IMG/VR virus record: IMGVR_UViG_2713896773_000027
Strand: one strand, 5' to 3'
Length of the DNA stretch: 13,526 nucleotides
Origin: a virus
Lineage: Duplodnaviria > Heunggongvirae > Uroviricota > Caudoviricetes
In this document: in pieces, positions 1-13,526 of the stretch
Numbering within the stretch: position 1 is the stretch's first letter
How the letters are laid out: every line of letters begins with the position of its first letter
Position numbers and translations under genes: made by a program
Notes under the pieces: model-generated
Told to the model about the DNA's origin: nothing
The model's database searches: none
Seen by the model: the letters and a program-made list of their open reading frames with translations, nothing else

Positions 1-19
1 CTATTTGATAAATATTAAA

Positions 20-1315
20 TTAATTTTTCATTGCTTCGTTATGGGGCATGGTTGGGGCAAACTCGCTTAACTGTGTATTTAACAAAGCTACCTGTGCATT
101 ATTGTTTTCAGACATCCATTTTCCGTATACCTGAAATACCATTTGCGCATCTGCATGGCCCATCTGGTTTGCTATAAATGCCGGGTTAGCACCAGCTGTC
201 AGCGACCAGCAGGCATAAGTATGTCTCGACTGATATGATTTTCGATGGCGGAGTCCGGCACGTTTTATCGCTGCGTCCCACATCTGCCTTATTGAGTCAA
301 CGGTAAAATGGTCACCATAATTTTTTACTCTCGCTGACACTTCAGGTTGAAAAACAAAGGTGCATTTTTGTTTTTCTGTTCTGCCATACTCTCTGAGGTG
401 AACATCAATGATATGCTCTTTGCTCAGTCTCGTTAATGTCATCTGACTCCGGAGAGCGTCGATTGCTGGCTTAATAAGATGAATGACCCGATTGGTTCCC
501 GCCTGTGTTTTTGGTACCGTGAAACGGTCTTTTGCTAAATTTCTCCTGATCATCATTGTTCCATTTTTCAGATCTATGTCCTCCCATCCAAGTGCACACA
601 GCTCACCAGGGCGAACTCCAGTATAAACAGAAACACACCATAAATTTTTTGCTTGCTGATTTCTGCACGCATCGATAAGACGGATAAATTCTTCCCGCGA
701 AAGAGGATCCGGAATGGTTCTTGATTCCTTTAATGGCGAGATCCCCTTAAACGGATTATCTGCCAGGTAACCGTTATCAACACCAAACTGGAACACGGCG
801 TTAAGATTTGTCATGTAATTATTTACAGTTACAGCCGATCTCCCTGGTTGTGTAACAATATAGTTACTTTTGGGGATCTGGTATCCAGTCAGTAACTCTT
901 TACGAACCTCCAGTAATTTTTCTTTATTAATCGATGAGGCAAGATTTTTTTCACCGATTATGCTCAGGATATTTTTGATGACGGCACGGTATGTGTTGAG
1001 TGATGTTTTGGCGACTTCAGTTTCTTTCAGTGCCAGAAATTTTTCAGCCAGTTCTTTTATGGTTAAATCTTGTCGGGCCTCACCAAATTTTTCCAGATTG
1101 CGTGAGGAGGGAAACTGTTTTGCATAGTCGAAAACACCAGTTTTTATTGCGTAACAAACAGAGGAGCGTAGTTCACCTGCAACGCGCCTGTTTTTTGCTG
1201 TGTCAGGAACCCCCAGATTTTCCCTGACTCTTACGTCTTTATAAACAAACCAGATACGTAATTTCCCTCCATGGTTTTCCACGCCTGTCGGATATTTCAT
1301 TTCAACTTCTCTCAT
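20..1315 (-). CDS. int: phage tyrosine integrase (site-specific recombinase)
   Basis: 431-aa ORF. Tyrosine-recombinase signature segments are visible: GVRPGELCALGWEDIDL (box I Arg), SRHTYACWSL (box II), QMGHADAQMVFQVYGKW (catalytic Tyr region). It sits at the edge of the element next to an excisionase-like gene on the same strand, as in lambdoid int-xis modules. An alternative start at Met6 (MKYPTG) is possible. Confidence 0.9.
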   Translation of the reverse strand: MREVEMKYPTGVENHGGKLRIWFVYKDVRVRENLGVPDTAKNRRVAGELRSSVCYAIKTGVFDYAKQFPSSRNLEKFGEARQDLTIKELAEKFLALKETEVAKTSLNTYRAVIKNILSIIGEKNLASSINKEKLLEVRKELLTGYQIPKSNYIVTQPGRSAVTVNNYMTNLNAVFQFGVDNGYLADNPFKGISPLKESRTIPDPLSREEFIRLIDACRNQQAKNLWCVSVYTGVRPGELCALGWEDIDLKNGTMMIRRNLAKDRFTVPKTQAGTNRVIHLIKPAIDALRSQMTLTRLSKEHIIDVHLREYGRTEKQKCTFVFQPEVSARVKNYGDHFTVDSIRQMWDAAIKRAGLRHRKSYQSRHTYACWSLTAGANPAFIANQMGHADAQMVFQVYGKWMSENNNAQVALLNTQLSEFAPTMPHNEAMKN

Positions 1316-1334
1316 TAGTTAGTGTGGCTTTTAG

Positions 1335-1586
1335 TCAAGTAAGATGACGTCTTGGTCTCGCTGATGCCTGGCGCTCAATCCAGCGATCAATTTCTTCCAG
1401 GTTGTAAAAGCATGGACTGTTATCCCATGGCATACCGTCATGAGCGACATGCTTATATTCCCTTCCTTCCATAAACGATTTTTCCCGGGCCTTTTTTAAC
1501 GTACCTTTTTTTATTCCTTTCAGCGCAATTAACTGCTCTTCGGATACCCATTTGCCGGGAGAGACAATCATGATTACTTCGCTCAT
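1335..1586 (-). CDS. xis: excisionase-like small DNA-binding protein (Xis/AlpA-like)
   Basis: 83-aa ORF immediately upstream of int on the same strand. It is small and basic with a helix-turn-helix-like segment (LIALKGIKKGTLKKAREK) followed by a Trp-containing wing (EEIDRWIERQ). Position and size fit a recombination directionality factor; no homology search was run. Confidence 0.6.
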   Translation of the reverse strand: MSEVIMIVSPGKWVSEEQLIALKGIKKGTLKKAREKSFMEGREYKHVAHDGMPWDNSPCFYNLEEIDRWIERQASARPRRHLT

Positions 1587-1658
1587 CGATTTCTTTATCT
1601 CTTACATCAGACGAGCGCCGGTTGCAGAATACCAGTCACAACCGGCGACAGTTGAACA

Positions 1659-3290
1659 TTAAGAATCAGCCTGACTCGGGATCAGTTTTTGCCAGATAAC
1701 TGAAACGTATTTTGCCTGGTAACGGGCGTCATCAAGTGCATTATGGCGCTCACCTTCGAATGGAATAGCCGTTCTGGCATCGAAGTCTATGGCTTTCCCC
1801 AGCTCAACGATTGTGCGTACATCGCGATCGTTGTAGTAACGCCACGGGCAGGGGATCCCCTGCCGTTCGTATGAACGGCGCAAAATCGTGTTGTCGAAGT
1901 TGGCTCCATTTCCCCAAACCTGAACAAAAAATTCACCGGAGTTTTCGTCGATAAATTCTCGCAATTGTAACAGTGCATCATCTAACGGGATTTCATCGGT
2001 CATAATGGCAGATTGCGCTTCGCGTGATTGCTTAAGCCACCATTTAATGGTGTCCCGATCAATGACTCCGCCAGCAGTTTCCAGATCGATAGTCTTACTA
2101 AATTCCGGTCCCATATCTCCGGTTTGCGGATCGAAAAATATTGCACCTATTGAGATGATCGGGGCATCAGGATTTTTTCCCATGGTTTCAAGGTCGATCA
2201 TTAGATGGTCACACGTCCTGCTGGTGGATGTGATTTCGTGATGACCGTTCACCTTAATTGGGTGATCTGCCGTCTCGCCAGTTTCATTATCGCTATTGTG
2301 ATGCTGATTGCCGCCAGTGTTCTCCTTGTGTGGATGTTCAGCGCCTTCCATTTCCTCCGGATCATCTTCCTGAACTTCAACCTGATACTCTTCATCGAAT
2401 GTTTCTTGGTATGTTGCGTCGCCCATCACCGCGCCACAATCAGGGCAGTTGCCGCCGCCGGTCTGACCGCAGGCGGTGCAGACTTTTTCCACTTCCTGTT
2501 GCGCTACTGGTTCAGGCTGTTTCGTTTCTGGCTCGTTTTGTAACGCATTTGGACTGTTTTGTTCCGCTTTTTGGTAGTTCCGTTCCGATTCATGCTGGTT
2601 CTGGTTCACAGAATCGCGGGTCTGGAGCCCCTTAACCCATTTCGGATCATTCGGGTCACTAATCCCTTCAACAAATTCACCACGTGATGCAGCAAGCAAC
2701 TTATCGGCGTCAGGCTGGCTGATATTGGCTGCCTGCATAATTTTGTTTACTTCGTCAGCGGTAACTTTTATCGGCTCTGGTTGTTCTGAATCTTCAGCGG
2801 TATCTACATTTTGCGGTAAGCCCGTGTATGTGCCATTTTTTCGGGCAAAATATTCTTCTTTTGTGATTTCAGTGGCGCCAGCAGCCAGTGCCTTATCCAG
2901 ACCAGAGAGTTTGTTTGCGCGACCGTATTTTTCTCCGTCCTTATCTGCGAAGAGGAAATAGAACGGCCCCTCACGCTCTACAGATGGTTCAGCTTCCGGC
3001 GCGGTTTCATTTTTTGGGATATCAGATACCTCAGTTTCCACTGCATCAGTTTGTGTTTCTGATGACTGGAGAACATCAACAGTGCCCAGGTCTGTTTCTT
3101 CATTCTCAAACACGCCCTTTGTCGTCAGGTATTCGCAGATATATTTGTTCAGTGCTACGGGATCTTTGTGAATGTCGATCGGACGCTCACGGACAAGGCC
3201 AAAAATAGTTTGGCGGTCGTAGCGAAGGGCATCAGGCTGTTTGCGCATTGATGCCGAGATACGCTGAGGTAGCCTGAGTTTAACGGACAC
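1659..3290 (-). CDS. prophage exonuclease with C-terminal DnaQ-like (DEDDh) 3'-5' exonuclease domain and central Cys4 zinc-ribbon; probably 5'-truncated
   Basis: 543-aa ORF. The C-terminal third carries the three exonuclease motifs: Exo I MIDLETMG, Exo II VWGNGANFDNTIL, Exo III HNALDDARYQ. A Cys cluster CTACGQTGGGNCPDCG lies mid-protein. It occupies the position of recombination exonucleases in lambdoid early-left operons. The apparent GTG start at 3288-3290 lies inside the inferred IS3-family inverted repeat (3265-3290), and the first ATG (3246-3248) has no Shine-Dalgarno, so the native 5' end is probably lost. Confidence 0.7.
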   Translation of the reverse strand: MSVKLRLPQRISASMRKQPDALRYDRQTIFGLVRERPIDIHKDPVALNKYICEYLTTKGVFENEETDLGTVDVLQSSETQTDAVETEVSDIPKNETAPEAEPSVEREGPFYFLFADKDGEKYGRANKLSGLDKALAAGATEITKEEYFARKNGTYTGLPQNVDTAEDSEQPEPIKVTADEVNKIMQAANISQPDADKLLAASRGEFVEGISDPNDPKWVKGLQTRDSVNQNQHESERNYQKAEQNSPNALQNEPETKQPEPVAQQEVEKVCTACGQTGGGNCPDCGAVMGDATYQETFDEEYQVEVQEDDPEEMEGAEHPHKENTGGNQHHNSDNETGETADHPIKVNGHHEITSTSRTCDHLMIDLETMGKNPDAPIISIGAIFFDPQTGDMGPEFSKTIDLETAGGVIDRDTIKWWLKQSREAQSAIMTDEIPLDDALLQLREFIDENSGEFFVQVWGNGANFDNTILRRSYERQGIPCPWRYYNDRDVRTIVELGKAIDFDARTAIPFEGERHNALDDARYQAKYVSVIWQKLIPSQADS

Positions 3291-3591
3291 TCCTTCCTGA
3301 AATAGAATGGCATCAGAAGGAGCTAATAATGAGCAGAAAAACCCAACGTTACTCTAAAGAGTTCAAAGCCGAAGCTGTCAGAACGGTTCTTGAAAATCAA
3401 CTTTCGATCAGTGAAGGCGCTTCCCGATTATCTCTTCCTGAAGGCACTTTAGGACAATGGGTTACCGCCGCCAGAAAAGGGCTCGGTACTCCTGGTTCCC
3501 GCACGGTGGCTGAACTGGAATCTGAAATTCTGCAACTGCGTAAGGCGTTAAATGAAGCTCGCCTTGAGCGAGATATATTAAAAAAAGCAAC
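3265..3591 (+). mobile_element. IS3-family insertion sequence remnant (IS600-like), left end plus truncated orfA; interrupted by IS30
   Basis: The terminal sequence TGAGGTAGCCTGAGTTTAACGGACAC (3265-3290) starts with TG and ends with GGACAC like IS3-family left inverted repeats. It is followed after about 40 bp by an orfA-type ORF. The element stops abruptly at 3591, where the IS30 inverted repeat begins. No orfB or right inverted repeat is present in the window. Confidence 0.6.
3329..3591 (+). pseudogene. IS3-family transposase OrfA (IS600-like), truncated after codon 88 by IS30
   Basis: Translation MSRKTQRYSKEFKAEAVRTVLENQLSISEGASRLSLPEGTLGQWV...LERDILKKAT has the helix-turn-helix plus leucine-zipper layout of IS3-family OrfA. 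A Shine-Dalgarno AGGAG sits at 3318-3322. The last nucleotide of the final in-frame codon (ACT, Thr) is the first base of the IS30 terminal repeat. The 134-aa ORF on the track is an artefact running into IS30 and the N-run. Confidence 0.75.
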
Positions 3592-4595
3592 TGTAGATTC
3601 AATTGGTCAACGCAACAGTTATGTGAAAACATGGGGTTGCGGAGGTTTTTTGNNNNNNNNNNNNNNNNNNNNNNNNNNNNNNNNNNNNNNNNNNNNNNNN
3701 NNNNNNNNNNNNNNNNNNNNNNNNNNNNNNTAAGCGGGCTGTAGCTCACCTGACACTGTCTGAGCGCGAGGAGATACGAGCTGGTTTGTCAGCCAAAATG
3801 AGCATTCGTGCGATAGCTACTGCGCTGAATCGCAGTCCTTCGACGATCTCACGTGAAGTTCAGCGTAATCGGGGCAGACGCTATTACAAAGCTGTTGATG
3901 CTAATAACCGAGCCAACAGAATGGCGAAAAGGCCAAAACCGTGCTTACTGGATCAAAATTTACCATTGCGAAAGCTTGTTCTGGAAAAGCTGGAGATGAA
4001 ATGGTCTCCAGAGCAAATATCAGGATGGTTAAGGCGAACAAAACCACGTCAAAAAACGCTGCGAATATCACCTGAGACAATTTATAAAACGCTGTACTTT
4101 CGTAGCCGTGAAGCGCTACACCACCTGAATATACAGCATCTGCGACGGTCGCATAGCCTTCGCCATGGCAGGCGTCATACCCGCAAAGGCGAAAGAGGTA
4201 CGATTAACATAGTGAACGGAACACCAATTCACGAACGTTCCCGAAATATCGATAACAGACGCTCTCTGGGGCATTGGGAGGGCGATTTAGTCTCAGGTAC
4301 AAAAAACTCTCATATAGCCACACTTGTAGACCGAAAATCACGTTATACGATCATCCTTAGACTCAGGGGCAAAGATTCTGTCTCAGTAAATCAGGCTCTT
4401 ACCGACAAATTCCTGAGTTTACCGTCAGAACTCAGAAAATCACTGACATGGGACAGAGGAATGGAACTGGCCAGACATCTAGNNNNNNNNNNNNNNNNNN
4501 NNNNNNNNNNNNNNNNNNNNNNNNNNNNNNNNNNNAGTTCAAAACACCGAAAGAGATAATTGAAAGGGGTGTTGCATTGACAGATTGAATCTACA
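3592..4595 (+). mobile_element. IS30 insertion sequence; interior contains two N-runs (3653-3730, 4483-4535) that are assembly gaps of non-native length
   Basis: The ends are imperfect inverted repeats: left TGTAGATTCAATTGGTCAACGCAACAG (3592 onward), and the reverse complement of the right end (to 4595) is TGTAGATTCAATCTGTCAATGCAACAC. The internal ORF translates to the IS30 transposase sequence as I recall it. The flanks (..GCAAC | GTGTTG..) show no 2-bp target duplication. Confidence 0.85.
3732..4588 (+). CDS. insI: IS30 transposase (DDE family), visible portion; true start codon lies inside the first N-run and a mid-gene stretch inside the second
   Basis: The frame opening at 3732 reads KRAVAHLTLSEREEIRAGLSAKMSIRAIATALNRSPSTISREVQRNRG... 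and after the second gap ...KFKTPKEIIERGVALTD, ending at a TGA (4586-4588) inside the right inverted repeat. This matches the IS30 transposase. The interruptions are Ns, not mutations, so this is not necessarily a pseudogene. Confidence 0.85.
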
Positions 4596-4622
4596 GTGTT
4601 GTATTGTATAAATAGAGTACAT

Positions 4623-4664
4623 AAAGCCATCAATATTTCTATCGATGGCTTTATCTTTTTATTG
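4623..4664. terminator. hairpin (13-bp stem with one mismatch, 4-nt loop) followed by a T-run; likely terminator downstream of the tail-fibre assembly gene, possibly bidirectional
   Basis: AAAGCCATCAATA-TTTC-TATCGATGGCTTT (4623-4652) followed by ATCTTTTTATT on the + strand. On the - strand the same stem lies just after the tfa stop codon (4659-4661). It is 28 bp from the IS30 right end. Confidence 0.5.
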
Positions 4665-5237
4665 CGGGGCGACTGGCCACTCAACATCCGCTGCTACTGC
4701 TGTATCAACACGATTCAACAATACCCGATATGTCTTCCATGCAGTCAGTAACGATGCCTCTTCCTCCGTCGCAATATCCAAATCTACGGCATCCTGAAGT
4801 GGCGCAATATGCTCACTGGCCATCTGCATCAGGCTGTTTTTTGTTTCTTCCGCCTTCCGGATCCGGAACAGTTTTTCTGCTTCTGCATCTTTCACCCAGG
4901 CTGTGCCGTTCCACTTCTGAAACTCCCCTTCCGGGGATAACCAGGTGACATTTTCCGGTAATGGGCCAAGTTCAGAAATAAATAACGCGTCGCCGGAAGC
5001 CACGTCATAGACGGTTTTTCCCCGATGGTCTTCAACGAGATTCCACGATGCCTCATCACTGTTGAAAACGGCCACGAAGCCAGCCGGAATATCTGGCGGG
5101 GCAATATCGGTACTGTTTGCAGGCAGACCTGTATGAGGTGGAATGTATGCATCACCTTCACCAATAAACTCATTGGTTCCAGCCAGTAGATTATAAATTT
5201 TTATGGTCCGTGATTGTTCACTCATTCTGAATGTCAT
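4659..5237 (-). CDS. tfa: phage tail fibre assembly protein (Tfa / Mu U / P2 G family chaperone)
   Basis: 192-aa ORF. Its ATG overlaps the upstream tail-fibre stop by one base (TAATG), a classic Stf-Tfa coupling. The N-terminal region ([38 protein letters not shown]...) and size are typical of the Tfa family. Confidence 0.9.
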
Positions 5238-6853
5238 TATGCAAGCCTCACAATATAGTTAAATGCGATGTTTTTTACGGTGTTTTCTTCGTTACCCGTA
5301 GCGTTAACGGTGATGGTGTGTCCGTGGGGACCAATAATGACAGAATGGGCATGAGCACCAATGCCGATAGTGTGGTTATGGGCACCGATATATACATTGT
5401 GAGCATGCCCTCCTGCGCTCGACGTGGTACCAGTACCTAACGCAGCGTTATAACCGGCTGATACACCATTCCCCGCGCCAGTGTGACCAACAGGTATATT
5501 GTGTGAATGAGCTCCTGCGCTATTTGTGGTTTTTGTGCCGTAATCAAATGAACTGGTCGTTTTAGTACCGTAATCAAACGACGATGTGGTTTTCGTCCCC
5601 AAATCCGTACTGGATGCACTGGCGCTGTGGGTGTGCGATTTAATGCCGTCCTGTTCCTGAGACAATACTGCACGACCACTGGCGGGCTTGCCCTTAATCG
5701 TCCAGCTACGCATATCAGGGATCACACCTGACGGATAAGCGGCTGCAAGTTTCGGGTATGCAGATTTGTCAAAAGTCTGCCCCTGCATCAGGGCATAACC
5801 AGACGGAACGGTATCTGATGGCCAAGGGATCGGTGCGCCAACCGGATAAAGTTCATGCGGCGAAATATACAGCGAATAAACAGAACCGTCCGTTAATCCT
5901 TCCGGCTTATTAGCAGAATATGCTGGTGAAGTATGAATCGTTACGCTGGCATTACTGGTATAATCCCATTGAATATTTACACCAGTCGCATAATTTCCAA
6001 TAGCAACGTAAATATCGTAAGTGTCACCAGAAGTATTGACCCACGCAAAATTTGTAAACCCTGCCGATGTGCGCTGCCATAAAGCTCCAGTAATCCCCTT
6101 CGGATTACCGTTACCTGCACGCAAAACAAGTTCAGATATACCTGCCTGTTGAGGTGACCCCACGTTAAATCCCGCGCCACCAATCAACGTAATTGAAACA
6201 ACAGAACTTGCCTGCGGCATGGTTACAGTTGCCAGCTTGAACCATCCTGCACCACCACTAAAAGACATTGTTGTGGAGTTGATTGTGCCTATAGACCGTG
6301 GGTTAAGTTCAATATCTTTAGAACCATCAAACGAGACGCCATTGATAGCACATGCTGTCTGCAACTTGGTCGCTGTAGCCGCATTACCAGAGGTGTCCTG
6401 ATTCCCTTTGGCATTGACGCCGGGAATTGAATCTTTTGACGTATAGACCTGCGCCCATTCAGACCAGTTGGCAGAATCAGTATCCCGCCGCGAACGGATA
6501 TGTACGGGCGCATGGGCACCGCTCGTGCCACTCCAGCCAATGAATAACTCACCTTCGCCAGCAGCGGTGGCACCTTTAAGGTGAAGCACATTGCCATAGG
6601 GGGAAGGGTAGCCATTGTTGTATGCCTCATACAGCTGAATCCCGGATGTTCCCTGTGCATTCGCCTCCAGGGCCGTTACGCGACCGCGAGATACCAGAGT
6701 ATTGATATTAATGTCAGCCGAACCATCGAACCTGACGCCATTAATGTTTCTGGCTGTTTTTAATTTCGTCGCGGTGTCGGCGTTCCCCGCCAGCGCCCCG
6801 GTGATCCCACCGTTGAAAGTCTGGCGTGCACTCCATGTGTTAGCCGTGCTCAA
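5237..6853 (-). CDS. phage tail fibre protein, C-terminal variable (receptor-binding) cassette without its own start; reading frame stays open upstream through the crossover site to about 6931
   Basis: Contains two copies of the phage tail-fibre repeat ([26 protein letters not shown] and [28 protein letters not shown]), tandem [10 protein letters not shown] repeats, and C-terminal HxH repeats (HSHN, HAHN, HNHT, HAHS, HGHT). The listed start is a TTG chosen by the ORF finder. Translating upstream in frame gives ...[15 protein letters not shown]... with no ATG and no Shine-Dalgarno, consistent with a silent Sv'-type segment of an invertible host-range region. Confidence 0.85.
5528..5599. repeat. 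approximately 30-bp imperfect tandem repeat (about 2.4 copies) inside the tail-fibre coding region
   Basis: GGTTTTTGTGCCGTAATCAAATGAACTGGTC / GTTTTAGTACCGTAATCAAACGACGATGTG / GTTTTCGTCCCC on the + strand, encoding the [10 protein letters not shown] repeats on the - strand. Confidence 0.5.
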
Positions 6854-6883
6854 CAGGGGGATCTTTTCACCGCTTGTGCCAAG

Positions 6884-6909
6884 TTCTCTTAAACCAAGGT
6901 TTAGGATTG
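6884..6909. other. hix/gix/cix/pix-like 26-bp crossover site for the adjacent serine invertase
   Basis: TTCTCTTAAACC-AA-GGTTTAGGATTG is an imperfect palindrome with a central AA. By my recollection of hixL (TTCTTGAAAACCAAGGTTTTTGATAA) it matches at 19 of 26 positions. It overlaps the last codons of the invertase gene and lies in-frame within the upstream extension of the tail-fibre cassette. No second copy was found in the window. Confidence 0.6.
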
Positions 6910-7461
6910 AAATGATGACGCCGGAAACTTCTTATAAAGCGTGGAAACAGCCACATCATAGATGATTGCAACCTGCTTACGGGGGATGCCCTTCTCGAGC
7001 AATCGCCGCATTTGCTGCCATGTTTCTTCTTGGTATTTAGGCCGACGCCCACCTATACGACCTTCTGCGCGAGCTGCATCAAGTCCAGCGCGTGTACGTT
7101 CAACGATAAGCTCACGTTCCATTTCTGCCAGCGCCCCCATTACGTGAAAGAAAAAGCGCCCCATTGGTGTACTGGTGTCGATGGAGTCAGTGAGACTCCG
7201 GAAGTTAATGCCTCTGTCACGCAGCTCTTCCACCAGCACAACTAAGTGACGCATGCTGCGCCCAAGACGATCTAACTTCCATACGACTAGGGTGTCACCT
7301 CTGGAAAGCATACGGAGAACCTTTTTTAACCCAGGGCGTTCAGCCTTTTTGCCGCTCGCCTTGTCCTCAAAAATTAGCTTACATCCTGCGCTTTCAAGGG
7401 CATTTCGTTGTAAAGCAGTGTTTTGTTCATTTGTTGATACGCGTACATAGCCAATTAGCAT
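6901..7461 (-). CDS. pin: serine-recombinase DNA invertase (Hin/Gin/Cin/Pin family)
   Basis: 186-aa ORF starting [27 protein letters not shown]... with the catalytic Ser in the YVRVST motif, a resolvase/invertase catalytic domain ([16 protein letters not shown]...) and a C-terminal helix-turn-helix ([22 protein letters not shown]). It is very close to the E. coli Pin sequence as I recall it. The symbol denotes family membership, not a confirmed ortholog. Confidence 0.9.
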
Positions 7462-7588
7462 ATTTTCTGCTCACCATAGTTATTCATAGCAAGCTGCGGA
7501 TTTTAATTAACAGAAACCAGTGTGTGTGGAAATCACAAAGTGCATACCGTGCCCCAATGATGTTTTATTGAAAAGCGGGGTTACTTTA

Positions 7589-7870
7589 ATGTTTGATTTA
7601 ACCATATTTTTTATAACCATCCTTGGAGGCGTGCATTCGTTTCTGAATGGGGTTCGTGAAAAACGTTACGAAGCGTCATGCAGGCAATTGATGGCCGAGT
7701 GTATTGCTGCCGTACTTGCAGGCTTTATAGGCATGTATTTCGCGGAATATAAGGGTATGGATGAAAGTCTTCAGAATTGCGTGACTATTATTTGCAGCAT
7801 CAATAACAGGCTCATTCTTGAAAAGTTACAAAGGATTATCGATTCGTACCTCAGTAGCAATGCCTCTTAA
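7589..7870 (+). CDS. small membrane protein with two predicted transmembrane segments; holin-like (hypothesis)
   Basis: About 93 aa from the ATG at 7589; the track's GTG at 7520 has no Shine-Dalgarno. Hydrophobic stretches LTIFFITILGGVHSFL and CIAAVLAGFIGMYFA. Paralogous to the next ORF (GG..TFL..VR-D/E..; AGxxAxxLG motif). Function is inferred from size and topology only. Confidence 0.55.
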   Translation: MFDLTIFFITILGGVHSFLNGVREKRYEASCRQLMAECIAAVLAGFIGMYFAEYKGMDESLQNCVTIICSINNRLILEKLQRIIDSYLSSNAS

Positions 7871-7937
7871 GCAACAAATGACCGGTTGAGAAGTTACTTT
7901 GCATACCATTACCTCCTGACAACGTAGGAGGGAACTT

Positions 7938-8267
7938 GTGCTTGACACACAGGAATTAGCTCCAGTTGCTATTGCGCTCCTGCTTTCAGTAATTGGTGGG
8001 ATAGGCACGTTCCTGATGGATGTCCGAGACGGTCGCCAGTCTGGCAATTTGTTGGGATTGGTTACGGAGATCTTTGTTGCAGTGACAGCTGGCGCGGTGG
8101 CGTACCTATTGGGGCAACACGAGGGCTGGGAGTTATCAATTACGTACTTAATGGTAACGATAGCCAGCAATAACGGTCATGAGGTGATTTCAGGGATGAA
8201 ACGAGTGAATATCGATAGCATTCTGAATGTTCTTACAAGTTTGGTGAAAAAGGGAGGCGGGAAATGA
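7938..8267 (+). CDS. small membrane protein with two to three predicted transmembrane segments; holin-like paralog (hypothesis)
   Basis: 109 aa. GTG start preceded by a strong Shine-Dalgarno AGGAGG (7925-7930). Hydrophobic stretches VAIALLLSVIGGIGTFLM and IFVAVTAGAVAYLLG. Its stop overlaps the next gene's ATG (ATGA). Confidence 0.7.
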   Translation: MLDTQELAPVAIALLLSVIGGIGTFLMDVRDGRQSGNLLGLVTEIFVAVTAGAVAYLLGQHEGWELSITYLMVTIASNNGHEVISGMKRVNIDSILNVLTSLVKKGGGK

Positions 8268-8707
8268 TTGGCTGGGGTGTATGCGTTCTTGCGTTAGCCT
8301 TAGCCGATCGCTATTTGCTAAAACGCAAGGACATCACGCATTTAGAACTTGGTGATGTGGAAATTAAACCGGGTTTCATCCGGGTGCCGTTCAAATACCG
8401 GTCTAAATTCCCGTTTTTGCGCGGCGCAACAGTCAGATATTGGATCCGCGATGTTCAGAAGCCGACGACAGTGATTGAAGGCGAACAACGTTGTTTGACG
8501 TCGGCTGAACAGGGCGAAAACAGTGAATGGTTGTACATACCCACTGAATATATGGGTAAAGGAGAGCGACTGTGGCATTTCAACGTCATGGTTACGCATG
8601 GCGACTCGTTCATTAACCCGTTGTATCGGATTTTCCCTGTTACTCAGCAAATCCGCAGAAGTTACGTAATAAATCTCGCACAGGATGTGTCAGATGACGA
8701 AAAATAA
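8264..8707 (+). CDS. hypothetical protein with N-terminal signal-anchor-like hydrophobic segment
   Basis: 147 aa. ATG preceded by GGGAGG, overlapping the upstream stop. N-terminus MIGWGVCVLALALADRY is hydrophobic. No recognisable catalytic motif by eye. Confidence 0.65.
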   Translation: MIGWGVCVLALALADRYLLKRKDITHLELGDVEIKPGFIRVPFKYRSKFPFLRGATVRYWIRDVQKPTTVIEGEQRCLTSAEQGENSEWLYIPTEYMGKGERLWHFNVMVTHGDSFINPLYRIFPVTQQIRRSYVINLAQDVSDDEK

Positions 8708-9296
8708 GTATGCAACGGTCGATTTTGACCAGGTTAATGAAAAGGGGCTGAAATCCCTTATCGCGGCGATCAATAAAACCGGGGTTACGGTAATTGAGGT
8801 TGACTCCAGCAACCGCGCAACAACGAAAGATGGCGTTAAAGTTAAAACCGCAAAGCTGGTTCTTAACGACGGACAAATCCTTGCCATACAGGTAAACGAT
8901 ACTGGCGATATATCGTCTGTGAAACTGAATGGAAAAGCTATTCCTAACGCTCAGTCGCCGGATATCAAGACGCTTGGTACCGTCATGGGACAGGCGGCCC
9001 GCAAAAACTCCGCAAAATTCCAGAAATCACTGATCGCCAAAGCGAAGCGTGTAGCCAATCCGGTAGACAAGAAACCGGCAGTTAAATCCAACTTTCAGCG
9101 CCTGCAAGAAGCAAAACAGCGGAATGCTCAGGTGGTTGCCGCTTATAAGTCCGCGCAGAATTCGGTGTCTTTCAATCAACAGCAGATCACTGATTTGCGG
9201 GCGAAGCTGGATAAGGAGACGGGCCGACTCAATAACGAAAAGGCACGGAATGGCGAACTCAAACGTCGTCTTAAGCAACTGAAAGCAGGAAATTAA
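8694..9296 (+). CDS. hypothetical protein; N-terminal domain shared with the next ORF plus C-terminal basic coiled-coil
   Basis: About 200 aa from the ATG at 8694 (Shine-Dalgarno AGGA at 8682-8685); the track start at 8685 is less likely. The start overlaps the upstream gene's end. Shares LNDGQILAIQ ... KNSAKFQK with the next ORF. C-terminus is rich in K/R/Q/E heptad-like sequence. Confidence 0.7.
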   Translation: MTKNKYATVDFDQVNEKGLKSLIAAINKTGVTVIEVDSSNRATTKDGVKVKTAKLVLNDGQILAIQVNDTGDISSVKLNGKAIPNAQSPDIKTLGTVMGQAARKNSAKFQKSLIAKAKRVANPVDKKPAVKSNFQRLQEAKQRNAQVVAAYKSAQNSVSFNQQQITDLRAKLDKETGRLNNEKARNGELKRRLKQLKAGN

Positions 9297-9297
9297 C

Positions 9298-10329
9298 ATG
9301 GAACAGTTCAATATCAATAAAGGGGTGACGATCAAGCCTGGGCTTGACGTGCTTCCCCCGCCAGTGACTGATGATGAATATCGCGCATTAATGGCCGGTG
9401 AGGACCGCTATCTGATGACGGAATCCAACACCCTGGAGGAAATCGAGGCTACGTTCTTCTATGACACGCCGATCCACTGGTGTGCTACGGATTTACTGGA
9501 GGCGATTAGTTCTACTCGTTTGCAGTTACACCGGACCATGCAGGCATTTGTCCGGGCATTGAACCAGAAGCTGAATGGCACCGGAATCTCTGCGGGGAGT
9601 GATAAAACGGGGGATGTGGCCCAGAGCGGCGCGCGCGCGATCGGCGGTGCTGAAATTGGCCGGGCACGGAACGTTAACGGGCTGCCGGTCCTGCCAGCCA
9701 TTATTCCGCTCAGTGATGGTCAGACTATCAGCATTCTGTTTCATAGCCCGACAGCGGAAAACCGGATCACCAATAGCGATACGCTGGTTGCTTTCCAGTT
9801 CTTACTGAATAAAAAAGACGTTACTCACACCGTTGCTCCGATGAGTGGACGTGATATGACGCTGGCGCAGGTCACCATGAAACTTGCCAACCTTGCAGAG
9901 AAAAACTCGGCAAAATTCCAGCGTGCGCAGAAGAAGAAAAAAGCCCTGGTTGATGAAATAACCCAACTACAGGCTGACAGTGACCAGAAAGAGGATGCCA
10001 TGAGCGACCTCGCGGATCAGGTGGCAGCGGTAGAAGGGCAGAAGGTAGATCTGGAGCAGAAAATTAACGCTGTTGCATCGGAAGCGGATTCTCTTTATGA
10101 AGAGAATGAGCGTTTGCAGACGGAGATTGATCAGCTCAATCGCACTGGTGGGCGCGAAACCATTGCTCCTGCGGGGATGACTGGTGGACACTCTCGCGCG
10201 ATGACGGATCGCCTTGCAAGTATCAAAAATCGTATGCATATGAACGGGGAAGTGACGCTCAGTAATGGTGCATCAATGAAGCAATTCATTGAGGACGGTG
10301 AAGGGTATATCCAGTTAACTGGGATGTGA
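9298..10329 (+). CDS. hypothetical protein, paralogous domain (DGQ...KNSAKFQ) plus long acidic coiled-coil
   Basis: 343 aa. ATG one base after the upstream stop, Shine-Dalgarno AGGA at 9285-9288. Motifs LSDGQTISIL and EKNSAKFQRAQKKKK. Coiled-coil segment LVDEITQLQADSDQKEDAMSDLADQVAAVEGQKVDLEQKINAVASEADSLYEENERLQTEIDQL. Confidence 0.8.
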   Translation: MEQFNINKGVTIKPGLDVLPPPVTDDEYRALMAGEDRYLMTESNTLEEIEATFFYDTPIHWCATDLLEAISSTRLQLHRTMQAFVRALNQKLNGTGISAGSDKTGDVAQSGARAIGGAEIGRARNVNGLPVLPAIIPLSDGQTISILFHSPTAENRITNSDTLVAFQFLLNKKDVTHTVAPMSGRDMTLAQVTMKLANLAEKNSAKFQRAQKKKKALVDEITQLQADSDQKEDAMSDLADQVAAVEGQKVDLEQKINAVASEADSLYEENERLQTEIDQLNRTGGRETIAPAGMTGGHSRAMTDRLASIKNRMHMNGEVTLSNGASMKQFIEDGEGYIQLTGM

Positions 10330-11714
10330 AGACGCTGGATAAACAGGTTGATGTAACTCCCGATGAAGATGCTGTTATGCAGAAAATCAGTGGTGGCGTC
10401 TCCATCGCCGGGATTAACGACATCATTTCCTGTGACGATTTCTACCGTTTCCAGCAGCGCGGCATGATCAAAATCACTGACTCATACGGCGTTCAGACTA
10501 CAGAGTCAGGCTATAGCATTGATTTTGTTGGTACCTATACGGACCCACTGAAGCATGCGGTTTACCCGGATCGCCGTGACGGCGCGCTGAAGTCGTCAAT
10601 TGCAAAATGGGTGCTTGGTATGATGTCGGAAGGGAATAACCGCCAGATCCGTTCGGCAGAAACATTCCTGGTTGAACTGTTTGGCTCCAATTATGGCGAT
10701 GTAATCGCGTCATACGGAGATACGCTATCCCCTGAAGCAATTCAGGAGAAAATAGCGGATGCGATCGCCAGAATGCCGGAAAAAACAAGCCAGGGGGCTA
10801 CTCGTAACGGGGATTCTGAACTTGAAGTCACCAATGCCATTTTCGGTACCAATGAGTTCCGGGCGTCAGATTATGAGATCACCACAGCACAGTTTGGCAC
10901 CATTGGCATTTACAGCAATAAAGCCGAGATCAAGCAGGCAATGGACGCAGCAAGCGCGCGCATCGCAGCAGAACGGGAAGCCAATCTGAATCATGCAGTC
11001 GCCGCACTGACTCAATCGTGGGTAACAGCAATCAGGGAGGCCGCCACCACAGGGAAAATCACACCTGCAATTGCGGATGTCGTAAACGACGGCTCTAAAT
11101 TTATGGATGCCTATCAAATGGATGCGGTGCAGTTGCCATCAGCCTATGGCCAACTCAGCTATCGCATGACCTACAACCTGGTATCAATGTTTACTGACCT
11201 TGCCATCCTTGGGCTGGTGGACCTTAACGAGGTTACGCCGGAATTACTCAGCATGCGCAAGAATCATGTTGAGATATTGCAGAGAATTAACACGGTTCTT
11301 GCCGGGCGCACCGATGAAGAGAAACAGGCCGACGCTGATCGGATAAACCTGGCCCTAGGCAACATCACGGAGGAAGAAATTGCCGCCAGAAACGAGAAAC
11401 AAGAAGAGTTATCATCAATACAGGGTGATGCCACCAGCATAGCTCAGTCTCTTGGGCTGAATTATCGCGTATCCACCGCCGACCTGAAGATGATGTACGC
11501 ACCAAAATTCGCCGCTGGCGAGGTATTTGGGCTTCAGGAAGCCTCCGGCATGAAAGGGGTTCTTTTCCGTGCGAAAGACGCAATCAAGGCGAAATTCGGC
11601 GCTCGCTGGTTGCCAGCGAAGGCGAAGAACAGCGACTTCCCAGGTAACTGGTGGATTATCGAGACAAAACACAACGTGGCGGACGTTCTGGCCGTCATCC
11701 AACAATACGCATAA
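10326..11714 (+). CDS. hypothetical protein (462 aa), translationally coupled to the upstream gene
   Basis: GTG start overlapping the upstream TGA (GTGA). Long uninterrupted ORF. No Walker, nuclease or other catalytic motif recognised by eye. Confidence 0.8.
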   Translation: MKTLDKQVDVTPDEDAVMQKISGGVSIAGINDIISCDDFYRFQQRGMIKITDSYGVQTTESGYSIDFVGTYTDPLKHAVYPDRRDGALKSSIAKWVLGMMSEGNNRQIRSAETFLVELFGSNYGDVIASYGDTLSPEAIQEKIADAIARMPEKTSQGATRNGDSELEVTNAIFGTNEFRASDYEITTAQFGTIGIYSNKAEIKQAMDAASARIAAEREANLNHAVAALTQSWVTAIREAATTGKITPAIADVVNDGSKFMDAYQMDAVQLPSAYGQLSYRMTYNLVSMFTDLAILGLVDLNEVTPELLSMRKNHVEILQRINTVLAGRTDEEKQADADRINLALGNITEEEIAARNEKQEELSSIQGDATSIAQSLGLNYRVSTADLKMMYAPKFAAGEVFGLQEASGMKGVLFRAKDAIKAKFGARWLPAKAKNSDFPGNWWIIETKHNVADVLAVIQQYA

Positions 11715-11720
11715 CAGGAG

Positions 11721-11738
11721 CGCCCGGTTCGCCGGGCG
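11721..11738 (+). promoter_or_regulatory. intercistronic GC-rich stem-loop with TTCG tetraloop between a Shine-Dalgarno sequence and the next start codon
   Basis: CGCCCGG-TTCG-CCGGGCG. AGGAG (11716-11720) lies immediately 5' of the stem and the ATG at 11748 lies 9 nt 3' of it. There is no U-tract, so it is unlikely to be a simple terminator. Confidence 0.5.
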
Positions 11739-11747
11739 TCGCATAAT

Positions 11748-12188
11748 ATGGCCACATTATCTGATACAATAAAACCGAATAAAACATATCTTGAGGCGGT
11801 GCTGCGTACGGCGTTGTTAGGAAAGACAGAAGACGAATACGTTGATTTCTTCCTGTCAGGGCTACGCGGGCGATTACTGAAAAATCCCCGCCTGTACCGC
11901 AGCTATGGTCCATACTGGCCGGAAATTAAAAAATTATTACTGGAGCGCGGTTATGGTAATTTCGGTCGTCTCGTTGACCGTGACGTTCGCAAAATTTACC
12001 GTTATGACCGTCCGGCGCTGACGCTCATAGCCGCGACGCTCTACAGCCAGGAGCGTTTTGATAATGGTCAGATATACTCAGCCTGGCATTTACTGCCAGT
12101 GCCTGAAGAGGTTGACGACCAGGACTATGAGTTTGAGTCTTACGATTTGGAAGTTGAAGCCTTGGCACAGGCTGGAGAGAAAACTTGA
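11748..12188 (+). CDS. hypothetical protein (146 aa)
   Basis: ATG start 9 nt after the stem-loop. Acidic C-terminus (EEVDDQDYEFESYDLEVEALAQAGEKT). No recognisable domain by eye. Confidence 0.7.
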   Translation: MATLSDTIKPNKTYLEAVLRTALLGKTEDEYVDFFLSGLRGRLLKNPRLYRSYGPYWPEIKKLLLERGYGNFGRLVDRDVRKIYRYDRPALTLIAATLYSQERFDNGQIYSAWHLLPVPEEVDDQDYEFESYDLEVEALAQAGEKT

Positions 12189-12433
12189 AGAAGCGATACT
12201 ACACAGTAAAGCATGGGACGCTACGAGCATTGCAAGAGTTTGCTGATAAGCATAACGTTGAGGTGCGCAGGGAAGGGGGAAGTAAAGCTCTGCGCATGTA
12301 CCGTCCTGACGGAAAATGGCGGACGGTCGTCGATTTCAAAACTAACAGTGTTCCCCAGGGCGTCCGCGACCGGGCATTCGAAGAATGGGAGCAGATCATC
12401 ATAGATAACGCATTGCTTCTGAACGCTGATTAA
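12185..12433 (+). CDS. small basic hypothetical protein (82 aa), translationally coupled
   Basis: TTG start overlapping the upstream TGA (TTGA), with Shine-Dalgarno GGAGAG at 12171-12176. Last gene of the co-directional string before a hairpin. Confidence 0.6.
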   Translation: MKKRYYTVKHGTLRALQEFADKHNVEVRREGGSKALRMYRPDGKWRTVVDFKTNSVPQGVRDRAFEEWEQIIIDNALLLNAD

Positions 12434-12443
12434 TAATCATTTA

Positions 12444-12464
12444 AAGCCCATATGATATGGGCTT
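12444..12464 (+). terminator. hairpin (10-bp stem AAGCCCATAT / ATATGGGCTT) separating the coupled operon from the AT-rich downstream gene; weak U-tract
   Basis: A perfect inverted repeat is seen directly. It is followed by AAACAACAGG on the + strand, so intrinsic terminator function is uncertain. It coincides with a sharp shift in base composition. Confidence 0.4.
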
Positions 12465-12515
12465 AAACAACAGGATCGATATACAGTGTTAGTTAAATAT
12501 ATAGGCGAGAGTTAT

Positions 12516-13526
12516 ATGGAAAAACCTTGGCCGGGCATGCACATTAGAACATCTTGTCTGGAGGATGGTTTCTTTAGAGCAACGCAACCAAAGTATCTTA
12601 ATGATCCGTCGAGTGAGTCGCGACTTCTTCCATTTTTTAATAAATTTTCACCAGCCGATTACGCATGGGCTAGAAATGAATTTAAGAAAATGCAACGAGA
12701 TCCATCTTATGTCCCATCTATACAAGAGTTAGAGTATTATTTAAAACCTTGCGGGAAACGATACGGAGAGGATTTTCCACACTTGTTAATCAATGAAGGT
12801 TTTACCTCAATGGATTCATATGATGAATCTAAACTCCAAGAAATAGTAACGTACCTTAACGATTATTTAGTAGAAGCCGTAAGCTGTCATCTTGGTGTAT
12901 TCTCTCTATCAAAAAGTGATTGCAATCTACACATGTGGACTCATTATGCATCGATAGGAAAGGGGTTTGCTGTAGTTTTCGATGAAACACACGATTTTTT
13001 CAAAATATATAGGCCGTGTGATGTTAGTTATAATCCAGAAGATAGAGCATCTGTAACCTATTATAAAGGCGCTGTGCGATTTAATGGCTATCCTGCGCCA
13101 TCGAGGAATATAGATATAAAGAATAAAGATAATACATTGCATGGGATCTTAAATCGAGATTCAGTTCGCGAGCTTTTTATTAATAGGCTCCTTTATACAA
13201 AAGGTGAAGAGTGGCTTCCTGAAAATGAAAGTAGAATTATTTTTCCTTTAGCTGATTGCGAGAGAAAGATAGGAAGTATTGTCTCTCCATCGATTGATGA
13301 TTGCCTATTAAATGAGTATCCTGATGTTTTTCATGACTATCATGAAATTAACTTAAAGAAAATTCCTTTTTCTGCATTCAAGCAAATTACCTTAGGGTAT
13401 AACATGACTGAAAAAGATAAAAATATAATTTTAGATAAAGTTAGTTCGAATAAAGAATTGTCTCACGTCAACGTATTACATTCAAAACTTGATATATACG
13501 GAAAGGTTGTGGTTAAGCCCATGTAA
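12516..13526 (+). CDS. AT-rich orphan protein of unknown function (about 336 aa); candidate horizontally acquired accessory or defence gene
   Basis: ATG at 12516 with GAGAG 5 nt upstream; the track's GTG at 12486 is less likely. The ORF ends exactly at the window end (TAA). Visibly lower GC than all neighbours. Contains CHLGVFSLSKSDCNLHMWTHYASIGKGFAVVFDE. No known catalytic motif recognised by eye. Confidence 0.8.
   Translation: MEKPWPGMHIRTSCLEDGFFRATQPKYLNDPSSESRLLPFFNKFSPADYAWARNEFKKMQRDPSYVPSIQELEYYLKPCGKRYGEDFPHLLINEGFTSMDSYDESKLQEIVTYLNDYLVEAVSCHLGVFSLSKSDCNLHMWTHYASIGKGFAVVFDETHDFFKIYRPCDVSYNPEDRASVTYYKGAVRFNGYPAPSRNIDIKNKDNTLHGILNRDSVRELFINRLLYTKGEEWLPENESRIIFPLADCERKIGSIVSPSIDDCLLNEYPDVFHDYHEINLKKIPFSAFKQITLGYNMTEKDKNIILDKVSSNKELSHVNVLHSKLDIYGKVVVKPM

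Follow-up and report, generated by a model that had tools for sequence, protein, structure and literature searches.

A Qin-type prophage end and a P1-plasmid remnant placed together through a collapsed IS30 in a draft scaffold of Escherichia coli AW1.3

Introduction

Does the stretch of DNA analyzed here (the window, 13,526 nucleotides) represent one mosaic phage element, or does it bring together two elements that have little to do with each other? The question is raised by its gene order: genes for an integrase (int), an excisionase (xis), and a truncated exonuclease (exo′), all on the minus strand, are followed by a fragment of IS600, an IS30, the tail fibre genes U′ and Sv′, the crossover site cixL, the invertase gene cin, and a plus-strand operon that starts at 7589. 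According to the original prediction, this is a single composite prophage, sculpted by insertion sequences, in which a lambdoid arm has been fused to an invertase and host-range module of the P1/Mu/e14 type. We consider it more probable, at about 60%, that two unrelated, decayed, and well-known elements of E. coli are combined in one scaffold here, the arms having been linked by the ABySS assembler through a shared IS30.

Materials and methods

Over its whole length, and also in its N runs, the window matches LDYI01000177.1 (100% identity), a short-read draft scaffold of E. coli AW1.3 produced with ABySS. For AW1.3, version 1.3.4 of ABySS was run on 100-bp paired reads from a library with 300-bp inserts (PMC4563881). 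The collections compared comprised 5,426 complete E. coli genomes, 50,697 phage records, and 72,556 plasmid records.

Results

The left arm (positions 1 to 3265) matches, with 100% identity, the int-xis-exo end that Qin-type lambdoid phages and prophages have next to rspB, including that of phage PhiR42_1 and those in many chromosomes, among them the chromosome of strain ML35. The gene content proposed for this arm is present. The gene for the tyrosine integrase of the Qin-type lambdoid prophage (20..1315, minus strand) encodes the Pfam domains Arm-DNA-bind_2 and Phage_integrase, matches the PHROG integrase family, and is 100% identical to its counterparts in ML35 and PhiR42_1. Its 3′ end points toward rspB, which lies just beyond the window edge, 187 bp past int, both in ML35 and in the source scaffold (L010). 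Next to it is the gene for a DUF1233 family excisionase (1335..1586, minus strand; Pfam ID PF06806, E value of 1.6e-31; PHROG excisionase). A tyrosine integrase and an excisionase thus stand next to the known attachment region beside rspB, as at the end of a lambdoid prophage; there is no tRNA gene in the window that could have been the integration target. The truncated exonuclease gene (1659..3265, minus strand) matches positions 289 to 822 of the 823 positions of PHROG 2082 and contains the Pfam Rv2179c-like exonuclease domain. Intact relatives have an 823-aa exonuclease, of which about 535 C-terminal codons are left here, the N-terminal part having been replaced by IS600. Homology to PhiR42_1, where the intact exonuclease gene occupies positions 2704 to 5175, ends at 3265, and the corresponding gene of ML35 is labelled incomplete by PGAP. 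Early-left genes followed by immunity, replication, and late regions are not found in the window, as exo is cut at 3265 and IS600 and IS30 come next.

The left end of an IS600-like element of the IS3 family occupies positions 3265..3591 (plus strand) and includes the 5′ part of orfA (3329-3591; Pfam HTH_Tnp_1), interrupted by IS30. In ML35, the remainder of IS600 comes after IS30, which has AC on both sides as a 2-bp target duplication. In the window, the IS30 (3592..4595, plus strand), recognizable by its terminal inverted repeats, is drawn as positions 1-61, 78 N, positions 218-969, 53 N, and positions 1162-1221 of the 1221-bp element, and its flanks are mismatched, with AC on the left and GT on the right and no 2-bp target duplication. 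The two N runs (3653-3730 and 4483-4535) both lie inside IS30. The idea that they are database masks was rejected, as the IS30 stretches that they stand for measure 156 and 192 bp, against 78 and 53 N, and as they are also present in the NCBI copy of the record. The retained core (218-969) starts right after a single-nucleotide polymorphism at position 217 by which the Qin copy is distinguished from those of the plasmids, and it ends exactly where the IS30 copy of related plasmids that is truncated by ISKpn26 ends. Because the gap edges fall at sites where the IS30 copies differ, the IS30 of the window is a collapsed repeat. Unique contigs enter it by only about 60 bases at each end, which points to two or more different flanks for each end in AW1.3.

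On the right, IS30 adjoins P1-like C-segment DNA (4596..4658) that consists of the final 20 bp of a gene for a serine acetyltransferase and a hairpin downstream of U′ and is collinear with p15648-1 from L005 position 7001. Among contigs of other assemblies that run through IS30, only L013 is gap-free, and it has the plasmid flank: its order, acetyltransferase′-GT-IS30-GT-U′, is that of a simple insertion of the same IS30 into the plasmid. At the far side of the P1 block, the AW1.3 scaffold crosses an IS5 that likewise contains two N runs.

The right arm (4596-13526) is a native contiguous block of phage P1, 97 to 99% identical to P1 and P1-like plasmids. The separate origin claimed for the two arms is thereby confirmed, the left one being of Qin-type lambdoid descent, and the right-hand boundary proposed at 8267 has to be abandoned, as the P1 block continues to 13526. 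As for its assignment to a P1/Mu/e14 type, P1 is supported by Cin (one residue off), cixL (20/20), and lydA (330/330), but a generic Mu/e14 module is not. The U′ tail fibre assembly gene (4659..5237, minus strand; Pfam Caudo_TAP, PHROG 105) is of the P1 C-segment type and has the same position as U′ in P1 and p15648-1. An Rfam IS009 match inside U′ is the sole Rfam match in the window. Sv′ (5237..6896, minus strand), the alternative variable 3′ part of the tail fibre gene S, was delineated by frame analysis, a Pfam Collar domain, and the P1 annotation. It reads as an open frame from the cixL crossover onward and lacks its own start codon and promoter; according to PGAP, its counterpart is missing the N-terminus.

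The only Cin crossover site in the window is cixL (6884..6911), identical to P1 cixL; no second cix site is found in the window at up to 3 mismatches, and there is no second AAACCNNGGTTT core. The cin gene (6901..7461, minus strand) is intact and encodes a serine DNA invertase with the Pfam Resolvase and HTH_7 domains, 185 of whose 186 residues are identical to P1 Cin (the exception being E28K). The recombinational enhancer (7372-7443; 69/72 versus P1) lies within the 5′ coding part of cin, as in a complete inversion switch. However, there are no two inverted crossover sites, the invertible segment is cut at 4596, and neither R nor Sc, the constant 5′ part of S that, with its promoter outside the segment, would let either variable part be expressed, is present in the window. 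The host-range switch is dead, since just one cix site survives and the constant part of S is missing. Thus, the genes of the postulated invertase and host-range module are present and in the expected order, but the module does not work; on the sequence evidence, Cin is left with nothing to invert, and Sv′ and U′ are not expressible as a tail fibre.

The plus-strand operon begins with lydC (7589..7870), a holin homologue with the Pfam Phage_holin_3_3 domain (266/282 nt identical to P1 lydC), followed by LPdar (7891..7909, plus strand), which is identical in 19/19 positions to the annotated late promoter of the P1 darA operon. The next three genes, all on the plus strand, are intact: lydA (7938-8267; all 330 nt identical to P1; Pfam LydA holin), lydB (8264-8707; 439/444 nt identical; Pfam LydB), and hdf (8685-9296; 603/612 nt identical; Pfam DarA_N). 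The P1 darA anti-restriction operon is nevertheless not intact, as darA is cut and ddrA and ddrB are deleted. The remaining darA′ (9298..10329, plus strand; Pfam DarA_N; incomplete according to PGAP) comprises the first 343 of the 639 codons of P1 darA and ends out of frame just past a deletion junction (10316..10319), where P1 homology stops at 10319. This junction, with the 4-bp microhomology TAAC, connects P1 position 28802 to P1 position 11863, so that 16.9 kb of P1 (positions 11864-28801), including at least ddrA, ddrB, hxr, isaB, and IS1, has been removed, and darA′ has been fused to darB′. The latter (10326..11714, plus strand) has no start of its own and retains the C-terminal 462 of the 2255 codons of P1 darB, with 97.7% identity (PHROG 1685, positions 1805-2278 of 2278); the intact 2255-aa darB is present in L019-L026. 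The P1 genes ulx (11748-12188) and lxc (12185-12433) follow, both on the plus strand, and the block ends with an accessory gene for a DUF2971 protein (12486..13526, plus strand; Pfam DUF2971), which has a low G+C content of 0.32-0.38. The same gene comes after lxc in many intact P1-like plasmids and has the same position in L019-L026.

In the assembly collection, 755 blocks contain the darA′ deletion product, with repA-parAB and IS1 as neighbors. This P1-remnant plasmid family is widespread, and nested IS1 deletions have removed cin, Sv′, and U′ from most of its members. In the complete genome of NCTC9040, a P1 remnant 100% identical to the window over 8,884 bp lies inside the chromosome record, and related P1 remnants are also found in the very long scaffolds L029 and L032. 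These records indicate that members of the P1-remnant plasmid family do integrate into chromosomes.

The IS30-U′ junction does not occur in any of the 5,426 complete E. coli genomes, 37 of which have the same junction of exo′, the IS600 fragment, and IS30, and a scan of species-representative genomes for the exact 39-base junction pattern gave no match. More generally, no complete E. coli genome, phage, or plasmid record in the three collections covers more than 66% of the window, and an intact relative with the combined order, the finding that would have made the arrangement a native one, is absent from all of them. Among all the assemblies that hold the exact Cin variant of the window, this scaffold alone ties it to Qin.

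Discussion

The original prediction had the two arms joined via IS elements. Both arms are indeed cut by IS elements and IS30 stands between them, but their physical link, which spans the two N runs, is not demonstrated. Since pairs from a 300-bp insert are too short for the 1.2-kb IS30, the scaffold is silent on which flanks belong together. Probably, the join is a scaffolding artefact and not a product of real IS30 recombination, a reading drawn from the assembly method. The left arm is the rspB-proximal end of a Qin-type cryptic prophage whose exonuclease gene lost its 5′ part to IS600, which later received IS30, and the right arm is a 9-kb remnant of a P1-like phage-plasmid in the form carried by the widespread repA-parAB plasmids. 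AW1.3 would have at least two full copies of IS30, of which one would lie in the Qin remnant of the chromosome and another, a simple insertion with a GT duplication, in the plasmid C segment, and ABySS, working with 300-bp inserts, would have joined one flank of each copy via the common core. It counts against an artefact that hybrid flanks with no duplication are also expected from homologous recombination between two IS30 copies or from IS30-mediated replicon fusion, and that plasmids of this family do enter chromosomes, as NCTC9040 and the long scaffolds L029 and L032 indicate.

The principal alternative, which we regard as somewhat unlikely, is that the join is real and that a P1-remnant plasmid, or a piece of one, has integrated into the Qin remnant of the AW1.3 chromosome, either by homologous recombination between the IS30 in the Qin IS600 and the IS30 of the C segment or by replicon fusion mediated by IS30. 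Either route predicts the order seen here, with the Qin left arm followed by IS30 and U′, and a reciprocal junction elsewhere. The AC/GT flanks are compatible with a recombinant IS30, and both parental insertions are known separately, in ML35 and in L013. However, the read pairs cannot bridge the element, each of its ends has at least two flanks in AW1.3, and the junction is missing even from the complete genomes that share the Qin arm. NCTC9040 speaks for both sides: its chromosome record carries the same P1 remnant, but the left neighbor there is IS1 and plasmid DNA, and the 100 kb read around the remnant contained plasmid, P1-like, and IS DNA and no Qin flank that would support the AW1.3 join. 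In our estimate, a true recombination of the P1-remnant plasmid with the Qin remnant of AW1.3 by way of IS30 is unlikely. Were it so, the chromosome would harbor an intact orphan Cin with a single cixL, and the enzyme could act in trans on sites of other invertases or on cix-like sites, causing inversions.

A single domesticated composite prophage, reduced by IS elements to recombination genes plus accessory cargo and acting as an island for defence or cargo, is very improbable. Both arms are IS-truncated and each retains a recombinase, and PADLOC matches the DUF2971 gene to its candidate system PDC-S31 (E value of 3e-16). However, the right arm comes from a plasmid family and not from a prophage, and the loss of cin, Sv′, and U′ in most members of that family gives no sign of selection to retain them; darA and darB are pseudogenes, and Cin has no partner site for its cixL. 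The DUF2971 gene, found at the same place in intact P1-like plasmids, belongs to the native accessory content of P1 rather than to gathered cargo. The other PADLOC hits in the window amount to coiled-coil noise and a generic domain of DEDDh exonucleases, and a cluster of several recognizable defence genes is absent. This part of the original prediction is therefore not sustained.

The Qin end and the P1-plasmid remnant are both well known, and their join is of an ordinary kind and may not be physically real. Even a real join would add only another IS-mediated plasmid-chromosome cointegrate of two well-described decayed elements, with no new mechanism. The case calls for caution, as a striking phage mosaic in a draft genome can arise by scaffolding through a multicopy insertion sequence, and junctions inside N-gapped IS elements should be given no biological reading without long reads.

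Each part of the window has close counterparts among known systems. The cryptic prophage Qin (Kim) and its inducible relatives PhiR42_1, HannyBb, and Tritos have int-xis-exo regions 99 to 100% identical to that of the window. The Qin prophage of ML35 lies beside rspB, as does the window, with flxA, relBE, hokD, and ydfU/V/W farther along, whereas the window, in contrast to intact Qin relatives, has exo cut at 3265 by IS600 with its inserted IS30 and is devoid of ydfD to ydfB, cI, cro, cII, and O. The IS30 of the window resembles a simple IS30 insertion in its terminal inverted repeats and in belonging to a 1221-bp element, but differs from it in the absence of a 2-bp target duplication (AC versus GT) and in an interior that is not sequenced through in the record. 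With phage P1, the window shares the order and orientation of the C segment, cin, lydC, and the darA operon and, separately, of darB-ulx-lxc, at 97-99% nucleotide identity, with cixL, the enhancer, and LPdar conserved and Cin different in one residue; unlike in P1, IS30 interrupts the C segment between U′ and U, and cixR, Sv, U, Sc, and R are absent. The closest relatives of the right arm are the E. coli repA-parAB P1-remnant plasmids of 92-147 kb, such as H15 plasmid A (NZ_CP010179.1) and plasmid I (NZ_LT883139.1), which have the identical darA′-darB′ junction and the genes that follow it, at 99.9-100% identity, with IS1 and IS5 flanking. In these plasmids, IS1-adjacent deletions end at window positions 7803, 7972, or 7992, whereas the window, L013, and NCTC9040 retain more of P1, including cin, Sv′, and U′.

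Left Arm: a Qin-Type Prophage End

According to the ORF listing and family scans, the left arm encodes a tyrosine integrase (20 to 1315), an excisionase (1335 to 1586), and, at 1659 to 3290, an open frame of 543 codons bearing an Rv2179c-like exonuclease domain, all on the minus strand, followed on the plus strand by an IS3-family orfA fragment (3329 onward). Positions 1 to 4595 are 100% identical to many Escherichia coli chromosomes. In strain ML35, this left-arm block directly adjoins rspB-rspA-ynfA and is followed by ydfW, flxA, ydfV, relBE, hokD, rem, and ydfU, which we take, from K-12, to be Qin prophage genes. Phage PhiR42_1 (ECOR13) is 100% identical across 1 to 3265, with 99% identity for phages HannyBb and Tritos; its gene order is int, xis, the gene for an 823-aa exonuclease, ydfD, ydfC, ydfB, cI, cro (dicC-like), cII, O. 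The left arm is therefore a lambdoid early-left region, as originally predicted, and belongs to the Qin-type family.

Only the 3' part of the exonuclease gene is present (aligning to PHROG 2082 positions 289 to 822 of 823), and homology ends at 3265, giving way to the left end of an IS600-like element. That element is interrupted by IS30 at 3592. In ML35, IS30 carries a 2-bp target duplication (AC/AC) and is followed by the remainder of IS600; the exo'-IS600'-IS30 junction is common to 37 complete genomes.

Right Arm: a Contiguous Piece of P1

In the same listing and scans, the right arm starts on the minus strand with a tail-fiber assembly gene (U'; 4659 to 5237), a tail-fiber C-terminal frame (Sv'; 5237 to 6853), and a serine invertase (cin; 6901 to 7461), and runs to 13526 on the plus strand with two LydA-type holins, LydB, two DarA_N proteins, three frames without a Pfam match, and a DUF2971 protein. 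Positions 4596 to 10319 are 98 to 99% identical to intact P1-like phage-plasmids, e.g., p15648-1, and from 6302 on this block shows 97.4% identity to P1. When the P1 annotation was mapped onto the window, identities to P1 were 20/20 for cixL, 185 of 186 residues for Cin (the difference being E28K), 69/72 for the inversion enhancer, 266/282 for lydC, 19/19 for the late promoter LPdar, 330/330 for lydA, 439/444 for lydB, and 603/612 for hdf. The tail-fiber frame is open starting at the cixL crossover, as Sv' should be, with U' next. The order U'-Sv'-cixL-cin-lydC-lydA-lydB-hdf-darA is native to both P1 and p15648-1, so that the invertase, host-range genes, and downstream operon are a single contiguous piece of P1 and not a generic Mu/e14 module.

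The cin-lydC intergenic region and lydC (7462 to 7870) are less P1-like than the flanking cin and lydA (98 to 100% identical), and the P2cin promoter was not recovered in the cin-lydC region of the window; the pattern suggests that P1-like plasmids are mosaic over this short stretch. An Rfam match to IS009 (192.7 bits; 4696 to 4894, minus strand) lies entirely within the U' coding sequence and probably reflects an Rfam family defined on a remnant of the homologous tail-fiber assembly gene.

The window holds one cix site; neither a second site, at up to 3 mismatches, nor a second AAACCNNGGTTT core was found in it. The invertible C segment ends at 4596, within the final 20 bp of a gene for serine acetyltransferase, located between U and U' in p15648-1. 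Because the segment is cut there, the window lacks cixR, Sv, and U, as well as the constant part of S and the R gene along with its late promoter; Cin thus has nothing to invert there, and Sv' and U' have no route to fiber expression. The P1 late-promoter activator is likewise absent from the window; judging from P1 biology, the lyd and hdf genes would rely on the late promoter that needs it. Some P1-like plasmids carry the acetyltransferase gene within the invertible C segment (6448 to 7020 in L005, the p15648-1 record; window 4596 to 4615).

On the darA side, P1 homology ends at 10319, and positions 10320 to 12433 are 97.7% identical to P1 9750 to 11863 (the last 462 codons of darB, ulx, and lxc). 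Since the two P1 segments are collinear in orientation, the breakpoint is a deletion of P1 11864 to 28801 (16.9 kb), with a 4-bp microhomology, TAAC, at the junction (10316 to 10319). darA and darB are left as fragments in differing frames (fused region, 9298 to 11714). The deletion product, a 343-aa DarA fragment, is very common, being found in 755 blocks in the assembly collection, and its presence identifies a family of P1-remnant plasmids that is widespread. Many intact P1-like plasmids carry a DUF2971 gene after lxc (10001 to 11041 in L019 to L026). The window copy (12486 to 13526) has a low G+C content and matches PDC-S31, a candidate system in PADLOC; the gene may serve in defense, carried on phage-plasmids.

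The Join through IS30

The arms meet at a plus-strand IS30-type transposase frame, identified in the ORF listing and family scans and interrupted by two N runs. The whole window, with its N runs, matches LDYI01000177.1 (GCA_001309485.1) at 100% identity; this record comes from E. coli AW1.3, isolated from beef, whose 100-bp paired reads (300-bp insert) were assembled with ABySS 1.3.4 (PMC4563881). Measured against the 1,221-bp IS30 of ML35, the window copy comprises positions 1 to 61, 78 N, 218 to 969, 53 N, and 1162 to 1221; because the N runs stand for 156 and 192 real bases, respectively, they are estimated scaffold gaps, not masks. The core begins one base past a single-nucleotide polymorphism at position 217, where the Qin copy has A and plasmid copies have G, and stops at 969, the exact end of the ISKpn26-truncated IS30 in H15 plasmid A and NCTC9040. 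Unique contigs extend just ~60 bases into each IS30 end, a pattern characteristic of a de Bruijn graph with multiple flanks joined to each end. As a 300-bp insert is too short to link sequences 1.1 kb apart, the arms are connected solely through this shared repeat, of which there are at least three copies. Just beyond the DUF2971 gene, the source scaffold (L010) also passes through an IS5 that contains two N runs (233 to 308 and 601 to 685), so that the 9-kb P1 block is tied to both neighbors solely via gapped repeats. IS30 in the window is flanked by AC on the left, as in the Qin insertion, and by GT on the right, as in the plasmid insertion.

The gene content claimed in the original prediction is present, and the separate origins of the arms and a role for IS elements are supported; a search for an intact prophage with the combined gene order found none. 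The physical fusion of the arms is unproven. A chimeric scaffold would show the same four flank junctions as genuine recombination between the two IS30 copies, and the assembly is therefore unable to discriminate between these readings. We regard a chimeric scaffold artifact as the probable explanation (about 0.6). In favor of the artifact, no complete genome among 5,426, nor any of the 37 of them that share this Qin arm, crosses the IS30-U' junction; among all assemblies with this exact Cin variant, the Qin link occurs in this scaffold only; the sole gap-free crossing of IS30, in contig L013, has a plasmid flank; and the scaffold runs through further repeats too.

A real IS30-mediated cointegrate of the Qin and P1 arms seems rather unlikely. 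In its favor, the NCTC9040 chromosome record holds the same remnant (100% identity across 8,884 bp); its neighbors there are IS1 and plasmid DNA, not Qin. That the locus is a domesticated composite serving as a defense or cargo island, as originally predicted, is very improbable, given a plasmid-derived right arm, broken anti-restriction genes, and a dead switch; the sole PADLOC candidate is DUF2971/PDC-S31, which P1-like plasmids carry as native accessory content. All of the content belongs to known families.

The Usual Home of the P1 Remnant

The context of the remnant was read in long contigs and closed plasmids (H15 plasmid A, strain 1094 plasmid I, and others). There, repA-parA-parB lies a few kilobases from the darA' deletion product, downstream of which are IS elements, an encapsulin/DyP peroxidase pair, and formate dehydrogenase and tetrathionate reductase genes. 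To the left of the remnant is IS1, and P1 DNA starts at window position 4643, 7803, 7972, or 7992, depending on the plasmid (L006, L007, and L029 to L038), in what looks like a set of nested deletions next to IS1; the longest version is that of the window. In L013, the gap-free order is IS1, 198 bp of the acetyltransferase gene, GT, IS30, GT, U', in which the same IS30 appears as a simple insertion in that gene, 20 bp before its end and with a GT duplication.

In the NCTC9040 chromosome record (NZ_LR134247.1, 2.12 to 2.22 Mb; stretches L001, L004, and L027), ~100 kb of plasmid and P1-like DNA includes repA-parAB, MobH/MobI, a second replication gene, cre, c1, terminase genes, phd/doc, and a type I restriction-modification system, among which lie numerous IS copies and a few genes of chromosomal type (rclA and corA). 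Either a real integration or a fault in the assembly could account for this arrangement.

Between IS1 copies, P1-remnant plasmids carry a family 1 encapsulin with a DyP-type peroxidase, together with formate dehydrogenase (14437 to 17620 in L007; 24417 to 27607 in L001), to which some add tetrathionate reductase or galactonate genes. Such metabolic cargo is unusual for a replicon with P1/P7-type repA-parAB.

Follow-up and report, generated by a model that had tools for sequence, protein, structure and literature searches.

The window analysed here is a 13,526-nt stretch of viral DNA (IMG/VR record IMGVR_UViG_2713896773_000027) that resembles one prophage, carrying integrase, excisionase, tail fibre, invertase and lysis genes. 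Sequence comparison suggests that it holds a single IS30 copy, flanked on one side by a P1-like phage-plasmid fragment and on the other by the left arm of a Qin-type prophage from the chromosome. In what follows, a slash within a sequence marks a junction.

A Qin-type prophage arm interrupted by IS600

The left part of the window carries the following features.

20–1315, minus strand: tyrosine integrase of a Qin-type lambdoid prophage, 431 aa (PHROG integrase, E 2.8e-75)
1335–1586, minus strand: excisionase (PHROG excisionase, E 1.4e-35)
1659–3264, minus strand: 3'-5' exonuclease gene, N-terminally truncated by IS600 (PHROG exonuclease and Pfam Rv2179c-like)
3262–3264, no strand: CGC, left copy of the IS600 3-bp target duplication; the right copy is missing from the window
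3265–3591, plus strand: IS600 left end, comprising IRL, orfA codons 1–87 and 2 bases of codon 88 (327 bp, 100% identical to FORC 064 IS600; Pfam HTH_Tnp_1)
3590–3591, no strand: AC, left copy of the 2-bp IS30 target duplication of relatives (FORC 064, ...GCAAC/IS30/ACAGCG...)

In E. coli FORC 064 and in 10 long contigs, the prophage beside rspB matched the int–xis–exo arm with 100% identity, and so did the FORC 064 integrase taken by itself. The FORC 064 copy of the integrase is split by ISCro1. The window begins 19 nt past the int stop codon and does not reach the chromosomal flank; rspA/rspB adjoin the integrase in all 10 long contigs listed. The exonuclease is labelled "missing N-terminus" in both FORC 064 and AST198, and the mechanical ORF at 1659–3290 takes its GTG start from within IS600. 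Downstream, Qin relatives carry DUF977', a methyltransferase, flxA, relBE and hokD.

IS600 is a member of the IS3 family with terminal inverted repeats, two reading frames (orfA and orfB) linked through −1 frameshifting on an A-run, and a 3-bp target duplication. Its left inverted repeat in the window, TGAGGTAGCCTGAGTTTAACGG, has its first base at 3265, and orfA starts at 3329 and matches the intact OrfA (100 aa in the translation compared) exactly over 87 codons plus 2 bases (...RDILKKAT). The fragment ends 5 nt past the A7 frameshift run (3580–3586). The initial annotation had placed the cut by the IS30 left end at codon 88, which proved correct, the cut falling two bases into the codon. It had also regarded the remainder of the IS3-family element as lost, and indeed the window contains neither IS600 orfB nor IRR, beyond IS30 or elsewhere, and thus a fragment of a family member, not a complete element.

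Related genomes display the earlier states of this site. AST198 (one genome) has an intact 1264-bp IS600 with its CGC duplication at the identical exo site, and its IS30-free insertion site reads ...GCAACAGCG...; in AST198 and FORC 064, IS600 is bounded by ...ATACGC and CGCTTC..., both CGC copies being kept. The exo'–IS600L–IS30 arrangement was found in 33 finished E. coli genomes, in which the same IS30 lies within an otherwise complete IS600 with an AC/AC duplication. In FORC 064, IS30 is followed by ACAGCG... and the IS600 remainder; the rest of IS600 follows this Qin IS30 in at least 25 finished genomes (those listed), and this ordinary right junction reads ATCTACA/ACAGCGTATTTTGC. The same IS600 site is occupied by IS30 in the inverted orientation in two other strains, indicating that the site has been hit repeatedly and that a hot spot beside the IS3-family frameshift run is used by IS30 in both orientations. 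The Qin locus also carries a 5.5-kb deletion from within IS30 to flxA in one relative (L013) and an IS30 truncated by IS1 in another (L151).

A gapped IS30 copy with discordant flanks

The IS30 copy and its two gaps are as follows.

3592–4595, plus strand: IS30, 1221 bp in finished copies; nt 1–61, 218–969 and 1162–1221 are sequenced (PHROG transposase)
3653–3730, no strand: assembly gap 1, 78 N in place of IS30 nt 62–217 (156 bp), by comparison with finished copies
4483–4535, no strand: assembly gap 2, 53 N in place of IS30 nt 970–1161 (192 bp), by comparison with finished copies

IS30 is about 1221 bp long, ends in imperfect inverted repeats of some 26 bp, has a single DDE transposase gene (383 aa) and gives a 2-bp target duplication after simple insertion. 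The copy in the window spans 1004 positions, inclusive of the two N runs, from its left end TGTAGATTCAATTGG at 3592 to its right end ...GATTGAATCTACA at 4595, and a repeat search recovered its inverted-repeat arms at 3592–3617 and 4570–4595. The readable part of its ORF (3786–4559), which is broken by both N runs, matched the PHROG transposase (E 2e-44). The alignment of the junctions to intact references, as proposed in the initial annotation, succeeded over the 327 bp of IS600 and over 873 sequenced IS30 bases in three pieces, which were 100% identical to the 1221-bp FORC 064 copy; for IS30 it was interrupted by the N runs. We considered that these runs might be length-preserving masks and rejected this, as they are 78 and 139 bases short and their edges lie at repeat branch points. 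Gap 1 ends exactly at IS30 nt 217, the commonest polymorphic position (28 distinct copies; alleles A/G), and the start of gap 2 coincides exactly with nt 969/970, the point at which the IS30 copy in NCTC9040 is cut short by ISKpn26. The junction at which IS30 is cut by an IS5-family element is CATCTAG/GGAAGGTGCG.

The bases flanking IS30 (...AAAAAAAGCAAC/ and /GTGTTGTATTG) are AC and GT, so that, as annotated initially, there is no direct repeat, whereas the same copy is flanked by AC/AC in FORC 064 and other relatives. Since AC and GT are complementary, the IS30 inverted repeat is lengthened to 28 nt. This complementarity was considered as a mark of inversion and rejected; it is coincidental, because the GT is native to the P1-type empty site. 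Judged from its flanks, the IS30 at 3592–4595 may well be a hybrid copy whose flanks derive from two different insertion sites: the left flank would come from the IS600 frameshift-run hot spot, and the right flank from an unrelated site in the middle of a P1-family C-segment. Other IS30 copies with hybrid flanks were seen in two further sequences (L007 and L008).

A P1-type phage-plasmid fragment to the right of IS30

The right part of the window carries the following features.

4596–4615, plus strand: last 20 nt of the serine acetyltransferase gene (sat), with the stop codon (CDS end at L002 9520 = window 4615)
4621–4654, no strand: hairpin between the convergent sat and tfa, ATAAAGCCATC...GATGGCTTTAT (unchanged in L002)
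4659–5237, minus strand: tail fibre assembly gene tfa, U' of the P1-type C-segment (PHROG tail fibre assembly, E 3.7e-97; Pfam Caudo_TAP)
5237–6853, minus strand: alternative tail-fibre C-terminal segment, Sv' (PHROG tail fibre; Pfam Collar)
6302–6907, no strand: inverted repeat of about 0.6 kb bounding the invertible C-segment, the sole remaining copy (matches L002 in both orientations, 9501-frame and 6952–6348)
6901–7461, minus strand: Cin-type serine DNA invertase (PHROG DNA invertase, E 1.4e-93; Pfam Resolvase and HTH_7)
7520–10329, plus strand: P1-type lydA/lydB holin genes and the start of the dar operon, DarA_N proteins (PHROG holin and LydB; Pfam DarA_N)
10326–13526, plus strand: non-P1 cargo with a DUF2971 gene and three ORFs of 462, 146 and 82 aa (identity of 100% with both the NCTC9040 chromosome and 116–118 kb plasmids)

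IS30 abuts the middle of a P1-type invertible C-segment. In P1-like plasmids, the intact serine acetyltransferase gene sits within this segment, and plasmid p15648-1, to which the right side was 99.1% identical over 5,724 bp, has an empty site there that reads ...CTAAAAAGAGCG GT GTTGTATTGTATAAATAG, the GT being window 4596–4597 abutting IS30. In the NCTC9040 chromosome, a mosaic of plasmid origin matched the right side over 8,884 bp with 100% identity. The hairpin and tfa described in the initial annotation do lie to the right of IS30, preceded by the 20-nt 3' end of sat. A simple terminator scan missed the hairpin at 4621–4654, which is native to the P1-type and P2-type cassette.

The tfa protein is WP_000144014.1 and is identical in p15648-1 and NCTC9040; contigs encoding exactly this protein were mostly P2-like prophages with a common tfa and acetyltransferase cassette. 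Sv' lacks the N-terminal constant part for fusion and is labelled "missing N-terminus" in p15648-1 and NCTC9040. Its exact 538-aa protein was found in only 7 contigs, all of them short except NCTC9040 and all ending in IS elements. In Cin/Gin/Pin-type systems, a serine invertase lies beside a tail-fibre segment that has a crossover site or repeat at each end, the two in inverted orientation. By alignment and repeat search, the window contains no second 0.6-kb repeat, in keeping with the annotated loss of the other half of the invertible segment. Were the junction real, the cin switch would be locked and unable to invert, because one repeat and the Sc–Sv–U half are gone.

Homology to P1-like plasmids ends at 10319 within darA (L002 alignment), and the cargo beyond it completes a conserved 9-kb remnant, after which comes IS5 in both L004 and NCTC9040. 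The stretch 4596–13526 (U', Sv', cin, lydA/B and darA') is a decayed fragment of a P1-family phage-plasmid. The initial annotation had one prophage losing its middle, including the other half of the invertible segment; this did not hold, since the tfa/tail-fibre/invertase side is foreign to the int–xis–exo prophage and of the P1 family.

Distribution of the two junctions

The right junction, IS30/GTGTTG, was present in four independent contigs (L004, L032/L142, L143 and L144) and is real, as this recurrence indicates. Each of these contigs ends inside IS30 and thus leaves the opposite side out of view. The exact right-junction 39-mer had no match in the GTDB set with one genome per species, and PLSDB plasmids and INPHARED phages contained only empty sites. 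The reciprocal P1 junction GAGCGGT/TGTAGATTC (P1 left flank, GT and IS30 left end) was absent from 5,426 finished genomes and IMG/VR, and also from 112 metagenome matches obtained with a pattern built for both junctions. Since the reciprocal junction was found nowhere in these searches, the P1 fragment does lie on one side of IS30 only. The left half of the P1 site (an A-run, then GC at −3/−2) resembles the IS3-family hot spot of IS30.

The Qin arm was joined to the P1-type side in none of the 5,426 finished E. coli genomes and in none of the plasmid and phage records searched. Among the finished genomes carrying that arm, none had the P1 remnant downstream of it. Conversely, about 135 kb inspected around the NCTC9040 remnant held only prophage and plasmid/P1 mosaic DNA and no Qin arm. 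The 33 finished relatives keep the rest of IS600 and of Qin after IS30, and the P1 side belongs to another element.

Origin of the fused arrangement

The window thus consists of two different mobile elements abutting one IS30, which reflects either an IS-mediated fusion or a scaffolding error across a repeat. We see about an even chance that an IS30-dependent, genuine junction joins the Qin arm to P1-type DNA. In the corresponding history, IS600 would have entered the Qin exonuclease gene and IS30 would then have entered IS600 with a 2-bp AC duplication, both states being found in relatives. An IS30-dependent exchange would subsequently have linked the Qin copy to P1-type DNA at ...GAGCG[GT]GTTG..., either by RecA recombination with another IS30 that the P1-type element carried beforehand or by attack of an IS30 IR–IR junction (dimer) on the P1 site, leading to replicon fusion. 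Homologous recombination and transposase-made fusion yield the same product, and the sequence therefore cannot separate the two routes. Later IS activity (of IS5 and, in relatives, IS1) may have trimmed the captured DNA to the remnant of about 9 kb. IS30 is documented to form cointegrates, deletions and inversions via IR–IR junctions and to generate 2-bp duplications at hot spots (PMC9333248), as the initial annotation had stated for its hot spots and deletion-promoting intermediates.

A scaffold or assembly chimera, in which IS30 was collapsed and the left flank of one copy was threaded to the right flank of another, has a considerable, though somewhat less than even, probability. The source genome would then have several IS30 copies, among them an ordinary IS600L–IS30–IS600R in Qin and a separate IS30 abutting a P1-type remnant, possibly plasmid-borne, and the missing target duplication would be an artefact. 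The sole connection between the two flanks is an IS30 in three pieces, whose N runs (78/53) differ from the true 156/192 bp, and the unique flanks extend 61 and 60 nt into IS30, a symmetry expected of a k−1 overlap at the edges of a repeat. The end of gap 1 falls on the most often polymorphic IS30 position, gap 2 begins at the ISKpn26 truncation point of the IS30 in NCTC9040 (the sole finished genome with the remnant), and contig L004 starts at IS30 nt 950. All other assemblies stop inside IS30 at the P1-side junction, and with 0 of 5,426 finished genomes joining the sides, the 25 listed all have the rest of IS600 after IS30. A corrected assembly could well show the IS3-family remainder immediately after IS30, because the 33 finished relatives have it there and IS30 is gapped twice. 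On the other hand, scaffolders that use direct mate-pair links between unique contigs are usually correct, if the contigs were so linked. Moreover, an IS30 lies beside the P1 remnant with no P1 sequence opposite in any dataset, and hence was rearranged anyway, with IS600' as a possible partner; the Qin site itself is also unstable in relatives, where IS30 is inverted, truncated by IS1 or deleted.

The initial annotation had explained the arrangement by insertion of IS30 into IS600 followed by an adjacent deletion or an IS30-mediated rearrangement. Taken as an intramolecular deletion, this would have removed the remainder of IS600 together with adjoining DNA of that prophage or chromosome, as far as halfway into the invertible segment. 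An original left flank and a new right flank without a duplication are what an intramolecular IS30 product would have (PMC9333248), relatives with deletions at the locus exist (L013, 5.5 kb to flxA; L151, IS1 truncation), and NCTC9040 shows that a chromosome can carry P1-type DNA. However, the right side carries P1-type U'/Sv'/cin/lyd/dar where Qin relatives have DUF977', the methyltransferase, flxA, relBE and hokD; in none of the finished genomes does the P1 remnant follow the Qin arm, and the NCTC9040 remnant lies in a plasmid-derived mosaic, with the Qin arm absent from the ~135 kb inspected. Since an adjacent deletion needs both sides to be collinear on one molecule and no finished genome has them so, this account is not supported and is very improbable; a deletion within a single prophage was very probably not the event. 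The IS600 truncation and the missing duplication on which the rearrangement interpretation was built stand; adjacent deletion within one prophage is not supported.

In a more specific and rather doubtful version of the genuine fusion, the junction would be the surviving end of an event in which IS30 brought a P1-family phage-plasmid into a defective prophage of the chromosome, seeded by an IS30 copy in a hot spot beside the programmed-frameshift run of IS3-family elements. If so, IS30 would both disable IS3-family elements and use them as landing pads, which would later recruit plasmid or phage DNA into the chromosome.

The biology is ordinary whether the junction is genuine or artefactual. 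A real junction would be another case of an IS carrying phage-plasmid DNA into the chromosome, a known process, and would leave an IS600 unable to make OrfAB transposase and two adjoining dead phage fragments that mimic a single prophage. With two unrelated dead fragments in one window, prophage callers and comparative analyses would mis-describe it, and where a scaffold has gaps, the lack of a target duplication around an IS copy should not be taken for a rearrangement before the linkage is verified.

Comparison with known systems

The closest relatives of the left side are the Qin IS600::IS30 loci (FORC 064, NZ_CP022664.1; 33 finished genomes), which share int–xis–exo'–IS600L–IS30 and the left junction ...AAAAAAAGCAAC/TGTAGATT. 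There, AC, a 937-bp IS600 remainder and the rest of Qin come after IS30; P1-type DNA takes their place in the window. For the right side, the P1 C-segment/Cin system of p15648-1 (NZ_CP009051.1) has the same order of cin, Sv', U', 0.6-kb repeat and lydA/lydB/dar at 99% identity. Compared with p15648-1, the window lacks the Sc–Sv–U half, the second repeat and nearly all of sat, and homology ends in darA at 10319.

The chromosomal plasmid/P1 mosaic of NCTC9040 (NZ_LR134247.1, ~2.12–2.22 Mb) was 100% identical to window 4643–13526 and also has an IS3-family orfA'::IS30 fragment and many IS elements. Its remnant is bounded on the left by IS1 at window position 4643, where the window has IS30, and its IS30 fragment lies 12 kb away, inverted, in an IS911-like element and truncated at nt 969. 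In the CP4-6 region of E. coli K-12, IS911 is described as interrupted by IS30A (PMC9333248, Fig. 3 legend). As described there, IS30 likewise lies in the orfA end of an IS3-family element; the host element differs, and the case is a plain interruption. In an IS911-like element of NCTC9040 and of a further sequence (L006), IS30 occupies the counterpart of the IS600 site.

Olasz and colleagues reportedly described in 1993 how IS30 makes cointegrates, deletions and inversions through (IS30)2 or IR–IR junctions. In an IS30-mediated cointegrate, an IS30 copy stands on each side of the integrated replicon, the two in direct orientation, and the 2-bp target sequence recurs at both inner junctions. 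The window has a single junction, the other end of the remnant being IS5 in L004 and NCTC9040, and the second IS30 and the reciprocal junction are absent from the window and the databases searched. Szabo, Kiss and Olasz (2022; PMC9333248) list cointegrates, deletions and inversions as the products of (IS30)2 or IR–IR junctions. The predicted form of such products, a donor flank, IS30 and a target flank without matching 2-bp repeats, at a target like the hot-spot half site, is the form seen in the window.

Results

In the window, IS30 stands between a Qin-type prophage arm and P1-family DNA

The junction layout described in the initial annotation was confirmed: the IS600 left inverted repeat lay at 3265, orfA at 3329 and IS30 at 3592-4595, with bordering bases AC on the left and GT on the right.

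Features of the IS600/IS30 region
From 3265: IS600 left inverted repeat (sequence reading)
3329: start of IS600 orfA (sequence reading)
3580-3586: A7 run, the IS3-family frameshift site
From 3592: IS30 left end, TGTAGATTCAATTGG
3653-3730: N run 1, 78 N in place of 156 bp of IS30
4483-4535: N run 2, 53 N in place of 192 bp of IS30
To 4595: IS30 right end, ...GATTGAATCTACA

The orfA frame agreed with that of intact OrfA (100 aa) over 87 codons plus two bases (...RDILKKAT), and the A7 run lay 5 nt from the IS30 left end. The window IS30 was incomplete, with the two N runs falling inside a 1221-bp element; its 873 readable bases were 100% identical to the copy in the finished Escherichia coli genome FORC 064 (NZ_CP022664.1). 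The AC/GT flanks lengthen the IS30 inverted repeat to 28 nt with 89% complementarity (3590-3617 vs 4570-4597), a match (1 in 16) that we judged coincidental because the empty P1-type site already contains this GT.

Window 1-3591, carrying integrase, excisionase and an N-terminally truncated 3'-5' exonuclease gene, was 100% or 99.96% identical to the rspB-adjoining prophage of FORC 064, and rspA/rspB adjoined the integrase in each of the 10 long contigs listed as encoding exactly this exonuclease. By these alignments, the left side is a Qin-type chromosomal prophage arm. At the same site, strain AST198 carries IS600 intact (1264 bp, CGC duplication) and lacks IS30; its uninterrupted IS30 target reads GAGATATATTAAAAAAAGCAACAGCGTATTTTGC. 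Since FORC 064 shows a normal 2-bp AC duplication (...GCAAC/IS30/ACAGCG...), with the remaining IS600 and then Qin genes beyond IS30, and since IS30 lies inside the Qin IS600 in 33 finished genomes, the left junction is an ordinary, fairly widespread nested insertion.

On the right, window 4596-10319 was 99.1% identical to the P1-like plasmid p15648-1 (NZ_CP009051.1), in which the gene order is Sc/Sv tail fibre, U, serine acetyltransferase gene, U' (tfa), Sv', cin, lydA, lydB and darA. The window picks up this map inside the acetyltransferase gene, of which it keeps the last 20 nt; the entry point lies midway through the invertible C-segment, where the empty plasmid site reads ...CTAAAAAGAGCG GT GTTGTATTG. 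A single copy of the 0.6-kb C-segment repeat remained (6302-6907), confirming the earlier proposal that the invertible segment has lost one half. P1 homology stopped at 10319, inside darA, and the remainder to 13526 was non-P1 cargo. The block 4643-13526 recurred at 100% identity within a large plasmid/P1 mosaic in the E. coli NCTC9040 chromosome (NZ_LR134247.1), and 116-118 kb plasmids also matched part of it at 100%. With a Qin-type arm on one side and P1-type plasmid DNA on the other, the flanks of IS30 belong to two different mobile elements. The initial annotation read the junction correctly but interpreted it too specifically: its model of one prophage that had lost its head and tail genes does not hold, and an intramolecular deletion within a once-collinear stretch is very improbable.

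The break at 10319 has no IS at the junction. Around it (9298-11714), a 343-aa DarA_N-only ORF runs into the beginning of a 462-aa ORF, which lacks any Pfam match and carries the annotation helicase fragment in NCTC9040. Together, tfa and the 190-aa acetyltransferase gene next to it make up a cassette (window 4596-5237; loci L132-L139), and an identical tfa protein is common to P1-like plasmids, within the C-segment, and to P2-like chromosomal prophages, suggesting a host-range or O-antigen-modifying module swapped between phage families. The NCTC9040 mosaic (~2.12-2.22 Mb; L131, L003, L155) comprises ~100 kb of IS-riddled plasmid and P1 DNA with mobI/mobH, P1-type repA-parAB, cre, c1, pacAB, phd-doc, a type I R-M system and Tn3 fragments, and appears to be an integrated phage-plasmid/plasmid cointegrate.

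Each junction is real, but their linkage is uncertain

The right junction, IS30/GTGTTGTATTG, is real because it recurs in four independent contigs: L004 (IMG isolate), L032 (= L142; human-gut metagenome), and L143 and L144 (NCBI drafts). The reciprocal junction, in which ...GAGCGGT would run into the IS30 left end, was absent from finished E. coli genomes, from IMG/VR and from all 112 metagenome matches to a degenerate pattern designed to catch both junctions. In this lineage, therefore, IS30 marks a true truncation of the P1 fragment, and that IS30 copy is rearranged no matter what adjoins its other end.

We give the hybrid junction linking both flanks roughly an even chance of being real. 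None of 5,426 finished E. coli genomes, and none of the plasmid and phage records searched, joined both sides, and the independent right-junction contigs all stopped inside IS30. A scaffold chimera across a collapsed multi-copy IS30, which we rate at somewhat below even, would produce exactly this picture once threaded by a scaffolder, the missing target duplication included. The window scaffold is gapped at the link, which passes through two gaps whose edges resemble repeat-graph break points: the unique flanks run on into IS30 for 61 and 60 nt; the last position of gap 1 is nt 217, which was polymorphic more often than any other among 28 distinct IS30 copies compared; gap 2 starts at nt 969/970, exactly where ISKpn26 (IS5-family) cuts an NCTC9040 IS30 copy; and L004 starts at IS30 nt 950. 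Neither N run is as long as the sequence it stands for, so these are estimated scaffold gaps; length-preserving masks were ruled out. Moreover, 25 finished genomes among the matches listed have the ordinary structure at the Qin site. Conversely, a real rearrangement is plausible because relatives show instability at the Qin IS600::IS30 locus: contigs L148 and L154 carry IS30 inverted at this site, L151 has it truncated by IS1, and the IMG/VR contig L013 has it cut at nt 741 (3592-4332 onward) and fused to the flxA region with a 5.5-kb Qin deletion; in L149, IS600 is internally deleted to ~220 bp.

The first base of the window, shared with L013, lies 19 nt beyond the integrase stop codon, and the last falls exactly on the stop codon of a DUF2971 gene. 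The window resembles a provirus call cut from a longer scaffold at gene boundaries, in which case the caller took two unrelated remnants for one virus.

IS30 hot spot in IS3-family elements

IS30 occupied an equivalent position in three IS3-family elements unrelated at the DNA level (IS600, an IS911-like element and one whose OrfA starts MSGKRYPEEFK), 2 bp after ...ATATTAAAAAA(A/G)GCN, at the orfA end beside the -1 frameshift A-run. Instances included window 3570-3592, L003 2154, L006 1133-2353 and about 100 metagenome loci (L019-L130). The full site is near-palindromic, AAAAAAAGCC[AC]CGCGTATTTT, and in the MSGKRYPEEFK element (one flank variant) both IS30 orientations were about equally frequent (30 vs 28 contigs). 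This orfA-end site is a strong natural IS30 hot spot, at which insertion disables the host IS.

The nested IS600::IS30 (2487 bp) was found at many different loci (L005-L018, IMG genomes 2869924733 and 2874956758; L001 9666-12152), with up to five copies in one 43.6-kb contig and matching 3-bp duplications (CGC, GTA, TAT, TCC) around several. Either it moves as a unit via the IS600 ends, or IS30 struck many IS600 copies at one hot spot. Two other IS30 copies had hybrid flanks, with the IS600 left part on both sides, inverted (L007 6182-7402), or IS30 between the IS600 left part and an inverted IS911-like left part (L008 9225-10445); they stem either from IS30 x IS30 exchange or from chimeric assembly.

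Discussion

IS30 transposes by copy-out-paste-in via an IR-IR junction (minicircle or tandem dimer) that targets near-palindromic hot spots with a 2-bp stagger, yielding insertions, deletions, inversions or cointegrates (PMC9333248). The P1 site has the left half of the hot-spot pattern (A-run, GC at -3/-2) common to the IS600 and IS911-like sites. If the link is real, an IS30 dimer at the Qin IS600 site may have attacked a P1-type site, with the predicted fusion IS600L-AC/IS30/GT-P1...P1-GT/IS30/AC-IS600R; RecA recombination between the Qin copy and an IS30 already in a P1-type element would give the same product. The window would then represent the left end of this fusion, with IS5/IS1 events later deleting most of what had been captured.

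This case serves mainly as a caution: what looks like a prophage combines two remnants, and linkage should not be assumed from a gapped scaffold. Its components (IS600, IS30, the Qin arm and the P1 C-segment) are all already known, and IS30 rearrangements of this kind are textbook matter. Insertion of IS30 within an IS3-family element likewise has a precedent in IS911 of K-12 (PMC9333248).

Follow-up and report, generated by a model that had tools for sequence, protein, structure and literature searches.

The presence of a DNA invertase gene, a 26-bp crossover site and a tail-fiber gene without a beginning in the viral DNA segment analyzed here (13,526 nucleotides in total, hereafter the window) raises the question of whether this locus is a functional host-range switch or the leftover part of one. 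The initial annotation described it as an orphaned arm, with an intact invertase, a single site and a startless, silent fiber cassette accompanied by tfa, and concluded that the switch is locked. The sequence comparisons reported here support this reading of an orphaned cin-side arm with a promoterless cassette and a locked switch and allow its source to be specified: the region very likely derives from a P1-like (Punavirus) plasmid prophage, of whose invertible C segment it comprises the half next to cin, and survives within a degenerate remnant of about 9 kb (Table 1).

Table 1. Features of the P1-like remnant and the adjoining IS30 (window coordinates)
Feature	Position	Strand	Basis
IS30, with two scaffold gaps	3592..4595	+	Terminal inverted repeats; N runs in source contig
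Hairpin, center of the former C segment	4621..4654	.	Inverted repeat; folding
U'/tfa, tail-fiber assembly gene, 192 aa	4659..5237	-	Pfam Caudo_TAP, E 3.5e-42
Variable C-terminal tail-fiber cassette (Sv'-type)	5237..6896	-	Translation, Pfam Collar, JL22 Stf
Sole remaining 0.6-kb inverted repeat of the C segment	6306..6907	.	5' part common to Sv and Sv'
cixL crossover site	6884..6909	.	TTCTCTTAAACC-AA-GGTTTAGGATTG; P1 cixL annotation
cin, Din-family serine DNA invertase, 186 aa, full length	6901..7461	-	Pfam, P1 comparison
Putative recombinational enhancer in the 5' part of cin	7372..7443	-	Homology to P1 annotation
Predicted sigma-70 promoter P1cin	7500..7532	-	P1 annotation and alignment
Rest of the P1-like remnant	7520..13526	+	Pfam, P1 annotation, BLAST, gene calls in relatives

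Identity to P1 amounts to 97.4% over window positions 6306-10319, and identity to the P1-like plasmid p15648-1 (NZ_CP009051) to 99.1% over positions 4596-10319. Beyond cin, the remnant includes lydC, lydA, lydB, hdf, darA', the end of darB, ulx, lxc and a DUF2971 gene; the first 343 amino acids of darA directly adjoin the last 462 amino acids of darB, and the DUF2971 gene occupies the place of mod/res in P1. In the intact element, the order is Sc-cixR-[Sv-U-sacF-U'-Sv']-cixL-cin, where Cin, aided by Fis on the enhancer within cin, inverts the bracketed segment and thus joins either of the two C-terminal cassettes to the constant part of the fiber, changing the host range. The window shares with the C segment of P1 (AF234172 / NC_005856) an identical cixL, the location of the cin stop codon inside this site, the putative enhancer in the 5' part of cin and the lydC-lydA-lydB-hdf-darA neighborhood but has only one site and one arm, Sc, cixR, Sv and U all being absent. 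The arm itself also diverges distally: Sv' and U' of P1 are Mu-like, whereas the distal cassette and tfa of the window represent a module resembling Stf and Tfa of lambda.

The crossover site is the most clear-cut element of the region. The 26-mer in question (TTCTCTTAAACCAAGGTTTAGGATTG) is identical to the annotated cixL of P1 in all 26 positions, and the TAA stop codon of cin (6903-6901) falls within it, in agreement with the original observation that the invertase gene terminates inside a hix-like imperfect palindrome. The crossover point, taken from the P1 annotation, places the center of the site at 6896/6897, with the AA core at 6896-6897; the 12-bp half-sites form an imperfect inverted repeat around this 2-bp core, the inner one facing the cassette and the outer one holding the cin stop codon. 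The site occurs once in the window even when up to 8 mismatches are tolerated, and no match to it was obtained in 200 shuffles, which, together with the perfect identity to the P1 site, excludes a chance match. The alignment extends to other members of the site family: cixL has 19-20 of the 26 bases in common with gix of Mu, compared at the annotated G-segment boundaries, and with pix of e14, compared within stfP and just upstream of pinE, the expected ends of the P segment; pix also has the AA core of cixL. A scan of genome contigs with the 19-mer AGTTCTCTTAAACCAAGGT matched three loci, namely, a different E. coli tail fiber, a P1-like cixR fragment in a Bacillota metagenome-assembled genome and a chance match in Algoriphagus. 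Folding of the site region yielded z = +0.5, ruling out a structured RNA at cixL.

On the other side of the site, the fiber reading frame extends without interruption from 6931 down to a stop codon at 5237-5239, with no ATG ahead of the cassette, as noticed at the outset; the sole alternative start is a TTG at 6853 that lacks an obvious Shine-Dalgarno sequence, and the PGAP pipeline labels the gene in related genomes as "incomplete; missing N-terminus". The encoded polypeptide contains a Collar domain followed by a C-terminal tip with HxH repeats that is related to Stf of lambda, and the cassette and tfa together show 88% nucleotide identity to lambda stf/tfa. A full-length counterpart is found in the P1-like phage JL22 (ON018986), where a cassette 99.3% identical to that of the window is joined to the constant part in a Stf protein of 1006 amino acids; the alignment with residues 453-1007 of this protein spans 555 amino acids, without gaps and with 4 differences. 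Thus, the characterization of this arm as silent holds only in the positional sense, given that JL22 and several P1-like plasmids have this cassette in the expressed position. In many P1-like plasmids, the match to the cassette stops at window position 6907, exactly at the site, which is the break that the opposite orientation of the segment would produce. The 0.6-kb repeat is 96.5% and 97.4% identical to the two arms of P1, and 98.8% and 99.1% identical to those of p15648-1. The start codon of tfa at 5237 overlaps the fiber stop codon as TAATG, in line with the translational coupling originally proposed, and the Tfa protein is WP_000144014.1, which is annotated also in NCTC9040 and p15648-1. 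Past tfa, the sequence runs, as described, into a hairpin (-20.5 kcal/mol on the minus strand, z = -6.7, detected by folding and by a repeat finder, and not reported by a consensus terminator scan) and then into IS30. In the intact relatives p15648-1 and JL22, which share with the window the cassette and tfa (99.1-99.3% nucleotide identity), the central hairpin, cixL and cin, but retain the complete Sc-cixR-arm-sacF-arm-cixL-cin arrangement, the hairpin separates sacF and U', which converge on it.

We searched for the missing half of the switch by scanning for cixL and cixR sites with up to 8 mismatches and for Sc by tblastn with the P1 sequence. The scan covered the window, 17.6 kb of the 25-kb source contig and 21 kb around the site (within 10 kb of it) in E. 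coli NCTC9040. In these sequences, neither cixR, nor Sc, nor the second arm was detected, confirming the reported absence of the Sc-Sv-U side, whereas in the controls, P1, p15648-1 and JL22, two sites each and Sc were found (the tblastn match of P1 Sc to the control plasmid showed 96.5% identity). The window encompasses one cassette and one tfa only, and the 0.6-kb repeat is present in one copy in the NCTC9040 chromosome compared to two in the intact P1-like plasmids. The cin-cixL-Sv' order is constant in the 10 distinct contexts shown for this exact Cin, and short-read contigs traverse the 0.6-kb repeat without interruption. Nowhere in the three scanned sequences do two inverted crossover sites lie on one molecule, nor is there a constant 5' fiber part with a pair of interchangeable 3' cassettes and a tfa for each of them. 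With a single crossover site and no constant part, inversion is impossible, and with no start codon and no Sc, the cassette is not translatable as a fiber. By extension, the cassette is probably not expressed, and the rest of the source genome probably lacks a partner site. The source strain (GCA_001309485.1) could, for its part, harbor an intact P1-like plasmid alongside the remnant or a cix-like site far from it.

On the side of the missing arm, the sequence runs into IS30, as described initially; comparison with related strains assigns the loss of that arm to IS1. In the gap-free relative L011, the order is IS1, 198 nt of sacF, IS30 flanked by a GT duplication, and U', so that IS30 is a simple insertion between sacF and U' with a 2-bp target duplication, and it is IS1 that makes the cut; IS30 was accordingly rejected as the cause of the truncation. 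In NCTC9040, IS1 adjoins the remnant at window position 4643, and in plasmid A of H15, at 7803, beside repA/parA/parB of the P1 type. Very likely, IS30 inserted between sacF and U', after which adjacent deletions mediated by IS1 took sacF, U, Sv, cixR and Sc together with all sequence farther out, leaving U', Sv', cixL, and cin with its enhancer. Such stepwise erosion of a P1-derived element by IS1 and IS30 across close strains provides a clear worked example of the process.

The IS30 copy in the window itself appears anomalous. It has terminal inverted repeats of 26-28 nt (3590-3617 and 4570-4597) and transposase fragments that match the HTH_38 and rve domains, but is only 1004 bp long, compared to 1221 bp for IS30, and includes runs of N at 3653-3730 and 4483-4535. 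Identical runs in the source contig identify these as scaffold gaps of a draft assembly; deliberate masking can be dismissed given that the same runs are present in the contig and that each falls short of the length of IS30 sequence missing at its place. The flanks of the element do not match, with AC adjoining orfA of IS600 on the left and GT adjoining P1-like DNA on the right, whereas full 1221-bp copies with matching 2-bp duplications are found in L011 (GT) and FORC 064 (AC). Hence the IS30 of the window is probably a hybrid of two insertions, either real or produced by scaffolding. Between these two possibilities, we slightly favor a scaffolding chimera of two IS30 copies, such that the apparent join of a prophage at the Qin site, truncated IS600, IS30 and the P1 remnant would be spurious and the true location of the remnant would be a different one, such as beside IS1 or on a P1-derived plasmid. 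Apart from the gaps, this interpretation is compatible with the independent occurrence of both junctions: the left one, exo-IS600'::IS30, has a counterpart covering at least 80% of the query in 37 complete genomes, with a 100% match over the full query length in the 20 of these 37 genomes that were listed, and in FORC 064, the one genome examined, the remainder of IS600 lies on the far side of IS30, with the AC duplication; the right end of IS30 next to U' belongs, in L011, to the insertion with the GT duplication that has sacF on its far side. In H15, furthermore, the remnant is located on a plasmid with a P1-type replicon. Nevertheless, a hybrid IS30 with mismatched flanks is exactly what homologous recombination between two IS30 copies, resulting in plasmid integration, is expected to yield, and the remnant can be chromosomal, as NCTC9040 demonstrates, so that a real cointegrate is an almost equally probable alternative. 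Whichever of these applies, the gapped scaffold makes the DNA to the left of IS30 uncertain, and the seeming connection of the P1 remnant to the Qin-site prophage is not to be trusted.

The orphaned arm retains an invertase gene that looks intact. The Cin protein combines an N-terminal Resolvase domain (E 5e-51) with a C-terminal HTH_7 domain (E 2e-18), has the catalytic Ser9 in the GYVRVS context and aligns over residues 1-182 with the Gin structure 3UJ3 (E 3e-88). Comparison with the Cin proteins of P1 and p15648-1 showed identity to P1 Cin at 185 of 186 positions, the sole difference being E28K. The hexamers of P1cin are unchanged relative to P1 (-10, TAAAAT, 7505-7500; -35, TTTCCA, 7532-7527), and the 72-bp putative enhancer is identical in 69 positions to the P1 feature annotated as "enhancer of Cin-mediated C-segment inversion", one of the three changes being the E28K codon. 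Thus, cin looks expressible and hence would qualify as an orphan invertase gene. Position 28 is acidic in P1 Cin and Gin, whereas gamma-delta resolvase carries lysine at the aligned position; the substitution at this acidic position, together with the altered enhancer base, renders the activity of the protein uncertain, even if we infer that the E28K variant may be active.

If so, the orphan Cin could still act, either in trans on another Din-family invertible segment, of the e14 P type, or by recombining cixL with a secondary site to generate large inversions or deletions. Beyond the full-length gene, its single substitution and the conserved regulatory elements, this possibility draws on the similarity of pix to cixL, with the shared AA core, and on the abundance of related systems: NCTC9040 carries a second cin homolog in its chromosome, so that related sites may exist there, and at least one homolog is present in 3755 of 5426 E. 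coli genomes. Moreover, Cin, Gin, Pin and Hin complement one another, and quasi-cix sites are occasionally used by Cin, at low frequency. We nonetheless consider such residual activity unlikely. The exact Cin protein was found on 24 contigs, and in all 10 distinct contexts among those listed, the cin-cixL-Sv' order is the same, with no rearranged cixL junction; there is also no sign of selection, the entire remnant being 100% identical between strains, which implies that it is young. That an active orphan cin with E28K, beside a cixL without any change and an enhancer with few, would be kept in a lineage of E. coli appears quite improbable. If this were the case, it could invert further Din-type segments in trans or bring about infrequent large rearrangements or cointegrations between cixL and secondary AA-core sites, such as pix of e14. 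The orphan gene, intact in sequence, is thus a possible source of trans-acting inversion activity.

The explanation that the switch is intact in the actual genome, with the second arm, cixR and Sc lost through assembly breaks or mis-scaffolding at repeats, takes its cue from the draft status of the source scaffold, with N gaps inside both IS30 and IS5 and mismatched flanks of IS30, but is extremely improbable. In the complete chromosome of NCTC9040, the remnant matches that of the window at 100% over 8884 nt, the repeat occurs once, and U' is followed immediately by IS1. In the gap-free L011, IS1 cuts sacF 198 nt beyond IS30, and contigs of nine assemblies cross the 602-bp repeat unbroken, which is unlikely were a second copy present. 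Missing from the remnant, in addition, are all structural genes and the stretch of about 16 kb that separates darA from darB.

The preferred reading, a locked cin-side half of a P1-like C segment, can be compared with the other known invertible systems. The initial annotation placed the arm in a class comprising the Mu G, P1 C and e14 P segments; the P1 assignment stands, whereas the Mu and e14 layouts are ruled out by the orientation of the invertase gene relative to the site. Mu G/gin and e14 P/pin share with the window the invertase family, the 26-bp site family and the alternative fiber C-termini with tfa, but gin and pin are oriented away from the neighboring silent cassette, with the start of the gene beside the site and, accordingly, the site upstream of the invertase gene; the window has the arrangement of P1, in which the invertase gene reads in the same direction as the cassette and ends within the site.

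Insertion sequences that truncate cin or the C segment have been described in the degenerate P1-like plasmids pSvP1, pTZ20_1P and pJIE250-3, where host-range switching was judged by the authors to be disabled (Venturini et al. 2019, PMC6906374): cin is truncated in pSvP1 and pTZ20_1P, whereas pJIE250-3 has cin in the orientation opposite to that in P1, along with a greatly modified C segment. The window differs from these plasmids in that it retains intact cin and cixL but has lost the far half, and in that the insertion sequences involved are IS30 and IS1. The locus is thus the P1 Cin/cix host-range switch in the course of ordinary IS-driven decay, a kind of prophage decay already described, and the significance of this case is small, the system being a textbook one and the same type of decay having been published for P1-like plasmids.

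Orphan invertase genes of the pin group are present also in cryptic prophages of E. coli K-12, namely, pinR (Rac), pinQ (Qin) and pinH, in each case a Din-family invertase gene located beside tail-fiber/tfa remnants in a defective prophage, with no working invertible segment. These remnants are lambdoid and much more diverged than the remnant in the window, which is very recent, derived from P1 and endowed with a perfect cixL.

The stretch described in the initial annotation as the orphaned half of an invertible tail-fibre segment (4659-7461) is the cin-proximal end of the invertible host-range switch (C segment) of a P1-like phage. Nucleotides 6306-10319 are 97.4% identical to P1, and 4596-10319 are 99.1% identical to the intact P1-like plasmid p15648-1; the portion 6306-6907 aligns with each C-segment arm of P1 and p15648-1 and is therefore the 0.6-kb inverted repeat. 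The P1 neighbors lydC, lydA, lydB, hdf and darA follow on the right. The gene order in intact relatives is Sc-cixR-Sv-U-sacF-U'-Sv'-cixL-cin, where Sc is the constant 5' part of the tail-fibre gene, Sv and Sv' are the alternative C-terminal cassettes, and U and U' are the matching tfa genes; cin and the adjacent cassette are co-directional, and cin ends within cixL. In Mu and e14, by contrast, the invertase gene and its neighboring cassette diverge, with the site upstream of the invertase gene. Relative to the original "Mu G / P1 C / e14 P-type" assignment, the layout is specific to P1. As described earlier, the invertase gene ends inside a 26-bp hix-like site; this site is equal at every base to annotated P1 cixL, with the P1 crossover point mapping to 6896/6897. 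Mu gix and e14 pix have 19-20 of the 26 bases in common with it, the AA core being shared with pix. The serine acetyltransferase gene sacF, located mid-segment between the two tfa genes (8448-9020 in L002 and 4043-4519 in L018, two relatives of this kind), is present at the C-segment center in P1-like plasmids and the intact P1-like phage JL22 but not in P1 itself, nor in the window.

Features of the truncated C segment and its borders
Feature	Coordinates	Strand	Remarks
IS30 inverted repeats	3590-3617 and 4570-4597		right end downstream of the hairpin
Hairpin	4621-4654		strong (-20.5 kcal/mol, z -6.7); downstream of tfa
tfa		-	192 aa; Caudo_TAP tail-fibre assembly domain match; start overlaps the fibre stop as TAATG
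Tail-fibre reading frame	open from 6931 to stop at 5237-5239	-	ATG absent before the cassette
cixL	6884-6909		TTCTCTTAAACCAAGGTTTAGGATTG; contains the recombinase stop codon
cin	7461..6901	-	186-aa serine recombinase; Resolvase (E 5e-51) and HTH_7 (E 2e-18) domains

The cin gene is full length, and comparison of the proteins reveals a single change from P1 Cin, E28K; 69 of the 72 bases of the enhancer annotated inside P1 cin are the same, and the predicted P1cin promoter has the same hexamers. Residue 28 is acidic in both P1 Cin and Gin; because the aligned residue of gamma-delta resolvase is lysine, the substitution would not be obviously disabling.

The cassette indeed lacks a start and is coupled to tfa, as initially proposed: the sole candidate start in the fibre frame is a TTG at 6853 with no convincing ribosome-binding site, and the PGAP annotation of the same fibre gene reports a missing N-terminus. 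In JL22, the same cassette (99.3% nucleotide identity; 4 amino-acid differences in 555) is joined to Sc, yielding a 1006-aa fibre, and in several P1-like plasmids the match to the window ends at 6907, exactly at the site, the pattern expected from the opposite orientation of the segment. Other elements use this cassette as a functional host-range module; "silent" therefore describes where it lay when the truncation happened, rather than the module as such. The distal part of the cassette and tfa are approximately 88% identical to lambda stf/tfa. A match to Rfam IS009 (RF02111; 192.7 bits; 4696-4894, minus strand) lies wholly within the tfa coding sequence and most likely reflects tfa conservation rather than a separate RNA gene.

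Inversion in the Cin family requires two inverted sites in cis and a Fis-bound enhancer. A search for partners (at most 8 mismatches to cixL or cixR, and tblastn with P1 Sc) recovered cixL, cixR and Sc in the controls P1, p15648-1 and JL22; in the window, 17.6 kb of the 25-kb source contig and 21 kb of the chromosome of NCTC9040, a complete Escherichia coli genome with the same remnant, it found only cixL, with neither cixR nor Sc. A single site is no substrate for inversion, and the missing Sc deprives the cassette of a start codon and of the N-terminal half of the fibre. The switch would thus be locked and the cassette untranslatable, a conclusion of the initial annotation with which the PGAP call agrees. 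Alternatively, and less probably, a partner for cixL may reside elsewhere in the source genome, at a distance or on a plasmid. NCTC9040 is 100% identical to window 4643-13526, and the repeat together with the site matches one place in its chromosome, compared with two in intact P1-like plasmids. The exact Cin protein is encoded in 24 public contigs; in all 10 distinct contexts shown, the cin-cixL-cassette order is the same and no rearranged junction at cixL was seen. The 602-bp repeat is spanned unbroken by short-read contigs, evidence for a single copy in the genomes concerned. A further cin homologue is present in NCTC9040, and at least one occurs in most E. coli genomes. The orphan Cin might also act on DNA elsewhere, though this is less probable. 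The region is the known P1 Cin/cix system minus one half, and orphan pin genes in the cryptic prophages of K-12 are a familiar parallel. IS elements that truncate cin and the C segment in P1-like plasmids have been published (PMC6906374).

Beyond tfa, the hairpin and then the right end of IS30 follow as first described. IS30 adjoins the arm but did not cut it: L011, a gap-free relative, has the same right IS30 junction as the window, and its IS30 has simply inserted between sacF and U', duplicating GT, whereas the truncation point is made by IS1, 198 nt further into sacF. In NCTC9040, IS1 (identical across the 127 nt compared) adjoins window position 4643, with sacF, IS30 and 47 more bases lost; in E. 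coli H15 plasmid A, IS1 adjoins 7803, U', Sv', cin and lydC are lost, and the remnant adjoins P1-type repA/parA/parB. These three junctions make up a stepwise series of IS1-adjacent deletions eroding a degenerate P1-derived plasmid, which NCTC9040 has integrated into its chromosome. The overall reading as an orphaned half is supported, refined by the P1-type layout, the purely positional sense of "silent" and, with the scaffold caveat given below, the cutting by IS1. Besides its P1-type replication and partition genes, H15 plasmid A (NZ_CP010179) retains bits of the P1 dar/lyd region and carries, between IS1 copies, encapsulin with a Dyp peroxidase and a tetrathionate reductase operon; the same block is present in the NCTC9040 chromosome. 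This plasmid looks like a P1-derived replicon turned cargo plasmid.

A scaffold caveat applies to the IS30 of the window, which is 1004 bp long compared with 1221 bp for a full copy. It contains N runs at 3653-3730 and 4483-4535 (78 nt in place of approximately 156 nt of IS30 sequence, and 53 nt in place of 192 nt) that are also present in the source contig LDYI01000177.1 (GCA_001309485.1), along with two further N runs in an IS5 at the opposite end of the remnant; these N runs are gaps left by the scaffolding of the draft assembly. At the left junction, which neighbors the integrase of a prophage at the rspB/Qin site, IS600 orfA (3329-3591) is broken after ...AAAAAGCAAC, with TGTAGA next and IS30 from 3592. 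A place covering at least 80% of this junction query is found in 37 complete E. coli genomes, and the 20 listed of these match at 100% over the full length, all in chromosomal records. In FORC 064, the only one of the 37 examined, IS30 is a simple insertion beside rspB, with an AC duplication and the remaining IS600 next to it. The window IS30 combines the left flank of one insertion with the right flank of another, which could have arisen by chimeric scaffolding or by genuine recombination between two IS30 copies (a cointegrate); given these hybrid flanks, the linkage between the P1 remnant and the Qin-site prophage is to be treated as unproven. In H15 plasmid A, IS30 occupies the equivalent ILKKA-coding position in the orfA of another IS3-family element; this may reflect a target preference of IS30. 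In the 543-aa ORF at 1659-3290 (minus strand), only the last 180 aa correspond to an Rv2179c-like 3'-5' exonuclease domain. PGAP calls the FORC 064 homologue of this ORF a pseudogene with a missing N-terminus, so the lambdoid prophage of the rspB/Qin site seems to break off, truncated, where IS600 is inserted.

On the other side of cin, the mechanically predicted lydC ORF (7520-7870) has a GTG start and 116 aa, compared with 93 aa for the gene annotated in P1 and relatives, the true start probably being a downstream codon. At 9298-11714, darA stops after 343 codons and adjoins the last 462 codons of darB, with approximately 16-17 kb of the P1 backbone deleted (ddrA, ddrB, the IS1 region, pro, prt and others); among complete genomes, the identical junction occurs only in NCTC9040 and two 116-119-kb plasmids (H15 plasmid A and LT883139). 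A 346-aa DUF2971 gene (12486-13526) follows lxc in place of the P1 EcoPI mod/res genes; P1-like elements are known to vary here (region RD-1). Finally, a 3.7-kb contig of a "Bacillota bacterium" MAG (JAFAFU010000077.1, L006) contains, at 908-1060, a P1-like S fragment with a perfect cixR; the bin is probably contaminated with enterobacterial or phage DNA.

Follow-up and report, generated by a model that had tools for sequence, protein, structure and literature searches.

The lydC-lydA-lydB holin/antiholin genes of a P1-like phage in a defective P1 remnant

We identify positions 7589-8707 of the 13,526-nucleotide stretch of DNA analyzed here (hereafter the window), with a probability of roughly 0.94, as lydC-lydA-lydB of a P1-like phage (Punavirus) lying in a defective P1 remnant. 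These are already characterized P1 genes for a holin, a second holin and an antiholin; they are real but ordinary. Specifically, three consecutive ORFs are found on the plus strand (93, 109 and 147 aa, starting with ATG, GTG and ATG, respectively; Table 1), and their products share 84/93 (LydC), 109/109 (LydA) and 145/147 (LydB) residues with the P1 proteins (NC_005856). This identity to P1 genes rules out that the ORFs arose by chance. It also bears out the initial annotation, which had given P1 LydA and LydB as about 109 and 147 aa; the lengths are exact. A 116-aa reading of the first ORF from a GTG at 7520 was dropped because the P1 and RefSeq start is the ATG at 7589. The lydB ATG (8264) overlaps the lydA stop codon (8265-8267) by 4 nt (ATGA) in an arrangement identical to that in P1, and lydB sits directly downstream of lydA and is translationally coupled to it, as expected of a member of the LydB family.

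The resemblance to P1 extends to both sides of the three genes. Hdf is identical to its P1 counterpart at 201/203 positions and the first 343 residues of DarA at 332/343 positions, with no match beyond. When window positions 7400-12500 were compared with phage records by megablast, P1, P7, SJ46, JL22 and others matched at 97.4-97.9% over 7400-10319, and the P1-type records under this match annotate cin, lydC, lydA, lydB, hdf and darA. Synteny with the curated P1 record holds, including cin, cixL and the late promoter LPdar.

Table 1 Features of the window and the P1 counterpart of the three genes
Feature	Position	Strand	Description
P1-derived left end	4596..6853	minus	U' (tail-fibre assembly) 4659-5237; Sv' 5237-6853
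cixL recombination site	6887..6906		Identical to P1 cixL
cin, DNA invertase	6901..7461	minus	Resolvase and HTH_7 domains; divergent from lydC; syntenic with P1 cin
lydC	7589..7870	plus	93-aa two-TM holin, LydA paralog; upstream of late promoter; monocistronic in P1
LPdar, P1 late promoter of the dar operon	7891..7909	plus	-22 box AAGTTACTT 7891-7899; -10 TACCAT 7904-7909
lydA	7938..8267	plus	109-aa holin, GTG start
lydB	8264..8707	plus	147-aa antiholin (LydA antagonist)
hdf	8685..9296	plus	Next dar gene; DarA_N domain PF18788; phrog_1620; 201/203 to P1
darA'	9298..10329	plus	First ~341 of 639 P1 darA codons; stop 10 nt past deletion junction
Deletion junction	10316..10319		Microhomology TAAC (4 bp); joins P1 ~28802 (darA) to ~11867 (darB)
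'darB	10320..11714	plus	3' terminal fragment; 97.7% to P1; phrog_1685 positions 1805-2278 of 2278
ulx	11748-12188	plus	P1 gene after darB; phrog_1629 Ulx-like
lxc	12185-12433	plus	P1 gene after darB
P1 counterpart of lydC-lydA-lydB	NC_005856.1 record 30414-31532		Head of dar operon

LydC and LydA are 27% identical over 84 aa (BLASTP, E 2e-12) and share a Pfam and a PHROG family, confirming that the two small ORFs are paralogs as had been noticed from the sequence. Both score just above the gathering score (28.4 bits) of PF16083 (LydA holin; Phage_holin_3_3), LydC with 29.0 bits and LydA, identical to the protein on which the family was founded, with 30.1 bits, and both match phrog_1527 ('holin'; E 4e-38 and 4e-49, respectively). 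The two hydrophobic helices proposed for each small protein correspond to two stretches per protein that exceed the Kyte-Doolittle 19-residue threshold, i.e. residues ~1-23 and 29-54 in LydC (maxima 1.71 and 1.90) and ~1-31 and 35-60 in LydA (2.16 and 1.88). The C-terminal 40-50 residues of both proteins are charged and, on this Kyte-Doolittle basis, LydC and LydA have the architecture of class II holins. In P1, LydC has been described as a second canonical holin of 93 aa with 29% identity to LydA; its gene is monocistronic and has a predicted early promoter of its own, immediately ahead of the dar operon. Either gene, lydA or lydC, is lethal to E. coli when cloned, LydA together with Lyz causes cell lysis, and the behaviour of LydA and LydC is that of canonical large-hole holins, LydD being the pinholin (PMC9025707). 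Lethal permeabilization and endolysin-dependent lysis should transfer directly from P1 to the LydA of the window, which is identical to P1 LydA. By inference, the same function would carry over to LydC, which has nine substitutions relative to P1 clustered at residues 2-10, 23 and 89-90; the lydC allele departs from P1 in the ribosome-binding region and in codons 2-10.

The 147-aa protein matches PF16084 (LydB, LydA-holin antagonist) with 344 bits over positions 1-147/147 and phrog_1898, which PHROGs describes as lysis determining protein. Together with the PF16083 matches of LydC and LydA and the identity to P1, this supports the holin/antiholin cassette that the initial annotation had proposed. 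That reading can be refined in one respect: the two paralogs, LydC and LydA, are both holins, and the antiholin is the 147-aa protein (PMC9025707). P1 phages with a lydB amber mutation lyse prematurely, and addition of lydB to a lyz-lydA plasmid delays lysis (PMC9025707); LydB has also been described as essential in P1 (PMC12894885).

How LydB relates to the membrane has been reported differently: one paper describes it as lacking both a predicted TM domain and any functionally characterized homolog (PMC9025707), the other as a single-TM antiholin (PMC13577005). The N-terminus of LydB in the window, MIGWGVCVLALALA, has 14 uncharged residues, then DRYLLKRKD, and with a KD19 of 1.62 this stretch is borderline for a membrane span; to that extent the hydrophobic N-terminus ascribed to the 147-aa protein is confirmed. 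In the AF2 model (pLDDT 89.4), a helix comprising residues 2-19 is combined with a beta-sandwich (Ig-like). A word-indexed search for relatives returned P1-like proteins only, with at least 49% identity, and a profile search of 1.84 billion representatives returned 60 proteins at E <= 0.001. In an alignment of 41 full-length members with 23-100% identity to the window protein, the uncharged N-terminal stretch was present in all 41 (10-24 residues, median 15) and in each case closed by an invariant D/E-R, with a basic cluster behind it; KD19 exceeded 1.6 in 30/41. As a working hypothesis, we picture LydB as a protein-binding module tethered to the membrane, with its short N-terminal helix in the inner membrane and its Ig-like beta-sandwich in the cytoplasm; we place the sandwich in the cytoplasm because the basic residues come after the helix (positive-inside rule). 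From there, the sandwich would restrain LydA by protein-protein contact and could hold the C-terminal tail of LydA. The family-wide combination of helix, D/E-R and Ig-like sandwich provides a concrete picture of how this antiholin may work that lends itself to testing, and the conservation of the N-terminus bears directly on the disagreement between the two recent papers over a membrane anchor.

In P1, lydA-lydB head the late dar operon, the other genes of which function in antirestriction and capsid morphogenesis (PMC9025707). LPdar, between lydC and lydA, is base-for-base identical to the P1 promoter (annotated at 31212-31230 of the NC_005856 record). A promoter and terminator scan of 7400-9400 gave promoter sites no more often than in shuffled sequence and no terminator; upstream of lydC, this simple scan gave only one weak promoter site (7434-7461). 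P1 late promoters require the phage activator Lpa and differ from sigma-70 consensus sites, so that a scan for sigma-70-like sites is not suited to them. Both ORFs after lydB contain a DarA_N domain according to Pfam and are assigned by PHROGs as Hdf-like and DarA, respectively. The operon is incomplete in the window: hdf is intact, darA stops after ~341/639 codons (RefSeq annotation 'internal head protein, incomplete, missing C-terminus'), and neither ddrA nor ddrB is present.

The end of darA coincides with a deletion, which we mapped by a three-way alignment and by the BLAST end points (window 10319 and 10316). The similarity to P1 that covers 7400-10319 ends at 10319, and from 10316 on the window continues, at 97.7% identity, with the P1 darB 3' end and, behind it, ulx and lxc. 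Thus, ~16.9 kb of P1 are missing, including ddrA, ddrB, hxr, isaB, IS1, isaA, ssb, lyz, lydD, lydE, pro, prt and most of darB. Beyond the junction, a 462-aa ORF from a GTG at 10326 is a mechanical ORF only and lies within 'darB (RefSeq annotation 'helicase, incomplete, missing N-terminus'). By their sequences, the 343-aa 'DarA' ORF and the 462-aa ORF represent what is left of darA and darB on either side of a single deletion. The missing interval also accounts for the missing endolysin. As the initial annotation had observed, the window holds no lysozyme, endolysin or spanin: ten window ORFs scanned against Pfam gave no match to lysozyme, endolysin or spanin families, and for the other ORFs identical E. 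coli records give the annotations integrase, excisionase, exonuclease, IS transposase, tail-fibre protein and tail-fibre-assembly protein. In P1, Lyz is a SAR-endolysin, lyz-lydD(-lydE) make up a late operon that is not linked to lydAB, and the spanins are encoded at a third location (PMC9025707). A lysis-control cassette without an adjacent endolysin is therefore a known, if atypical, arrangement in P1; in the window, the endolysin is absent because lyz, lydD and lydE are unlinked from lydAB and were removed by the 16.9-kb deletion, so that the complete P1 lysis system is not present here.

The left side of the P1-derived DNA is also disrupted. IS30 abuts it at 4595/4596; from 4596 onward, the window is 99.1% identical to a 97-kb P1-like plasmid (NZ_CP009051), and positions 1-4595 are 100% identical to an integrase/excisionase/3'-5' exonuclease region ending in IS30 that is present in many E. 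coli chromosomes. Sv' represents the variable C-terminal part of the tail fibre, and the constant N-terminal part is absent. A search of the window for a second cix site with up to three mismatches gave none, and cixL was the sole match. Because of the deletion junction, the IS30 boundary, the single cix site and an Sv' without the constant part, the copy of lydCAB described here is, judged from the sequence, part of a defective, IS-bounded P1 remnant.

Parts of this remnant recur elsewhere. Among 5426 complete E. coli genomes, the darA'/'darB junction is present in three, i.e. in the chromosome of NCTC9040 and in two plasmids of ~117 kb, and the lydC-lydA-lydB stretch is present in 335 of the same genomes, almost always on plasmids. 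An exact look-up located the 343-aa DarA' stump in 755 index blocks; on the contigs inspected, its context was usually a Rep3/ParAB plasmid backbone with adjacent encapsulin and DyP peroxidase genes and IS1 flanks. The left end of the remnant varies between copies and lies at 4643 (NCTC9040), 7803 (inside lydC) or 7972 (inside lydA). The IS1 breakpoint at 7803, which removes lydC, is found in most other copies, and the one at 7972, which takes away the first 11 lydA codons and LPdar, in some; otherwise, the copies are 99.9-100% identical. In NCTC9040 and the plasmids sharing the junction, the flanks consist of IS elements and non-P1 plasmid genes. The present window is the longest version of the remnant seen. 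No record among complete E. coli genomes and PLSDB plasmids covered at least 80% of it by megablast, and an exact 40-mer spanning the IS30/P1 junction had no match in genome_contigs. Segments with 100% identity point to E. coli or a close relative as the probable source. We also considered wide conservation of the junction as a hint of domestication and rejected it, given its presence in only 3/5426 genomes and the different IS1 erosion points between copies. The erosion pattern, as it appears from these comparisons, is progressive IS decay of recently spread debris and not conservation of holin genes.

With respect to function, LydA and LydC would act as established for P1, i.e. as two-helix inner-membrane holins that accumulate in the membrane and then permeabilize it, killing the cell; LydB, made from a start overlapping the lydA stop, would delay LydA triggering. 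lydA-lydB would be transcribed as the first genes under LPdar (LPdar-lydA-lydB-hdf-darA...) with lydC as a separate upstream unit, and in P1 the muralytic partner Lyz and the pinholin LydD come from the unlinked late operon. We infer that the cassette alone cannot lyse a cell in situ because lyz, lydD and, within the window, the late activator are missing. Because LPdar needs the P1 late activator, the cassette is probably transcriptionally silent, possibly with the exception of lydC, which might be transcribed from the sigma-70 early promoter predicted for it in P1. A co-resident or infecting P1-like phage could switch on the cassette in trans, and a complete P1-like plasmid could coexist in the source genome and supply Lpa and Lyz.

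We considered whether the window might instead derive from an intact, inducible P1-like prophage or phage-plasmid with a normal lysis-timing module, in which lyz merely lies outside the 13.5-kb window. In P1, lyz is ~10 kb from lydAB and, thus, beyond a window of this size, and lydC, lydA, lydB and hdf are all intact and LPdar is unchanged. However, darA runs directly into the 3' end of darB and nothing of the lyz region is left between them, the tail-fibre genes border on IS30 and a chromosomal int/xis module at 4595/4596, only a single cix site is present, the constant tail-fibre part is absent, and NCTC9040 and the junction-sharing plasmids have IS elements and non-P1 plasmid genes as flanks. 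An intact phage is therefore highly improbable.

We attach equally little credence to the idea that the remnant now serves for defence or as a toxin module, co-opted with LydA and LydC as effectors and LydB as the antidote, in which, for example, the activator of an infecting P1-like phage would turn on LPdar and cause mistimed lysis. The initial annotation had suggested a toxin or abortive-infection module formed by the cassette and the downstream operon; this was not upheld, as lydB is followed by hdf and a truncated darA, both of them P1 head/antirestriction genes, and the PADLOC scan was negative. Specifically, LydC, LydA, LydB, Hdf and Ulx had no match among PADLOC models at E <= 0.01, which led us to reject the cassette as a known defence system, and only an unrelated DUF2971 gene matched a candidate system (PDC-S31). 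That this candidate defence gene lies within the same remnant, that cloned lydA or lydC kills E. coli (PMC9025707), and that the remnant persists, with the exact DarA' fragment in 755 index blocks and repeatedly on a single plasmid backbone, all speak for co-option. Yet, IS1 has removed lydC in most copies and the lydA start and promoter in some, which argues against selection on the holins; with copies 99.9-100% identical, persistence may reflect only recent spread, and the junction is found in only 3/5426 complete E. coli genomes. Similarly, there is only a very slim chance that the remnant as a whole (LPdar-lydA-lydB-hdf-darA'-'darB-ulx-lxc-DUF2971) is retained through interference with incoming P1-like phages. 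Such interference would require that the phage's late activator acts on the resident LPdar to yield extra holin and antiholin and, consequently, mistimed lysis resembling abortive infection, to which the neighbouring DUF2971/PDC-S31 gene might add. We conclude that lydC-lydA-lydB in a defective P1 remnant is by far the favoured reading; no observation spoke against the identification of the genes.

The P1 organization, with two paralogous holins, a separate antiholin and an unlinked endolysin, has already been described and dissected experimentally. Our analysis suggests that such ORFs in chromosomes or non-P1 plasmids are to be read as debris of P1-like phages and not as a new toxin module, and that the 343-aa 'DarA' and the 462-aa 'helicase' that recur in databases, with PHROG families of their own, are products of a single deletion junction.

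Among known systems, P1 itself (and P7, SJ46, JL22 and p15B) carries the same set of genes in the same order, with the same overlaps and late promoter, between cin on one side and hdf-darA on the other. The window copy differs from P1 in that only a truncated darA remains, joined to the 3' end of darB, lyz-lydD-lydE are deleted, and the C segment is cut by IS30 and adjoined by a chromosomal integrase region. Phage T4 likewise has an antiholin, RI, that is distinct from its holin, T, and combines a hydrophobic segment at the N-terminus with a globular domain that binds T; RI acts in the periplasm by means of a SAR-type N-terminus. In LydB, by contrast, the position of the basic residues after the helix would keep the sandwich in the cytoplasm by the positive-inside rule, and LydB and RI share no sequence or specific fold relationship. 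Lambda S105/S107 and SRRzRz1 resemble the P1 system in that an antiholin delays the triggering of a small membrane holin; however, the lambda holin gene itself gives rise to the antiholin by alternative translation and the lambda holin, endolysin and spanin genes are contiguous, whereas P1 has a separate gene for its antiholin, an unrelated 147-aa protein, and an unlinked endolysin operon (PMC9025707). Finally, the pinholins S68 of phage 21 and LydD of P1 are, like LydA and LydC, small two-TM lysis proteins, and they cooperate with a SAR-endolysin; LydA and LydC differ from the pinholin LydD, which is absent from the window, in being canonical large-hole holins (PMC9025707).

A single junction with TAAC microhomology, which joins darA to the 3' end of darB in the remnant (the defective piece of a P1-like phage in the window), yields two stumps, one of DarA (343 aa) and one of DarB (462 aa). 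Databases treat this deletion debris as protein families: the DarA stump has its own PHROG family, phrog_26978 (exact fragment, 343/343), as does the DarB stump, phrog_21829 (exact fragment, 462/462), and 755 contig-index blocks record the former.

The remnant meets a chromosomal prophage region at the end of an IS30 element at 4595, and runs of masked N (3653-3730 and 4483-4535) break both the IS3-family orfA fragment and the IS30 transposase gene on this side. Many E. coli chromosomes carry segments 100% identical to the prophage region at 20-3290. The 543-aa protein of this region is acidic over a long N-terminal stretch and contains a CxxC...CxxC motif as well as the exonuclease domain, with a weak DEDDh match in PADLOC (E 1e-5).

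Features of the window outside the lyd genes
Feature	Coordinates	Strand	Remark
Integrase, prophage-type	20-1315	-	
Excisionase-like ORF	1335-1586	-	83 aa
543-aa protein	1659-3290	-	C-terminal DEDDh 3'-5' exonuclease domain
IS3-family orfA fragment	3329-3733		
IS30 transposase gene	from 3786		
U'	4659-5237		
Sv'	5237-6853		
cix site	6887-6906		single
cin invertase gene	6901-7461	-	intact
Deletion junction (TAAC microhomology)	10316-10329		stumps span 9298-11714
DUF2971 protein gene	12486-13526	+	346 aa; PADLOC PDC-S31 match

To the right of IS30, the invertible C segment is present only as an orphan half (4596-7461). Because the window holds no second cix site and the constant part of the tail-fibre gene is absent, Sv' and U' are not expressible as in P1; for want of that second site, Cin likewise has no substrate pair within the window.

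Among the lysis genes, the ribosome-binding region and codons 2-10 of lydC form a short patch (7550-7619) that diverges strongly from P1 between flanks ~99% identical to P1, which suggests that this lydC is a mosaic allele. LydC is the main difference reported between P1 and P7 (PMC9025707). In LydB (8264-8707), as throughout the 41 aligned full-length family members, the N-terminal hydrophobic helix ends in an invariant D/E-R, after which comes an Ig-like beta-sandwich (AF2 pLDDT 89.4). Published descriptions of LydB contradict each other, giving 'no predicted TM domain' (PMC9025707) and a 'single transmembrane domain' (PMC13577005).

Other copies of the remnant (L005-L012) are flanked on both sides by IS1 copies and have as neighbours a Rep3 replication gene, ParA/ParB, encapsulin (Linocin_M18), DyP peroxidase and a formate-dehydrogenase-like gene. 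About 8 kb from the remnant, L007 also has phd/doc-like genes and a gene of the P1 Lpa family (PF25716), which means that some of the remnant's hosts keep more P1 functions.

Immediately 3' of lxc, the DUF2971 gene is clearly AT-rich (GC 0.32-0.38 versus ~0.5 upstream), and in PADLOC its product matches PDC-S31, a candidate defence system (E 3e-16). The gene may be alternative defence cargo of P1-like phages: P1 has the EcoP1 res/mod genes in this slot, and certain P1 variants, e.g. MH422554, have a DUF2971 gene there, as in the window.

Follow-up and report, generated by a model that had tools for sequence, protein, structure and literature searches.

Identity of the region

The five co-directional reading frames at positions 8685-12433 of the sequence analysed here (13,526 nucleotides, IMG/VR record IMGVR_UViG_2713896773_000027; the window) are almost certainly part of a defective remnant of a P1-type (Punavirus) plasmid prophage, a non-functional fossil and not a new system. 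Judged by its sequence, the system is a known one: the broken leftover of two well-known P1 anti-restriction operons fused by a deletion. By BLASTN against P1, window positions 6302-10319 align with P1 nt 32818-28802 at 97.4% DNA identity and positions 10316-12433 with P1 nt 11867-9750 at 97.7%, with no P1 homology elsewhere in the window. The two blocks overlap by 4 nt, and the junction was aligned base by base in a three-way alignment. P1 carries lydA-lydB-hdf-darA-ddrA-ddrB and darB-ulx-lxc as operons ~17 kb apart on the same strand, and the order in the window is lydC-lydA-lydB-hdf-darA adjoining cin, then the 3' end of darB, ulx and lxc. A first-pass annotation had proposed a Dar-related module that was either a fossil or something new; the relationship to Dar is borne out by parts 97-100% identical to P1 proteins, and the fossil is the option favoured by the evidence.

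The DNA invertase gene cin (6901-7461, minus strand; 99.5% amino acid identity to P1 Cin) lies outside the operon in a P1-like position. All other features are on the plus strand. They begin with lydC (7589-7870), a holin homologue 90.3% identical to P1 LydC that matches Pfam Phage_holin_3_3, and LPdar (-22 and -10 boxes, 7891-7909), the late promoter of the P1 darA operon as annotated in NC_005856, around which a 61-nt stretch of P1 recurs with zero mismatches at 7882-7942. Next come the holin gene lydA (7938-8267; 100% identity to P1 LydA) and lydB (8264-8707), encoding the LydA antagonist (98.6% identity to P1 LydB; Pfam LydB, E = 8e-104). The proximity of lydA-lydB-darA to cin, put forward in the first-pass annotation, is the exact P1 arrangement.

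The five frames themselves stand as originally called. The first is an intact hdf (8685-9296; 203 aa, 99.0% identical to P1 Hdf), which matches Pfam DarA_N and PHROG 1620, 'Hdf-like antirestriction' (E = 5e-80); its start is ATG 8685 as in P1 RefSeq, versus 8694 (200 aa) in PGAP and in the first-pass annotation. The second is a truncated pseudogene, darA' (9298-10329; 343 aa, 97.4% identical to P1 DarA residues 1-341), and the third a 3' gene fragment, 'darB (10326-11714; 462 aa, 98.3% identical to P1 DarB residues 1794-2255). Both ulx (11748-12188; 146 aa, 98.6% identical to P1 Ulx; PHROG 1629, 'Ulx-like anti-restriction', E = 4.5e-66) and lxc, or bof (12185-12433; 82 aa, 100% identical to P1 Lxc), are intact, and the sigma-70 promoters P1lxc (12112-12140) and P2lxc (11934-11962) are identical to their P1 counterparts. 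Lxc is a modulator or co-repressor of the P1 C1 repressor and not a Dar component.

The N-terminal block noted as common to the first two proteins, and compared with that of Hdf and the DarA N-terminus, is well supported. Pfam DarA_N (PF18788; gathering cut-off 27 bits) matches Hdf with 77.3 bits (E = 1.1e-21) and the darA' product with 146.6 bits (E = 4e-43), and direct BLASTP of the two gives 31% identity over 90 aa (E = 5e-4) in an alignment that spans both the DGQ and KNSAKFQ motifs. The paralogy is genuine and already published, the DarA_N domain having been defined from DarA-N and Hdf (PMC5512222).

The deletion junction

The P1-homologous blocks meet at TAAC (10316-10319, plus strand), a 4-bp microhomology between darA (P1 nt 28802) and darB (P1 nt 11867). 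What had been taken for a coherent five-gene operon is an N-terminal stump of darA and a C-terminal stump of darB, brought together by a deletion of ~16.9 kb that fuses darA at codon 341 to darB at codon 1791 in a different reading frame. The darA' product consists of residues 1-341 of the 639 in DarA, then Gly, Met and a stop codon, which come from darB sequence read in the wrong frame. Sequence derived from darB begins at 10316, and the 'GTG start' of the 462-aa frame is the internal codon for DarB Val1794, with only residues 1794-2255 of 2255 encoded.

The darA' product matches PDB 9ukm chain I over residues 1-341 only, keeping DarA_N and losing DarA_C (residues 411-472). The hexon-binding, alpha-helix and penton-binding domains of DarA occupy residues 70-382, and the penton-binding loop (342-346) falls beyond the truncation point (PMC12810830). 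The 'darB product aligns with positions 1805-2278 of 2278 in PHROG 1685, at its C-terminal end, and has no Pfam or PADLOC domain and no recognisable fold. Residues 1-30 of DarB, the N-terminal capsid-targeting signal (PMC9024508), are absent from the remnant, and the N6_Mtase (145-290) and SNF2/Helicase_C (833-1517) domains lie in the deleted part. That both fragments are pseudogenes is already known from NCBI annotation: at a 100%-identical locus in E. coli NCTC9040, PGAP labels darA' as 'internal head protein, incomplete, missing C-terminus' and 'darB as 'helicase, incomplete, missing N-terminus'.

The P1 interval missing here comprises the 3' part of darA, ddrA, ddrB, hxr, isaB, IS1, isaA, ssb, lyz, lydD/E, pro, prt and the 5' part of darB. 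The portal (prt), prohead protease (pro) and lysozyme genes thus fall inside the deletion; as the first-pass annotation suspected, there are no head genes in the window, nor are there any in the 20 kb that flank the locus to each side in NCTC9040. Between lydC and codon 341 of darA, the remnant agrees with the P1 darA operon (NC_005856 nt ~24.5-31.2 kb) in gene content and order, in overlaps and in its late promoter, but darA is cut after that codon and ddrA, ddrB and everything downstream are gone. With the P1 darB-ulx-lxc operon (NC_005856 nt 9750-17236) it shares the last 462 darB codons, a hairpin, ulx, lxc and the lxc promoters, whereas the first 1790 darB codons and the PdarB promoter are lacking. 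On the 3' side of lxc, the remnant has a DUF2971 gene where P1 has the EcoP1I mod/res genes; a DUF2971 gene occupies this position in some P1-like phages as well (for example, MH422554).

These features are accounted for by a single illegitimate recombination at the TAAC microhomology, which removed everything from darA codon 341 to darB codon 1791 and left an intact hdf, the two stumps, an intact ulx and an intact lxc. Since then, the remnant has been carried passively on IS1-rich plasmids and trimmed from both sides by insertion sequences.

Gene spacing

Tight packing of the five frames had been read as evidence for stoichiometric co-expression. The GTGA and TTGA overlaps and a 1-bp spacer are indeed present in the sequence, but the 462-aa and 146-aa frames are not coupled, being separated by a 33-bp spacer with a GC-rich stem-loop (11720-11739, plus strand; 8-bp stem, TTCG loop, as read from the sequence), which lies within the block 97.7% identical to P1. 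The 1-bp spacer (hdf TAA, then C, then darA ATG) and the TTGA overlap of ulx and lxc (12185-12188) are the same in P1, from which the lydB/hdf, hdf/darA and ulx/lxc overlaps or abutments are inherited. The GTGA at 10326-10329 lies between two gene fragments, GTG being the Val1794 codon of DarB and TGA an out-of-frame darB triplet; this apparent coupling is a chance product of the deletion. The GTG at 10326 is preceded directly by GGGAT and has no Shine-Dalgarno sequence at a useful spacing.

Translational coupling is therefore not found at every junction between genuine genes. Nor is the region a stoichiometric five-gene unit: two of its five members are only pieces of genes, and it is a chimera of two P1 operons, with ulx and lxc belonging to the separate darB operon. 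Scanning the plus strand of the module with the consensus revealed no sigma-70-like promoter, and the upstream genes have no recognisable promoter other than LPdar, a late promoter dependent on Lpa. Mechanical lists of open reading frames can, as here, make a deletion scar between pseudogene stumps resemble a packed, 'translationally coupled' operon.

Distribution and erosion

Copies of the junction were located through complete E. coli genomes, PLSDB and exact-protein look-ups. The junction is present in 3 of 5426 complete E. coli genomes, and its 36-nt sequence has no exact match in GTDB species-representative genomes. Over 4.5-8.9 kb, all junction-bearing copies share 99.95% identity or more; they differ by no more than 3 nt in ~5.7 kb and are too alike for a selection test. 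The homology among copies ends on the left at 4643, 7803, 7972 or 7992 and on the right at 12449, 12511, 13491 or beyond, and these ends adjoin IS1 or IS5. In the window, the remnant adjoins IS30 within a chromosomal island. The same junction, nearly invariant on IS1-trimmed plasmids, indicates one deletion event followed by clonal spread, and the copies document an IS-eroded P1 fossil travelling on E. coli plasmids and into chromosomes.

In a large public collection, the exact 343-aa product occurs on 413 contigs and the exact 462-aa product on 323, which is more than a dead-end accident might suggest and counts against the fossil interpretation; clonal spread with a successful plasmid explains these counts.

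Expected function of the remnant

The P1 Dar proteins are components of the virion head that are injected together with the DNA, which they shield in cis against type I restriction. Hdf and DarA form a lining on the inside of the capsid, and loading of DdrA, DdrB, Ulx and DarB depends on them. P1 particles made after deletion of DarA or Hdf are without all other Dar proteins (PMC12810830). Of what a functional Dar system comprises, the remnant retains full-length Hdf and an intact Ulx and lacks full-length DarA, DdrA, DdrB, the N-terminal signal, methyltransferase and helicase of DarB, and the P1 head machinery (major capsid protein, portal Prt and protease Pro) that packages and injects the proteins. 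With the head genes, DdrA, DdrB, the C-terminal 298 residues of DarA and the N-terminal functions of DarB gone, and with Lpa-dependent LPdar as the sole recognisable upstream promoter, no anti-restriction activity should be possible. We infer that the remnant cannot act as an anti-restriction system and that LPdar is presumably silent. Against its being a fossil, both stumps remain open reading frames and hdf, ulx, lxc, lydA, lydB, lydC and cin are intact, so point mutations have not yet started to erode the remnant.

A partly functional role as a helper in trans is highly improbable. Here the Lpa of a P1-like phage would switch on LPdar in the remnant and yield extra Hdf and Ulx, or a truncated DarA that poisons head assembly; by modulating anti-restriction or the determination of head size in the phage, it would act in interference or exclusion. 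An LPdar identical to that of P1 and intact hdf and ulx would allow this, and in one plasmid context a P1 lpa-family gene (PF25716) lies ~7 kb away. However, wild-type P1 brings its own complete dar gene set, insertion sequences are trimming the remnant from both sides, and only the 3 of 5426 complete E. coli genomes noted above carry it. PADLOC assigned none of the five proteins to a defence system, returning only weak hits (E = 1.5e-4 to 9e-3) between SMC-type coiled-coil proteins and the part of DarA' that is itself coiled-coil.

A recurrent breakpoint in darB

Other P1-type deletion derivatives from E. coli have likewise retained ulx-lxc and the 3' end of darB, namely pMRE162, A65EC p1 and the Lyz-DarB fusion plasmids; p15B is a further defective P1-derived plasmid, cited in the P1 annotation. 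Their left partners are darB-internal, Tn3-family tnpA, bplA or lyz, and among the P1-derived segments compared only the present lineage retains hdf and the darA stump. Three of the other derivatives share the exact darB breakpoint found here. In all, four independent rearrangements with unrelated left partners (darA codon 341, Tn3-family tnpA codon 46, darB nt 4262 and bplA codon 269) end at the same darB nucleotide, in ..CGGG-TAAC-TGGGATG.. (TAAC at window 10316-10319, DarB Asn1791). The interrupted motif C-R-G-N-TAAC-Y-G is common to all partner sites.

The recurrence of the breakpoint is an observation, for whose cause there are only candidates. The darB TAAC site may be a sequence-specific hot spot of illegitimate recombination that shapes the decay of P1-type plasmid prophages, although we consider this unlikely. 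Enzyme-directed breakage and rejoining could be responsible, for instance subunit exchange by topoisomerase II at cuts staggered by 4 nt, or the action of an unknown recombinase; alternatively, there could be selection for a translatable C-terminal module of DarB. The site may be of use for studying short-homology illegitimate recombination in natural plasmids.

Three other origins were considered and set aside. For Cin recombination at quasi-cix sites, the real cix (TTCTCTTAAACC-AA-GGTTTAGGATTG) is unlike the junction, and no cix-like central dinucleotide marks the point of crossover. A mobile element with its start at CTGGGATG, whether the pseudo-end of an IS5 with YTAR as target or an IS200/IS605-type element after TAA, was dismissed: distant DarB homologues (25-33% identity) show no break in collinearity at this point, and the IS5 end agrees at only ~7 of 16 positions. 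Successive nested deletions from one ancestral junction are unlikely, since the C-terminal modules carry different alleles and the bplA event best fits a P1-type darB (GGTA).

In the pMRE162 internal deletion and the A65EC tnpA fusion (DNA search) and in the bplA fusion (protein search), the DarB module is in frame. Its in-frame preservation by three other independent rearrangements counts against the fossil interpretation and could hint at selection. One could suppose that the right half (DarB ~1791-2255, ulx and lxc) is kept for the benefit of the plasmid, for example, if Lxc serves the C1 of an incoming P1 as co-repressor or if the module, translated by a restart at GTGA, has an activity of its own; we regard such retention as exceedingly improbable. 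Besides these fusions, it has in its favour an in-frame Lyz-DarB fusion on 247 contigs, the intact lxc promoters, and an extreme DarB C-terminus that is conserved in distant homologues (invariant G377, G408, L413, K421, W442 and W443). Fusions found through protein clusters are, however, ascertained for being in frame, and the A65EC module is itself cut by IS1 after ~105 codons and so has not been preserved. The module has no recognisable fold or domain, is in distant relatives never a separate protein but always the C-terminal part of a DarB-like one of 2100-2460 aa, and would here have to be translated from a GTG that lacks a suitably spaced Shine-Dalgarno sequence.

A novel five-protein system unrelated to known families, for which the sole point is that Pfam returns nothing for three of the five frames, is refuted by the 97-100% identity of all five to named P1 proteins or parts of them, which settles the locus as holding no new anti-restriction or defence system. 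The lack of a catalytic motif, noted at first pass, is accounted for by the deletion, which took the methyltransferase and SNF2 helicase of DarB.

A defective remnant of the phage P1 dar region

The locus belongs to a system that is already known, here in a defective state: a deletion has fused its parts, and insertion sequences have eroded it. The five co-directional ORFs claimed by the first-pass annotation are present in the mechanical ORF list, all on the + strand: hdf (8685/8694-9296, 203 or 200 aa), darA' (9298-10329, 343 aa), 'darB (10326-11714, 462 aa), ulx (11748-12188, 146 aa) and lxc (12185-12433, 82 aa). Three small + strand ORFs (7589-7870, 7938-8267 and 8264-8707) precede hdf, and the invertase gene cin lies on the - strand at 6901-7461. 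Profile searches give names to nearly all ORFs of the region. The small upstream ORFs are two LydA-type holins and LydB (Pfam, E = 8e-104), the PHROG families 'Hdf-like antirestriction' and 'Ulx-like anti-restriction' are matched by module proteins, and the 462-aa ORF aligns to the extreme C-terminus of the DarB family profile (PHROG positions 1805-2278 of 2278).

A megablast search against phage genomes divides the region into two P1-like blocks that join inside the reported feature. By BLASTN against NC_005856, the left block (window 6302-10319) corresponds to P1 nt 32818-28802 at 97.4% identity and the right block (10316-12433) to P1 nt 11867-9750 at 97.7%, with a 4-nt overlap between them. 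According to the P1 annotation, the left block holds the end of the C segment, cin, lydC, the late promoter LPdar, lydA, lydB, hdf and the 5' part of darA, and the right block holds the 3' end of darB, ulx and lxc. Amino acid identities to P1 are 100% for LydA and Lxc, 99.5% for Cin, 99.0% for Hdf, 98.6% for LydB and Ulx, 98.3% for DarB 1794-2255, and 97.4% for DarA 1-341. The first-pass statement that lydA-lydB-darA adjoins cin in P1 was thus correct, as was that on a likeness between Hdf and the DarA N-terminus. The first-pass observation is confirmed in part. Of its interpretation, the Dar-related half holds, and 'operon' and 'novel system' do not.

The paralogy of the first two proteins, with their shared motif block, is real. 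Pfam DarA_N (PF18788) is found in both the 203-aa and 343-aa proteins (E = 1.1e-21 and 4e-43); the pairwise BLASTP signal, weak in itself, spans the DGQ and KNSAKFQ motifs (31% identity, 90 residues, E = 5e-4). This relationship is already in the published literature. The helical regions that follow DarA_N are capsid-binding alpha-helix domains seen by cryo-EM (PMC12810830), which explains the weak matches to coiled-coil proteins (Pfam, PADLOC); these mean nothing beyond that.

The darA'/'darB junction

In base-by-base alignment, P1 darA reads ...TATATCCAGTTAAC before the breakpoint and CGATCC... after it, P1 darB reads ...AAATCGGGTAAC before and TGGGATGTGAAG... after, and the window reads ...TATATCCAGTTAACTGGGATGTGAAG... 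across it. The junction is that of a simple deletion whose endpoints share 4 bp of microhomology, TAAC, at window 10316-10319. Since the P1 genes concerned all lie on one strand, a single deletion of ~16.9 kb, as measured on the P1 reference, removes the whole interval: darA codons 342-639, ddrA, ddrB, hxr, isaB, IS1, isaA, ssb, lyz, lydD/E, pro, prt and darB codons 1-1790.

At the fusion the two genes are out of register, and the darA frame reads Gly-Met from darB sequence and then TGA. The darB frame has stop codons upstream, and its earliest 'start' is the GTG at 10326. The GTGA overlap, earlier taken for translational coupling, is therefore an accident of the deletion, its GTG being internal DarB Val1794 and its TGA out-of-frame darB sequence. 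The lydB/hdf overlap, the 1-bp hdf-darA spacing and the ulx/lxc TTGA are unchanged from P1. Between the 'darB stump and ulx lies a 33 bp spacer with a GC-rich hairpin (11720-11739), inherited from P1, that has an 8-bp stem and a TTCG tetraloop and lacks a T run. One may ask whether it has a role in RNA stability or processing.

Genes and domains lost

Pfam domains of the full-length P1 proteins place DarA_C (DarA residues 411-472), the DarB N6-adenine methyltransferase (145-290) and the DarB SNF2/Helicase_C region (833-1517) inside the deleted DNA. DarB carries its capsid-targeting signal within the first 30 residues (PMC9024508). For DarA, the cryo-EM model spans residues 70-382 and includes a penton-binding domain; the second loop of this domain (342-346) lies immediately past the truncation point of the window protein (PMC12810830), and PDB 9ukm aligns with that protein across 1-341 only. 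Dar proteins work once packaged in the head and then ejected with the DNA, and particles without DarA or Hdf carry none of the other Dar proteins (PMC12810830).

The remnant has no head genes, DdrA or DdrB, its DarA is halved, and its DarB stump lacks both the targeting signal and the enzymatic domains. LPdar, the only promoter annotated upstream, is identical to its P1 counterpart, which depends on the phage Lpa activator. For these reasons, we infer that the module cannot act as an anti-restriction system. A consensus scan of the module's + strand found no sigma-70-like promoter. The lxc gene retains its own sigma-70 promoters; Lxc is annotated in P1 as a modulator of the C1 repressor, not a Dar protein.

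Spread of the junction

Of 5426 complete E. coli genomes, three contain the junction: NCTC9040, on a plasmid integrated into the chromosome, and those with plasmids NZ_LT883139 and NZ_CP010179. Two PLSDB plasmids have it as well. In the genome records, PGAP already calls both stumps pseudogenes, darA' as 'internal head protein, incomplete, missing C-terminus' and 'darB as 'helicase, incomplete, missing N-terminus'. In a larger collection, the exact 343-aa product is found on 413 contigs and the exact 462-aa product on 323. In an unbiased sample of ~130 contigs with the darB sequence directly right of the junction, three have the junction and the others intact darB.

Most of the ten contexts whose genomic surroundings were compared have a Rep3/ParAB plasmid backbone, usually with encapsulin and DyP peroxidase as cargo, and in each of the ten the remnant adjoins IS1 or IS5. 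Identity to the window is 99.95% or higher for every copy, with homology ending at 4643, 7803, 7972 or 7992 on the left and at 12449, 12511, 13491 or beyond on the right. Near-identical copies with differing ends point to one ancestral deletion followed by clonal spread and progressive IS erosion. Metagenome contig L126 has the same junction; its flanks show mosaic divergence, and its C segment is whole and has the opposite orientation, which implies that the deletion is older than the IS truncations. Among plasmid and chromosomal copies L004-L014, the IS1/IS5 abutment points vary on both sides of the remnant, and in several a Rep3/ParAB plasmid backbone holds encapsulin, DyP-peroxidase and formate-dehydrogenase cargo immediately downstream of it.

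A recurrent breakpoint in darB

The DarB C-terminal module has just 49 relatives among 1.84 billion representative proteins (full HMMER scan). In distant relatives (25-33% identity) it invariably forms the C-terminal end of a DarB-like protein of 2100-2460 aa, and the short relatives are near-identical fragments. Four independent rearrangements whose left partners are unrelated (darA, Tn3-family tnpA, darB-internal and bplA) break at one and the same darB nucleotide (TAAC before TGGGATG, DarB Asn1791), a modest curiosity that is worth a note. The sites lie at window 10316-10319 (darB side), at ~5001 in contigs L015 and L016, and at ~6810 in L106. In pMRE162, a deletion within darB (nt 4262 to 5362) keeps the reading frame and ends at the same TAA(C). 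Codon 46 of tnpA, naturally CCAGCTAAC followed by CGCC, is fused in frame to this point in plasmid A65EC p1, as is bplA codon 269 (naturally GCAGGTA followed by CCGATG) in a draft genome. Other, recurrent P1 deletions end nearby at a different nucleotide, for example a Lyz-DarB fusion (P0018, 557 aa, 247 contigs), which joins the Lyz N-terminus in frame to the last ~500 DarB residues, and a 783-aa fusion (P0031) with another N-terminal part in frame with those residues. One fusion of this type is annotated 'lysozyme (plasmid)'.

All partner sites and the darB site share the motif C-R-G-N-TAAC-Y-G, which occurs only three times on the same strand in 42.5 kb of P1, two of these being the endpoints of the window's deletion. 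This rarity and sharing indicate that extended imperfect microhomology accounts for the choice of partner. Microhomology does not account for the repeated use of this darB site. Gyrase-type breakage there, or selection for a translatable DarB C-terminal module, might speculatively underlie it. Cin quasi-sites and a mobile-element end were tested as causes and rejected.

Flanking DNA

The P1-derived DNA has an abrupt left edge at 4596, where it adjoins an IS30 end, and this 4595/4596 boundary was confirmed in two independent assemblies (L098 and L124). Positions 1-4595 are a common chromosomal int/AlpA/exonuclease/IS30 island, 100% identical in many E. coli chromosomes; N-masked runs lie inside IS copies at 3653-3730 and 4483-4535. 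A 543-aa protein (1659-3290, - strand) combines a long acidic Gln/Glu-rich N-terminal region and a Cys-rich patch with a C-terminal DEDDh 3'-5' exonuclease domain (PADLOC DEDDh, E = 1e-5). Its gene adjoins a P4-type integrase and an AlpA-like excisionase and is common across E. coli chromosomes. Of the invertible C segment, only half is left (4659-6853), with the C-terminal part of one tail fibre and a single tail-fibre assembly gene beside an intact cin, in an allele unlike the P1 reference. Whereas P1 has the EcoP1I mod/res genes 3' of lxc, the window has a low-GC (32-38%) DUF2971 gene (12486-13526), as do some P1-like phages, such as MH422554. Among the candidate defence families of PADLOC, this gene matches PDC-S31 (E = 3e-16).

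Follow-up and report, generated by a model that had tools for sequence, protein, structure and literature searches.

The darB-ulx junction of a degenerate phage P1-type plasmid, analysed here as a whole 13.5-kb stretch of DNA (the window), carries a perfect hairpin between a Shine-Dalgarno (SD) sequence and the start codon of ulx. This hairpin probably forms the middle of a split ('accommodated') initiation region on the darB-ulx transcript, in which folding would bring the SD to the AUG. ulx has no other SD than a GGAG that immediately precedes a very stable 7-bp G/C stem-loop, and its AUG follows this stem-loop after 9 nt. Folding of the RNA would loop out the hairpin of 18 nt and shorten the distance between the SD and the AUG, non-functional at 27 nt, to about 9 nt; the AUG could then be set in the P site by a 30S subunit that has paired with the SD. 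In such an arrangement, GGAG (11717-11720) would serve as the SD of ulx, and folding of the hairpin would be required for Ulx synthesis, and hence would tune it.

The window matches lydB-hdf-darA at positions 8600-10319, and a truncated darA (9298-10329) is fused here to the 3' remnant of darB (10326-11714, + strand). This remnant, annotated as a pseudogene fragment in RefSeq, retains the last 462 codons and the TAA stop (11712-11714). Downstream on the same strand lie ulx (olxA in P7), with 146 aa (11748-12188; annotation; PMC9024508 Table 1; PMC12810830), and lxc (bof), with 82 aa (12185-12433), whose TTG start overlaps the TGA stop of ulx (TTGA). Identity to darB-ulx-lxc of P1, P7 and SJ46 is 97.7-98.3%. 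Ulx is a head-internal Dar protein of P1 that aids the localisation of DarB; it is found in the virion and helps to load this anti-restriction protein (PMC9024508 Table 1; PMC12810830). The P1 record has no annotated promoter between darB and ulx, while it annotates three sigma-70 promoters for lxc (P1-P3lxc), all of them 3' of the hairpin and within ulx, P3lxc included. Given that Ulx is present in virions, the darB-ulx junction must be read through, and the darB transcript presumably also serves ulx. Because lxc has its own promoters inside ulx in P1, it would not depend solely on the hairpin. Hence, an earlier note on this DNA, which made translation of the last two genes dependent on the fold, went too far in the case of lxc.

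The start codon of ulx, ATG 11748, can be taken as secure. It is the earliest start codon in its frame, and the N-terminus of Ulx, M-[A/T/S]-T-L-x-D, aligns with that of every closer homologue (47% identity or more), also where the hairpin is absent and the SD is an ordinary one. An alternative start was discarded, with none in frame upstream in P1 and a GTG within the loop only in lineages L162 and L163. Gene callers have made errors at such sites: in some assemblies ulx was started at the GTG within the loop, and in one P1 record the pmgG gene, to which we return below, was shortened by 39 codons.

Read directly, the order of elements on the + strand is the TAA of the darB remnant (11712-11714), a C, AGGAG (11716-11720, with the conserved core GGAG at 11717-11720), the hairpin (11721-11738), a spacer and ATG 11748. 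The hairpin is made of a 5' arm CGCCCGG (11721-11727), a TTCG loop (11728-11731) and a 3' arm CCGGGCG (11732-11738), giving seven G-C pairs that can be extended by an optional G11720.U11739 pair. The spacer, TCGCATAAT, occupies 11739-11747 and places 9 nt between the hairpin and the ATG; its sequence (UCGCAUAAU) is A/U-rich and holds no SD. In the linear sequence, the last G of AGGAG lies 27 nt from the A of the ATG. With the 18-nt hairpin looped out, the spacing becomes 9 nt, or 8 nt if G11720.U11739 pairs, as it does in the MFE structure. The arrangement described in the earlier note is therefore real, and its effective folded spacing of about 9 nt was correctly estimated. The hairpin sequesters neither the SD nor the AUG, since only the final base of the SD can join the optional G.U pair.

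The energy of the hairpin is -13.6 kcal/mol for the 7 bp and -15.6 kcal/mol with the G.U pair. Within the 13.5 kb of the window, no other perfect all-G/C hairpin reaches 7 bp, and among Markov-1 shuffled versions of this DNA only 1.5% hold any such hairpin. The hairpin is part of the MFE structure here; the folding energy of the full 91-nt region is ordinary (z = -1.67, with 11 of 200 shuffles folding equally well), so that it is the perfect stem and the comparative evidence that carry the case for the hairpin. We found no SD at a canonical distance from the ulx ATG: the best anti-SD duplex 4-12 nt upstream has an energy of -2.7 kcal/mol, compared with a median of -5.8 kcal/mol for 92 P1 genes. 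The loop had been described as a UUCG tetraloop, and it does read TTCG here; its closing pair is G11727-C11732 and not that of the extra-stable C(UUCG)G, and a special role for UUCG was dropped because the loop sequence is not conserved across lineages. A search of 11500-12600 on both strands with Rfam covariance models gave no match at E <= 1, and a literature search found no paper on the ulx/olxA initiation region.

Other structural readings were considered and rejected. A long-range helix between GGCCGU (11690-11695) and AUGGCC (11748-11753) would sequester the AUG, but Pantoea and L007 do not conserve it, its paired bases change without compensation in natural P1 variants, and both of its strands are constrained by coding. 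The hairpin is not a repeated or mobile element, as the window and the P1 genome each hold a single copy, and the other viral matches to the hairpin pattern lie in unrelated GC-rich contexts.

Regarding conservation, the first viral and metagenome scans were dominated by near-identical copies of P1, and the contig scan with one protein provided 3 loci; the diversity of lineages came from alignments with distant queries and from exact-protein look-ups. Lineages found with a DNA pattern are biased towards an identical stem, a bias that the protein-based retrievals do not share. In total, 21 lineages carry the ulx hairpin, and all of them have GGAG (or AGGA, or GGGG) 0-2 nt 5' of the stem. The distance from the stem to the ATG is 7-9 nt in 20 of the 21, with no conservation of the spacer sequence. 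Linear SD-AUG spacings range from 25 to 32 nt, and folding would reduce them to 7-11 nt in all lineages but Serratia L367, whose 14-nt spacer gives a folded spacing of 16 nt. The distance from the stop codon to the SD, on the other hand, varies freely between 1 and 11 nt. Spacers are devoid of SD motifs across lineages, with the exception of L288, which has AAGGA 2 nt from the AUG. Some rearranged plasmids have their breakpoints within the hairpin.

The stem itself is kept by compensatory change in homologous loci, the comparison that the earlier note had proposed as a check. The homologues present ten distinct stem sequences (CGCCCGG, GCGCCCC, GGCCUGG, GGCCCAG, CGGCCUC, CGGCCCC, GCGCUCA, GCCCCC, UGCGCCCU and UGCGUUAA), each of them giving a stem of 6-8 bp with a loop of 4-5 nt. 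The loops drift (UUCG, UUAG, CGCG, UGCG, AUGU, CGGAG, GAAG, AGUC, GAAA and others), and the hairpin was present in the MFE structure of all nine homologues folded. In the covariation alignment, 99.3% of the cells are paired, a percentage biased towards structure because the alignment was loop-centred and built from the best hairpin of each sequence, and double changes affect five of the seven pairs. The covariation score was 0.806, versus 0.208 in shuffles (none of 500 reached the observed value) and at most 0.195 in slid controls. Seven cells of the stem alignment are G.U, which indicates the sense-strand RNA: on the opposite strand these pairs would be A.C mismatches, so the structure is a strand-specific RNA. 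Among six P1-clade lineages, all 14 stem positions are invariant, compared with 2 of 33 four-fold sites of ulx.

Sister lineages without the hairpin and most outgroups show the order stop, SD, 4-9 nt and ATG, with the SD at the equivalent position after the stop. In three outgroups, a hairpin lies 5' of a canonical SD. None of the homologous loci compared has a long SD-ATG spacing without a hairpin, the combination that the earlier note had named as contrary to its proposal; where the hairpin is missing, the SD sits 4-9 nt from the ATG. The hairpin-bearing Ulx proteins form one clade, implying a single gain of the hairpin. Once the SD is 5' of the stem, loss of the hairpin would strand it, and the hairpin would hence become entrenched; this entrenchment alone could account for its long retention.

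To place the ulx region among known systems, we re-read the initiation regions of T4 genes 25 and 38 with the same script. These two genes have mutational and probing evidence for folded initiation regions, with folded SD-AUG spacings of 5 and 11 nt; for gene 38, folding reportedly shortens the spacing from 22 nt to 5 nt (PMC3014915, which for gene 25 summarises Malys & Nivinskas 2009 among others). Gene 25 reads GAGG, 2 nt, a 7-bp stem, a 4-nt loop, 8 nt and AUG, with a linear distance of 27 nt. The geometry of ulx (GGAG, 0 nt, a 7-bp stem, a 4-nt loop, a 9-nt spacer and the same 27 nt) is nearly identical, supporting the analogy with structure-dependent spacing in T4 that the earlier note had drawn. 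Both sites lie at an intercistronic junction in an operon for virion proteins, and both follow the same evolutionary pattern, with the structure in close relatives and an ordinary ribosome binding site in distant ones (PMC3014915 for gene 25). They differ in that the stem of gene 25 is A/U-rich and weak (-7.7 kcal/mol), whereas that of ulx is all G/C (-13.6 kcal/mol), and in that the SD and hairpin of gene 25 lie inside the coding sequence of gene 26, the ATG overlapping the end of gene 26 by one base (record position 115802), while those of ulx lie in an untranslated 33-nt gap past the darB stop. The two sites are unrelated in sequence and belong to unrelated phage families, and gene 25 is backed by mutations and probing whereas ulx is known from sequence comparison. 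Gene 38 reads UAA-GGAG, an 8-bp stem with a UUCG loop, 4 nt and AUG. It resembles ulx in its UAA stop, GGAG, G/C-rich hairpin with a UUCG loop, short spacer and AUG. Unlike in ulx, where the SD is outside the stem, its SD overlaps the first two stem pairs; its loop is a canonical C(UUCG)G and its AUG comes 4 nt after the stem, compared with the G-C closing pair and the 9-nt spacer of ulx.

According to these results, the ulx region shows the five sequence features of the hairpin-bridged class: an SD more than about 15 nt from the start codon, no alternative SD, an intervening hairpin, a functional folded spacing and compensatory conservation. A different, rather unlikely explanation is that the hairpin is mainly an intercistronic element for mRNA stability or processing, a possibility that the earlier note also raised, and that Ulx is made by termination-reinitiation or from a processed, near-leaderless RNA and not from the upstream GGAG. 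Intercistronic stabiliser hairpins (REP-type, acting as 3'-exonuclease barriers) sit upstream of the SD of the next gene. The ulx hairpin resembles them in that it, too, is a stable stem-loop of G/C pairs, lacks a U-tract and comes right after the stop of a long cistron, and P1 has other all-G/C intercistronic hairpins of this kind, such as that of gp23-gp22, which lacks a U-tract and has the SD on its 3' side. The gp21-pmgG junction of P1 is a second, independent case of the SD-hairpin-AUG architecture of ulx; there, every lineage has the hairpin, both where the SD is 5' of it and where, as in distant lineages, the SD is 3'. These hairpins with a 3' SD (gp23-gp22, and pmgG in distant lineages) suggest that such structures probably have a function independent of bridging. 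What sets ulx apart from stabiliser hairpins is that its SD is 5' of the hairpin and that the conserved quantities are the distances to the SD and to the AUG: the position of the hairpin is fixed to these two and not to the darB stop (1-11 nt). A stability element would leave unexplained the retention of GGAG 0-2 nt 5' of the stem in 21 of 21 lineages, the fixed stem-AUG distance of 7-9 nt, the lack of an SD in the spacers and the canonical SD distance of the relatives without the hairpin.

Stability or processing and bridging may also coexist, and the hairpin may in addition shield the 6.8-kb darB message from 3' exonucleases. With regard to re-initiation, the darB stop of P1 is only 6 nt from the stem, so a terminating ribosome must melt part of it, and re-initiation in place of de novo SD-guided initiation of ulx is possible in P1. 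A broader version of the bridging model seems doubtful to us: that in P1-type phage-plasmids hairpin-bridged SDs are recurrent and entrenched, an SD being captured 5' of a stabiliser hairpin, as at ulx and pmgG in P1, and that initiation at ulx would alternate with termination at darB and so fix the Ulx:DarB ratio for DarB loading. The suggestion of the earlier note that the hairpin sets stoichiometry is likewise a conjecture.

It is still less probable that the hairpin is a translational operator, bound by a phage protein (Ulx, DarB or another Dar protein) whose feedback would set the Ulx:DarB ratio. A location adjoining the SD is typical of translational operators, and the identical stem CGCCCGG/CCGGGCG occurs in lineages with Ulx proteins that share no more than 47-49% identity, but those lineages were retrieved with a pattern that demanded this very stem. 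Free loops and stems that covary into ten sequences argue for recognition of shape rather than of sequence, and neither Ulx nor its neighbours showed an RNA-binding domain.

We regard as very improbable an intrinsic terminator or attenuator limiting transcription from darB into ulx-lxc. Such a Rho-independent terminator would share with the ulx hairpin a G/C-rich stem-loop immediately past a stop codon, but a U-tract is missing in all 21 lineages, whose 3' flanks are A-rich, and a terminator scan did not call the hairpin, while genuine P1 terminators found by the same approach carry T-runs. Besides, the downstream gene requires read-through, as Ulx is a virion protein with no annotated promoter of its own.

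Last, there is hardly any chance that the hairpin is a recoding signal giving a DarB-Ulx fusion by readthrough or hopping, or a DNA-level palindrome for protein binding or recombination: darB and ulx do share a frame in P1 and close relatives (gaps of 33, 33, 33, 33, 33 and 30 nt), the hairpin begins 6 nt past the stop, a 7-nt direct repeat, CGCATAA (11708-11714 and 11740-11746), flanks the SD and hairpin in P1, and the plasmid breakpoints mentioned above fall in the hairpin, but the frame is broken in L007, L173 and L207, with gaps of 31, 35 and 35 nt, and by longer gaps elsewhere, the stop is always UAA, the gap encodes a linker peptide that shows no conservation, the repeat is specific to the P1 lineage, a ribosome hopping between its GCA-UAA motifs would meet a stop again on landing, and the G.U pairs argue for a strand-specific RNA.

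T4 genes 25 and 38 are the main known examples of natural split ribosome binding sites. With a hairpin that bridges its SD and AUG, ulx would add to them a family with good support in a second model phage, P1, and in the many plasmid-prophage relatives that P1 has in Enterobacterales, with a clear evolutionary series that goes from relatives with stop, SD and AUG to one clade that gained an 18-nt hairpin and kept it by compensatory change. Hairpin-bridged sites also matter for annotation: gene callers misplace starts at them, and calculators of ribosome binding site strength that use the linear spacing would rate such genes untranslatable. Finally, since Ulx is needed for the loading of DarB, it is plausible that the hairpin offers a point of control over the host range of P1 and over P1 phagemid delivery systems (cited in PMC12810830).

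Between the darB stop codon TAA (11712-11714) and the start of ulx (olxA in P7; 11748-12188), we read a C, the Shine-Dalgarno (SD) sequence AGGAG (11716-11720), and two complementary arms, CGCCCGG (11721-11727) and CCGGGCG (11732-11738), enclosing a TTCG loop. A spacer, TCGCATAAT, leads from the hairpin to the ATG at 11748, which is the earliest start codon in its frame. The sequence at 11716-11748 thus bears out the earlier note, which had placed a stem-loop with this loop between an SD and the ulx start. No SD-like sequence lies 4-12 nt upstream of the ATG (-2.7 kcal/mol, where the median of 92 P1 genes is -5.8). ViennaRNA folding of 11690-11780 returned an 8-bp hairpin, including a G11720.U11739 pair, in both the minimum free energy (MFE) and centroid structures; the isolated hairpin has -13.6 kcal/mol, and adding the G.U pair brings this to -15.6. 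The window contains no other perfect hairpin of 7 bp or more made up wholly of G/C pairs, and only 1.5% of shuffled windows hold any of this kind. The folding prediction proposed in the earlier note therefore recovers the hairpin, but the total energy of the 91-nt region is unremarkable (z = -1.67), so thermodynamics alone are insufficient to make the case. The SD and hairpin lie between two direct copies of the 7-nt sequence CGCATAA (11708-11714 and 11740-11746). This repeat is confined to the P1 lineage, the spacer of close relatives having RWTAACCGN, and resembles the product of a local duplication or conversion; recombination between its copies would delete SD and hairpin jointly.

The window is a plasmid of the phage P1 type that has degenerated. 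It encodes two LydA-like holins, LydB and Hdf (7520-9296), the N-terminal part of DarA (9298-10329), the last 462 codons of darB, matching P1-type phages (from ~10320; ORF 10326-11714), ulx, and lxc/bof (12185-12433); the lydB-hdf-darA segment of P1-type phages is matched by 8600-10319. The truncated darA (343 codons) abuts the darB codons at ~10320, and in P1 some 10 kb separates these genes, which share a strand. In the best-matching E. coli plasmid, IS1 copies flank the block on both sides. The match to P1 ends at ~12420, and a DUF2971 ORF (12486-13526) occupies the place of P1's mod promoters. A perfect 9-bp palindrome, AAGCCCATA-TGA-TATGGGCTT (12444-12464), begins 11 nt past the stop codon of lxc; the plus strand shows no T-run there. 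The plasmid is a remnant of P1 that has been rearranged. Its darB is only a remnant too, and the hairpin is inherited from functional P1-type genomes and does not necessarily work here. The sequence between darB and ulx, with its hairpin, is the same in P1 itself; no promoter, terminator or other feature is marked there in the P1 record, which is richly annotated. Ulx belongs to the Dar anti-restriction system, sits inside the phage head and helps DarB to localise (PMC9024508, PMC12810830).

The ulx TGA stop is overlapped by the TTG start of lxc (TTGA, 12185-12188), with GGAGAG 6 nt upstream, a classic coupled junction that contrasts with darB-ulx. The P1 record also places promoters P1-P3lxc inside ulx. 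The proposed dependence of the last two genes on the hairpin would consequently apply clearly to ulx only, since lxc has its own promoters in P1; that the hairpin sets stoichiometry is conjecture.

We gathered darB-ulx junctions by protein look-ups, alignment-guided scans and one DNA pattern scan. The order SD-hairpin-ATG was present in 21 lineages, with ten distinct stem sequences, comprising P1, P7-like phages, Cronobacter phage JK004 and Enterobacter-type contigs, together with lineages from Salmonella, Pantoea, Hafnia, Serratia, Xenorhabdus and Yersinia. In relatives without the hairpin the junction is ordinary, and 4-9 nt separate the SD from the start: GGGA-6 nt-ATG in locus L008, TAAGGA-8 nt-ATG in L009-011, TAAGGGA-5 nt-ATG in L012-014, TAGGAG-6 or 7 nt-ATG in six gut-metagenome loci, and a similar arrangement in L149 and L156. 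In three outgroups (L148, L155 and L370) a hairpin is present but 5' of a canonical SD. No locus lacked the hairpin while keeping the long spacing, the case that would have counted against the earlier note; wherever the hairpin is absent, spacing is canonical. When Ulx proteins are placed in a neighbor-joining tree, the loci with the hairpin group into one clade, and the sister clade and outgroups are without SD-hairpin-ATG; this indicates that the arrangement was gained once and then kept for a long time.

Unrelated sequence substitutes for darB in the P1-type elements L119, L138 and L087 (about 1450-1500) and in L143 and L136 (upstream of the ulx ATG). The breakpoints fall within the hairpin (…tttcaat|GCCCGGTTCGCCGGACG… and …cacttcag|TTCGCCGGGCG…), leaving half a stem and no AGGAG; in L119 an upstream in-frame ATG lengthens the ORF to 163 aa. 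In L162 and L163 (1501-1521; protein P0007, 152 aa; loop TGCG), gene callers put the ulx start at a GTG formed by the last stem base and the loop, 6 nt past AGGAG, adding seven residues (VRRANNC). The split ribosome-binding site (RBS) has probably misled the annotation here.

Spacing is conserved around the hairpin. The darB stop lies a free 1-11 nt from the SD, while the SD is 0-2 nt from the stem and the stem 7-9 nt from the ATG (14 in the Serratia locus L367), with a loop of 4-5 nt of any sequence. Linear SD-AUG spacing is 25-32 nt, falling to 7-11 nt with the hairpin removed (16 in one lineage). Hairpin position is hence set by the SD and the AUG, not by the darB stop, exactly as an RBS device predicts and as a terminator, stabiliser or recoding signal need not. 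The hairpin may also be an RNA-stabilising or processing element, for instance one that stabilises darB mRNA, and may have arisen as such, but this role on its own leaves both the fixed distances and the SD-free spacer unexplained.

For covariation, 21 distinct sequences were aligned on their loops without gaps. Standard pairs make up 99.3% of the alignment cells scored, a percentage favoured by construction because the register was set by locating the best hairpin in each gap; double changes and slid controls are less affected by this choice. Both sides have changed in five of the seven stem pairs, and the covariation score is 0.806, compared with 0.208 +/- 0.037 in shuffles (0/500 reach 0.806) and at most 0.195 with partners slid by 1-3 columns. 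Conservation in homologues, which the earlier note had proposed as a check, is thus confirmed. Seven of the cells are G.U, where the other strand would have A.C, so the structure belongs to sense-strand RNA. Among six P1-clade lineages, 14/14 stem positions are invariant, against 2/33 four-fold degenerate ulx sites, and loop and spacer are nearly saturated with changes. The hairpin is a genuine feature on which selection acts strongly. Its UUCG loop, named a tetraloop in the earlier note, is incidental and closed by G-C. A protein operator is disfavoured by the free loops and covarying stems, which speak for recognition of shape and not of sequence. The MFE also pairs GGCCGU (11690-11695, darB codons) with AUGGCC (11748-11753, ulx start), a helix that would sequester the AUG until the darB ribosome passes; it is not conserved in Pantoea or L007, P1 variants alter its paired bases without compensation, and coding constrains both strands. 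Readthrough or hopping from darB into ulx, compatible with the in-frame gaps of the P1 clade, is rejected by frame-breaking gaps of 31 and 35 nt, an unconserved linker and a stop that is always UAA. A terminator is rejected as well, as none of the lineages has a U-tract and a terminator scan did not call the hairpin, whereas true P1 terminators carry T-runs by the same method.

As a positive control, we read both T4 cases with the same script. Gene 25 has GAGG, 2 nt, a 7-bp stem with a 4-nt loop, 8 nt and ATG; gene 38 runs from TAA-GGAG through an 8-bp stem, capped by a C(UUCG)G loop, and a further 4 nt to the ATG. The ulx junction has the geometry of the former and the context (stop, GGAG, hairpin) of the latter. 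In T4, lacZ fusions with DMS probing confirmed the split arrangement of gene 25, destabilising mutations lower initiation, and the arrangement is limited to close T-even phages (PMC3014915), a phylogenetic pattern that ulx shares. From its anatomy, lack of a canonical SD, covariation, conserved distances, canonical spacing where the hairpin is absent and match to the validated T4 geometry, we consider it probable that the ulx junction belongs to the known class of hairpin-bridged RBSs. The darB-ulx co-transcript would fold the hairpin, the 30S subunit would pair with GGAG and, with the 18 nt of the hairpin looped out, the AUG lying 9 nt past the stem would reach the P site; Ulx output would therefore depend on stem integrity. 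Initiation may be de novo, or it may fall to ribosomes that have come from terminating at the darB stop; a ribosome terminating there would have to open the stem base in P1, but not in every lineage. We found no description of a split RBS for P1 ulx in the searchable literature, and Rfam gave no match for the hairpin region.

An annotation-free scan of the whole P1 genome (SD, hairpin, SD-free spacer of 4-12 nt, start, ORF of at least 50 aa) returned exactly two sites, ulx and pmgG, compared with 0.15 matches per genome in 20 shuffled genomes. The gp21-pmgG junction reads TAA-AGGAGGA-GGCCGGG/GAAC/UCCGGCC-10 nt-ATG, with a 7-bp G/C stem (P1 record OP279344.1, L371, minus strand, 49991-50031; hairpin 50004-50021). 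Its ATG at 49993 is the start in the original annotation (AF234172), and the N-terminus is conserved in homologues; the newer OP279344 starts pmgG 39 codons too late (49876). The pmgG hairpin is present and covarying in all relatives. P1-, Salmonella- and JK004-like lineages have the SD on its 5' side, with the 10-nt spacer; in more distant ones the SD is on its 3' side, at canonical distance. Between gp23, the major capsid gene, and gp22, P1 has another all-G/C hairpin (GCGCCCC/CGTGC/GGGGCGC; L371 52443-52506, minus strand), which lacks a T-run and precedes an SD with a start at normal distance; it is likely a stabiliser or attenuator after the capsid gene. Considering this hairpin and that of pmgG, intercistronic hairpins seem to be general in these operons, where they probably act as RNA-stability elements. 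A split RBS would arise once the SD ends up 5' of such a hairpin, and from then on the stem would be entrenched, because its loss strands the SD.

What the first reader, a model, noticed from the sequence alone, without database searches (positions are those of the whole stretch)
12440..13526. Compositionally foreign, AT-rich orphan gene appended to the prophage remnant
The last roughly 1.1 kb is much more AT-rich than the rest of the window, by eye and not computed. It starts right after a perfect 10-bp hairpin and encodes one long ORF with codon usage unlike its neighbours. This resembles where lysogenic-conversion or anti-phage genes sit at prophage ends, for example mcrA next to pinE in e14. 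The segment NLHMWTHYASIGKGF resembles, from memory only, the conserved MW-x-YA signature of a domain-of-unknown-function family (possibly DUF2971). I recognise no nuclease, NTPase, TIR or Sir2 motif, so if it is a defence gene the mechanism would be uncharacterised. The window ends at its stop codon, so partner genes may lie just beyond.
Basis: partly seen in the sequence, partly recalled or inferred. Interest (0 to 1): 0.72.

Follow-up and report, generated by a model that had tools for sequence, protein, structure and literature searches.

The report
P1 phage defence-slot ADP-ribosyltransferase-like gene
The AT-rich gene at the end of the window is a single-gene cargo in the slot where P1-type phage-plasmids carry their anti-phage genes. 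It encodes a DUF2971 protein with a predicted ADP-ribosyltransferase fold, so it is most likely an untested relative of a known abortive-infection defence gene rather than an orphan.

Summary
Window 12434-13526 has 35% GC against 49% for the adjoining P1-derived DNA. Third-codon-position GC of the ORF is 0.28 against 0.45-0.57 for its neighbours. It is one ORF (GTG 12486 to stop 13526, 346 aa), preceded by a 9-bp hairpin.

The gene is not an orphan. It passes Pfam's threshold for DUF2971, matches the PADLOC defence candidate PDC-S31, and has about 8,700 relatives at the 50%-cluster level.

The flanking DNA is a P1-like phage-plasmid fragment. Similarity to P1 and P7 ends exactly at the lxc stop codon (12433). 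In P1 and P7 the lxc-mat slot holds the type III restriction-modification system. In phage SJ46 it holds the validated defence gene CapRel. In other P1-likes it holds SIR2, YaaC or HTH+EAL cargo, and all cargos are AT-rich. About 60 of about 700 P1-like-carrying E. coli genomes have the DUF2971 cargo.

Verdict: a new member of a known kind, with moderate interest. Its target and trigger are unknown.

The parts
11748..12188 (+). ulx, a P1 backbone gene upstream of lxc
   Evidence: 97-98% identical to P1/P7 ulx/olxA.
12185..12433 (+). lxc, the C1 co-repressor modulator and left anchor of the variable slot
   Evidence: Similarity to P1, P7, SJ46 and RCS47 ends at its stop codon, 12433.
12434..13526 (+). 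AT-rich cargo module. It continues about 97 bp past the window to the mat stop codon; the whole slot is 1190 bp in intact elements.
   Evidence: GC 0.35. Identical in the 94-kb P1-like plasmid p18AR0366B and in the NCTC9040 chromosome.
12444..12464 (.). Hairpin: 9-bp perfect stem, 3-nt loop
   Evidence: dG -12.1 kcal/mol, with no T-run. Every other cargo type except type III R-M has its own unrelated hairpin directly after the lxc stop.
12486..13526 (+). DUF2971 gene, 346 aa, GTG start
   Evidence: ORF list and translation. N-terminus conserved in 44 homologs. Pfam, PADLOC and PHROG hits.
12576..12584 (+). R31-A-T33, candidate ART motif I at the end of predicted strand 29-31
   Evidence: R31 is >=90% conserved in the 75-sequence broad alignment and T33 is invariant in the close subfamily. 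The assignment is inferred.
12933..13238 (+). Region matched by the Pfam DUF2971 model (aa 150-251), starting at MWTHYA
12945..12947 (+). Y154, an invariant tyrosine and candidate ART motif II
   Evidence: Invariant in both alignments. The literature describes a strictly conserved Tyr in DUF2971 (PMC12522546).
13221..13229 (+). E246-N-E248, the Glu-x-Glu motif III at the start of predicted strand 248-254
   Evidence: E248 invariant and E246 >=90% conserved.
9298..11714 (+). Context: the darA 5' part joined to the darB 3' part, the deletion that marks this P1 copy as a remnant
   Evidence: DarA_N Pfam hit. Annotated as truncated internal head protein and helicase in NCTC9040 and in H15 plasmid A.

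Best explanation
The segment is a self-contained, horizontally acquired cargo module: hairpin, one gene, then a terminator-like hairpin just beyond the window. It sits in the lxc-mat accessory slot of a P1-like phage-plasmid, where different P1 relatives carry different anti-phage genes.

The gene encodes a cytoplasmic 346-aa DUF2971 protein. Its core is predicted to adopt the ADP-ribosyltransferase fold, closest to the nucleic-acid-modifying enzymes Tpt1 and DarT, and it keeps a conserved Arg31 / Tyr154 / Glu246-x-Glu248 set.

The most likely function is a single-gene abortive-infection defence expressed in the lysogen. The enzyme would stay inactive until a superinfecting phage triggers it. 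It would then use NAD+ to ADP-ribosylate a nucleic acid or a component of the gene-expression machinery, stopping phage gene expression. This would protect the P1 element and its host population.

Shown here: the location, composition, family membership, fold similarity, conserved residues and solitary gene organisation.
Inferred: enzymatic activity, target, trigger, and read-through expression from the lxc promoters.
For: Slot identity:
- P1 and P7 similarity stops at the lxc stop codon.
- P1 and P7 carry type III mod/res there.
- SJ46 carries a RelA/SpoT gene there. CapRel-SJ46 is the RelA/SpoT-type (toxSAS) defence gene of that phage, experimentally validated in PMC9712102.
- RCS47 has the empty 39-bp site.
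- Sampled E. coli P1-likes carry SIR2, YaaC+169 aa, RelA/SpoT, HTH+EAL or type III R-M.
- Counts in 5,426 genomes: 146 HTH+EAL, 133 SIR2, 109 YaaC, 83 RelA/SpoT, about 60 DUF2971, about 58 type III R-M. About 699 genomes carry ulx-lxc.
- All cargos have 32-38% GC.
- The SIR2 and RelA/SpoT cargos hit PADLOC models.

Family:
- Pfam DUF2971 above the gathering score in all 45 aligned members.
- PADLOC PDC-S31 at E 2.8e-16.

Fold:
- AF2 pLDDT 91, pTM 0.86.
- Y154, E248 and R250 are invariant, and R31 and E246 are >=90% conserved, across a 75-sequence alignment with 22% mean identity.

Literature:
- DUF2971 was assigned to the H-Y-E ART clade, near DarT and AbiGi (PMC12522546).
- Aristaios (316 aa, DUF2971) is a validated single-gene Abi system that blocks phage transcription and protein production (PMC11381338, PMC13064643, PMC12967558).

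Context of homologs at 40-54% identity:
- The gpV-gpS slot of P2-like prophages in Salmonella and Enterobacter.
- A prophage end at smpB in Serratia.
- Next to P4-like delta/psu with UvrD and RT genes in Raoultella.
- An AlpA/RT/Mrr island and an islet with an AAA_15/21 ATPase in Klebsiella.
- A Vibrio conjugative plasmid beside a PIN_12 gene.
- No neighbour is shared across these contexts, and the slot holds no second conserved ORF.

Other: no transmembrane segment; pI 6.0.
Against: - No experiment exists for this protein or for any close homolog.
- I could not superpose residues, so the motif assignment is topological inference.
- A toxin-type enzyme with no antitoxin needs an auto-inhibition mechanism, and I have not identified one.
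- No promoter-like or terminator-like site was found between lxc and the ORF, so expression in lysogens is assumed.
- Two of the nine other homolog neighbourhoods looked at (Shewanella, Oceanobacter) show no mobile-element or defence marks.
- The PADLOC 'PDC' label marks a candidate, not a validated system.
Confidence: 0.6

Rival explanations
1. It has the ART fold but different chemistry. On activation the protein would deplete NAD+ (NADase action, as SIR2/TIR defence effectors do) or act as a Tpt1-like RNA 2'-phosphotransferase or RNA-modifying enzyme. It would still be a defence gene, with a different effector mechanism.
Against: The Tpt1 Arg-His-Arg-Arg tetrad (from my own knowledge of that family) has no obvious counterpart among the invariant residues D40, Y154, Y182, K239, E248, R250 and G304. 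A Glu-x-Glu motif is the hallmark of transferases rather than plain NADases (PMC12522546).
Confidence: 0.15
2. It serves the phage rather than defence. It would be an ART that remodels host machinery during P1 lytic growth, as T4 Alt/ModA/ModB do, or that counters a host defence.
For: Phages are known to encode ARTs for host takeover (my own knowledge of T4 Alt/Mod). The gene lies just downstream of the anti-restriction operon darB-ulx.
Against: The slot's other cargos include lysogen-type defence genes: type III R-M, CapRel and SIR2. Only about 9% of P1-likes carry the gene, so it is dispensable for the P1 life cycle. Homologs also occur on a conjugative plasmid and in chromosomal islets without phage genes.
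Confidence: 0.12
3. It is a selfish or inert passenger. It would be an addiction-type toxin that stabilises the plasmid prophage, or an AT-rich, H-NS-silenced gene with no current function.
For: P1 already relies on an addiction module, phd-doc, present in the same plasmids. The gene is very AT-rich. The Klebsiella homolog is flanked by H-NS-like genes. The copy in this window survives in a decayed P1 remnant.
Against: There is no antitoxin partner and no second conserved ORF. The reading frame and all family-invariant residues are intact, and the copy is 100% identical to those in intact 94-kb elements. Homologs keep 40-54% identity over their full length across Enterobacterales, Vibrio, Shewanella and Oceanobacter, which indicates purifying selection.
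Confidence: 0.08
4. It is a secreted ART effector or toxin acting on eukaryotic or competitor cells, as proposed for a minority of DUF2971 proteins.
For: PMC12522546 predicts that about 18% of DUF2971 proteins are effectors. SopF and CteC are among the fold hits.
Against: The protein has no hydrophobic N-terminus or transmembrane segment (max Kyte-Doolittle 0.99). No secretion-system or immunity gene is adjacent in any of the ten contexts. The slot is a phage defence slot.
Confidence: 0.03

Closest known systems
Aristaios (Lactococcus plasmid pUCCL641, 316 aa; Grafakou et al. 2024, PMC11381338)
   Different: Different phylum and carrier: a lactococcal plasmid against an enterobacterial phage-plasmid. 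I could not obtain its sequence, so identity is unknown and probably low. The close subfamily here has only 39 representatives at E<=1e-30, out of 8,694 family hits. No phenotype is known for the P1 gene.
PADLOC candidate system PDC-S31
   Same: Four PDC-S31 models match (best E 2.8e-16).
   Different: The matches cover only the core (for example protein 110-173 and 108-314), so this is a divergent member. PDC entries are computational candidates.
DarT of DarTG toxin-antitoxin systems (ssDNA thymidine ADP-ribosyltransferase)
   Different: No DarT Pfam match. No DarG macrodomain antitoxin gene in the slot or next to any homolog. Large helical insertions (aa 56-135 and 214-246) and extra N- and C-terminal elements.
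CapRel-SJ46 (fused toxin-antitoxin toxSAS of P1-like phage SJ46)
   Same: Occupies the same lxc-mat slot of a P1-like element. A single polypeptide of similar size (373 aa), AT-rich, with a nucleotide-using toxin domain. It is a working precedent for a self-inhibited single-gene Abi at this locus (PMC9712102).
   Different: Unrelated fold and chemistry: RelA/SpoT pyrophosphokinase against ART-like. Opposite orientation in the slot.
EcoP1I / EcoP7I type III restriction-modification (P1 res-mod)
   Same: Same slot, same AT-rich composition (GC 0.36), and the same lysogen-protecting role.
   Different: Two genes over 5.1 kb. It acts by methylation-dependent self/non-self discrimination, not by abortive infection.

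Membership tests
Pfam DUF2971 (PF11185) | Score above the curated gathering threshold of the family model | tested here: met
   28.6 bits against a cut-off of 22, E 3.7e-6, full model 1-89 matched at aa 150-251. All 45 aligned homologs match.
Pfam DUF2971 (PF11185) | Conserved Tyr and Glu-x-Glu described for the family (PMC12522546) | tested here: met
   Y154, Y182 and E248 invariant and E246 >=90% conserved in the 75-sequence alignment. All are present in the window protein.
Aristaios-type single-gene Abi | DUF2971 protein encoded alone, without a conserved partner | tested here: met
   The 1190-bp slot holds one gene between lxc and mat. It has no conserved second ORF. Neighbours differ in all ten contexts.
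Aristaios-type single-gene Abi | Predicted ADP-ribosyltransferase-like fold | tested here: met
Aristaios-type single-gene Abi | Phage resistance with an abortive-infection phenotype | not testable with these tools
   Needs plaque assays and MOI-dependent growth assays.
Aristaios-type single-gene Abi | Direct sequence similarity to Aristaios itself | not tested
   The sequence was not retrievable. No supplements are held, and only the BioProject number is given.
PADLOC PDC-S31 | Match to the system's HMMs | tested here: met
   Four PDC-S31 models match, at E 2.8e-16 to 1.3e-6, with partial coverage.
DarTG toxin-antitoxin | DarT (DUF4433) sequence family membership | tested here: not met
   No Pfam family other than DUF2971 is supported at E<=10 for the 45 members; the other listed matches are scattered weak hits in at most 4 members. 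No PDB sequence hit to DarT with either profile.
DarTG toxin-antitoxin | Adjacent DarG macrodomain antitoxin | tested here: not met
   No macrodomain gene in the slot or beside any homolog.
ADP-ribosyltransferase superfamily | NAD+-dependent ADP-ribosyl transfer with a catalytic Glu | not testable with these tools
   Only fold similarity and conserved residues are available. Residue-level superposition could not be run.
P1-like lxc-mat variable slot cargo | Located between the lxc stop codon and the mat stop codon of a P1-type backbone | tested here: met
   The break in similarity is exactly at 12433. In intact plasmids mat follows 97 bp after the stop.

The most novel reading that the evidence does not exclude
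The P1-borne protein is a self-restrained, antitoxin-free ADP-ribosyltransferase acting on nucleic acid. It would be a DarT/Tpt1-like enzyme whose own helical insertion and terminal elements act as phage sensor and auto-inhibitor, and which on infection modifies RNA or DNA to shut down phage gene expression. This would give the roughly 8,700-cluster DUF2971 family its first defined target and trigger, in the tractable E. coli/P1 system.
Probability: 0.2. Interest if true: 0.65.

Novelty: new member of a known kind. Interest (0 to 1): 0.4.

Why it matters
DUF2971 is a large family: 8,694 representative clusters matched here. It has one phenotypically validated defence member, and its trigger, target and chemistry are all unknown.

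This copy sits in E. coli on P1, the best-studied phage-plasmid. Its slot is shown here to rotate between at least six cargo types. Two of those types are classical or validated defences, and two (YaaC+169 aa and HTH+EAL) match no known defence model.

That gives a natural isogenic framework for testing single-gene immunity carried by phage-plasmids: same backbone, swapped cargo. It also gives a simple anchor-gene rule, lxc to mat, for mining further candidates. The gene itself is not a new kind of system.

Tried and rejected
- Sequence-level link to solved structures: profiles of the close (45-sequence) and broad (75-sequence) alignments found no PDB chain at E<=10.
- Foldseek of the full model against the PDB gave no significant hit. 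The best was E 0.9, a roughly 54-residue resemblance to tRNA-splicing endonuclease subunits, which I treat as noise.
- The afdb50 library was unavailable.
- NCBIfam gave no hit. PHROG 1762 matches strongly but has no known function.
- The promoter/terminator scan of 11700-13526 found nothing between lxc and the ORF, so the hairpin cannot be called a terminator and the promoter remains unknown.
- PANGU systems (nucleoid-protein-sensed defence): I considered these because the Klebsiella homolog is flanked by H-NS-like genes. I rejected the idea because PANGU uses YejK-like proteins and lists no ART or DUF2971 effector.
- Hidden antitoxin: embedded and antisense ORFs (for example 12927-13142, minus strand, 71 aa) are not positionally conserved in five homolog loci.
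- The Aristaios sequence could not be obtained for a direct comparison.
- The ATG at 12516, used as the start by some RefSeq records, was rejected in favour of the GTG at 12486.

Full report
1. THE OBSERVATION

The last 1.1 kb of the window is compositionally distinct. GC is 0.35 for 12434-13526, against 0.49 for the adjoining P1-derived DNA (4596-12433). It is the lowest-GC stretch of its length in the window, about 3.5 sd below the mean.

The ORF's third-position GC is 0.28. Eleven neighbouring genes have 0.45-0.57.

One long ORF fills the segment, from 12486 (GTG) to the stop at 13526, giving 346 aa. Some RefSeq records start it at the ATG at 12516. All 44 aligned homologs begin MLVKY..., which matches VLVKY at the GTG, so the GTG is the real start.

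The hairpin is real. It has nine perfect pairs, 12444-12452 with 12456-12464, a TGA loop, and dG -12.1 kcal/mol. The window holds two such stems where shuffles give 0.28. It has no T-tract, and the consensus scan calls neither a terminator nor a promoter between lxc and the ORF.

PF11185 scores 28.6 bits against a cut-off of 22, and the match begins at M150-W-T-H-Y-A.

2. WHERE IT SITS

The window is a mosaic.
- Positions 1-4595 carry an integrase, an excisionase and an exonuclease gene from another element, plus IS sequences and two masked N runs.
- Positions 4596-13526 are a P1-type phage-plasmid fragment: tail-fibre assembly and tail-fibre genes, the Cin invertase, holins, a darA 5' part joined to a darB 3' part, ulx and lxc.

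This stretch is 100% identical to part of the E. coli NCTC9040 chromosome. The last 1.2 kb is also 100% identical to the intact 94-kb P1-like plasmid p18AR0366B.

Megablast against phage genomes shows that similarity to P1, P7, SJ46, RCS47 and others stops at window 12433, the lxc stop codon. In P1 and P7 the next genes are mod and res of the type III restriction system, followed by the convergent gene mat. In the DUF2971-bearing elements the order is darB - ulx - lxc - DUF2971 - mat - ref - cre. The whole slot is 1190 bp, and mat's stop lies 97 bp after the ORF stop.

So the gene is not appended to a prophage end. It replaces res-mod in an internal accessory slot.

3. THE SLOT IS A ROTATING DEFENCE LOCUS

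RCS47 shows the empty site, 39 bp. Salmonella phage SJ46 carries a 373-aa RelA/SpoT gene there. CapRel-SJ46 is the RelA/SpoT-type (toxSAS) defence gene of that phage, a fused toxin-antitoxin experimentally shown to defend against phages (PMC9712102).

A spread sample of E. coli P1-likes gave SIR2 (three), YaaC plus a 169-aa protein (two), a CapRel allele 74% identical to SJ46's (one), HTH plus EAL (two) and type III R-M (one).

Counting each cargo by megablast in 5,426 complete E. coli genomes, of which about 699 carry ulx-lxc:

Cargo | Genomes
HTH+EAL | 146
SIR2 | 133
YaaC | 109
RelA/SpoT | 83
DUF2971 | about 60
Type III R-M | about 58

Together these account for about 84% of the elements.

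Every cargo has 32-38% GC. Each cargo except type III R-M brings its own strong hairpin directly after the lxc stop, at -16 to -25 kcal/mol. The SIR2 cargo hits PADLOC ThsA/SIR2 and PDC-S25 models, and the RelA/SpoT cargo hits PDC-S33.

Across PLSDB the same DUF2971 protein, at >=95% identity, is on 89 plasmids, nearly all from Escherichia, Salmonella and Shigella.

4. WHAT THE PROTEIN IS

It is not an orphan. The 90% cluster has 839 member sequences. Seventy-five further clusters at 36-54% identity come from Enterobacterales, Vibrio, Aeromonas, Shewanella and others. An exhaustive profile search finds 8,694 representatives at E<=1e-3, but only 39 at E<=1e-30. This is therefore a small subfamily of a very large family.

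PADLOC's candidate system PDC-S31 matches at E 2.8e-16. PHROG 1762, of unknown function, matches at 1.5e-69. NCBIfam gives nothing.

In a 75-sequence alignment with 22% mean identity, D40, Y154, Y182, K239, E248, R250 and G304 are invariant. R31, Q34, P35, N39, E44, W151 and E246 are >=90% conserved.

The published description of DUF2971 gives an H-Y-E-clade ART with a poorly conserved motif I His, a strictly conserved Tyr, a Glu-x-Glu motif, and large helical inserts between strands 1-2 and 4-5 (PMC12522546). Read against that description and the model's secondary structure, the residues map as follows:
- R31-x-T33 at the end of strand 29-31 is motif I.
- Y154, after strand 136-142, is motif II.
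- E246-x-E248 at the start of strand 248-254 is motif III.
- The two inserts are at 56-135 and 214-246.

This mapping is inference, because I could not superpose coordinates. The protein has no transmembrane segment and has pI 6.0.

5. GENE ORGANISATION AND CONTEXT ELSEWHERE

The slot holds no second conserved ORF. Homologs are solitary and sit beside different genes each time:
- Between gpV and gpS of P2-like prophages in Salmonella and Enterobacter. From my own knowledge this corresponds to the orf30 moron position of P2. That was not checked here, and Rousset et al. (PMC9122126) describe a different P2 hotspot, next to cos.
- At the distal end of a P2/HP1-like prophage by smpB in Serratia.
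- Next to P4-like delta/psu genes, with a UvrD-type helicase and a reverse transcriptase nearby, in Raoultella.
- In a Klebsiella island with AlpA, H-NS paralogs, an Mrr-like gene, a reverse transcriptase and MobA.
- In a small Klebsiella islet beside an AAA_15/AAA_21 ATPase.
- On a Vibrio conjugative plasmid beside a PIN_12 gene.
- In two chromosomal contexts without obvious mobile or defence marks, in Shewanella and Oceanobacter.

In all six contexts measured, the P1-like plasmid and five of the homolog loci, the gene has 33-39% GC in loci of 43-55%.

6. MECHANISM

The best-supported reading is a single-gene abortive-infection defence carried by the P1 element for its lysogen. An ART-fold enzyme would be held inactive until a superinfecting phage triggers it. 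It would then transfer ADP-ribose from NAD+ to a nucleic acid or to a component of the expression machinery.

The precedent is Aristaios, a 316-aa lactococcal DUF2971 protein. It is a validated single-gene Abi with a predicted ART fold (PMC11381338). It blocks phage transcription and protein production, and its trigger and target are listed as unknown (PMC13064643, PMC12967558).

CapRel in the same P1 slot shows that a self-inhibited single-polypeptide toxin works at this locus. The gene is co-oriented with lxc, lies 18 nt after a hairpin that lacks a T-tract, and has no detectable promoter of its own. Low-level read-through from the lysogenically active lxc promoters annotated in P1 is therefore a reasonable guess, but untested.

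The rival readings, with the probabilities I give them, are:
- NADase or Tpt1-like RNA chemistry instead of classical ADP-ribosylation: 0.15
- A phage-benefit ART in the manner of T4 Alt/Mod: 0.12
- An addiction toxin or silent passenger: 0.08
- A secreted effector: 0.03

7. COMPARISON AND NOVELTY

Membership of Pfam DUF2971, of PADLOC PDC-S31 and of the P1 lxc-mat cargo set is met by test. Membership of DarTG is not met: there is no DarT model match and no DarG partner. The protein may still work like DarT.

It is a new, untested member of a known kind. I found no paper that mentions this P1 gene or DUF2971 in phage-plasmids.

The more useful by-product is the anatomy of the slot itself. Two abundant cargos, YaaC+169 aa and HTH+EAL, match no PADLOC model.

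I score interest at 0.4. The finding is real and well placed for experiments, but it would not surprise a specialist.

Noticed in passing
L019:7745-9294 (YaaC + 169 aa) and L023/L024:5725-7370 (HTH + EAL); same slot as window 12434 onward: Two of the commonest cargos of the P1 lxc-mat slot match no PADLOC model, although they share the slot with R-M, CapRel, SIR2 and DUF2971. They are YaaC family protein + 169-aa protein (109 E. coli genomes) and HTH protein + EAL-domain protein (146 genomes). They are untested defence or lysogenic-conversion candidates.
   Followed up: partly
window 12434-12485 and the equivalent first 55 nt after the lxc stop in L016, L017, L019, L021, L024, L025, L026: Each cargo variant carries a different strong hairpin (-16 to -25 kcal/mol; -12 here) immediately after the lxc stop. 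The empty site of RCS47 has one too. Only the type III R-M variant lacks one. The position is conserved without conserved sequence, which suggests a terminator or insulator role, or a module boundary.
   Followed up: partly
window 9298-11714: The darA 5' part (DarA_N domain) is joined to the darB 3' part. The rest of darA, most of darB and whatever lay between them are deleted. The same junction is annotated in the NCTC9040 chromosome, H15 plasmid A and LT883139, so these remnants share an ancestor, and the remnant has moved between a chromosome and plasmids.
   Followed up: partly
L027:5687-5780 (E. coli H15 plasmid A), equivalent to window 12434-12471: In this sister remnant an IS1 sits right after the hairpin and the DUF2971 gene is gone. 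In NCTC9040 an IS5 pseudogene follows the gene about 290 bp downstream in place of mat. IS elements bound and erode the module.
   Followed up: no
window 1-4595: The left third of the window is unrelated to P1. It holds a tyrosine integrase with an Arm-binding domain (20-1315, minus), a DUF1233 excisionase (1335-1586, minus), a 543-aa protein with an Rv2179c-like 3'-5' exoribonuclease domain (1659-3290, minus), and IS transposase fragments. Two masked N runs lie at 3653-3730 and 4483-4535.
   Followed up: partly
L010:10001-11050 and L028:8001-9047: Homologs at 46-48% identity sit between the baseplate gene V and tail gene S of P2-like prophages in Salmonella and Enterobacter, in the opposite orientation to the tail operon. 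This is a second, independent phage slot for the same gene family.
   Followed up: partly
L006:9136-11614 (Klebsiella pneumoniae island): The Klebsiella homolog is bracketed by two H-NS-type genes (an 80-aa H-NS N-domain protein upstream and a 134-aa H-NS downstream). This may mean xenogeneic silencing of this very AT-rich gene (GC 0.33).
   Followed up: no
window 12862-13142, minus strand: A 71-aa antisense ORF (12927-13142) and the only sigma-70-like match in the region (12890-12862, minus strand) lie inside the gene. The ORF is not positionally conserved in homolog loci, so both are probably chance in AT-rich DNA.
   Followed up: yes
L001:15228-15324 (just beyond the window end): The 97 bp between the ORF stop and the mat stop contain a second hairpin (CCTTCCTTAACTTAGGAAGG) between the two convergent genes. 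The 3' end and length of mat also differ between cargo types (753 bp with DUF2971 or R-M, about 642 bp with the others). The right recombination boundary therefore lies inside or beyond mat.
   Followed up: partly
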